Below are positions 1-35,826 of a DNA stretch of 35,826 bases, piece by piece. The stretch comes from Syntrophobacterales bacterium (GTDB lineage Bacteria; Desulfobacterota; Syntrophobacteria; BM002). A program made the position numbers and the translations under genes. The first letter of the stretch is position 1, and each line of letters begins with the position of its first letter. The notes under the pieces were generated by a model. It did no database searches. It was not told where the DNA came from and was given only the letters and a program-made list of their open reading frames with translations. The stretch is taken from the NCBI GenBank assembly GCA_050123975.1, contig JASFGC010000003.1, positions 1 to 35,826 of the forward strand. Direction: 5' to 3'.

Positions 1-440
1 GTCGGCCCGGATACCGTTCCGATCCTTTTTCTGAAATGCGGCGTTTACAGCGTGAGATGCATAGAATTTACAATACCCTCGCCGGCACACATGAGGGTTC
101 GAGAGCAGCCGGAGTCTATCCACATCTGAACATTACAGAAGACGAGGATAATTACTATGTTAGGGCGGAACTGCCGGGAGTGAATCCTGAAGACATTGAA
201 ATTACTACGAAGAATAATGATCTGATTATCAACGGCGAGAGAAAAATTCCCCCTGAGGGTGAAAACGTCTCGTATCACCGCAGAGAGCGGGAGGCCGGCA
301 GTTTCAGACGTATTACCTCGCTGCCCACTCATTTTGACACCACTAAAGTTGACGCGGTCTGCAAGAATGGGCTACTTACCGTTACTTTGCCCAAGGCTCC
401 GGCAGCCAAAGCTCGAAAAATAGATGTCAAGCCCGCCTGA
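1..440 (+). CDS. Hsp20/alpha-crystallin small heat shock protein (5' end probably outside the window)
   Basis: Motifs YP.LNI.ED...YYVRAELPGV, F.R...LP and NGLLTVTLPK. The frame is open from base 3 (RPGYRSDPFSE-M36), so the true start may lie upstream. Confidence 0.95.
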   Translation, partial: RPGYRSDPFSEMRRLQREMHRIYNTLAGTHEGSRAAGVYPHLNITEDEDNYYVRAELPGVNPEDIEITTKNNDLIINGERKIPPEGENVSYHRREREAGSFRRITSLPTHFDTTKVDAVCKNGLLTVTLPKAPAAKARKIDVKPA

Positions 441-476
441 ATCAAGGACGACGATATTTTAGAGGAGGTAAAGGGA

Positions 477-878
477 ATGACTGATAAAGAACTTCAGGTT
501 CGAGACAAACGGGAACTGGAGAGCGAAGCTGAACGAACGAGACCTGGTCCTGCTTTCGTGCCGGCGGTAGATATTTTTGAGTCCGAGGCGGAGATCACCC
601 TGTTGGCCGATATGCCCGGGGTGGCCAGTGAGAATGTCAGTATCGATTTGCATGAAAACCAGCTAACCGTCTCAGGTGAAGTGGAACCACTGACGTCCGA
701 AAAAGAGGAATACCTGCTCCAAGAGTTCGAGACCGGGACCTTTCACCGTCAATTCACCCTATCGGATCGAATTGATCAGAACGCCATAACAGCTACTGTC
801 AAAGACGGTGTTCTCAGGCTCGTGCTGCCCAAGGCGGAGAAGGCCAAGCCAAGGAAGATTGAAGTAAAAGCTGGTTAG
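477..878 (+). CDS. Hsp20/alpha-crystallin small heat shock protein (second of a tandem pair)
   Basis: PAVDIFE..ADMPGV..FHRQFTL..DGVLRLVLPK..KIEV; GAGGAGG RBS upstream. Confidence 0.95.
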   Translation: MTDKELQVRDKRELESEAERTRPGPAFVPAVDIFESEAEITLLADMPGVASENVSIDLHENQLTVSGEVEPLTSEKEEYLLQEFETGTFHRQFTLSDRIDQNAITATVKDGVLRLVLPKAEKAKPRKIEVKAG

Positions 879-895
879 TTGTTGGGAGCCACTCT

Positions 896-1387
896 ATGAC
901 AGTCTCTCCAACCGATATTCGAAATATTCTCTTCGTCTGTGCCGGCAACATCTGCCGCAGCCCTATGGCTGAATGGCAACTGAAAGCCCTTCTGTGGGAA
1001 AAACCCATCCCTGGCTTGGAGGTAGGCTCTGCAGGTCTCATTGCCCTCCCCGGTAACTCAGCATCTCTCAATGCCGTGCGTGTGGCTAGACAGAATTCCA
1101 TCTCGCTGGCAGAGCACAAAGCGCGCCCTATCACTACAGAACTCATCGATAACGCCGACCTGGTTTTGGTCATGGAGTCGCACCAGGGCCATGAATTGAT
1201 AGCCGACCACCCCCAAGCCGCCGAGAAGATTCTCCTCCTCCGTCATTTCGCCCGCTACGGTTCTCGTGAGCGGGGCATAAGTGATCCGTACGGTCGAAAC
1301 CCAGAAGCCTACCGGTTTTGTTTCGAGGACATCAAAGAGTGTGTGGAGTCATTGCACGAATGGCTCCTCGAAGCCAGGCAATTATAA
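896..1387 (+). CDS. Low-molecular-weight protein-tyrosine phosphatase family protein
   Basis: P-loop CAGNICRS, SAG motif, DLVLVME and DPYG. Confidence 0.93.
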   Translation: MTVSPTDIRNILFVCAGNICRSPMAEWQLKALLWEKPIPGLEVGSAGLIALPGNSASLNAVRVARQNSISLAEHKARPITTELIDNADLVLVMESHQGHELIADHPQAAEKILLLRHFARYGSRERGISDPYGRNPEAYRFCFEDIKECVESLHEWLLEARQL

Positions 1388-1408
1388 CTTCTCAATAGGG
1401 GTAGATTC

Positions 1409-1660
1409 CCAAATTCGCAATATGCAATCCAGAATCAAAAATCCCAAATCTCAAGCACTAAATCTCAGGGTTTCAGGTGTCAGGTGTCAGGTGTCAGAAA
1501 AAAATCAAAAAGCTGAAACCTTAATTCTGGATTCTGGATTCTGACCTCTAATCTCCGTCTCACCGTTTCTCCGCGCCTGCCCGCCATCGGCTTCGCCTTC
1601 AGGCGAGGCGGGCGGGTCCCCGCGTCATCTTGTTGTGCCCAGTGCGTAGTGCGTAGTGCC
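1409..1660. repeat. Compound intergenic repeat: heptamer arrays (AATCYVA, TCAGGTG, TTCTGGA, AGTGCGT), octamers, and an inserted 41-bp hairpin (1576-1616)
   Basis: Read directly. 1543-1660 resembles 13861-13945 in reverse complement. 1440-1497 resembles 33130-33180. Confidence 0.85.
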
Positions 1661-1713
1661 CTGTTGGCTTTTCGCGCTTTGTGTTCACTACCTACTGTGG
1701 TACATTCCCCACT

Positions 1714-2169
1714 ATGACTCAAAAGGACCCATCCCAATACCAGTATCGCTTTTTCCATCCCATCCATGTTCGATTTATTGAGACGGACCAGCAGGGGCAT
1801 GTCTTTTTCGGCCACTTCCTAACCTATTTCGATGTAGCCCTCACTGAGTACCTGAAAGCAATTGGCTACGGCTATGACAAGTTTCTAGAGGCCGGAGTCG
1901 ATTTTTATTACGTGGAATCACTCTGCCAGTACCATGACCGGGCGTTTTTTGACGAGATCCTCCATGTCCATGCCCGGATCGGAAAAATCGGCAATTCCAG
2001 CTTCACCTTCGAATTCTCCATCTTCGAGCCCGAAGATCAACGGTTCATTGCTACCGGTCATATTGTTGCGGTGGCAGTGGATCCGGCAACCACCAAACCC
2101 ATTCGGGCACCAGAAAGTCTCCGCCAAGCCGTTGATCTTTTCGAGGGAACTGACGCCAAAGAATCTTAA
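1714..2169 (+). CDS. Acyl-CoA thioesterase, YbgC/FadM hotdog family
   Basis: VRF.ETDQQGHVFF..FL.YF and IG.SSFTFEF motifs. ATG at 1714 preferred over GTG at 1681. Confidence 0.9.
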   Translation: MTQKDPSQYQYRFFHPIHVRFIETDQQGHVFFGHFLTYFDVALTEYLKAIGYGYDKFLEAGVDFYYVESLCQYHDRAFFDEILHVHARIGKIGNSSFTFEFSIFEPEDQRFIATGHIVAVAVDPATTKPIRAPESLRQAVDLFEGTDAKES

Positions 2170-2297
2170 CTTTTCCCAGCCTAATTTCTGGACAAATGAA
2201 ATATCCGGGTTAAGACTTCTCCACCATTGATACGTCGATTATAATCCTTGGATACCGTATCTTTCCGGATAGCAGGGTAATTTTCTTTTCCCAATCG

Positions 2298-2423
2298 TGT
2301 CCATCCAAAAGAGTGCTATTGTCACTCTGAGTGAAACGAAGAGTCTCCTGAAAAAGGGAACAACGAGATTCTTCGTCGTCCACGACTTGCGGGACTCTTC
2401 AGAATGACACTCTTTTGAAGACA
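2298..2423. repeat. REP-like nested palindromic element
   Basis: Inverted pairs caaaagagtg/cactcttttg, tgtcactctga/tcagaatgaca and cgaagagtctc/gagattcttcg. Confidence 0.7.
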
Positions 2424-2471
2424 TTTGACCATTGACATTAAGTGGATTTCAACAAGGGAGGGAGCCAACTG

Positions 2472-3170
2472 ATGATCTTAGGGATTTGCGGGAGTTCCCG
2501 CAAAGAAAAAACATCTGGTGTGTATACACTTGTCAATACTGTCCTGGAAGCAACTGGCATAGATTACGAGTTCGTTCACCTGCGAAAGAAGCAGATCTCC
2601 GGATGTATTGCCTGTCTTGGCTGCGTCAAAGACAACGTCTGCAAGGTGGAAGACGACCTTACTCCCCTGCGGGAAAAGATCGTCGAGGCTGATGGTTACG
2701 TCATTGGCGCCCCTAACTACTACTCGGGGATGAACGCCACCACCCATGCCTTCTTGGAGAGATGGTTTCAATTCCGACACCAAGAAGGTGATCTCCTGTG
2801 GGGCAAGTTGGGAGTTGCCGTGGGTGTAGGGGGTACTGAAGGCCACTACCCGGCGGATGATATAGAGAAGTTTTTCCTTTACAACTTTATTGAAACGGTA
2901 GCCAAAGTTCCGGGCCAAGGTGCCGCCAGTTGTTATTCCTGTGGTTATGGTGAGACCTGTAAAGTTGGTATCCCCTACTTTCTCCATGGCGAAGGTGTAA
3001 AGATTACTGAGGACATCATTCCGGATGTGAGTAAACAACCAGAAGTGATGCAAGCGGCGGTTGCAGCCGGGAAGAAGTTGGGACAGCGTCTGCGACAGGG
3101 ACACGATCGAATGCAGGTGACCCAAAAGATGCAAGCGGTAATGATGGAGAAGTTCGAAGGATCCGCATAA
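2472..3170 (+). CDS. Flavodoxin-family iron-sulfur flavoprotein / NADPH-dependent FMN reductase
   Basis: ILGICGSSRK N-terminus, CIACLGC-x5-C cluster motif, GAPNYY and an extra CYSCG-x4-C. RBS GGGAGGGA before ATG 2472. Confidence 0.88.
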   Translation: MILGICGSSRKEKTSGVYTLVNTVLEATGIDYEFVHLRKKQISGCIACLGCVKDNVCKVEDDLTPLREKIVEADGYVIGAPNYYSGMNATTHAFLERWFQFRHQEGDLLWGKLGVAVGVGGTEGHYPADDIEKFFLYNFIETVAKVPGQGAASCYSCGYGETCKVGIPYFLHGEGVKITEDIIPDVSKQPEVMQAAVAAGKKLGQRLRQGHDRMQVTQKMQAVMMEKFEGSA

Positions 3171-3351
3171 CCCGGATATTTCATGAATCATCTGCTGCGA
3201 CGGCGAATATCATCGTCCTTCCGTGCGTCCTCGGGTGTCGGATACTACGACGTACTACTCAAGTACGCCTCGGATCCAACCCCCTGCGCTTGCACGGTGG
3301 GACAACGACCTTCACCGTCTCACGACGACAATTCATAAAATATCCGGGCTA
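3168..3351. mobile_element. MITE/REPIN-like element with ~21-bp terminal inverted repeats
   Basis: taacccggatatttcatgaat (3168-3188) versus attcataaaatatccgggcta (3331-3351). Internal core cgtac-N7-gtacgcctc at 3251-3271. Solo TIR copies at 2196-2212 and 31204-31221. Confidence 0.7.
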
Positions 3352-3602
3352 GTAGTTTTTCCTATTGACAATTGATATATCGACCATATCTTACGCTAAA
3401 TCTTAGAGCCCTGCTTACAACAATTATCACCAAAAGATCAGACGGAAATATACAATTGCTACTTTGGTCCATTGCAGTAAAATGGCCCATGAGATTTAAA
3501 CAGTCGTGCTTTAGTAAAACATAGACCATTGTTCTCTAAACATTGTAGCCAGACTTAACGAACAGGCCATTTTCAGTTGGCTGTAAAGACAAGGAGGGAG
3601 TT

Positions 3603-4433
3603 ATGGATTTCAGCAACATTTTGCCTAAGCTGCAAGAACTCTTAGCTTTCTATGGACTCAAGATTGTAGCAGCCATACTAGTATTCATCGTGGGTCGCTG
3701 GGTTGCACGGGCTCTCAAGAGACTTGCGGTAAGAATGATGACGAAAGCCGAAGTCGACGACACGCTCATCTCTTTTGTCGGCAACCTGACGTACATTGTC
3801 CTGCTGGTATTCGTCATCATCGCAGCTATCAATCAACTCGGGATTCAAACCACTTCATTCATTGCCGTCATCGGTGCCGCCGGTCTGGCTATTGGTTTGG
3901 CCTTGCAAGGCTCCCTGGCAAACTTTGCCGCTGGTGTCCTCATGATTATATTTCGCCCGTTCAAGGTGGGTGACTTCGTCGAGGCTGCCGGGGTTGCCGG
4001 CGTTGTTGAAGCGGTCCAGATTTTCACCACCCAACTCAAAACCCCGGACAACAAAACAATAATCATTCCCAACGCCAGTGTGACAGGAGGTAGCATCACA
4101 AATTATTCGGCCAAAGATACCAGGCGGGTGGATATGGTGATCGGTGTTGGCTATGGTGATGACCTCAAGAAAGTCAGAGAGATCCTGGAAGACATTCTTG
4201 CCAAAGACGATCGAATTCTTAAGGATCCCGAACCCACAATCGGTGTCCTGGAGCTGGCAGACAATAGTGTCAACTTCGCAGTACGACCGTGGGTAAAGTC
4301 TGAAGACTACTGGGGCGTTTATTTTGATACGACTGAGACAGTCAAGAGACGTTTTGACGATGAGGGTATCTCTATTCCCTACCCGCAGCGGGATGTGCAT
4401 CTGTACGAGTACAAAGAAGCGGCAGTGCAATAG
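3603..4433 (+). CDS. mscS: Small-conductance mechanosensitive channel
   Basis: GAAGLAIGLALQGSLANFAAG, RPFKVGD and IPYPQRDVH motifs; AGGAGG RBS. Confidence 0.95.
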   Translation: MDFSNILPKLQELLAFYGLKIVAAILVFIVGRWVARALKRLAVRMMTKAEVDDTLISFVGNLTYIVLLVFVIIAAINQLGIQTTSFIAVIGAAGLAIGLALQGSLANFAAGVLMIIFRPFKVGDFVEAAGVAGVVEAVQIFTTQLKTPDNKTIIIPNASVTGGSITNYSAKDTRRVDMVIGVGYGDDLKKVREILEDILAKDDRILKDPEPTIGVLELADNSVNFAVRPWVKSEDYWGVYFDTTETVKRRFDDEGISIPYPQRDVHLYEYKEAAVQ

Positions 4434-4525
4434 GAGATACAGTCCGCCCTAATCAAACATTTAGGGGAGCTTTGTTGTTTGCTGAAAAAACCTATGGTGA
4501 ACCCTGTTTCGCCGAAAATTATAGT

Positions 4526-4790
4526 TCCCCTCCCCTGGTGGGAGGGGATTAAGCCTGCCCGCCATCGCGAGCCTGCTCGCTCAGGCGAGGCGGGCGGGGG
4601 GAGGGGGATATAAACGATTGCAAATAACTCCTTTTCACCCTCACCCCAACCGTTCGGCTGAGCCTTTCGGCAGTGAGCTCAAGGCCGAACTGCTCACGGC
4701 CGAAGCCCTCTCCCGTTCCCGCGACAAGACCTGTCGACGAGCTCAGGTCGAGTCGCTCGGGATCTACGACAAGGGAAAGGGAGAGGGGGC
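4526..4790. repeat. CCCCTCCC...GGGAGGGG / CACCCTCACCCC...GGGAGAGGG repeat pair carrying nested short hairpin insertions
   Basis: Inserts at 4554-4598, 4651-4705 (inner 4663-4692) and about 4717-4769 (inner 4729-4755). Confidence 0.8.
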
Positions 4791-4869
4791 TTTGTTGTCT
4801 TTCATGAATAGAGGATATGTGGACGATCCCTCTGGAGTTGAAGGAGTGTGAAAAGTTAGGAAGTTTATT

Positions 4870-5274
4870 ATGGCTTCATCCACACCGATCGACATTGAGG
4901 AGTTGCTTGAAAAACTCACTGAAGCAGTGGCCGATTGGGAAGATTCACCCTACTACCTGAAAGATGAAGAGCTTTTTGACCTTGAAAGATTCTTGTTGGA
5001 TCAAGACGCGAGCGAGTTTAAAACAAAACTTGAAAAGATCTACGGTCAGCCACTGAATGAAAAATTCTGGTCATCTTCCCTTGCCTATCAGCGGCTGAAA
5101 CGTACCCGGGCGGTTGTTAAGGATCAAGACGACCTTCAGGAAAAAAAACGACAGGATTACGCTCGTGCAGTAGAGGAAGGCCAAAAGGAATGGCAGCTAT
5201 GGCTGAAGGAAATCAGAAGCAGTCAACTCCGAGCCCACTTTAAAGTAATCCCCGGCGGGAAAAAAAATGATTAA
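4870..5274 (+). CDS. Hypothetical protein (helical, charged)
   Basis: 134-aa ORF with AGGA upstream and natural composition; ends RAHFKVIPGGKKND. Confidence 0.75.
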   Translation: MASSTPIDIEELLEKLTEAVADWEDSPYYLKDEELFDLERFLLDQDASEFKTKLEKIYGQPLNEKFWSSSLAYQRLKRTRAVVKDQDDLQEKKRQDYARAVEEGQKEWQLWLKEIRSSQLRAHFKVIPGGKKND

Positions 5275-5363
5275 CCGCAGAGATCGCCGAGAGCGCAGAG
5301 AATTAAAATTATGACATCATGAGTCTTCATACTCTCTGCGTCCTCTGCGTTCTCGGCGGTGAA
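5272..5363. repeat. Inverted pair of 9-mer arrays (CGCAGAG type)
   Basis: aaccgcagagatcgccgagagcgcagag ... ctctgcgtcctctgcgttctcggcggt; begins at the TAA of the upstream gene. Confidence 0.8.
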
Positions 5364-5366
5364 CAT

Positions 5367-5415
5367 AAAAACGGCAGGCTGGAGGGACCTACTGTCGCCT
5401 CAATGACCTGCCGTT
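5367..5415 (-). terminator. Possible intrinsic terminator for the small Cys-rich gene
   Basis: Minus strand reads aacggcagg...cctgccgttttt, 15 nt after the stop at 5430; the loop is long. Confidence 0.45.
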
Positions 5416-5429
5416 GATTTGAGGAACTA

Positions 5430-5651
5430 TTATCCGATGGGAGTAGGTGCACAAAGGTGGCCTTCCTCCATAGCCACCCTGCCACAGCCGGAGCAGGAAT
5501 ACTTCATCGCTGCCAGCTTATCTTTGCACATGTGCTTGGTATCTGTCTCAGGAGTGCCGCAAAAGTTGCACTTGGCCGCATCTCCACATGGGTTACACAG
5601 ATGTCCAGGTGCGTCGGCCACCGCCCCACAGTTTTTACATGTATAAGCCAT
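5430..5651 (-). CDS. Small (73 aa) Cys/His-rich putative metal-binding protein with three CxxCG-x7-HxC repeats
   Basis: CKNCG..HLC, CNFCG..HMC and CSGCG..HLC; RBS AAAGGAGA before ATG 5651. Confidence 0.85.
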   Translation of the reverse strand: MAYTCKNCGAVADAPGHLCNPCGDAAKCNFCGTPETDTKHMCKDKLAAMKYSCSGCGRVAMEEGHLCAPTPIG

Positions 5652-5755
5652 ATCTGTTCTCCTTTCGCAGGTTACAATTCTATTCCTGTAACGTTCTTCC
5701 ACCGCTTTAATCTTTTCTATGCAATAAGTACGAAAGCATAAATGTCAACCCGAAA

Positions 5756-5895
5756 CATTTCACATTTTGCATTGCTAATTTCTCATTTATCAATGAAAAC
5801 ATAACAACTGAGAATGAAACTGCGTTAGCACTGAAACAAAATTAACGAATGCTAATTGTGAAATGCTAAATGAGAGATGCGAAATGTGAAATGCT
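5756..5895. repeat. Inverted pair of heptamer arrays (CATTTCA / AAATGYK)
   Basis: catttcacattttgcattgctaatttctcattt ... aatgctaattgtgaaatgctaaatgagagatgcgaaatgtgaaatg. Confidence 0.75.
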
Positions 5896-5896
5896 C

Positions 5897-5912
5897 TGGC
5901 TTAATTATTGCA
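5897..5912 (+). promoter_or_regulatory. Sigma54 -24/-12 promoter
   Basis: TGGCTTAATTATTGCA = GG-N10-GC with TTGCA, about 80 nt upstream of ATG 5994. Confidence 0.65.
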
Positions 5913-5993
5913 AACCCATGGTCTCAATCTTAGGTCTGGCAACGGCAAGGTTTGTCTGGGCCCAAGCTTGACTGATGGAGAAGGAGAAGAGTT

Positions 5994-6497
5994 ATGCTCA
6001 CTAAGGAAAAGGTCGCAGATATTTTCAAAAGTATGGTGCGGATATTTCCCGGTATGCCCTCCTATCTAGAACGCGAGGGACTGCGGGCCCAAGATAAGGT
6101 CATCCGCACTCAATTGGCCTCGCGCATCACAGAGCAGGGAGAGCGGGTTGGAGAAATAACGGCTACGCTTACCAATAGAGCTATGCTGAAGCCCTTGGCC
6201 AATCTGGACAGGCTTACTCGAAAGTTGATGCGATTGGCGGATACCATCCGCTTTGCCAGTTACGGCTATGGAGGCCTTTTCGCAGCAACACCGGTAGATG
6301 AGCAAAAGCTTGCAGAACTCTATGACTATGATCTTTCACTACACCAAGAAGTGGAAGAACTCGCAGTAGCCGTCAGCAGCCTACAGCATCGTGAAGATGA
6401 TGAGTGGGAGAAAACCCCTCTCGATGACATCCAAAAACTTGTAAATCGTTTGGAAGAAAGGATCACCAACCGGCAATCCATCTTCACTCAAAACTAG
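5994..6497 (+). CDS. Conserved-looking alpha-helical hypothetical protein, first gene of the SPFH cluster
   Basis: GGAGAAGGAGA RBS; motifs FPG..SY.E.E..R..DK..R and A.YGY.GLF......L..LY.YD. Confidence 0.85.
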   Translation: MLTKEKVADIFKSMVRIFPGMPSYLEREGLRAQDKVIRTQLASRITEQGERVGEITATLTNRAMLKPLANLDRLTRKLMRLADTIRFASYGYGGLFAATPVDEQKLAELYDYDLSLHQEVEELAVAVSSLQHREDDEWEKTPLDDIQKLVNRLEERITNRQSIFTQN

Positions 6498-6653
6498 TCG
6501 GTGGTCTAAAGAGCATAGGGCATAGGGCATGGAGCATGGGGTACTGGACGAAAAAAAGAACTTTATACCCTCTACTCTATGCGACATGCTGCGAACGAAG
6601 TGAGCAGTAATGGACTATGAACAATTGATATTTCGTAATAGAAGGAGCAGGCC

Positions 6654-7775
6654 ATGGCCGTTTTCTTGGAAGTCATAGAATGGTTTGACGAAACCGGTCG
6701 CACCATGATGCATCGTATTCCTGAGCAAGGATCGGCAGAGATCAAGTTTGGTGCCCAGTTGGTTGTTCGCGAAAGTCAGGCTGCTATTTTTTTTCGGGAC
6801 GGCAAAGCCTATGACATTCTTGGACCCGGCCGGCATACCCTGTCGACTCTGAATCTGCCTCTGATAACCAAGGCCCTGAGCTTACCTTTTGGCTTTAAGA
6901 GCCCTTTTCGGGTTGAAATCTATTTTGCCAACACCAAGATTTTCACCCACCTGAAATGGGGAACCAAAGAGCCGGTTGCCTTCAAAGACGCCGAACTTGG
7001 TCTTGTCCGTCTGCGCGGCTTTGGCACGTACACCATGCGTATCAGCCAGCCCTTGCTGCTGATCAATACACTTGTTGGAACACAGGGAATTTATGGTACC
7101 GAGGAAATAGAAGATTTTCTCCGTGACGTAATCGTCAGCCGCGTCAACGACCTCTTGGGTGAAATGTTGGACACTGTTTTCAACTTACCGGCCTACTACG
7201 ACGAGTTGGGCGCTGCCATCAAGAGCAGGGTCCATGAAGACTTCGCCCGCTACGGTATTACCCTCCTCGACTTCTATATCAATAACATTACGCCCCCGGC
7301 CGAGGTGCAGAAAATGATCGATGCCAAGGCTGGCATGCAGGCAGTGGGCGATCTGGATAGTTTTATGAAATTTAAAGCGGCCAAGGCCATGGGTGATGCT
7401 GCCACGGCGGAAGGGGCCGGAGGAGATGCAGCAAGTGGCATGGGTTTGGGCCTGGGCGCTGGCCTTGGCATGCTCATTCCCGGCATGCTTCAAAAGACCA
7501 TGCAGGAGGGCCACCTGCCCGCCACCAAAAAGATGGATTGTCCAGCATGCCAGGCGCAGATCCCCATGGATGCTCGTTTCTGTTCAAACTGTGGCCATCA
7601 GATCGTTACCATCAATAAGTGTCTTCAGTGCGATAACGATCTTCCCGCCGGCGCCAACTTTTGCATGAGTTGTGGTACCAAGGTCGAGAAGAAATCAAAG
7701 AAATGTACTAAATGCGGGTATGAGGCACTACCGGAGGCCAATTTTTGTAACGAGTGTGGGGAGAAACTGCCATAG
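6654..7775 (+). CDS. SPFH/band-7 domain protein (YdjI-like) with three C-terminal zinc ribbons
   Basis: GAQLVVRESQAAIFFRDGK...GPGRHTLST.NLP, KWGT.EP, V.LRGFG, GMGLGLGAG and three CxxC-x10-CxxC units; AAGGAG RBS. Confidence 0.92.
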   Translation: MAVFLEVIEWFDETGRTMMHRIPEQGSAEIKFGAQLVVRESQAAIFFRDGKAYDILGPGRHTLSTLNLPLITKALSLPFGFKSPFRVEIYFANTKIFTHLKWGTKEPVAFKDAELGLVRLRGFGTYTMRISQPLLLINTLVGTQGIYGTEEIEDFLRDVIVSRVNDLLGEMLDTVFNLPAYYDELGAAIKSRVHEDFARYGITLLDFYINNITPPAEVQKMIDAKAGMQAVGDLDSFMKFKAAKAMGDAATAEGAGGDAASGMGLGLGAGLGMLIPGMLQKTMQEGHLPATKKMDCPACQAQIPMDARFCSNCGHQIVTINKCLQCDNDLPAGANFCMSCGTKVEKKSKKCTKCGYEALPEANFCNECGEKLP

Positions 7776-7864
7776 CTCCAGCCAGCGCCCCTGACTCTGA
7801 AGGCTAGACACCTGGATTCCGAGCAACATATGAACTGGGGCGGAGTCGTATTGGAGCTATGGCA

Positions 7865-7962
7865 ATTGCGGATTGGGGAATGCGGATTGTGGAGTTCTAA
7901 TTGAGCCTTAAATTTGTGTTTCAGTTTTTTCAATCCGAAATCCGAAATCCGAAATCCGAAAT
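7865..7962. repeat. Inverted pair of heptamer arrays (ATTGCGG / AATCCGA x4)
   Basis: attgcggattggggaatgcggattgtgga ... aatccgaaatccgaaatccgaaatccgaaat. Confidence 0.8.
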
Positions 7963-7998
7963 CTCCGTGGCTTATATACTTCTCAGGTTATCACCCTC

Positions 7999-9435
7999 AT
8001 GCAGATACAGGTTGATTGTCCACAGTGCGGTGGAGATATTGTTTTTGATGAAGAAATCGAGGTGGTTCGCTGTGATTATTGCGGTTCCACCAATCAAATT
8101 TCCGGTAAGTCGGGCCATCCGCGTTTTATGTTTCCACCGCGCTGGACTGAAGAAAAGTGCCGGCATCGGATTTCGTCGCTGCTCAGCGGCAAAGTGTCAT
8201 GGCGTCTGAAGAAGGACGGATTACATTTAGTCTATGCTCCATACTGGCGCACAACGGGAATGGTCTTTCATTGGCTCCTGGGCAAAAAAGAGCACAATTC
8301 ACCAACGAGTGGGCGTTCGTGGGATGATGCCAAGGAACTCAAAACCAAGCTCTTCGACTTCTCTTTTCCAGCCTACAAAGAACCAGATCTTGACTTAAAG
8401 ACTCTGGGAGTGCGCACCTCTGCAATCCCTCTACAGCTTTTTCACCACACCAGACTCTCCGGTGGTGAGATTGTTCTCCCTGTTGAGGTCAAACGGGAGG
8501 AAGCAACGCAGTATAGCAGCAGCTTCCTTACCTATGGCTTCTCTGATCGAAATTTCCGGGTGGAATTTAAAGATACGCAACTGGTGGGAGAAGTCTATTC
8601 TTTGGTTTATTTTCCATTCTGGGTCCTAGAGGTATTAGGAAACAACAGGAGAGGTCTGCTCATTATCGACGGCGTGGCCAATCGCATTAAGAAAACTGTA
8701 TGGGATCAGGATGTAACTTCTTTTTTCCAGGAACACAAATCCAGTGAAGTTGGAGTTCACTTCAGTGATCTTCGTCTTATTCCATTTGTGTGCCCAGTAT
8801 GCGGCTGGGACCTTCCTTTCTCTCCCACGAGCAAAACCCACGTTTGTGCTACCTGTACCCGGGCCTGGGCCGAAAAAGCTGGCAGTTACCAGGAAGTGGA
8901 GTATCAACTTGTGGCTGTGCCAGAAAAGTTCCAACATCCTACTCGTTACATGCCTTTCTGGGAACTAAGAATTCAGGTTCATACCCCTGATAAGGTCCTG
9001 CAAAACAGGTCCGATCTCCGCACCTTGTTGCCAAACCTTCCGCTAGCCAGAGAAAGTGGAAACGGTGCTCAGTCAATTCGATTTCTGATTCCGGCTTTCA
9101 AAATTAGAAACACCAAAGCACTCTCCAAGTTGGCCACCCTTTTTTGCGTCAACCCGCCCCCCCAATCACTTCGGGCCAACGAAGGTCTGGAAAAAGAAAA
9201 ATTCGAGGGAGTGTGTCTGGGGGGTGAAGAAGCGGAACAATTGGCACGGGTGGTTCTCATCTCAATGGTGCCCAGGTATAACCGCCGGGCTCGCAAGGTA
9301 GTAAAAAAGTCCAAAATTACAGTCGGGACATCCAGCTTAATTTACTATCCATTCTACCGTAAAGGTCTCTACTTCAGGGAAGCCAGCTCCGATTACTCAA
9401 TTCAACACGGCACAGTGGTTCTCGGTACTGACTGA
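7999..9435 (+). CDS. Zinc-ribbon protein (YdjG-like) with an internal duplication
   Basis: CPQC..CDYC at the N-terminus, CPVC..CATC mid-protein, and four Y-x-P-aromatic motifs (YAPYW, YFPFW, YMPFW, YYPFY). Confidence 0.8.
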   Translation: MQIQVDCPQCGGDIVFDEEIEVVRCDYCGSTNQISGKSGHPRFMFPPRWTEEKCRHRISSLLSGKVSWRLKKDGLHLVYAPYWRTTGMVFHWLLGKKEHNSPTSGRSWDDAKELKTKLFDFSFPAYKEPDLDLKTLGVRTSAIPLQLFHHTRLSGGEIVLPVEVKREEATQYSSSFLTYGFSDRNFRVEFKDTQLVGEVYSLVYFPFWVLEVLGNNRRGLLIIDGVANRIKKTVWDQDVTSFFQEHKSSEVGVHFSDLRLIPFVCPVCGWDLPFSPTSKTHVCATCTRAWAEKAGSYQEVEYQLVAVPEKFQHPTRYMPFWELRIQVHTPDKVLQNRSDLRTLLPNLPLARESGNGAQSIRFLIPAFKIRNTKALSKLATLFCVNPPPQSLRANEGLEKEKFEGVCLGGEEAEQLARVVLISMVPRYNRRARKVVKKSKITVGTSSLIYYPFYRKGLYFREASSDYSIQHGTVVLGTD

Positions 9436-9459
9436 GTCACTCCGGCAAGAGACAGTATG

Positions 9460-9617
9460 CAGGTGTCAGGAGGCGTAAGGCGTAAGGCGCAAGGCTCAGG
9501 GCACAAGGCAAAATCCACAATCTCACATCTCACATCCCACATCTACAATTTCGCAATTGTCCTTCGGACTCCCACCCTTCGGGCGGGTTCCCAGTTTCGC
9601 AATCCGAAGTTCGAAAT
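9460..9617 (+). repeat. Ordered heptamer composite element, copy 1 (interrupted by a hairpin at about 9557-9593)
   Basis: Contains the invariant 30-mer ggcgtaaggcgcaaggctcagggcacaagg. Confidence 0.9.
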
Positions 9618-9707
9618 TATTTCCCTATGCTCTCTGCCCTATGCCTTCAAGTTGTTTGCAGAATTAGTTGAAATAGCAGAAATGATGTTTAACATAGAGC
9701 GCAAAAG

Positions 9708-9857
9708 ACTGGATGCCAAAAGTAGATACTGGATTCTGGATACTCGATGGTCGATAATACAACATGAGAAAAGAAATCAGCATCAAGTCACGCCACCTTT
9801 TCTCATCCAGTATCAAAGGTCTAGTACCTAGTATCGAGTATCAAGGATCTAGTATCT
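9708..9857. repeat. Inverted pair of heptamer arrays (GATACTG / AGTATC type)
   Basis: gatactggattctggatactcgatggtcgat ... atccagtatcaa..tctagtacctagtatcgagtatcaaggatctagtatc. Confidence 0.7.
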
Positions 9858-9905
9858 TGCACGTTGTAATACCTTTACTATCACCTTAGTTCTTTGTGAC
9901 ACCTT

Positions 9906-10727
9906 ATGCCTCCAGTAACCTCACAAACCTCTCGTCGGCTTCGGTTTCCTGTGATTCATTCTCCCTGGAGTGACATCATTAAGTTTCTCTTGGTTCTTGC
10001 AGCTCTCGCCTGGTTGCTCTATCTGGGTACTGAGAGTTTGGGTTACAACTGGCAGTGGCACCGGGTACCCAAATACATATTGAGTGTCAAAGATGGCAAG
10101 GTAATTTTCGGTCCTCTGATTCAAGGACTGCTGGTCACCTTGCGCATCTGCGGCTGGAGTCTGGTGTTTTCCTTTGTTTTTGGATTGTTGACGGCTCTCT
10201 TACGAATATCAGACTCCATGGTAGGAAGAGGCGTGGCTCGCTGTTACTTGGAGTTGATCCGAAACACACCGCTTCTGGTTCAATTGTTTTTCCTCTATTT
10301 TGTCGTGGCACCGGTACTGAATATCGACCGTTTTACTGCGGGCGTCTTGGCACTAAGCCTTTTCGAAGGAGCATATGCTTCAGAAATCTTCAGGGCTGGA
10401 ATAGTTTCCGTCGCCAGAGGACAGTGGGAAGCGGCTCATAGTCTCGGGCTGAGCACATTTCAGACCTACCGGCATATTGTCTTACCGCAAGCGATTCGAT
10501 ACATTCTCCCCCCACTCACCAGTCAGGCGGTCGCACTTATTAAAGACTCAGCCCTGGTGAGCACCATTGCCATTTACGATCTAACCATGCAGGGGCAGGT
10601 AATAATTAGCGAGACCTTTCTTACCTTTGAGATTTGGTTCACGGTGGCGGCCATCTACCTTGTTCTTACTGTTGTGCTGTCAACCATGGCTGATATCATG
10701 GCACACCGCCTGAAAACAGCCAGTTAA
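9906..10727 (+). CDS. Polar amino acid ABC transporter permease (HisM/GlnP family)
   Basis: YLELIRNTPLLVQL, AY.SEIFRAGI..V..GQWEAA.SLG and LIKDSAL motifs. Confidence 0.95.
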   Translation: MPPVTSQTSRRLRFPVIHSPWSDIIKFLLVLAALAWLLYLGTESLGYNWQWHRVPKYILSVKDGKVIFGPLIQGLLVTLRICGWSLVFSFVFGLLTALLRISDSMVGRGVARCYLELIRNTPLLVQLFFLYFVVAPVLNIDRFTAGVLALSLFEGAYASEIFRAGIVSVARGQWEAAHSLGLSTFQTYRHIVLPQAIRYILPPLTSQAVALIKDSALVSTIAIYDLTMQGQVIISETFLTFEIWFTVAAIYLVLTVVLSTMADIMAHRLKTAS

Positions 10728-10778
10728 ATGATGTAGGTAACTGTTCATGGAGAACTGTTTAAGCTCAGATTATTTTCT

Positions 10779-11095
10779 AACCACAGAGGCACAGAGTGCA
10801 CAGAGTGATCTTGTTTTTGCCCGATCGGGAGACGGCGATCGGGCAAACCGGGAACCCGCCCGGAGGGTGGGACTCCAAGCGAAGCGCGGAGAAAAGAACT
10901 CAGCGCGCCGTCGTCTCACCGGAGCCGACGCGTTGATAATCCTCGGTCATTATTGTGCGTAATCAATGCTCGTACACAGACGGAGGGTGTATGCTCCTAA
11001 GAGCTTCCGCCGAAGGCGGAGGCTCTTTTCCCTGGCCGTCATCTCCCGGCCAGGGGAAAATATCTGTCCTCTGTGACCTCTGTGTCTCCGTGGTT
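10779..11095. mobile_element. About 317-bp element bounded by inverted 9-mer arrays (CACAGAG type), with internal hairpins
   Basis: aaccacagaggcacagagtgcacagag ... ctctgtgacctctgtgtctccgtggtt; inner hairpins tttgcccgatcg..cgatcgggcaaa and ttttccctggccg..cggccaggggaaaa. Confidence 0.65.
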
Positions 11096-11139
11096 CAAAA
11101 TCTTCTTGCTTTCAACTTTCTAACCTTCCGGAGAATTGT

Positions 11140-11892
11140 ATGCAGATGAAGGAATTAGGCGATTACATCATTGAAGTGGACCGCATCCACAAGACATTTC
11201 CCGACGGGGTTCAAGCTCTTTGTGACTTCTCCACCAGGATCCGGCGCAGCGAGGTTGTTGTAGTTATTGGCCCCTCCGGTGCTGGTAAATCTACGTTTCT
11301 CAGGTGTCTGAACGGCCTTGAAGACTTTGATAGTGGCACCATTACCATCGACGGTATACCTCTCGACGATAAAAAGGAAAATCGCTTCGAAATCCGCAAA
11401 GAAGTAGGCATGGTTTTTCAGTTATTCAACCTCTTTCCACATATGACTGTAGTAGAAAACGTTAATCTGGCACAAATACTTGTCAGGAAAAAGAACCATA
11501 ACGAGGCTACCAAAGTGACCATGTCACTTTTAGAGAAGGTGGGCATTCCTGAAAAAGCCCAGAGCTATCCGAGCCAACTCAGTGGCGGCCAGCAACAGCG
11601 CGTTGCCATTGCCAGGGCTTTGGCCATGGTACCCAAGGTGATGCTTTTCGACGAGGCAACAAGTGCTCTCGATCCGGAAATGGTTGGCGAGGTCCTTGAG
11701 GTCATGAAAACCCTTGCTCAGGAAGGTATGACCATGGTTGTGGTAACGCATGAGATGGGCTTCGCCCGAGAAGTCGGCGATCGGGTAATATTTATGGATG
11801 AAGGACGTACTGTGGAAGAAGGGGCAGTAGAACAAATTTTTTCCAATCCGCAGCAGGAACGAACGAAACAGTTTTTTAGTCAAATACTTTGA
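11140..11892 (+). CDS. Amino acid ABC transporter ATP-binding protein (GlnQ family)
   Basis: Walker [17 protein letters not shown] signature, [11 protein letters not shown] and VVTHEMGFA. Confidence 0.96.
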
Positions 11893-11985
11893 GGGCATAG
11901 TGCATGGGGCAAAGGGCATGGAGTAACAGAGCTTGTTTTCATCCGCTCCATGCCTTTTGAGAATAAAAAAACGAAGGAGGAAATA

Positions 11986-12816
11986 ATGAAGACTCGCCGT
12001 CCACTTTTGCAGATTTTGATCATAATCTTTCTGGTGTGTTTTATGGTGGCATCAGGTTCAGCAGGCAAACTCCAGAAGCAATTGGCAGCCGAAAGCACGA
12101 TCGAGAAAGTACTCAAGCGTGGGGTACTTCGTGTGGGTATGTCCACCTTCCTTCCATGGGCCATGAAGGACAAGACAGGGGATTTGGTTGGCTTTGAAAT
12201 TGACGTTGCCACCAGACTGGCAGAAGATACCGGGGTCAAAGTTGAGTTTGTCCCAACCAAATGGGATGGTATCATTCCGGCACTTCTTACTGGTAAGTTC
12301 GATGTCATTATAGGTGGCATGACCATCCGTTCTGACCGCAACCTCAAGGTCAACTTCACCATACCCTACGACTACAGTGGTCAGACTATTTGCGCCCACA
12401 AGAAATTGGCTGCCGGTTTCAAGGGGCCGGAAGATTTCAATCGACCTGACGTCACCGTGGGTGCTCGGCTCGGTTCCACATCCGTTCCTGCAATTAAAAG
12501 AATGATGCCCAAGGCAAAGCTCCGTCTTTTTTCTGAGGAACCCCAGCTTTATCAGGAACTGCTCAATGGCAAGCTCCATGCTGTTATCGCTTCCCTGCCA
12601 ACACCCGCCTTTCAAGCCCTCAGGTATCCAGACACGCTGTTTGCAATCACAGAACCTTTCTCGCGCGAGCTCATTGGCTTTGCTGTCCGAAAAGGTGACA
12701 TTGACACCCTCAATTACTTTAACAGCTGGATTCGGACTGTCGAGGCGGAAGGCTGGCTACAAGAGCGGCACAATTATTGGTTTAACACCAGAGAGTGGGA
12801 GAAGTTTATTCAATAA
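11986..12816 (+). CDS. Amino acid ABC transporter substrate-binding protein (family 3)
   Basis: Signal peptide, GFEIDVA, WDGIIPALLTGKFDVIIGGMTI..R...VNF; AAGGAGG RBS before ATG 11986. Confidence 0.95.
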   Translation: MKTRRPLLQILIIIFLVCFMVASGSAGKLQKQLAAESTIEKVLKRGVLRVGMSTFLPWAMKDKTGDLVGFEIDVATRLAEDTGVKVEFVPTKWDGIIPALLTGKFDVIIGGMTIRSDRNLKVNFTIPYDYSGQTICAHKKLAAGFKGPEDFNRPDVTVGARLGSTSVPAIKRMMPKAKLRLFSEEPQLYQELLNGKLHAVIASLPTPAFQALRYPDTLFAITEPFSRELIGFAVRKGDIDTLNYFNSWIRTVEAEGWLQERHNYWFNTREWEKFIQ

Positions 12817-12826
12817 GAGACGGCAC

Positions 12827-12968
12827 ATTGCGGATTTTGGATCTCGGATTGCGGAATTGCAGATGCGGGATGTGAGATGTGAGATTGTTTATTTTACCTT
12901 GTGCCCTGAGCCTTGCGCCTTACGCCCTACGTCTCCTGACACCTGACACCTGAAACCTTGACACCTGA
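12827..12968 (-). repeat. Ordered heptamer composite element, copy 2
   Basis: Reverse complement carries tcaggtg repeats, the invariant 30-mer and tctcaca/tccgcaa arrays. Confidence 0.9.
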
Positions 12969-12970
12969 TT

Positions 12971-13858
12971 ATGTTGCAGAAGAAAAAATTCAAGATAACC
13001 CCGCTTGACCTCGTTGTTGCCGGGCTCCTCCTGGCTGCGGTTGTCTATTTGGGCTACCGGATTAGAGTGGGACTTCATTACAAATGGAACTGGCAAGCCA
13101 TACCGCAGTATCTTTATCGTTACGACCAGGAGAGCGGCAAATGGGTAGCCAATCTAATAATGCAGGGGCTTTTCACTACTCTTCGTCTCAGTATCTGGGG
13201 TACTGTGCTGGCAACTATTCTGGGAACCATAATGGGTCTCTGTCGCATAAGCCGGGGCCTGTTCTATCGGTTGCTTGGACGTTCGTACGTCGAATTGATT
13301 CGCAACATGCCCCCATTGGTTCTTATCTTTATCTTTTACTACTTCGTGAGCAGCCAAATAATCCCGGTGTTGGGTTTGGATGAATTCATCTTGGCACAAT
13401 CAGAGACCACACAGCGGCTTTGTGAACTGCTGTTTGCGCCACCAGCATTTCTCTCAGCTTTTTTCTCTGCACTCGTCACTCTGGCGATCTTTGAGGGCGC
13501 ATACATCGCCGAGATAGTCCGAGCTGGAATTCAGTCCATCGAAAAAGGACAGTGGGAGGCTTCTCACGCACTTGGTTTATCAAGATGGCAACAGATGCGT
13601 CACATCATCCTCCCGCAGGCAGTACAACGAATCCTTCCGCCCTTGGCAGGACAGTTCATATCCCTTATAAAAGATTCCTCTATCGTTTCAGTTATTTCAA
13701 TCCAAGAGCTGACTTTCCAGGGAATGGAATTGATGGCCGCAACGTATCTCACCTTCGAAATCTGGATTACGGTAACCCTGTTATATATGGTAATGACCTT
13801 TACCTGCTCTCTGGCCGTGCAGAGGCTTGAAGTCCGAATGGCGAAAGGGAGGGCCTGA
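12971..13858 (+). CDS. Polar amino acid ABC transporter permease (second)
   Basis: YVELIRNMPPLV, AYIAEIVRAGIQSIEKGQWEA..ALG and LIKDSSI motifs. Confidence 0.95.
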   Translation: MLQKKKFKITPLDLVVAGLLLAAVVYLGYRIRVGLHYKWNWQAIPQYLYRYDQESGKWVANLIMQGLFTTLRLSIWGTVLATILGTIMGLCRISRGLFYRLLGRSYVELIRNMPPLVLIFIFYYFVSSQIIPVLGLDEFILAQSETTQRLCELLFAPPAFLSAFFSALVTLAIFEGAYIAEIVRAGIQSIEKGQWEASHALGLSRWQQMRHIILPQAVQRILPPLAGQFISLIKDSSIVSVISIQELTFQGMELMAATYLTFEIWITVTLLYMVMTFTCSLAVQRLEVRMAKGRA

Positions 13859-13860
13859 GA

Positions 13861-14143
13861 GGCACTAGGCACTAGGAACTAGACACTAGGCACAGAAAGA
13901 CGACGCGGCGACACGGAGAAACGGCGAAACGGGGATTAGCGGTCAAAGATCAGAGGTCAGACGACAGAAGGCAGCCCTCGACAAGCTCGGGACAGGCGGG
14001 CGGCTGGCAGAAAACAATTAGGCACTAGACACATTTCTCATTGAACATTTTTCATCTCTCATTGACTATCGAGAGAAAAAAATGATAGGGGTGCTGGACT
14101 GAAAAACCTTGGAATGTGGAATGACAAATGCGCAATGAGAAAT
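13861..14143. repeat. Compound repeat (GGCACTA heptamers, ACGGVGA octamers, short hairpin), then an inverted CATTTCT/AATG heptamer pair
   Basis: Read directly. 13861-13945 is an insertion-free homologue of 1543-1660. Confidence 0.75.
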
Positions 14144-14154
14144 TACCAACGATT

Positions 14155-15129
14155 ATGGCTCCTCTGCTAAGAATCATCGTACCCTCCCTCTTTGGCCTTT
14201 CCTTGTTGGCCTGCGCCACTACGATTACCAAACCCAACAATGTCTGGTACCAACAAGACACCCTGGATTCAACCATGCGGACTGATCTGGCGGTATGTGA
14301 ATCAGACACAACTGATCAGACAATGATCGCTGACTGCATGAGAACAAAGGGCTACCTGCTCATTTCCAAGCCGCAGGCGGAGCTATTGTTAGTGAGATCG
14401 CTTCAGGAAGAAGGCTTAAACGATGATGAAATTGCCACTCAACTCCAATGGAATGAAAAGAAAGTGCGACGCTATCTTGACGAAGATTACGAATTGCCAC
14501 GGACTGCTTCCTTCGGGCGGCAACCCATAGAAATATCCGTTAGGATTGGCAAGCCGGCTGTAAGGCCTCTGATAGCTGACCTGAAAGACAACGATCCACT
14601 TGTTAGAAGTAATGCGGTGAAGGCGTTGGGCGCAATAGAGGATCCGCGTGCAGTTAAACCTTTGATTGCGGTATTAGATGACATTGATCCACTCATTCAG
14701 AGACAGGCGGTAAAGGCACTTGGAAGAATTAATGACCTTCGAGCGGTGGAACCACTCATTGGCGTTTTGGAGGATAGAGAAAAGAAGCCATATGTTCGCA
14801 TGAGTGCGGCCGAAGCCTTGGGCAGTATGGGTGACTCACGGGCAGTGGAACCTCTCGTCGATGCTCTCTACGATCCACACTGGGAAGTCCGAGGCTATGC
14901 CGCAGAAGCACTGGGCAGGATCGGGGATCCTCGTGCAGTTGAACCCCTGATTGCGGCCTTGAAGGATCAAGACGCAACGGTGAGAGGGAATGCGGCGGAC
15001 GGGCTGGCTAAGATTAGAGACCCGCGGGCCATAGAAGCACTGTCGGCGGCGCTAACCGACAAAAGCAAAACAGTTCGGAAAAAAGCGGCCCGGGCATTAG
15101 CAGTGATTGCTGGGGAAGACTTTTGGTAG
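14155..15129 (+). CDS. HEAT/PBS-lyase repeat-containing putative lipoprotein
   Basis: Lipobox LSLLAC and about 6 repeats of AV.PLI..L.D.D..VR..AA.ALG.IGD.R. ATG 14155 preferred because 14128 lies in a repeat array. Confidence 0.88.
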   Translation: MAPLLRIIVPSLFGLSLLACATTITKPNNVWYQQDTLDSTMRTDLAVCESDTTDQTMIADCMRTKGYLLISKPQAELLLVRSLQEEGLNDDEIATQLQWNEKKVRRYLDEDYELPRTASFGRQPIEISVRIGKPAVRPLIADLKDNDPLVRSNAVKALGAIEDPRAVKPLIAVLDDIDPLIQRQAVKALGRINDLRAVEPLIGVLEDREKKPYVRMSAAEALGSMGDSRAVEPLVDALYDPHWEVRGYAAEALGRIGDPRAVEPLIAALKDQDATVRGNAADGLAKIRDPRAIEALSAALTDKSKTVRKKAARALAVIAGEDFW

Positions 15130-15154
15130 AGTTGAAGAAAGGAAGAACAGTCTT

Positions 15155-16153
15155 TTATGTAGGCTTGCTTTCATCTAAGTACTGCTCCCCTTTCGCAGCA
15201 ATTTTGTATTCGGGAGGTCGGCCGACCTCAACAGCTATATTTATGTATGCCTGCTCTTTGAGAACATCCAGATAAGGTTCCAATTTGCGTTCAACAATCC
15301 CAAGTAGATCTGACAAATCTTCCAGAGGATAGCCTGTATCACCCGAAGCGGCCAGAAGTTTGAGAACTCTTTTCTGTACACTTTCGGTCTCTTGCGGAGC
15401 ATCTTTCTTCTTGCGACGGAGCCCTTTTACTTTGACCTTCTTCCCGCGTGATGGGCGTGGTTTTTGGGGCTTCGGTTTCGGAGGCTTCGGTTTCGGAGGC
15501 TTCGGTTTCGGAGGTTCTGGTTCGCTGGGCTCCTCTTTCTCTCTTATCTTTTCTTCAATCCTCTCGTCGATTTTCTCTTCTAGCACTTGAGCAATGAAGG
15601 GTGCCGCGTCAGCAGCCTCTAATTCTTGTCCATCCGATGCGGGTTCTCTCTCGAGATGATCGATTGAAATCGGTTCATCACCATGTACAAGCGACACCAA
15701 GGTAGCCCGCAACTCGGCCTTCATGGTGTCATAGGACAGACGCGGAAGCCGTCGGATAGCAAAACGCTTTTTCAAATCTTCAAAAAGTTGCTCCATAAAA
15801 TCATTATCATCAACCTCCATCACCTCAAAGGTGCGAAGGTGTGATGGCAGGCCAATTTTGTTTAGTCCAGAATGGCAGAGGCAGCTGATTGGCAGGCTCT
15901 TGGTCCAGGCACAGCCAAATTCGAAATGGATCCACGGTTGGCGAATTGATTTTGGACTGCAGAGCACCAAGAGAAGATCTGCATCTGTTAGCGCACCATC
16001 GAGCCCTACGAGCCATTTGTCACCAACTCCACCCTCGCCAGAGTTGCTGCTTAGCAATACTTCAGCTTGCCCGAGAAAGGTGGACTCGATAAAGTCCTTC
16101 AGGAGCAACGCAATTAAGGCCTCGTCAGAAATGTGACTAATTAGTATTTTCAA
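15155..16153 (-). CDS. TIR (TIR_2-like) domain protein with a Pro/Lys linker and C-terminal winged-helix-like domain
   Basis: ILISHISDE..., LLVLCSPKSI.QPWIHFEFGCAW (Glu78), PPKPK repeats and a C-terminal VLKLLA...LEDLSDLLG...YLDVL...Y.I...G..YL. GAGGAGG RBS before the TTG. Confidence 0.85.
   Translation of the reverse strand: MKILISHISDEALIALLLKDFIESTFLGQAEVLLSSNSGEGGVGDKWLVGLDGALTDADLLLVLCSPKSIRQPWIHFEFGCAWTKSLPISCLCHSGLNKIGLPSHLRTFEVMEVDDNDFMEQLFEDLKKRFAIRRLPRLSYDTMKAELRATLVSLVHGDEPISIDHLEREPASDGQELEAADAAPFIAQVLEEKIDERIEEKIREKEEPSEPEPPKPKPPKPKPPKPKPQKPRPSRGKKVKVKGLRRKKKDAPQETESVQKRVLKLLAASGDTGYPLEDLSDLLGIVERKLEPYLDVLKEQAYINIAVEVGRPPEYKIAAKGEQYLDESKPT
15467..15514 (-). repeat. Coding 15-bp tandem repeat (PPKPK x3)
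   Basis: ggcttcggtttcgga repeated three times. Confidence 0.9.
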
Positions 16154-16234
16154 GACCGCATTCCTCCTCGATGTGATTTCGCAGCCCCTTGGGAATCAAT
16201 CAACAAAATCCTTTGTCTTTAACCCGCTATGGTT

Positions 16235-16250
16235 AGCACGACTCGTGCCA
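16235..16250 (-). promoter_or_regulatory. Sigma54 -24/-12 promoter for the TIR gene
   Basis: Minus strand TGGCACGAGTCGTGCT = TGGCACG-N-TGC with GG-N10-GC spacing, about 80 nt upstream of the start. Confidence 0.75.
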
Positions 16251-16300
16251 AAACAGATCCAGAAAGAAAGTCTGGCCCAGTGAATATAGTAATGGTCCAA

Positions 16301-16444
16301 AGCCCACCTCAAGTACCAAATCTCGAGGTGTCAGGTGTCAGGAAGGCCTAAGGCGTAAGGCGCAAGGCTCAGGGCACAAGGTAAGATCCACAATCTCACA
16401 TCCCACATCCCACATCCCACATCTGCAGTTCCGCAATCCGAAAT
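16301..16444 (+). repeat. Ordered heptamer composite element, copy 3
   Basis: aggtgtcaggtgtcagga, the invariant 30-mer, tcccaca x3 and tccgcaatccgaaat. Confidence 0.9.
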
Positions 16445-16445
16445 G

Positions 16446-16473
16446 AAAAAAGCCACGCCCAAAAGGCATGGCT
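16446..16473 (-). terminator. Intrinsic terminator
   Basis: Minus strand agccatgcc-tttt-gggcgtggct followed by a T-run. Confidence 0.6.
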
Positions 16474-16509
16474 CTTATTTCTTATTCAAGTTGCTACCAG
16501 ACTCACTGG

Positions 16510-16786
16510 AGTTTCCAATTCATGAATGATGAATTTTCTTCGTCCCCTGCGGGGACTCAGTCCCACCCCTTTGGGGCGGATTCCCGGTTTCTGCAAGGTC
16601 CAGGACAATTTCGCTGAATAGCGGAATTGGACAGCCGTCAGGCTGCCCGTTAGGGCGATCCCGCAGAAATGCGGGTGAGTCAAATCAAGGGATTGCGCGG
16701 AGGCGTACTTTTAAGGTACGCCGCACAAGAAATCCCGCAGATTGACGCAGGGATTGCAAAAAAGGGCCATTCATGGATGGAAACTA
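16510..16786. mobile_element. MITE/REPIN-like element with imperfect TIRs
   Basis: agtttccaattcatgaatg (16510-16528) versus cattcatggatggaaacta (16768-16786); core gaggcgtac-N7-gtacg at 16700-16720. Confidence 0.7.
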
Positions 16787-17227
16787 CCCTAGCTTCTCAC
16801 ATATACCCTTCCCATAATCCTGACAGGCACGCAAGCCTTCACTCTCTTCCACAAGATCTTCCTTTAGATTGAAAGAACCCAAATTGGTCATTTCCATTTT
16901 GAATACGTGCTCCATGGTGTCAAACACTATAGCGGGAGCATCTCCGCTGTGGGTGTATGAACCAAAGGCGCCACCCACCTTGCCCGCCAAGTTTGCCTTC
17001 TGCGCTAAAAACAGAAAGGTCTTCATCGTACCGATCATGTCTCTGTGGTAAGTGGGCGACCCAAAGACATAGGCATCATAACCTGTGACTTCTTCCTCGT
17101 TCTTGAGCTGGGTGATCTTTTGAAGTTCAGCTTCGTGCCCTCCCATGCGGATCCCTTCAGCTATGCCCTCAGCCATCTTCTCGGTTTTGCCTGTCCTGCT
17201 GTCGTAGGCAATCAGTACCTTTTTCAT
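16784..17227 (-). CDS. Flavodoxin-domain protein
   Basis: IAYDSRTGKTEKMA, FGSPTY and GGAFGSY.HSG; GGAGG RBS. Confidence 0.92.
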   Translation of the reverse strand: MKKVLIAYDSRTGKTEKMAEGIAEGIRMGGHEAELQKITQLKNEEEVTGYDAYVFGSPTYHRDMIGTMKTFLFLAQKANLAGKVGGAFGSYTHSGDAPAIVFDTMEHVFKMEMTNLGSFNLKEDLVEESEGLRACQDYGKGICEKLG

Positions 17228-17240
17228 CTTGAAACCTCCT

Positions 17241-17324
17241 TTGCAATTTTAGATTGTAGAATGCAGATTGAAGATTGCAACTACAGACCTATGCTCTTAA
17301 ACCTGAAATCTTCAATCTTCAATC
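17241..17324. repeat. Inverted pair of heptamer arrays (AGATTGH / AATCTTC)
   Basis: agattgtagaatgcagattgaagattg ... aaatcttcaatcttcaatc. Confidence 0.7.
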
Positions 17325-17535
17325 ACTTAAGCGTTTGTAGTTTGTCATGCCACGCACAACGATTACAGTACGTTTCAGTTTCACCCTCAACCGTGGGCAG
17401 TTCAGACTCATCTACCTCTGAGCTGAAAATGATCTTTCCCTCTTCAAGATCAAATTCATATATTTCAAAAGGATCATCAGGGTCTTTAAAGAAAAAGCTC
17501 TGGGAGCTACAAAGCGGACATTTCGAGTTAGCCAT
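17323..17535 (-). CDS. Small protein with two CxxC motifs (putative zinc ribbon)
   Basis: CPLC ... CNRC.WH; AAGGAGGAG RBS before ATG 17535. Confidence 0.8.
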   Translation of the reverse strand: MANSKCPLCSSQSFFFKDPDDPFEIYEFDLEEGKIIFSSEVDESELPTVEGETETYCNRCAWHDKLQTLK

Positions 17536-17580
17536 TTCTCCTCCTTGCTTGGCACTCTGGCATCGAATTACCACTCCTTA

Positions 17581-17596
17581 ATCAGATTCTGTGCCA
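17581..17596 (-). promoter_or_regulatory. Possible sigma54 promoter (imperfect -12)
   Basis: TGGCACAGAATCTGAT: perfect -24 box, GA instead of GC at -12. Confidence 0.4.
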
Positions 17597-17686
17597 ATCC
17601 AGCAAATAAGTACTGCTGGAGATAAAATCATGTAATATTATAGCCTTAAGTGTTAAATAATATTCGACTATACAGACAATGCCGGA

Positions 17687-17838
17687 TGTTTCATGAGACA
17701 CTATGAAACACGTGCAGGGATAGGTTTATTCAATGCTAGTTAACTAATTGGAATATAATATATTATAAAAGTGCCAAGGTTGCTAGCATCCATTTGTGTA
17801 TCATGTCTAATAATGAGACACGTATGTCTCATGAGACA
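17687..17838. promoter_or_regulatory. Repeated TGTNTCA/TGAGACA palindromic operator-like sites
   Basis: TGTTTCA-N10-TGAAACA (17687-17710), TGTATCA-N10-TGAGACA (17797-17820) and TGTCTCATGAGACA (17825-17838), in AT-rich DNA. Confidence 0.55.
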
Positions 17839-17861
17839 TGTAACAGTGGTTGACCATCCCA

Positions 17862-18101
17862 TCATTTACCGATTTCAATACTCTCGTCCTCGAACAAATC
17901 TTTTATGCCTGCCTTCGCCAGAGCGGGGTTAAGATAAAGCTTGTATTTCTTTGCCCCTCTGCCGTCAACAAAGGTGTTCTTATAGGTTAACTCGGTCTTT
18001 TTCAGAAGTTTGATGCTGCTGTCCATCAGAATGAAGTGATAGTTCAAAACCCCAAGGGTGAGAGCGGTTAAGATAACAGCCATAATCGCAACTTTCTTCA
18101 T
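17862..18101 (-). CDS. Small hypothetical protein with an N-terminal TM/signal segment
   Basis: MKK followed by a hydrophobic helix and YHFI...LKK.ELT...TFVD. Confidence 0.75.
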   Translation of the reverse strand: MKKVAIMAVILTALTLGVLNYHFILMDSSIKLLKKTELTYKNTFVDGRGAKKYKLYLNPALAKAGIKDLFEDESIEIGK

Positions 18102-18151
18102 AGTTCCAATACCTTAACTCTCATTGTTGGCCAAGAATTGCCCCCTAGCCT

Positions 18152-19540
18152 TTAACCCTCACTGGAAGACGGGTCCACCTTTTGTGATGATTGCGATACC
18201 AGGGTAATCGGAGACGGCTTTGATAATGCCAGGTCTTTCAGGGTGCTGCCCCGAAGTGCCCGTGTCATGGCTTGATCGAGATGATCAACGAGCTGGTCAA
18301 CGGCAATCTCCGCCGATTCGCTATGAGGCTTGAGAACAACCATCTCATCAGCCCCACGAACAGCATCCAAAACGTCTTTGAGCTCTGTAGTATCCAGGGG
18401 GCGGGCGGGCAGATAGGTTGGCGGCTCGTCCGCAGTCAGGGTCAATAGACCGTACCCTTCCAAGGCCTTCATGGTGGGCTCCAAAGCTTCCATGGGTACA
18501 TTAAAAGTTTCTACGAATTCTTCCAAAGTCAGTGCGGGGAGGTTGTCGTAGTAACGGCTCCCTATCAAGAACATAACCAGTAGGGCTAACTTCTCTTGCA
18601 TGCGGTTACTGAGCTGTAGCTCGCGCCGATGAACAGTCACGGCCTCAGGATGCTGGTGGTAGTAGGCGACGCTGGCTCCTACAAGAACGATAAGCCAGCT
18701 CAAATAGAGCCAGATCATGAACATGATAAGAATGGCGAAGCCGGAGTAGATTGCAGTGTACTTGGCGGACTTGACCACAAAGGAGGCAAACGCCCAGCCG
18801 CTGGCTTCCCACAGAACGCCCGCCACCAGTCCGCCAGTGAGGGCAGAGCGAAACCGCACCCTCGTATTGGGCACAAAGATGTAGACAAAGGTAAAGGCTG
18901 CAATGACCAGAAGATAAGGAACCAGTTTAGTCGCCAGTGCCATGAGACTGCCAAAAACCTGTATGGCCACCATCTTCTGAACTACCGCTGTACTCATTAC
19001 CGAGGCCGTGATGCCGAGTGCGGTAAACACCAGTACAGGGCCAATGAGGATAACGCTCAGATAATCGCTGAATTTTTGTGACAGGGGGCGACTCCGACTC
19101 ACGTGCCAGGTGTCGTTACAGGCTTGTTCGATCTTCTGGATCAAAGAGATAACAGTATAAATAAGAAGTGCAAGACCTACTGAGCCAAGGATCCCCGCTT
19201 TGATACTATCCACAAATCCGATTATGCGGGAAGTCACCTCGACCCCTCTCTCACCCAATGGCTTGAGAAAGTTAAGCAGAAGAGGCTCTATCTGATTGTG
19301 TACCCCGAATCCTTTCAGAACGGAGAAGCTGACTGCAAGCAGTGGCACCATGGCTAGTAACGTTGTGTAGACCAGACTCATGGCTCTCAGGCTGAGTTGC
19401 CCTTCAAGCAGATCACGGATGATCACGTACAACACCCGAAGCACCCTGATGAGCAAACCCTTCCACCGGGGCAGAGAGGACAACTCCACCTCCCACACAT
19501 TTTTTCTTAAGACCGTCTCCACTCTATTTAGGTTCATCAT
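18152..19540 (-). CDS. YihY/virulence factor BrkB family membrane protein with a C-terminal Rrf2-like wHTH
   Basis: A.SL.YTTLLA.VPLLA, IE...N..W, Y..VPNT.V and Y.AIY..FA....F..WLY.SW...L.GA motifs. Confidence 0.92.
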   Translation of the reverse strand: MMNLNRVETVLRKNVWEVELSSLPRWKGLLIRVLRVLYVIIRDLLEGQLSLRAMSLVYTTLLAMVPLLAVSFSVLKGFGVHNQIEPLLLNFLKPLGERGVEVTSRIIGFVDSIKAGILGSVGLALLIYTVISLIQKIEQACNDTWHVSRSRPLSQKFSDYLSVILIGPVLVFTALGITASVMSTAVVQKMVAIQVFGSLMALATKLVPYLLVIAAFTFVYIFVPNTRVRFRSALTGGLVAGVLWEASGWAFASFVVKSAKYTAIYSGFAILIMFMIWLYLSWLIVLVGASVAYYHQHPEAVTVHRRELQLSNRMQEKLALLVMFLIGSRYYDNLPALTLEEFVETFNVPMEALEPTMKALEGYGLLTLTADEPPTYLPARPLDTTELKDVLDAVRGADEMVVLKPHSESAEIAVDQLVDHLDQAMTRALRGSTLKDLALSKPSPITLVSQSSQKVDPSSSEG

Positions 19541-19579
19541 GGCAACGAAACAACACTCCCGACCAACAAGTATTTGCTA

Positions 19580-19608
19580 ATAATGACCACTGAAGCGGAA
19601 ATTGTCAA
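19580..19608 (-). promoter_or_regulatory. Possible sigma70 promoter for the YihY gene
   Basis: TTGACA-17 nt-CATTAT, 40 nt upstream of the start. Confidence 0.4.
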
Positions 19609-19786
19609 CAAAGCAGTGTTTCTGCCTACCATGACCACTTGTCCTGGGTTTTCAGGCAGCTTGGTGTTTGAAATTCAGCAGCACCTCGACCAGTTGCAGC
19701 TGGCAGCTCATCCTATCAAACCGATATAGCCTTAATATCACTTATGTTTTAAAGCCTATTCAAAGCTTGCCCTTCCATTTTCCAGT

Positions 19787-19802
19787 TGGCACCTTTATTG
19801 CG
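19787..19802 (+). promoter_or_regulatory. Sigma54 -24/-12 promoter
   Basis: TGGCACCTTTATTGCG matches TGGCAC-N5-TTGC. Confidence 0.8.
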
Positions 19803-19875
19803 AGGATGTGTATGAATCACCGGGGCGAAAACCAAGCAACCAGAAAACAACTTAATTGGCGGAGATGATAGAGCC

Positions 19876-21249
19876 GTGAAACAAGCAACCCTGACTGGGT
19901 CCAACCGCAATCATTCATGGGCCAGAGCTTTGTCGGGAAGGACGGGCAGTATCTGGTGGTGGACTCTCATTTCTCTCATTACCTTTTCCTGGTTAGTTAC
20001 TGCTCCAACTCACCTCTCTGCTGCCCAGAAATATTATTACATCCATGTGGGTTCATTCAGGGCCAAGGAAAACGCTACCAAGATCGCTCGAGATCTGCAG
20101 AAGAAAGGATACCCTTCGGTGGTTAGCGGCGAACGAGTGCAGAACAAGGGATACTGGTATCGAATCTATGTCGGTCCGATTTCATCCTTGTCAATCGCCA
20201 AACTACAAAGTTCGGAATTGAAGAAAAAGGGGCTCACCAAGTACACCGCGATTTACAAAAAATCTCTTATCCAAGACGACTCAAGGAAAACGGTAAGGAC
20301 CGCAAAGAAGGCGGCGCCGATGGCCACCGCTACCGTAGGCATAAAGCGCAGCCAACCTAGGAAAACAGCACCATCGGTTGCCAAAAAGCCTCCCACGGTA
20401 AAATCTACACAGCAGCGAGCGGAGGCTGCGAAAAAGGCTTCCCCCACTGTTTCCCTTAAAGAAGAGCGCCCGCCCAAAGCCGATGCCAAGATCAGCAGAG
20501 AACCCTCAGAGAAGGTATCTGATTTTCAGCGTCGAGGATATGGCCGCAACATTTCCGCCGGTAAACTTTCTCTTTCCTTGCGGCACACCTACCGTGAAGT
20601 CAATACTGAATTGACCGACCGCACCCGGATCGAATCTGACGGTGTAACCACTACAAAACAGAATGTTCCTGTTTCGAGTAGCGAGAAAAATGACTTCGAT
20701 ACCGATATGAACCTTTCCATGTTACGTGTCGGCTTGGGACTTACAGACTTCTTGGAGGTCTATGGGGAGATAGGAGCGTGCTATGACGATTTTGAAGACT
20801 TTAATCTGGCTTATGGGGGCGGAGCACGGCTGAATCTCTTCGAGGTAAAGACTGGCACCTTAAGAGGACTCTACACTGCACTGGCAGCAGATTACCATAA
20901 AGGCAAGCTTGAGACTGAATACCAGTCCATTGAGGGCAACAAATTTTCCAAAGACGCCGACTGGTGGGACTTTACTGGTAAAGGAGAGATCGGCTTTACC
21001 CGGAATCGGTTTGCTATTTATCTGGGGGGAACATATTTCATCTATGATGAAGATACCGATCGGAAACAATTGGAAAATATTCCGGCGCCCCTCACTTCGG
21101 TCAAGTTTGAAGATGACCTCGAAGAGGAAAATAACTTCGGTGCTTATGGTGGCCTCAGCCTTTCCCTGACTCCTGGCTTATTAGTAAACCTGGAGGGTCA
21201 GTTATACACTCAGAGTAGCATCACAGGCGCAATCGAATATCGTTTCTAG
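19876..21249 (+). CDS. SPOR-domain protein with a Lys/Ala/Pro linker and C-terminal outer-membrane beta-barrel-like domain
   Basis: YYIHVGSFR...NA.....L.KKGY...WYRIYVGP (SPOR), alternating strand pattern in the C-half and terminal IEYRF. Confidence 0.82.
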   Translation: MKQATLTGSNRNHSWARALSGRTGSIWWWTLISLITFSWLVTAPTHLSAAQKYYYIHVGSFRAKENATKIARDLQKKGYPSVVSGERVQNKGYWYRIYVGPISSLSIAKLQSSELKKKGLTKYTAIYKKSLIQDDSRKTVRTAKKAAPMATATVGIKRSQPRKTAPSVAKKPPTVKSTQQRAEAAKKASPTVSLKEERPPKADAKISREPSEKVSDFQRRGYGRNISAGKLSLSLRHTYREVNTELTDRTRIESDGVTTTKQNVPVSSSEKNDFDTDMNLSMLRVGLGLTDFLEVYGEIGACYDDFEDFNLAYGGGARLNLFEVKTGTLRGLYTALAADYHKGKLETEYQSIEGNKFSKDADWWDFTGKGEIGFTRNRFAIYLGGTYFIYDEDTDRKQLENIPAPLTSVKFEDDLEEENNFGAYGGLSLSLTPGLLVNLEGQLYTQSSITGAIEYRF

Positions 21250-21266
21250 CTGCAGGGATTATCAGC

Positions 21267-22139
21267 TCAAATTGGATTACTGTGGTTGAGCTCAAAACTA
21301 CTACCCTTCTGGAGATCAGCCGGAAAGACAAACTGTTCGAACTCAGGAGACCCGATTCCGTCCATCTCTATTTGTATTGTATAACCTTGTTCAGGAACCA
21401 GCCAGAAGATTGTAAAAACAGGATTGTCCCGATCTACCACAACCTTTGTATATTCTTCATCATTTGCACTCCAATCACCGCTTAGGTCTTTATCCACGAA
21501 TAGTGAAACAATTGCTTCTCTGGAGTCGTATTCTGCAAAAGTTTCGGCAGAAATTTCTCCCCCTATGGTCGCCGCCGTCACAGTTTGATTGATGTGGAGG
21601 ACAGGGTTCAGTTGGTAAGAAGATGCCGCCGGTGTATTGAATAGTTTTAAGGACTGGCTGAGGTCAAAATCGATGGTAATATCCATGGTTCTGCCATCTT
21701 CCAGATCAAAGAAAAAAGCTGTTTCAATCACAAGGTTTTCGGAGGGAATGGCAACCGAGTAGAAACTTCCATCCCTCAGCACAGCTGCACTGCTCATTGA
21801 TACTCTTATCCCGTCGTATGCCCCAGGCTCAAGTCGGACGGGCCAAACCAGCTCTGTAGTTTTGCCCGAGTGGAATTCGAGCAAGTCTATGGCAAATGGT
21901 GTCTGCACAAGCGGGAGAAAAATCCACTCCCCTTCCTCTTGGTGGACAGATAACTCTTCGAATGTTACGAAAACTGCTTCAGTCTCAGAAGGTAGTGCGG
22001 GCTTTGCGTCTGTAATCCGGACGAATAGAACACTAGAGCCGCCGTTGAAGGCGACAAAATATGAGACCTTGCAACCGATGAAAAACATCACGGCTAGTAC
22101 GGTTAGTATTGAGTAGCTGGCTCTTTTTCTCACGCTCAT
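21267..22139 (-). CDS. DUF4382-domain putative lipoprotein
   Basis: FFIGC lipobox-like site; V.ITDA.P...AVFVTF..LSVH, IDLL.F, G.Y..IR and ITIDFDL.QS motifs. Confidence 0.8.
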   Translation of the reverse strand: MSVRKRASYSILTVLAVMFFIGCKVSYFVAFNGGSSVLFVRITDAKPALPSETEAVFVTFEELSVHQEEGEWIFLPLVQTPFAIDLLEFHSGKTTELVWPVRLEPGAYDGIRVSMSSAAVLRDGSFYSVAIPSENLVIETAFFFDLEDGRTMDITIDFDLSQSLKLFNTPAASSYQLNPVLHINQTVTAATIGGEISAETFAEYDSREAIVSLFVDKDLSGDWSANDEEYTKVVVDRDNPVFTIFWLVPEQGYTIQIEMDGIGSPEFEQFVFPADLQKGSSFELNHSNPI

Positions 22140-22440
22140 CCTATCACATCAGCAAGTTCCACTAGATTCTACGTACTGTTGAGGTCATGACCGGGACCTA
22201 ATCTCCCTTGTCCTTCAGCCACAACCCTTCTCCACCACGTCTAGTTTCCTTCTTGGTTCTTTGATAAACTATCATGGTCATTTCATGACAGCAAAAGGAA
22301 ACTCCACATCGGTACGCAACCTTAGCATAGAGTAGTGGAGTGGGCCAAAGGACCACGAAATACCTCAAGCACGGATGACCACAGGCAATATCGATTGATC
22401 AACTCGCTTACTGCTTAGGTCTTCATTACGAGATTTATTG

Positions 22441-23067
22441 ATGCGAAAAACCTTCTTGCTCTGTGTGCTCATAGTTTTGAGTACACCCTCCATCAGCCAT
22501 GGCGAGCAACCAATAGATGTTCTAGAAAAAAGCATCAACACGGGTATCGCCATATTGGAGGATCCTCAGTACCAGGACATTACCGAGAAAGACAGGCAGC
22601 AGGAAACCCTTTGCGAGGCTGCTTGGGAAGCCTTCGATTTCAAAGAATTCTCCAAGCGAGTTCTGGGTTCAAACTGGCTTAGCTTCACTTCAAGTCAGAG
22701 GAGACAATTCATAGACGCTTTCTCCGAATTTCTCTGCAAATACTATATTACCAGACTGCAGGAGAGATATACCGATGAAAAAGTCATTTATTTGAGTCAA
22801 CATCCGCTGGCCAACTCCAGAGCTCTCGTTAAAGTCAATGTCATTTGGAAGGGGGTGGAAGTACCGGTGGAAGTGCGTATGCTGAAGCGCAATGACACCT
22901 GGAAAGTCTACGACATAATTGTACTGGGAGTAAGCGGTGTAAGGAATTATCGCGCTCAGTTCCAAACAATCCTGCTCGAGCAATCGCCCGCACAGGTAAT
23001 CGGACTCATAGAAAATAGGATAAAACAAGAAGAAAAGAGGGCTCAGAACAAAAGGAGGGCAAATTAA
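22441..23067 (+). CDS. MlaC/Ttg2D phospholipid-binding periplasmic protein
   Basis: FDF....KRVLG.NW...T..QR..F...F and WKVYDI...GVS.V.NYR.QF motifs. Confidence 0.88.
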   Translation: MRKTFLLCVLIVLSTPSISHGEQPIDVLEKSINTGIAILEDPQYQDITEKDRQQETLCEAAWEAFDFKEFSKRVLGSNWLSFTSSQRRQFIDAFSEFLCKYYITRLQERYTDEKVIYLSQHPLANSRALVKVNVIWKGVEVPVEVRMLKRNDTWKVYDIIVLGVSGVRNYRAQFQTILLEQSPAQVIGLIENRIKQEEKRAQNKRRAN

Positions 23068-23879
23068 GAAGATTTCTGCTTGGCCTGTAGTTCCCTGAGT
23101 CGCTCCCGGTAGTACTCATCTAAGACGCCTTTGACCTCTGGCGATCTTCGCACCACCTCTTTCATGCTTTCGTAGCTGAGTTCGCATAAGAGAGTGTCTT
23201 TCACCGCTTGTACGGTTGCGAACCTCGGCGCCGCGGTCAAGAAGGAAATCTCGCCAAAAAACTGGTTTTCCGCCAAATAGGAGACATGAACTTTTTCACC
23301 CTGATCATCCTGCGTCAATACCTGGACCTTGCCCTCGAGCACAATATACATCGACCTGCCGTACTCTCCCTCTCGGACAATATCTTTTCCCTGTTTGACG
23401 AGAAGCAGCTTTGCCTCCTGAGCCAACCCCGCAAGTTCTTCATCCGGAAAATTGGCAAGAAAGGGAACCTCAGACATAGCTTCCATGAGTCTTCGAGATC
23501 TCCCGGCCAACTCAGCAGATCCCCCTTGTGAGAGATCGGCGCCACCGAGTTCCTGAGTTTCAGCTCCAACGTCTATGCGATCTTCCTCATTTTCCTGCAA
23601 GAAACGCAGTGCTATATCTCCAATCCAGATTAGATCCCCGCTGGTAAGAACGGCTTTGTTGACCTGCTCACCGTTTACATACGTACCGTTTCTGCTCTCC
23701 ATGTCTTCTACCACAGCCTGGCCATTCTCCATATAGATCAAGGTGTGGCTTCTGGAAACGGTGGAATGTGACAAGCGAATGTCATTCTCCTCTCCCCTGC
23801 CAATGGTCAATCGAGTCTCCAGAGGAAACACCATTCCTTTTGTGACCCCCTCCTCAGCAATGAGGTACGATTGGACCAT
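23064..23879 (-). CDS. FHA domain plus cyclic-nucleotide-binding domain protein
   Basis: IGR....DI.L....VSR.H...DM.S.NGT.VNG (FHA) and FFGEISFL...PR.ATV.A (cNMP). Confidence 0.92.
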   Translation of the reverse strand: MVQSYLIAEEGVTKGMVFPLETRLTIGRGEENDIRLSHSTVSRSHTLIYMENGQAVVEDMESRNGTYVNGEQVNKAVLTSGDLIWIGDIALRFLQENEEDRIDVGAETQELGGADLSQGGSAELAGRSRRLMEAMSEVPFLANFPDEELAGLAQEAKLLLVKQGKDIVREGEYGRSMYIVLEGKVQVLTQDDQGEKVHVSYLAENQFFGEISFLTAAPRFATVQAVKDTLLCELSYESMKEVVRRSPEVKGVLDEYYRERLRELQAKQKSS

Positions 23880-23999
23880 GTTTGCCAGATCTCCGCCTTT
23901 GTCAAACCGTTTTAGTCAGTACTGCGACGGGTTTATCTCGAGTACTAGTGCGATGTACAGGCCTTTTAGCTCCACAGAAGGCTTGAAATTGGGATTGGC

Positions 24000-24611
24000 T
24001 TAAACAGAGGCATAGACGCCTCGACGTACACGCTTTATTTTGCCTTCTTTACTCGCCCTGTAGAGGATGTTTCTGATGCTGCTGTCAGGGAGGCCTGTCA
24101 TCTTTTTTAATGTGGGTATGTCTATGCCTTTTTTGTGACTCTTTATTACCTTCATAACCACGACCGTGGGTGACTGCTTCCGGACCCTACTGACTGCCGG
24201 TTTCTTGGCGGGGGCTTTCTTTTTCGGCGCAGCCGTGGCCTTGGTTACCGCCATATTGATCTTCTTCACATCTGCCATCAGATCCCCGAACTTACCAAGC
24301 AGGTTCTTTATCGCCTTTTTGCGCTCGGCAACTGCTGGTTGCCGTCTCTGCCGAAAATAGTGCAGGGTACGCGTGGCTGCATGAAGAAACTGCATGGAGG
24401 CCGGTGAGGCCGATCCCTTTCTTACTCTCAAATAGTCACAGATTGGCAGGGACAGCTCGATCAACTTCTTGCTATAGGGGTCCTTTGCGAGCTTCGCTTG
24501 CAGTCCCTCGAGCTCCTCCTCAAACTTGCTTATGGTTTGAGGACTGATTTCCCAATCCAGGGTCAAGAGGCTCGCTTTTAAAGGGTCCAACACATCAACC
24601 TTTTGCTTCAT
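24000..24611 (-). CDS. Basic hypothetical protein with a C-terminal winged-helix-like DNA-binding domain
   Basis: AAGGAGA RBS before ATG 24611; PKKKAPAKKP linker; VMKVIK..KKGI....LK..TGL....IRNILYR..KEGKIKRV.RGVY. Confidence 0.78.
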   Translation of the reverse strand: MKQKVDVLDPLKASLLTLDWEISPQTISKFEEELEGLQAKLAKDPYSKKLIELSLPICDYLRVRKGSASPASMQFLHAATRTLHYFRQRRQPAVAERKKAIKNLLGKFGDLMADVKKINMAVTKATAAPKKKAPAKKPAVSRVRKQSPTVVVMKVIKSHKKGIDIPTLKKMTGLPDSSIRNILYRASKEGKIKRVRRGVYASV

Positions 24612-24650
24612 GGTTTTCTCCTTATGCGCGAAACAGATGCTACTCAAAGG

Positions 24651-24666
24651 AGCACATATCGTGCCA
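24651..24666 (-). promoter_or_regulatory. Sigma54 -24/-12 promoter
   Basis: Minus strand TGGCACGATATGTGCT (GG-N10-GC), 40 nt upstream of ATG 24611. Confidence 0.78.
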
Positions 24667-24740
24667 ATTCTTCCTATAGGTTGAAACTTTTAAATCCTAG
24701 TCCGGATATTTGAAGCTCCCTGCAGTCCGCCTTTGGCGGA

Positions 24741-25724
24741 CTACGGGGAATGCGCTCGCTGGAGCATTTTCAAGAATGATACTACGCGTGATTCAAACCA
24801 GTATTCTTCTTTCTGATTGAAGGAGATAAATCCCACGTGCCCTCCGGAGTCCGGCATCTCAAGAAAAAAGTTGGGGTTTGCCTCCGCCTCCTTAATGGGG
24901 TAGCAGGATTCGGCAAGGAACGGATCATTTTGGGCATTCACCAGAAGGGATGGGAGAACTATATTTTCCAGGAACTGTTTGCAGCTTGCCCGACTGTAGT
25001 AGTCGCCTGCGTCTCGAAATCCGTTGATCGGTGCAGTGTAGCGGTCGTCAAATTCCTCGAATGTCTTGATCTGGTGGTAGCCCTGGTCGTTAATCCTGTC
25101 CGGCATGATGCGCATCTTTGCCTTTATTTTTTCATGGAGCATTCGAGTGAACCGCTTCATGTAAAACTTATTTGAAAACCTTGCCATCTTCTCAGCACCT
25201 GAGGCTAGATCGCACGGGACTGAACAGGCCGCGGCCCCGATAATTGTGGGATTCACTTTTTCTCCACGCTCTCCCAGGTACTTAAGGGTCATGTTGCCAC
25301 CCAAGCTGAAGCCGACAAGGGCAATGGAACTGTATCCTTTGCCAGCGATCACGTGTTGAATGACAGCGTCGAGATCCTCGGATGCCCCACTGTGGTAAGA
25401 ACGAAGCTTCCTGTTTGGCTCACCACTGCAGCCTCTCATATTCCAAGCCAGTCCATCCCAACCATTGCGGTTCACTGCCCTGACCATTCCCAAGATATAC
25501 CACCGTTCCGAATTGCCTTCTAAGCCGTGAGTAATGATTGCCAGTCTTTTTGCCCCCACCTTGGACCAATCGAGATCCAAGAAATCGTTGTCCGGTGTCC
25601 AGATTCGCTCCCTTGCATAGTGAACCCCTTTCACCTTGCGAAAGAGAGTGGGAAACAACGATTGGATATGGCCATTGCTAAAACCAAAAGGAGGAACATA
25701 GCTTGACCGAGATATAACCGGCAT
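24741..25724 (-). CDS. Alpha/beta-fold hydrolase, YheT family
   Basis: NGHIQ, HGLEG, RGCSGEPN, nucleophile GFSLGG, NA.NDPF and GGHVGF. Confidence 0.93.
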   Translation of the reverse strand: MPVISRSSYVPPFGFSNGHIQSLFPTLFRKVKGVHYARERIWTPDNDFLDLDWSKVGAKRLAIITHGLEGNSERWYILGMVRAVNRNGWDGLAWNMRGCSGEPNRKLRSYHSGASEDLDAVIQHVIAGKGYSSIALVGFSLGGNMTLKYLGERGEKVNPTIIGAAACSVPCDLASGAEKMARFSNKFYMKRFTRMLHEKIKAKMRIMPDRINDQGYHQIKTFEEFDDRYTAPINGFRDAGDYYSRASCKQFLENIVLPSLLVNAQNDPFLAESCYPIKEAEANPNFFLEMPDSGGHVGFISFNQKEEYWFESRVVSFLKMLQRAHSP

Positions 25725-25748
25725 TTAGCAACCCTCAATGGATTTCTC

Positions 25749-26123
25749 ACCGCAGAGTACGCAGAGTACGCAGAGAAAATCCTTTTGTCAGAATAGAGCT
25801 TTTGTCCGCTAAGGACGTGAATCAGCGCAAAGAAATGTTCGGAGCGCGAATAAGAGGATCGTTTAAAAGGTCCCGCATAGCGGGGAATCCCGATGTTCTC
25901 CATCGGGATCTAGGGGGAGTCCTTTGGAGATGAAGACAAGCAAACTTGTCTTCATCTCCAAAGGCTCCCTGTCAACCTTTTAAACGATCATTGGATGATA
26001 CTCGCCTCTTTGGGATTGAGTCAACTTCAGCTTCGTGCTCCTTCGCGCTCTTCGTGGATAAATGCCTTTACCAGTGCCCCATTGAAGGTCTAAAGTCTCT
26101 GCGATCTCAGCGCTCTCTGCGGT
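25749..26123. mobile_element. About 375-bp nested palindromic element bounded by inverted 9-mer arrays
   Basis: accgcagagtacgcagagtacgcagag ... ctctgcgatctcagcgctctctgcggt; inner perfect IRs at 25857-25871/25975-25989 and 25921-25940/25945-25964. Confidence 0.7.
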
Positions 26124-27010
26124 TAACGTTTTTCGCCGCGTGCCGCGAGGTAGATGGCGGCGAGAATGAGTGTGCCGCCTACAAACTTCGTCCAGGTTAG
26201 GGTTTCTTTAAATATGATGTATGCCAGTATGGTAGCGCCAATGGGTTCACCCAGGAGACTTACGGCGATGAGGCTGGCACTGAACCATTTGAGCGCCCAA
26301 TTGTAGCTGCTGTGGCCGATGATTTGTGAGATCACGGCCATGCCGACAAATGCCCAGTAGGTCCCCGGGCTGAAACCTAGAACCGGGAGACGCAGGGAAA
26401 AAACCAATGACCACAGTATTATTGCCGCACTGCCGTAACAGAGGACTATATATGCGAGTAAGGAGAGCTTCTGCCTGAGATTACGGCCCAATAAAAGATA
26501 CATTGCAGCACAGACGCTACCGAGCAAGGCCAAAAAATCGCCCCACAATGCCTGTCCCCCGGTGGCAAAGTCCCCCAAACCAATAATGACGCCGCCTATG
26601 ACGCTGACCACGATTCCCACCTTGGTCATCCAGCTCAAACGATCTTTGCTTATGAGAGGCGTTAACACGCCAACCCAGATCGGATTGGTGTTTACCAGCA
26701 CCACGCTGTTGGCCACGGAGGTATAGTTTAGAGATGAGATCCATGTGCCGAAGTGTAAAGCGAGGAAAAGGCCAGCCAACCCGGCCAGGAGATACTCCTT
26801 TTTCTCTAGACCAAGGAGTTCATCTCGAACCTGCCACCACGCAATGGGAGCCAATATCAGTGAAGCCAGACCAACCCGGTATGCTGCGATTACAAGAGCT
26901 GGTGCCTCGGCCAGACGCGCAAAAATGGCCCCGGTGGAAACCGCCAAAACGCCACTAATCAGCGCCAGCGAAGGATTGAAAGGGGGGTTGTTTTTCTCGT
27001 TCACATCCAT
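26123..27010 (-). CDS. DMT/EamA family transporter
   Basis: About 10 TM helices; LA.HF..W..SL.YTSVA, GD.LAL and GH...NWAL...L.EP motifs. Confidence 0.93.
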   Translation of the reverse strand: MDVNEKNNPPFNPSLALISGVLAVSTGAIFARLAEAPALVIAAYRVGLASLILAPIAWWQVRDELLGLEKKEYLLAGLAGLFLALHFGTWISSLNYTSVANSVVLVNTNPIWVGVLTPLISKDRLSWMTKVGIVVSVIGGVIIGLGDFATGGQALWGDFLALLGSVCAAMYLLLGRNLRQKLSLLAYIVLCYGSAAIILWSLVFSLRLPVLGFSPGTYWAFVGMAVISQIIGHSSYNWALKWFSASLIAVSLLGEPIGATILAYIIFKETLTWTKFVGGTLILAAIYLAARGEKR

Positions 27011-27150
27011 TGGTCCTGGTAGAAATTCAGATAGGTTGTCGCCGGAACATGATTACTAAGTTTGATCTTACAGGTAGGTCTCGACTGCGAAAACTGAATA
27101 AATTCCAAGGTTACGATATAAAATTACCACTCTTAATGGTCATCTTCCTT

Positions 27151-27211
27151 CCCACATCCCACATCTCACATCCGAAATTCCTCAATTCCAGAATTCCTAA
27201 ATCCCTCAATT
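27151..27211 (+). repeat. TCCCACA heptamers followed by AATTCCTC octamers
   Basis: cccacatcccacatctcacatccgaaattcctcaattccagaattcctaaatccctcaatt. Confidence 0.75.
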
Positions 27212-27212
27212 A

Positions 27213-28151
27213 TCACGGAATGTAGCGCAAATGTGTGACAAAGTCGATGCTGAGAGCAAAGACAGAGGCCACAAAAGGAGTGATAAACCAGGCAAGGAAA
27301 ATATGAACAAGGGTCCGTCGCTGGATGGTATTGACACCTTTAATGATTCCCACACCCAGTACAGCCCCAATCACCGCCTGCGAGGTTGAGACCGGAACCC
27401 CCACCAGAGCATAGATATGAACGGTAATAGCCTGAGCCAGCACCACCGCCAGGGCGGAGAAAGGGTCCAGTCTCACCACTTTCTGCCCCACGGTCTCCAT
27501 TACCTTTTTGCTGAAGGTGAGAATGCCCAAGCCAATACTCAACCCCCCAACCAGGGCAGCCGCAGGAACGCTCAACATTCCAGCGCCCACGAAAACTGCA
27601 GTCACATTAGCCACGTTATTGGCGCCAAGGGCATAGGCCCCATAGGATCCAGCAATAATGAGACACAGTCGCAGGAGAATGTCAGATTGAAAGATGTTCA
27701 GATTCATGCTGTTGGCTATTACAGCCAAAAGTTTGTAGACAATAATGGCTAAGACTATGCCTCCCACCGGGGTTCCTAGCCAACAAAGCACCACCTTTCC
27801 GAGACCCGCGAAATTGAGCTGACGGTTGAGAATTCCGATTCCCAAAATGGCCCCCACTACTGCCTGGGAAGTTGAGACAGGCAACCCTAAAAGCGTCATG
27901 AGTGTTACCGTACAGGCTGCCGCTATGGAGGCTACTATTGCCTGATTATAGGTGAAGTGGGTAAGGCCTTTCAGGGTTTCTATCCCTGATTGTCCCCCCA
28001 GGAGAGCACCGGCGAGGACAAAGCAAGAGGCTAAGATTGCAGCCGTCCAGAATTTAATCATTCTGGAAGTTACAGCCGTACCAAAAACATTGGCTGCATC
28101 ATTGGCTCCCAGAGACCAGCCTAGAAATACTCCACCAAGAAGAGAAGTCAT
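27213..28151 (-). CDS. Inorganic phosphate transporter, PiT family
   Basis: GANDAAN and GANNVAN signatures; two PVSTSQ motifs. Confidence 0.93.
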   Translation of the reverse strand: MTSLLGGVFLGWSLGANDAANVFGTAVTSRMIKFWTAAILASCFVLAGALLGGQSGIETLKGLTHFTYNQAIVASIAAACTVTLMTLLGLPVSTSQAVVGAILGIGILNRQLNFAGLGKVVLCWLGTPVGGIVLAIIVYKLLAVIANSMNLNIFQSDILLRLCLIIAGSYGAYALGANNVANVTAVFVGAGMLSVPAAALVGGLSIGLGILTFSKKVMETVGQKVVRLDPFSALAVVLAQAITVHIYALVGVPVSTSQAVIGAVLGVGIIKGVNTIQRRTLVHIFLAWFITPFVASVFALSIDFVTHLRYIP

Positions 28152-28801
28152 TACACCCGACGCTTAATATTGATTATGTAGACACTTCTGGATACACGAT
28201 CAGCCTGATCCGAAATCTCGCCAATCTTGCCTACGAGTTCCTTGAACTGCATTTTTTGAAAAGGATCCATATCGGAGTCAAAAATTTTGCTGACTATTTC
28301 TCGCTCTAGGTGGTCACACCTACTTTCGTGGCTGTCAATGGTAGATACCAGGGGTTTGATATCCTCAGTCTTTCTAAAGTAGGCCTCAACCTGCCTGTTC
28401 ACCAGATCGCAGCATTCCAGAGAAACTCGCAGGAACTCTCTCAGATCCGGCACGATAAAATCAGGGATCTCTATCTTCTGATTTTGGATCATGAAGAGAA
28501 CCACTTCAAAATGATTCAGAATAAGGTCAAGTGACTCGAGAAGTCTGAATATGTCACCACGAGATTCGGGAATCAGAACTTTGGAATACATCATCTCTAT
28601 GATGTCGTTGCGCAGGTCATCAGCCCGGGATTCAAACTTGTGAGTTTGGGCAATGAGAAAATCACAGTTCTCACCCAAGCCGAATTCAAAATAGCAGTCC
28701 ATGGCTTTCTCAAAATGTTCCTGAGTCTTTTTCAGATTATCCAGGTACTTGAAAATCAACTCTTGAACTTGCCGCTCTTTCTTGAAAAGAAATTTAAACA
28801 T
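28151..28801 (-). CDS. DUF47 (PhoU-like) PiT accessory protein
   Basis: E..AD......P..R.D....D, E..CD and I.D.A motifs; stop overlaps the PiT start (TAATG coupling). Confidence 0.92.
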   Translation of the reverse strand: MFKFLFKKERQVQELIFKYLDNLKKTQEHFEKAMDCYFEFGLGENCDFLIAQTHKFESRADDLRNDIIEMMYSKVLIPESRGDIFRLLESLDLILNHFEVVLFMIQNQKIEIPDFIVPDLREFLRVSLECCDLVNRQVEAYFRKTEDIKPLVSTIDSHESRCDHLEREIVSKIFDSDMDPFQKMQFKELVGKIGEISDQADRVSRSVYIINIKRRV

Positions 28802-28999
28802 GACAAACCCTTGTAAATGGATAGAGTGGCCTGCGGATTTCGCCAGGTGGTCTGCGCGCCTACCGTGGCTGAAAAAATGATCTACAGTACCCTAAACGCT
28901 CTGCCATACTTGGAAATCAGCAAGCTTTGTGCCATTCTGATGTATATCTCGAAATTATAGGGTAAAGTGGTTGTCCCTATGCTGTCAATGGACCAGATA

Positions 29000-29189
29000 T
29001 ACCCTAATGTTGCATGCCTATGTCGAGGAAAAACGCGCAAGAGTACGTCAGATGTACCTGCGCGCAGGCTTGGACAGGTTGAGGCGTACATAACCGTACG
29101 TGAAGACCTGTTCCGAGCACGGCCGCAGATGGTGTGCTATCGCGCGAGCACAGCGATTTTTAACGATGTAGGCATACAACATTAGGGTA
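29000..29189 (+). mobile_element. 190-bp MITE/REPIN-like element, copy A
   Basis: TIRs taccctaatgttgcatgcctatgtcg / cgatgtaggcatacaacattagggta; core gaggcgtac-N6-gtacg at 29081-29100; close copy at 30828. Confidence 0.85.
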
Positions 29190-29231
29190 CATAACAGGCT
29201 TTGAGCTACACCCATAGGGGTGGAACACTGT

Positions 29232-29492
29232 AAAATATCAAACTACAAGCACCAAATTACAAACAAATCTCAAATTCCAATACTCAATGACCCAAAAAAG
29301 GTTTGGGATTTGGAAATTGGGGACCCGCCCGCAGGGTGGGGAGTCCAAGCGTAGCGCGAACAATTTTGGTCATTGTGATTTGCCCTTCGACTTGGCTCAG
29401 GGTGGTGAGTCCTTCGACTTTGCTCAGGACCGTGAGCCTGTCGAACGGCTTGTCGAACCATTTGATATTTGGGATTTGTGATTTGGAATTTC
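29232..29492. repeat. Inverted pair of heptamer arrays (CAAAT.. / ..ATTTG) with inserted hairpins
   Basis: Inserts at 29319-29363 and 29384-29460; the latter contains a nested copy of its own family at 29410-29448. Confidence 0.8.
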
Positions 29493-29614
29493 TCTTGCTC
29501 TCGTTGCATTCAGCCAACACATGTGTAGATTCCCCTACAGCTTTTTCAACTAATCCCCAGACAGAATACCTGCTAACTGCAAGAAATAATAGATAATCAC
29601 CAAAGTGCTTTAAT

Positions 29615-29630
29615 TGGTATGTTTCTTGTT
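29615..29630 (+). promoter_or_regulatory. Possible sigma54 promoter (variant)
   Basis: TGGTATGTTTCTTGTT = GG-N10-GT with TTG; no CDS before the next terminator. Confidence 0.4.
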
Positions 29631-29640
29631 TAGTAATTTG

Positions 29641-29728
29641 CTTCAGTAGCTCTGTGGGCAGGACATCCTAGGCCTCCTGTGCACTCCCCCAGCGGCATTT
29701 AATGATAGTCGCTGGGGGTTTTCTTTTG
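29641..29728 (+). ncRNA. Candidate small regulatory RNA
   Basis: Lies between a sigma54-like box and a strong terminator; has a 5' hairpin at 29654-29684 and CCTCCT at 29673-29678. Confidence 0.35.
29686..29728 (+). terminator. Intrinsic terminator
   Basis: cccccagcggc-loop-gtcgctggggg followed by ttttctttt. Confidence 0.75.
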
Positions 29729-29999
29729 TTGATCCCCACAATCTGTTGAGCTCCTCGTAAAAAAATAGTATTTATTCTCTTGACAAGTCCGTTTTTGTTT
29801 ATGGTAAAGTCTAGGGGCTGCGTTTTTTTGAGTTTGCACTCTTGATCCAACAAAATGGTCCTGCTTTGCTCCTTTCTGTTTTGCCCATCTGCGGAGTGAT
29901 AAATCCTCTATATCATTATCTATTGGCGTGATGTTCGTTGCTGACTGAAGCATCAAACGAATTATTCGGCCTCAATCTTTACTACGATTAGGAGGAATC

Positions 30000-30287
30000 A
30001 TGGAGTCGACAATGGAAATGCGCAGCACCAAAATGCTGATGGAGTTGGAGGCCCTGGCAGAAAAGCTCGGTATTCAAGTCATTTACGAAAGGCTACCTCG
30101 AAGCCGCAGTGGCCTGTGTCGCCTGTATGATACGTACATGCTCTTTGTTGAGAGGAATCTTGATGAGGATGAGCAGGTGAGGATTTTTGTTGAAGCTCTC
30201 TCTCGTTTTCATATCGACAACATCCAGACGCTGCCGAGGATCAGACACATTCTCCAGGAGTATAATGCGGCCATTCAGCCTCAGTAG
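30000..30287 (+). CDS. Hypothetical protein
   Basis: AGGAGGA RBS; LE.LAEKLGI.V.YE.....GLCRL resembles the N-part of ImmA/IrrE-like proteins, but there is no HExxH. Confidence 0.8.
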   Translation: MESTMEMRSTKMLMELEALAEKLGIQVIYERLPRSRSGLCRLYDTYMLFVERNLDEDEQVRIFVEALSRFHIDNIQTLPRIRHILQEYNAAIQPQ

Positions 30288-30305
30288 CCAGAAGGGAGGC
30301 AAGAG

Positions 30306-30830
30306 GTGAACGGCAAGCGCTGTGTGTTCATTTTCATGACTGCCTTAGTAGCTCTCTCCTGCGCAATACTGTTTAGCGTTGAGGCTGAGGCAGATGGCTT
30401 TAGAAAAAAACTGATAAAATTCGATGGTAAGGTCACCAAGGGCAAGCTGGACAGTGGCGGCAATCTGATCTTCATTGGCAGAGGAACCTGGAATGCACCG
30501 CTCAAGATCAGATTCAGTCCATTCGTTAGAGTGTATTTCGAGTTGGCGCCATTCATTGAAACTGAATCTCAAGGCATATTGGGTGAATATACTATTACCT
30601 TTACCTTTGTCCCAAAGGCCCGTGGCGCTTCCCATCAGAATTTAAGATTTGGAATCACTAATCGCGCTGGCGACGAAATAGAGAGCAATGGTGTGGCCGC
30701 CCCAAACGGTTCAGGCTGGGCGATCGGACTTGCAACTGAGCAAGAACCTTTTGAGATACACGTTTCCTACTCGTCAGAAAAAAGCAGAGACCTGACTCCG
30801 GTAGACTCCGAGCAAAGTAATCCTTCATAA
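30306..30830 (+). CDS. Hypothetical exported protein
   Basis: Signal-peptide-like N-terminus ending AEA; GGGAGG RBS. Confidence 0.7.
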   Translation: MNGKRCVFIFMTALVALSCAILFSVEAEADGFRKKLIKFDGKVTKGKLDSGGNLIFIGRGTWNAPLKIRFSPFVRVYFELAPFIETESQGILGEYTITFTFVPKARGASHQNLRFGITNRAGDEIESNGVAAPNGSGWAIGLATEQEPFEIHVSYSSEKSRDLTPVDSEQSNPS

Positions 30831-31019
30831 CCCTCATGTTACATACCAATGTCGAGGAAAAACGCGCTAGAGTGCTTCAGATGTGGCTGAGCACAGACTC
30901 GGACAGGTCGAGGCGTACATAACCGTACGTGAAGACCTGTTCCGAGCATGGCCGCAGATGGTGTGCTATCGCGCGAGCGTAGCGGTTTTTACCGGTGTTG
31001 GTATGCGACATTAGGGTTA
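30828..31019 (+). mobile_element. 190-bp MITE/REPIN-like element, copy B
   Basis: Same orientation and length as 29000-29189; begins at the TAA of the upstream gene. Confidence 0.85.
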
Positions 31020-31250
31020 CATTATCCCATCAGTAGTATTTCCATAAAACCATCTGTCGGTGAGAAAACAAAATCGCATTCCATAGCAGCACCACTCGAA
31101 TGAGGCCGACAGCTGGGCGCCTTTACTCTTTTACGCCTCTAACCTAGAAGGTTAGGCTGGTATGGTATGCATTTCCCGTTTATAATTTTCTAGAAGTGCT
31201 CATTGCCCGGATATTTCATGGATCACTTATTCCTTGCAGGAGAAGAACAG

Positions 31251-31547
31251 ATGATGAAGAAACGGTATGGATTGATAATTGCGGTGACGCTCGCATTCCT
31301 GTTGACGACGGTAGGATCTACCGTGGCCGTAGAGTCCGGCCGTTACCAGGCTATGCAAATAAGTGTAGGGAAAAAGAGCGAATACAACATATTTATCCTT
31401 GATACCAAAGAGGGCCACATGTGGCTGTTGGAGACCAGAGAAAGCAGAATCGACGGCAAGCTTTTCGGCGGCCTGAAGTATCAAGGAAAGCTGCGTCCCG
31501 GCAAGAAAGCTGGAGATGTAATCTTCCAGTTTGGAAAAACAGAATAA
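31251..31547 (+). CDS. Small exported hypothetical protein
   Basis: AGGAGA RBS, signal peptide and GRYQA...IFILDT.EG..W. Confidence 0.75.
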   Translation: MMKKRYGLIIAVTLAFLLTTVGSTVAVESGRYQAMQISVGKKSEYNIFILDTKEGHMWLLETRESRIDGKLFGGLKYQGKLRPGKKAGDVIFQFGKTE

Positions 31548-31549
31548 AG

Positions 31550-31765
31550 AATCCGGACGCAAAGGACCCGCCTTCGCCATGGCTACGGCGCGGCAGGCCC
31601 GGCTTTGAGCTACCCCCTGAGGGGGCTTCCATACTCTTTCCCCCTTGCGGCAGTCTGCTGGAGTGATGGAGTAGTGGAATAATGGAGTAATGATAGCACC
31701 AATTCAAGCTAAATTCGGGCTTTCGTTTTACCAACACTCCAATACTCCAATACTCCAGTACTCCA
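31550..31765. repeat. Composite repeat with a short REP-like hairpin (31567-31597) and an inverted pair of octamer arrays (TGGAGTAN / AATACTCC)
   Basis: tggagtgatggagtagtggaataatggagtaatg ... caacactccaatactccaatactccagtactcca. Confidence 0.75.
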
Positions 31766-31848
31766 AAAAAGCTCGCACCTGTACCGGTAAAGCCATTGAA
31801 CTCTGACCCCCGCAAGGCGAAATCGTGGACTAATGGAAGGACGGCTTC

Positions 31849-32745
31849 TTGAAGACCATATTTAAAAAATCCTGTCTTCTGATTCTGACCGGATTGGGTA
31901 TTGGAACATTACTACTGAGTCTCAAGCCTTGGCTTTTCTCCGCCAGTGAACCGGTTATCGAGATCTCGGTAAAGGTAACTGAAATTCAGCAGACAAAAAG
32001 CGGGTTGTGGTTCATTCCCAGAGACGGACTGATTGAAAAAGTTGACCAGTCGGAGTCTTTTGTATTCCGCCTCAAACATCTCCGCACAGAACGGCTGCCT
32101 GTAGAGATAAAGGACTATACCGATCATAGCATTCTGGTTCGGAGTGATGATCTCAAGGCGGGAGATTTGCTGGTAATTGAACCCGGACAAATCCGGGCAG
32201 GCCAAGCGGTAACCCCCACAGCAGGGGTAGCCAATGAGCGACTAGTCTACTTGACTTTGTTGGCGGGGATCGAAGCTGCAATGGCAGAGGATTTGGATGA
32301 AAGTGTTCGCTTTATCTCACCCAGCTATCACGATAATGTGGGATTCAATTTCATCCTTATGAGAAAATTGCTGGAGCGAGCGTACGAGGAGTTTGACCAA
32401 CCCCAGATCGAGCTTGCTGAGCCTCCAGTTATCCAGATTAAAGGAGGCAAGGCTGTGGCCATGGCACAGGTAAGGTTGACCACCACCTACCAGGGCCGCC
32501 GCAATTATCTGCTTGGTGACCAGGACAAATTCAACACTATCTTCATAATGCTGGACAGATCCACCAGTTCCTGGAAGGTTTCCCAGATTGAAGGACTGCG
32601 CCCTCTGGGCTTTGAGGAGGGGCTTTTAAAACACTTGGGTGCCGATCTTGGCCTACCCCTTACTCCTGCCGAACGCGAACAAGAGAACAGGTTCTGCATG
32701 CCGTGTCGCCAAAGGATGAAGGAGCGCTTCGGAACTGGATCCTGA
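31849..32745 (+). CDS. Membrane-anchored hypothetical protein (RND-adaptor C-terminal-like region, NTF2-like region, CxxC)
   Basis: N-terminal TM; FVFRL...V.I......LV..DDLKAGDLLV; D.....FIS.SY.D...W.V..IE; FCMPCR. Confidence 0.7.
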   Translation: MKTIFKKSCLLILTGLGIGTLLLSLKPWLFSASEPVIEISVKVTEIQQTKSGLWFIPRDGLIEKVDQSESFVFRLKHLRTERLPVEIKDYTDHSILVRSDDLKAGDLLVIEPGQIRAGQAVTPTAGVANERLVYLTLLAGIEAAMAEDLDESVRFISPSYHDNVGFNFILMRKLLERAYEEFDQPQIELAEPPVIQIKGGKAVAMAQVRLTTTYQGRRNYLLGDQDKFNTIFIMLDRSTSSWKVSQIEGLRPLGFEEGLLKHLGADLGLPLTPAEREQENRFCMPCRQRMKERFGTGS

Positions 32746-32816
32746 AACGCCCCATTCCCCCCACCGCAACCATACTACTCATCACTCAATGGCGGGGGTT
32801 GACATCTACTGTACTT

Positions 32817-32858
32817 CAAAAAAAGAAGAGGTTGACAATCCCTGTCAACCCCTTTGTT
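32817..32858 (-). terminator. Intrinsic terminator after the tRNA (possibly bidirectional)
   Basis: Minus strand ggggttgaca-gggat-tgtcaacctc followed by ttcttttttt. Confidence 0.75.
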
Positions 32859-32863
32859 CATCA

Positions 32864-32939
32864 TGGTGGGCGGGGGGAGATTCGAACTCCCGACTTCCGC
32901 CGTGTGAGGACGGCACTCTCACCACTGAGTTACCCGCCC
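32864..32939 (-). tRNA. tRNA-Val (anticodon CAC)
   Basis: 76 nt: GGGCGGG acceptor stem, anticodon arm CCGTC-CTCACAC-GGCGG, T-loop GTTCGAATC and encoded CCA. Confidence 0.96.
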
Positions 32940-33129
32940 ACGACAGTCCGGGTAAGTGGAAAATCTATACATCAACCGATCAAAACGCGCAAGTCAAATC
33001 TCCGAACCAATTTCTAAAGTGAACAACAGGCTTAAAGTGTCTATAGGAGCTAAATTTAGGAATTGGGGAATTGAGGAGTTTTGAAAATGGCTGGGAATGA
33101 GAATGAGCTTGAGTAAATTCACAATCATG

Positions 33130-33312
33130 AATCCCAAATCCCAAGTATCAAATCACAGGGTTTCAGGTGTCAGGTGTCAGGAGGCGTAAGGCGCAAGGCT
33201 CAGGGCACAAGGCAAAATCCACAATCTCACATCCCACATCCCAAATCCCACATCTGCAAATCCGCAATCCGCAATCCGCAATCCGCAATTTGAAATCCGC
33301 AATCCGCAATCC
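33130..33312 (+). repeat. Ordered heptamer composite element, copy 4 (longest)
   Basis: aatccca.., tcaggtg, the invariant 30-mer, tcccaca and atccgca x6; ends next to the TPR gene stop. Confidence 0.9.
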
Positions 33313-33313
33313 C

Positions 33314-35197
33314 TCAACCTCCGATCTCTTGCATCTTGAGACGCAAATAACTCTCTTGAGCCTTGGGGTTTTCAGGATCCAGATCGAGAACTTTCTGATA
33401 CGTTTTGAGTGCCTTCTCTGTCTTGCCGATCTGTTCATAAAGCCCGGCGAGATGAACATGGTAGTCAATGTTTTTGGGCGCCACTTTCACCAGGGCCTCG
33501 AACTGGTGAATCGCCTCCACCAAAAGATTTCTTTTCTCGTAGGAAATGCCCAAAAAATATCTCAGTTCAGGCTGTTCAGGTGCTTTGCCCACGGCACGGG
33601 CAAACGTCTTGGTCATCTCCTCGTAAGCCTTTAGCTGGTCGTAGAACTCAACAGCCTGAGCGTAATAAGGCCAGTGTTCCGGCCGCAGTTTGATAAGTTC
33701 TTCGAGAACGGTGAGAGCCTTACGAGGTTTTTTCTGCTGGCGATACACCTCCACCAGATATTCCCTGGCATCAATATCCTTTTTGTCCAACTTCAATACC
33801 TGAGAAAAGGCTTTGGCAGCCCGGTCGTATTGTTTCATCTCATAGTAGAGCACTCCCTGGTTGTAATGCACTACCTTGTTATTAGGAGACAGTTTGGCGA
33901 TGGCTTCATAAACAGCCGCAGCCTCTTTGTCCCTGTTTAGGTTTTCGTAAAGATCCACTAGGGCCAGATGAGCTTTCAGTGATTTGGCATTGTCTTTGAT
34001 GAGCCCCTTGAGGGTTTTGATGGCACTCTCATTCTTTTTCCTTTTGCGGTATACTGCTGCCAGTCTGAGTCTGGCATCCACATCTTTGGGCTTACTTTTC
34101 AGGTAAATCAACAGGCTTTTCTCAGCCTGGCGATAATTGCCAATTCTGCTGTATGCCTCACCCAAATTGAGATGGATGAGCGGATTATTAACGCCACCGG
34201 CCAAAGCCCGCTTATAGGAATTAATGGCCTCCCGCCACTCCCCCTGTTGACCATATAATGTTCCCAGATACGTGTGGATCTCAGGTCGATAGGATTTCGG
34301 GAAAGAATTCAAATTGGTGGAAAGAAAAGAAGCGGCTTGCTTCGGGTTCTTTTTGGCATTGAGATATGAGATAAAACCGTAAAAAGGCTCTTTGTCTGTG
34401 CCGCTCTTTCGGATCAGCTTGATATATGCAGTCAGAGCCTTGTTGGTTTTTCCTGCCTTCTGGTAAGCCTCTACCAATTTCTGCAAGATGGGTATGGTAT
34501 CGCTGGTGGCTGCCACCTTCTCATAGGTAGCGGCAGCCTTAGCCCACTGGTCTTGCTCAGCATAGAGTTGAGCCAGGTTTGTCAGTATCAAGGCGTTGTG
34601 CGAAGCCAGACGCGCAGCACGCTCATAATAGCGCACTTTCTGTTCCGAACTTTCGGCCTCCTGTGCCTTCTTAATCCAGTCTCTTGCCCGCAGTCGCACC
34701 ACCATATTGAAGCGACCAATGGACTGAGAGCCGGCCATCACATCCACCACAACCTTCAAAGGGTTCTCACTTTCAAAATCCGGCCAGAACTCCTTTATAT
34801 CCCGACGCCCCTCCAGGAGATCGTTTGCTGAAAATTGCTCGGAAGTCAAGCGCAAGCCCCAGTTGAATTTGCCGTCGGTATGGATATCATCAACTGAGAC
34901 AACATCCTCCGGATGCACCACCAGAGTACCTTCTGCAGGCACTGTATGCGATACGTCATTTACAATAAAAACAACCGAAATCAACTTATTCGGCACGGGC
35001 AACATATTTCTGAGAGCAGTGTAGGGTGTAAAAAAAACACCGTATGTCACCCCAGCAATAACTGCCACAAGCAGCAAGAGCAGAACAGCCCATTTGAGCT
35101 TGCTTGACATTCTACGCCGCCGTTCTCGCGCCTGCAGAGCAGCAAGCCTTTCCTGTTCCAGTCGCCTTATGGGGATTTTCCGTCTCATTGTTTGCAT
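33314..35197 (-). CDS. Membrane-anchored tetratricopeptide repeat protein
   Basis: One N-terminal TM helix and many TPRs (HLNLGEAY, HYNQGVLYY..A...F..VL.LD, YFLG.SY, Y.KVL.LDPEN). Confidence 0.92.
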   Translation of the reverse strand: MQTMRRKIPIRRLEQERLAALQARERRRRMSSKLKWAVLLLLLVAVIAGVTYGVFFTPYTALRNMLPVPNKLISVVFIVNDVSHTVPAEGTLVVHPEDVVSVDDIHTDGKFNWGLRLTSEQFSANDLLEGRRDIKEFWPDFESENPLKVVVDVMAGSQSIGRFNMVVRLRARDWIKKAQEAESSEQKVRYYERAARLASHNALILTNLAQLYAEQDQWAKAAATYEKVAATSDTIPILQKLVEAYQKAGKTNKALTAYIKLIRKSGTDKEPFYGFISYLNAKKNPKQAASFLSTNLNSFPKSYRPEIHTYLGTLYGQQGEWREAINSYKRALAGGVNNPLIHLNLGEAYSRIGNYRQAEKSLLIYLKSKPKDVDARLRLAAVYRKRKKNESAIKTLKGLIKDNAKSLKAHLALVDLYENLNRDKEAAAVYEAIAKLSPNNKVVHYNQGVLYYEMKQYDRAAKAFSQVLKLDKKDIDAREYLVEVYRQQKKPRKALTVLEELIKLRPEHWPYYAQAVEFYDQLKAYEEMTKTFARAVGKAPEQPELRYFLGISYEKRNLLVEAIHQFEALVKVAPKNIDYHVHLAGLYEQIGKTEKALKTYQKVLDLDPENPKAQESYLRLKMQEIGG

Positions 35198-35205
35198 AAT
35201 GATGT

Positions 35206-35245
35206 AATTCAGGAATTTAGGAATTGAGGGATTCAGGAATTCTTG
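35206..35245 (+). repeat. Octamer array (RATTBAGG) downstream of the four-helix-bundle gene
   Basis: aattcagg aatttagg aattgagg gattcagg aattcttg. Confidence 0.85.
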
Positions 35246-35265
35246 GACTTAAAGCCTGTCATAGC

Positions 35266-35640
35266 CTAGTTGCTTGCGTCATAGTCCCGTAGATACTTTC
35301 TGAATCCTTTGACCTGTTTCCGACAATCGGAAGCTAACTCATACACCCAGCCGAACTCACTTTGTGTAACATATTTGCAGTCTAAAGCCCTATAAAACTG
35401 CGATTGCAGCTCACTGCATGATCTTTGCGAATATCCCAGGAACCTTATAAATTCTTTCGTTGATCCATCATCAAAACCCTCGGCGATGTTGTCCATGGTC
35501 GAACCAGCCGACTTCCATACCTGATTTCTAAAAGCGAAATCGTCCTTAAACCTCCCTTTGTTGATTAACTCAAAAACAGCCTGGCATAGCTCTCTTGCCT
35601 TCGACCAACATGGTAACTCTTCGAACCTTTTGTAATTCAT
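35266..35640 (-). CDS. Four helix bundle protein (23S rRNA intervening-sequence protein family)
   Basis: FEEL..W..AREL, DF.F..Q...SA.S.M.NIAEGF......EF.RFL....S..EL.SQ...A.D..Y; the start may be 35640, 35661 or 35673. Confidence 0.93.
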   Translation of the reverse strand: MNYKRFEELPCWSKARELCQAVFELINKGRFKDDFAFRNQVWKSAGSTMDNIAEGFDDGSTKEFIRFLGYSQRSCSELQSQFYRALDCKYVTQSEFGWVYELASDCRKQVKGFRKYLRDYDASN

Positions 35641-35670
35641 CTTTTTCGATGCCCCCATTTTCTGCTTTAT

Positions 35671-35715
35671 CAATCCCTAAATCCCTCAATTCCTCAATCC
35701 CTGAATTCCTCAATC
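35671..35715 (-). repeat. Octamer array upstream of the four-helix-bundle gene, inverted relative to 35206-35245
   Basis: cctaaatc cctcaatt cctcaatc cctgaatt cctcaatc. Confidence 0.85.
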
Positions 35716-35719
35716 TCCT

Positions 35720-35826
35720 TTACAGTCCTACCTTTGCTCTCAAGTTTCGCACTTCACGTGACTTGAGTTGCCGAGTCTCACCTGGCCGCAAATTATCTAG
35801 CTCTATGGGCCCCACCTTAATTCTCT
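35720..35826 (-). CDS. 3' end of an rRNA pseudouridine synthase (RsuA/RluB family), truncated by the window edge
   Basis: Hand translation RIKVGPIELDNLRPGETRQLKSREVRNLRAKVGL* matches the family C-terminal R..IGP..L..L..GE.R.L...EV..L; not in the ORF track. Confidence 0.75.
   Translation of the reverse strand, partial: RIKVGPIELDNLRPGETRQLKSREVRNLRAKVGL

What the first reader, a model, noticed from the sequence alone, without database searches (positions are those of the whole stretch)
35206..35715. Four-helix-bundle gene enclosed by inverted octamer arrays: a possible loaded form of a genome-wide repeat-cassette system
Seen: the gene sits between the pseudouridine synthase and TPR genes, with about five RATTBAGG octamers on each side in inverted orientation. 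The transcript can therefore pair the arms and loop out the ORF. The same geometry without an ORF recurs at 5756-5895, 7865-7962, 9708-9857, 14032-14143, 17241-17324, 29232-29492 and 31659-31765. Solo arrays of the same octamer occur near 27176 and 33053. Known: this family includes proteins encoded in excised 23S rRNA intervening sequences and is structurally related to the DGR accessory protein Avd, a nucleic-acid-binding partner of a reverse transcriptase. Inference: an uncharacterised mobile or RNA-processing system in which inverted microsatellite arms define cassettes and this protein is the cargo or helper.
Basis: partly seen in the sequence, partly recalled or inferred. Interest (0 to 1): 0.75.

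Follow-up and report, generated by a model that had tools for sequence, protein, structure and literature searches.

The report
Repeat-armed four-helix-bundle gene cassette
A small gene of the family first found inside ribosomal-RNA "intervening sequences" sits here between two ordinary genes, wrapped in mirror-image runs of an 8-base repeat, and repeat runs of the same kinds, mostly without the gene, occur about two thousand times in this bacterium's genome.

Summary
A PF05635 four-helix-bundle gene (minus strand, 35266-35640) lies between inverted octamer arrays (35206-35242, 35670-35719), inside a co-directional pseudouridine-synthase/TPR gene pair. All 6 paralogues in this genome have such flanks, each with its own 7-9-nt unit. 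So do 76 of 86 evaluable relatives in the same class and 56 of 76 loci from other phyla, against 92 of 2960 ordinary genes. One relative carries the same package inside a 23S rRNA gene. The arm unit follows protein similarity. Between near-identical copies in different contexts, homology stops at the outer edges of the arms. The unit is therefore arm-gene-arm, an intervening-sequence-type cassette outside rRNA.

This genome is special in one respect: it has 1974 such arrays (2 in a shuffled control), and 1285 of them use units that serve as cassette arms in other genomes. At the nuoG/nuoH junction the ORF-less forms are decayed cassettes. The "loaded versus empty" reading is thus partly right, but probably runs the other way.

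RNase III excision of the paired arms is inferred from rRNA copies, not shown here. How the cassette moves is unknown; I found no reverse transcriptase. This scan has met the cassette before on other DNA (504 notes in 458 genomes). I found no paper that describes it.

The parts
35670..35719 (-). 5' arm in gene sense: about 5.8 tandem octamers (unit GGAATTGA and variants); pairs with the 3' arm
   Evidence: TRF; pattern; paired in the MFE fold
35641..35669 (-). Leader between arm and start codon. It holds the G-run motif GGGGCA (35650-35655 on the + strand as its complement), found before the ATG in 49 of 76 class relatives and 0 of 56 loci from other phyla.
35266..35640 (-). Four-helix-bundle gene, 124 aa (alternative ATG at 35658, 130 aa); PF05635 / 23S rRNA intervening-sequence protein family
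   Evidence: Pfam 4.6e-25; PDB 2gsc E 3.8e-6; AF2 pLDDT 95.1; Foldseek 2gsc TM 0.91, 2rld 0.85, Avd 4dwl 0.78
35206..35242 (-). 3' arm in gene sense: 4.6 octamers, reverse complement of the 5' arm
35720..35826 (-). Last 34 codons and stop of the upstream S4 + pseudouridine-synthase gene (RsuA/RluB type), cut by the contig end
   Evidence: orthologues
33314..35197 (-). Downstream TPR-repeat gene, 627 aa. In three relatives it starts 5-19 nt after the synthase stop.
5747..5902 (.). ORF-less inverted heptamer arrays (48-nt arms, 75% complementary, 60 nt apart)
7865..7955 (.). ORF-less inverted heptamer arrays (25-nt arms, 80%, 41 nt apart); the unit is that of the C249 cassettes
9724..9857 (.). 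ORF-less inverted heptamer arrays (36-nt arms, 78%, 62 nt apart)
14033..14143 (.). ORF-less inverted arrays (31-nt arms, 81%, 49 nt apart)
17259..17324 (.). ORF-less inverted heptamer arrays (21-nt arms, 86%, 24 nt apart)
29263..29491 (.). ORF-less inverted arrays (16-19-nt arms, 79-83%, 67-188 nt apart), around a 27-nt tandem repeat
31658..31765 (.). ORF-less inverted octamer arrays (unit TGGAGTAA; 26-47-nt arms, 72-85%); the unit is the arm of cassettes L090/L091/L093 in relatives
27176..27211 (.). Solo array of the same octamer as the cassette arms (4.5 copies)
33053..33077 (.). Solo array of the same octamer (3.1 copies)

Best explanation
The 514 bases 35206-35719 are one copy of a discrete insertable cassette of the intervening-sequence (IVS) type: 5' arm of 4-6 tandem 7-9-nt units, short leader, about 120-aa four-helix-bundle gene, 3' arm that is the reverse complement of the first. 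Here it lies inside a co-directional gene pair (pseudouridine synthase, then TPR protein) that abuts in more distant members of the genus.

Shown:
- The arm-gene-arm layout is the rule for this protein family in this genome, its class and other phyla, including a copy inside a 23S rRNA gene.
- Each protein branch keeps its own arm unit.
- Copies in different contexts share sequence exactly from arm to arm.
- The protein is under purifying selection.
- This genus has multiplied arm-type arrays to about 2000 per genome.

Inferred:
- In the operon transcript the arms pair into a stem of about 38 bp. RNase III cuts this stem, as it does for the rRNA copies. That releases the gene-bearing loop and makes the insert tolerable inside operons and rRNA.
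- Many of the ORF-less hairpins and solo arrays are what remains, or what spread, after the gene was lost.

Unknown: the enzyme or route by which the cassette reaches new sites.
For: Layout in this genome. All 6 PF05635 genes of this genome have inverted tandem arrays, each with a different unit. By a shared-8-mer test, 5 of the 6 are flagged, against 170 of 3372 rough ORFs.

Layout in relatives.
- By local alignment of the upstream 330 nt against the reverse complement of the downstream 330 nt, 76 of 86 evaluable class relatives score 30 or more, and 66 also show a clear 7-10-nt period. The same test gives 92 and 53 of 2960 background ORFs; median scores are 41 and 18.
- Among 76 evaluable loci from Bacteroidota, Verrucomicrobia, Chloroflexi, Acidobacteriota, Planctomycetes, Proteobacteria and others, 56 score 30 or more and 49 pass the strict test.
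- Locus L024 is a bacterial LSU rRNA gene (2534.6 bits) with the same heptamer-armed gene inside it.

Arms belong to the gene.
- The share of locus pairs with the same arm unit falls with protein identity: 23 of 34 at 90% or more, 49 of 140 at 75-90%, 50 of 808 at 60-75%, 66 of 2786 at 45-60%, 6 of 4048 at 30-45%, 0 of 1049 below 30%.
- Relatives of the window's gene at 76% and 58% identity have the same GGAATTGA arms.
- Ten of the 23 same-arm pairs at 90% identity or more have non-homologous flanks.
- In 6 of 9 close pairs inspected, similarity begins within about 15 nt of the outer edge of the 5' arm and ends within about 15 nt of that of the 3' arm.

Protein. dN/dS has a median of 0.089 in 63 pairs, and 61 pairs are below 0.5.

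RNA and RNase III.
- The arms pair in the predicted RNA fold, z -4.12.
- An RNase III gene is present on contig C374.
- RNase III excision of the S23p-bearing IVS stem, and tandem heptamers in its 5' part, are reported for Coxiella (PMC4990558, passages read).

Link to the genome-wide arrays.
- There are 1974 strict arrays, against 2 in a shuffled genome.
- Of these, 1285 share half or more of their 8-mers with cassette arms of other genomes; the reversed-sequence control gives 10.
- ORF-less hairpins have the same intrinsic polarity as cassettes: the G-rich arm comes first in 120 against 33, and in cassettes in 66 against 10. Distant inverted pairs give 69 against 64.
- At the nuoG/nuoH junction the intact gene is in 0 of 11 other genus genomes. 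Arm-type arrays persist in 5 of them by blastn. G007 keeps a 102-nt remnant of arm end, leader and first codons (81% identity, E 4e-23).
Against: - No direct RNA evidence was obtained for this locus.
- Mismatches between the arms show no excess of G:U-type over A:C-type pairs on the sense strand: 95 against 87 in the class set and 65 against 76 in the wide set. So nothing shows that pairing is selected in the sense RNA rather than kept up at the DNA level.
- The cassette encodes no recombinase, I saw no target-site duplication, and no reverse transcriptase was found. Mobility rests on comparison alone.
- The leader motif is not enriched beside solo arrays: 22 of 1841, about the 1.1% expected. 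Most solo arrays therefore cannot be recognised as decayed cassettes.
- At the window's own junction, arm-type arrays occur without the gene in G004 and G009 by blastn and in G017, G010 and G001 by eye. This fits loss, but equally a pre-existing array.
- The correlation of array density with gene number (rho 0.70-0.73, n = 17) rests mostly on one genus, and related genomes are not independent. G027 and G020 have the gene but 0 arrays in the 50-100 kb sampled.
- In Coxiella the authors argue that the ORF is not translated and is decaying (PMC4990558).
Confidence: 0.6

Rival explanations
1. Cognate-repeat binding. The four-helix-bundle protein is a ring-shaped oligomer that binds its own tandem repeat units as RNA or single-stranded DNA. 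Each branch recognises its own 7-9-nt unit. The gene-bearing cassette is then the autonomous form, and the ORF-less hairpins and arrays are non-autonomous sites on which the protein acts in trans (spread, protection or regulation). This can hold together with RNase III processing.
For: - Arm unit tracks protein identity.
- Arms hold a median of 4.4 units (IQR 3.7-5.1 in the class set, 3.6-5.3 in the wide set). The solved relatives 2gsc and 2rld each have five chains, and the Xanthomonas protein is described as a homopentameric toroid (PMC4990558, passage citing Lin 2006).
- 1285 of 1974 arrays use cassette-arm units.
- Avd, the structural relative, works on RNA together with a polymerase (8ube).
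- The protein is under strong purifying selection.
- The four class genomes without the gene have almost no arrays.
Against: - The co-variation is equally explained by linkage, since arms and gene are inherited together.
- Abundant units of this genome (for example GCGCATA and GCATAGG types) have no cognate gene among its 6 copies, although the assembly is only 86.6% complete.
- An arm length of 30-35 nt is also what a double-strand-specific RNase would need.
- No binding data exist.
Confidence: 0.3
2. Inverted arrays are independent, pre-existing intergenic hairpins, and the gene alone inserts into hairpin loops. The arms are then the target, not part of the element.
For: - rRNA copies sit at the tip of a natural rRNA hairpin (PMC4990558).
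- Junctions in relatives hold one arm type without the gene.
- Other hairpins lie nested between older arms: G011 and G014 at nuoG/nuoH, and G014 at the C4 site.
- Metagenome contigs hold the same octamer arms around loops of 22-39 nt.
Against: - In other phyla strict arrays are nearly confined to the cassette: 111 near 70 genes, against 6 in 87 kb outside.
- Arm units follow the protein down to about 45-60% identity.
- Sequence similarity between copies in different contexts includes the arms and stops at their outer edge.
- G007 shows loss of the gene from between the arms.
Confidence: 0.12
3. Chance. In a genome with an array about every 2 kb, any small intergenic gene will often lie between arrays.
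For: 3898 lenient arrays cover 3.1% of the genome. Five per cent of rough ORFs have flanks that share 8-mers in the inverted sense, and 5% in the direct sense.
Against: - 88% of the family's loci pass the arm test, against 3.1% of background ORFs.
- The layout holds in array-poor phyla.
- No other gene family recurs between matching arrays. The other recurrent sets were spurious ORFs in a MITE-like repeat, transposase-like genes with true terminal repeats, and two FKBP-like genes (these three labels are my own reading of the sequences, not family scans).
Confidence: 0.01
4. Retroelement accessory. The protein works like Avd with a reverse transcriptase, and the arrays are products of reiterative copying.
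For: Fold similarity to Avd: 4dwl TM 0.78, and 8ube chain D TM 0.80. PF05635 is the commonest family next to DGR reverse transcriptases (PMC10053308, passage read).
Against: No RVT_1 match in G000, G002, G012, G013 or G018 (completeness 86.6-94%), which carry 1-14 cassettes each. The control genomes did give matches. No template/variable repeat pair lies next to the gene.
Confidence: 0.03

Closest known systems
ORF-bearing intervening sequences of 23S rRNA (Coxiella burnetii helix-45 IVS with S23p; also reported for Leptospira and others; PMC4990558)
   Same: Same protein family. Terminal inverted repeats form a long stem around the ORF. Tandem heptamers lie in the 5' part of the Coxiella element. 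A relative of this genome (L024) has the identical layout inside its 23S rRNA gene.
   Different: The window's copy lies between protein-coding genes of an operon, not in rRNA. Its arms are wholly made of tandem octamers. Excision by RNase III is not shown here. The ORF family is under purifying selection, whereas the Coxiella ORF is described as decaying.
Paired tandem octa-/heptanucleotide sites of Geobacter metallireducens, read as 'global regulator binding sites' (Aklujkar et al. 2009, PMC2700814)
   Same: 24 + 21 + 8 pairs of sites on opposite strands, each made of 3-5 tandem 7-9-nt units, at variable distance, in intergenic regions including inside operons. One unit (TCTCCGTS) resembles the arms of this genome's C322 cassette.
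   Different: In the passages I read, the paper does not mention a four-helix-bundle gene between the sites and proposes IHF/HU binding. Its supplementary tables are PDFs that I could not read, so I cannot say whether such genes lie between those pairs.
Avd, accessory protein of diversity-generating retroelements (PDB 4dwl, 8ube)
   Same: Four-helix-bundle fold (TM 0.78-0.80). It is grouped with the IVS proteins in CDD according to PMC10053308.
   Different: 6-7% sequence identity in the structural alignment. No reverse transcriptase in these genomes. No template/variable repeats.
Short tandemly repeated heptamers of bacteria (TAACTGA repeats of Beggiatoaceae, PMC4679880; cyanobacterial STRR, recalled)
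   Same: Abundant intergenic tandem heptamers, many per genome, with a patchy taxonomic distribution.
   Different: Those are described as direct repeats in one orientation upstream of start codons. No link to this gene family is made in the passages I read.
Transposon / MITE pairs
   Same: A gene-bearing unit with terminal inverted repeats, plus many gene-less copies of the termini.
   Different: No transposase, no target-site duplication seen. The termini are tandem arrays that differ between branches.

Membership tests
PF05635 / 23S rRNA intervening-sequence protein (four-helix-bundle protein) | Match to the family profile above the curated cut-off | tested here: met
   88.3 bits against a cut-off of 33.8, E 4.6e-25, profile positions 1-105 of 106
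PF05635 / 23S rRNA intervening-sequence protein (four-helix-bundle protein) | Up-down four-helix-bundle fold like 2gsc / 2rld | tested here: met
   AF2 mean pLDDT 95.1, pTM 0.85; Foldseek 2gsc TM 0.91, rmsd 1.6; 2rld TM 0.85
PF05635 / 23S rRNA intervening-sequence protein (four-helix-bundle protein) | Homopentameric ring | not tested
   Five chains in 2gsc and 2rld; pentamer stated in PMC4990558. The tool takes at most 4 copies.
23S rRNA intervening sequence (IVS) element | Inserted in a 23S rRNA gene (helix 25 or 45) | tested here: not met
   The window copy lies between the synthase and TPR genes. It is met only by relative L024.
23S rRNA intervening sequence (IVS) element | Terminal inverted repeats that form a stem enclosing the ORF | tested here: met
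   Arms paired in the MFE and centroid structures, z -4.12
23S rRNA intervening sequence (IVS) element | Excised from the precursor by RNase III | not testable with these tools
   An RNase III gene is present. The RNA contigs gave no usable cover.
Diversity-generating retroelement (Avd role) | Reverse transcriptase and template/variable repeats next to the gene | tested here: not met
   No RVT_1 match in 5 of 5 genomes; the neighbours are a pseudouridine synthase and a TPR protein
Transposable element with terminal inverted repeats | Element-encoded transposase or recombinase | tested here: not met
   The only ORF is the 124-aa four-helix bundle
Transposable element with terminal inverted repeats | Near-identical copies in different genomic contexts, with sharp ends | tested here: met
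   10 of 23 same-arm pairs at 90% identity or more lack flank homology; boundaries lie at the arm edges
Transposable element with terminal inverted repeats | Target-site duplication | tested here: inconclusive
   None seen in 9 pairs inspected by eye; not searched systematically
CRISPR array | Repeats separated by unique spacers | tested here: not met
   Head-to-tail units without spacers

The most novel reading that the evidence does not exclude
The four-helix-bundle proteins are sequence-specific binders of tandem 7-9-nt repeats, roughly one unit per subunit of the ring, and each branch is matched to its own unit. The arm-gene-arm cassette is then the autonomous form of a very widespread, enzyme-less mobile element. 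The puzzling families of tandem heptamer and octamer arrays in bacterial genomes would be its gene-less offspring: here about 2000 per genome, and elsewhere the Geobacter 'global regulator sites' and perhaps the cyanobacterial and Beggiatoa heptamers.
Probability: 0.22. Interest if true: 0.9.

Novelty: new variant of a known kind. Interest (0 to 1): 0.7.

Why it matters
The ORF of the rRNA intervening sequences has had no function for about thirty years, and its elements were treated as oddities of rRNA. This genome shows three things.
- The rRNA form is one placement of a general cassette that also sits inside ordinary operons.
- Each protein branch carries its own repeat unit. That gives a direct binding experiment to try.
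- A genome-wide population of about 2000 short tandem arrays, a kind of sequence long noticed and never explained, shares its repertoire of units and its hairpin polarity with the cassette arms.

If the link is causal, it explains the origin of a common class of bacterial intergenic repeats. It also warns annotators that these arrays are neither regulator sites nor CRISPR-like arrays.

Tried and rejected
1. RNA evidence. Six metatranscriptome runs hold a small share of the stretch, and three were laid. Their contigs lie on the TPR start and on the arms only, with none on the ORF. These are contigs, so this is not evidence for or against transcription.
   - The 'joints' that skip 429-448 nt have 21-35-nt sides inside the arrays and unrelated letters between. 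They are other loci with the same octamer arms and short loops, not excision of this cassette.
   - In DNA run X3 the contig over the cassette has depth 14.9, against about 44 on both flanks. At most this is a weak hint of heterogeneity.
2. Wobble test for RNA-level selection: no asymmetry.
3. I first read 'G-rich arm upstream of the gene' as a polarity relative to the gene, then withdrew it. An inverted pair reads the same on both strands, so this is a property of the hairpin itself. I considered that a C-rich arm transcribed first would expose a Rho loading site. I did not test this, and the bias is strongest for short loops (70 against 5), which does not favour the idea.
4. Leader motif GGGGCA beside solo arrays: not enriched.
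5. A protein search for ORF remnants at 29 junction loci found only the known genes. The G007 remnant appeared only by DNA comparison.
6. Other gene families between matching arrays: none.
7. Rfam on 35100-35826: only a chance-level match, E 0.81. Promoter and terminator scan: at the shuffle level.
8. A 16-sequence alignment was too diverse for the search for related loci; a 4-sequence alignment worked.
9. Literature. Searches found no paper that links this gene family to flanking tandem-repeat arms. [quoted passage not shown]
Full report
WHAT IS AT THE COORDINATES

The window is a whole contig (C3, 35,826 bp) of a 3.64-Mb, 441-contig assembly with GC 0.498 and completeness 86.6%.

On the minus strand, 35266-35640 encodes a 124-aa protein (alternative start at 35658). 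It matches PF05635, the 23S rRNA intervening-sequence protein family, at E 4.6e-25 and 88.3 bits against a cut-off of 33.8. Its closest solved relative by sequence is 2gsc (E 3.8e-6). An AlphaFold2 model built on 16 relatives has mean pLDDT 95.1. The model superposes on 2gsc (TM 0.91), 2rld (TM 0.85) and, more distantly, on Avd (4dwl TM 0.78; 8ube chain D TM 0.80).

The gene is bracketed by two period-8 arrays. One is at 35206-35242 (4.6 copies) and the other, its reverse complement, at 35670-35719 (5.8 copies). Nine of the window's 18 RATTBAGG matches lie in them.

Upstream on the same strand are the last 34 codons of a gene. In relatives this gene is a full S4 + PseudoU_synth_2 protein. Downstream is a 627-aa TPR protein. 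The sense RNA folds with the arms paired into one long stem (-155.7 kcal/mol, z -4.12).

IS IT MORE THAN CHANCE?

This genome is very rich in short tandem arrays.
- TRF gives 4766 rows, 2484 of them with period 7.
- Merged, these make 3898 arrays.
- Under a strict rule (period 7-9, at least 3.5 copies) there are 1974 arrays, against 2 in a shuffled genome.

A control was therefore essential. All six PF05635 genes of the genome lie between inverted arrays, each pair with its own unit. A shared-8-mer test flags 5 of the 6, against 170 of 3372 rough ORFs. It flags 183 for direct matches, so the background comes from common units, not from hairpins. No other gene family recurs between matching arrays.

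THE LAYOUT IS FAMILY-WIDE

PF05635 is found in 27 of 31 genomes of the class sample, G000 included. I fetched all places and located the domains with a profile of my own. I then aligned the 330 nt upstream of each domain with the reverse complement of the 330 nt downstream.
- Of 86 evaluable genes, 76 score 30 or more, and 66 also show a 7-10-nt period.
- Of 2960 background ORFs of this genome, 92 and 53 do. Median scores are 41 and 18.

A scan of one genome per species returned 80 loci, mostly from Bacteroidota. Others came from Verrucomicrobia, Chloroflexi, Acidobacteriota, Planctomycetes, Alpha- and Gammaproteobacteria, Ignavibacteria and a cyanobacterium, and several were cultured strains. 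Of 76 evaluable, 56 score 30 or more and 49 pass the strict test.

Arms are 32-35 nt at the median, hold 4.4 units, and lie about 435-449 nt apart.

Locus L024 of a class relative is a large-subunit rRNA gene (2534.6 bits) carrying the same heptamer-armed gene. From my memory of the E. coli sequence, the insert sits at the helix-45 position, the site named for Coxiella in PMC4990558. That paper (passages read) reports a 28-bp terminal stem, RNase III excision in vitro, and 2-3 tandem GACAGAT heptamers before the ORF.

THE ARMS BELONG TO THE GENE

The share of locus pairs with the same arm unit falls steadily with protein identity:
- 23 of 34 at 90% identity or more
- 49 of 140 at 75-90%
- 50 of 808 at 60-75%
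- 66 of 2786 at 45-60%
- 6 of 4048 at 30-45%
- 0 of 1049 below 30%

The window gene's relatives at 76% (a Desulfatiglandales MAG) and 58% identity carry the same GGAATTGA arms.

Ten of the 23 same-arm pairs at 90% identity or more have flanks with no detectable homology. They include two copies on one contig of this genome (C249) and two in G004. In 6 of 9 close pairs inspected, similarity begins within about 15 nt of the outer edge of one arm and ends within about 15 nt of that of the other. I saw no duplicated target.

The ORF is under purifying selection: median dN/dS is 0.089 in 63 pairs, with 61 below 0.5. The unit arm-gene-arm is therefore inherited, and relocated, as a whole.

EMPTY SITES

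(a) Synthase/TPR junction.
- The gene is present in G000 and G014. It is absent in 14 further genomes, and G001 is unresolved because of a contig end.
- In G016, G002 and G006 the two genes are 5-19 nt apart, so the ancestral state is an operon without spacer.
- Arm-type octamers occur without the gene in G004 and G009 by blastn, and in G017, G010 and G001 by eye.

(b) nuoG/nuoH junction, which holds the C19 cassette.
- An intact gene is present in 0 of 11 other genomes.
- Arm-type arrays are present at the junction in 5 of them by blastn.
- G007 keeps both arms plus a 102-nt remnant (81% identity, E 4e-23) of arm end, leader and the first codons, inverted relative to nuoH.
- Other hairpins are nested between the old arms.

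(c) C4 site. G014 has a single unit on each side where G000 has 4-5, and a different hairpin lies between them.

So arms outlive the gene, arrays expand and contract, and these junctions are hot spots for further hairpins.

LINK TO THE GENOME-WIDE ARRAYS

- Of the 1974 strict arrays, 1285 share at least half of their 8-mers with cassette arms of other class genomes. The reversed-sequence control gives 10. With arms from other phyla the figure is 39, against a control of 17.
- Inverted array pairs closer than 300 nt number 159, against 43 direct pairs. Beyond 500 nt the two kinds are about equal.
- ORF-less hairpins share an intrinsic polarity with cassettes: the G-rich arm comes first in 120 against 33. 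In cassettes it is 66 against 10 (class set) and 38 against 12 (wide set). Distant inverted pairs give 69 against 64.
- Outside the cassette, strict arrays occur at 0.36 per kb in class relatives but only 0.069 per kb in other phyla (6 in 87 kb). Near the gene there are about 1.6 per locus in both sets.
- In samples of 26-100 kb from 16 class genomes, the genus has 0.13-0.37 arrays per kb (G000 as a whole 0.54) and other families 0-0.06. The four genomes without PF05635 have 2 arrays in 279 kb.
- Spearman rho against gene number is 0.70-0.73 with n = 17. The genomes are related, and some samples came from contigs that hold the gene.

WHAT SPEAKS AGAINST, OR IS MISSING

- Arm mismatches show no sense-strand excess of G:U-type pairs.
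- The leader motif GGGGCA occurs in 49 of 76 class loci and 0 of 56 wide loci. It is not enriched beside solo arrays.
- No reverse transcriptase was found in five genomes.
- No known RNA family matches the region.
- No promoter stands out.
- The RNA data gave no usable cover.

READING

This is an IVS-type cassette sitting in an operon. The step from paired arms to RNase III excision is inferred from the rRNA copies and from the presence of the enzyme. The route of movement is unknown. A binding relation between the ring-shaped protein and its own repeat units is an attractive idea and is not excluded.

KNOWN OR NEW

The rRNA IVS with its ORF is known. Paired tandem octa- and heptanucleotide sites were described in Geobacter metallireducens as putative regulator sites (PMC2700814, passages read). 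Its supplementary PDFs could not be read. Four searches of the paper library found nothing that links the gene family to such arms.

Earlier agents of this scan have described the cassette many times on other DNA, and once on another contig of this genome. My tests agree with them. What they add for this genome is the quantitative link between the cassette arms and about 2000 arrays, and evidence that ORF-less forms arise by loss of the gene.

Noticed in passing
G000 contigs C149:6020-6271, C182:2490-2813, C20:8188-8574, C22:17959-18213, C8:22247-22489: A MITE-like repeat with terminal inverted ends (about 20 nt, beginning TAGCCCGGATAT) gives spurious related ORFs at five or more places.
   Followed up: partly
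G000 contigs C99:4470-5435, C426:830-1843, C171:3317-4333, C184, C104: A family of 190-340-aa ORFs flanked by true inverted repeats (15-27 shared 8-mers). By eye they look like REP-associated or IS200-type tyrosine transposases with a C-terminal DNA-binding tail. They were not scanned against Pfam.
   Followed up: no
L016 and L236-L237 (G028:C16, C1): One relative has giant arms: about 207 nt of an AGTCATTG-type octamer on one side of its four-helix-bundle gene, and contigs that begin with 120-300 nt of the same array.
   Followed up: no
L070, L075, L080, L083, L084: One branch of the family has arms that are a single 20-22-nt inverted repeat rather than a tandem array.
   Followed up: no
L291 (G007:C2, nuoG/nuoH junction): The remnant of the cassette interior is inverted relative to the G000 copy while the arms keep their places. 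This is what recombination between the inverted arms would produce.
   Followed up: partly
window 15468-15514 and 29384-29444: A perfect 15-nt tandem repeat (3.1 copies, 100% matches) and a 27-nt tandem repeat (2.3 copies) stand out from the 7-9-nt arrays.
   Followed up: no
window 34900-35826 in DNA run X3: The contig covering the cassette has depth 14.9, while the contigs on both flanks have about 44. This may mean that only part of the population carries the gene, or that flanks of related strains collapse together.
   Followed up: no
PMC10910872, figure legend: [quoted passage not shown] The flanking tandem arrays of this cassette might be what array finders picked up; I did not check this.
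   Followed up: no
G000:C4:27267-27442: The C4 cassette has a second copy of its 5' arm with the start of the leader about 110 nt upstream of the functional one. This looks like a partial duplication or the stump of an older copy.
   Followed up: no
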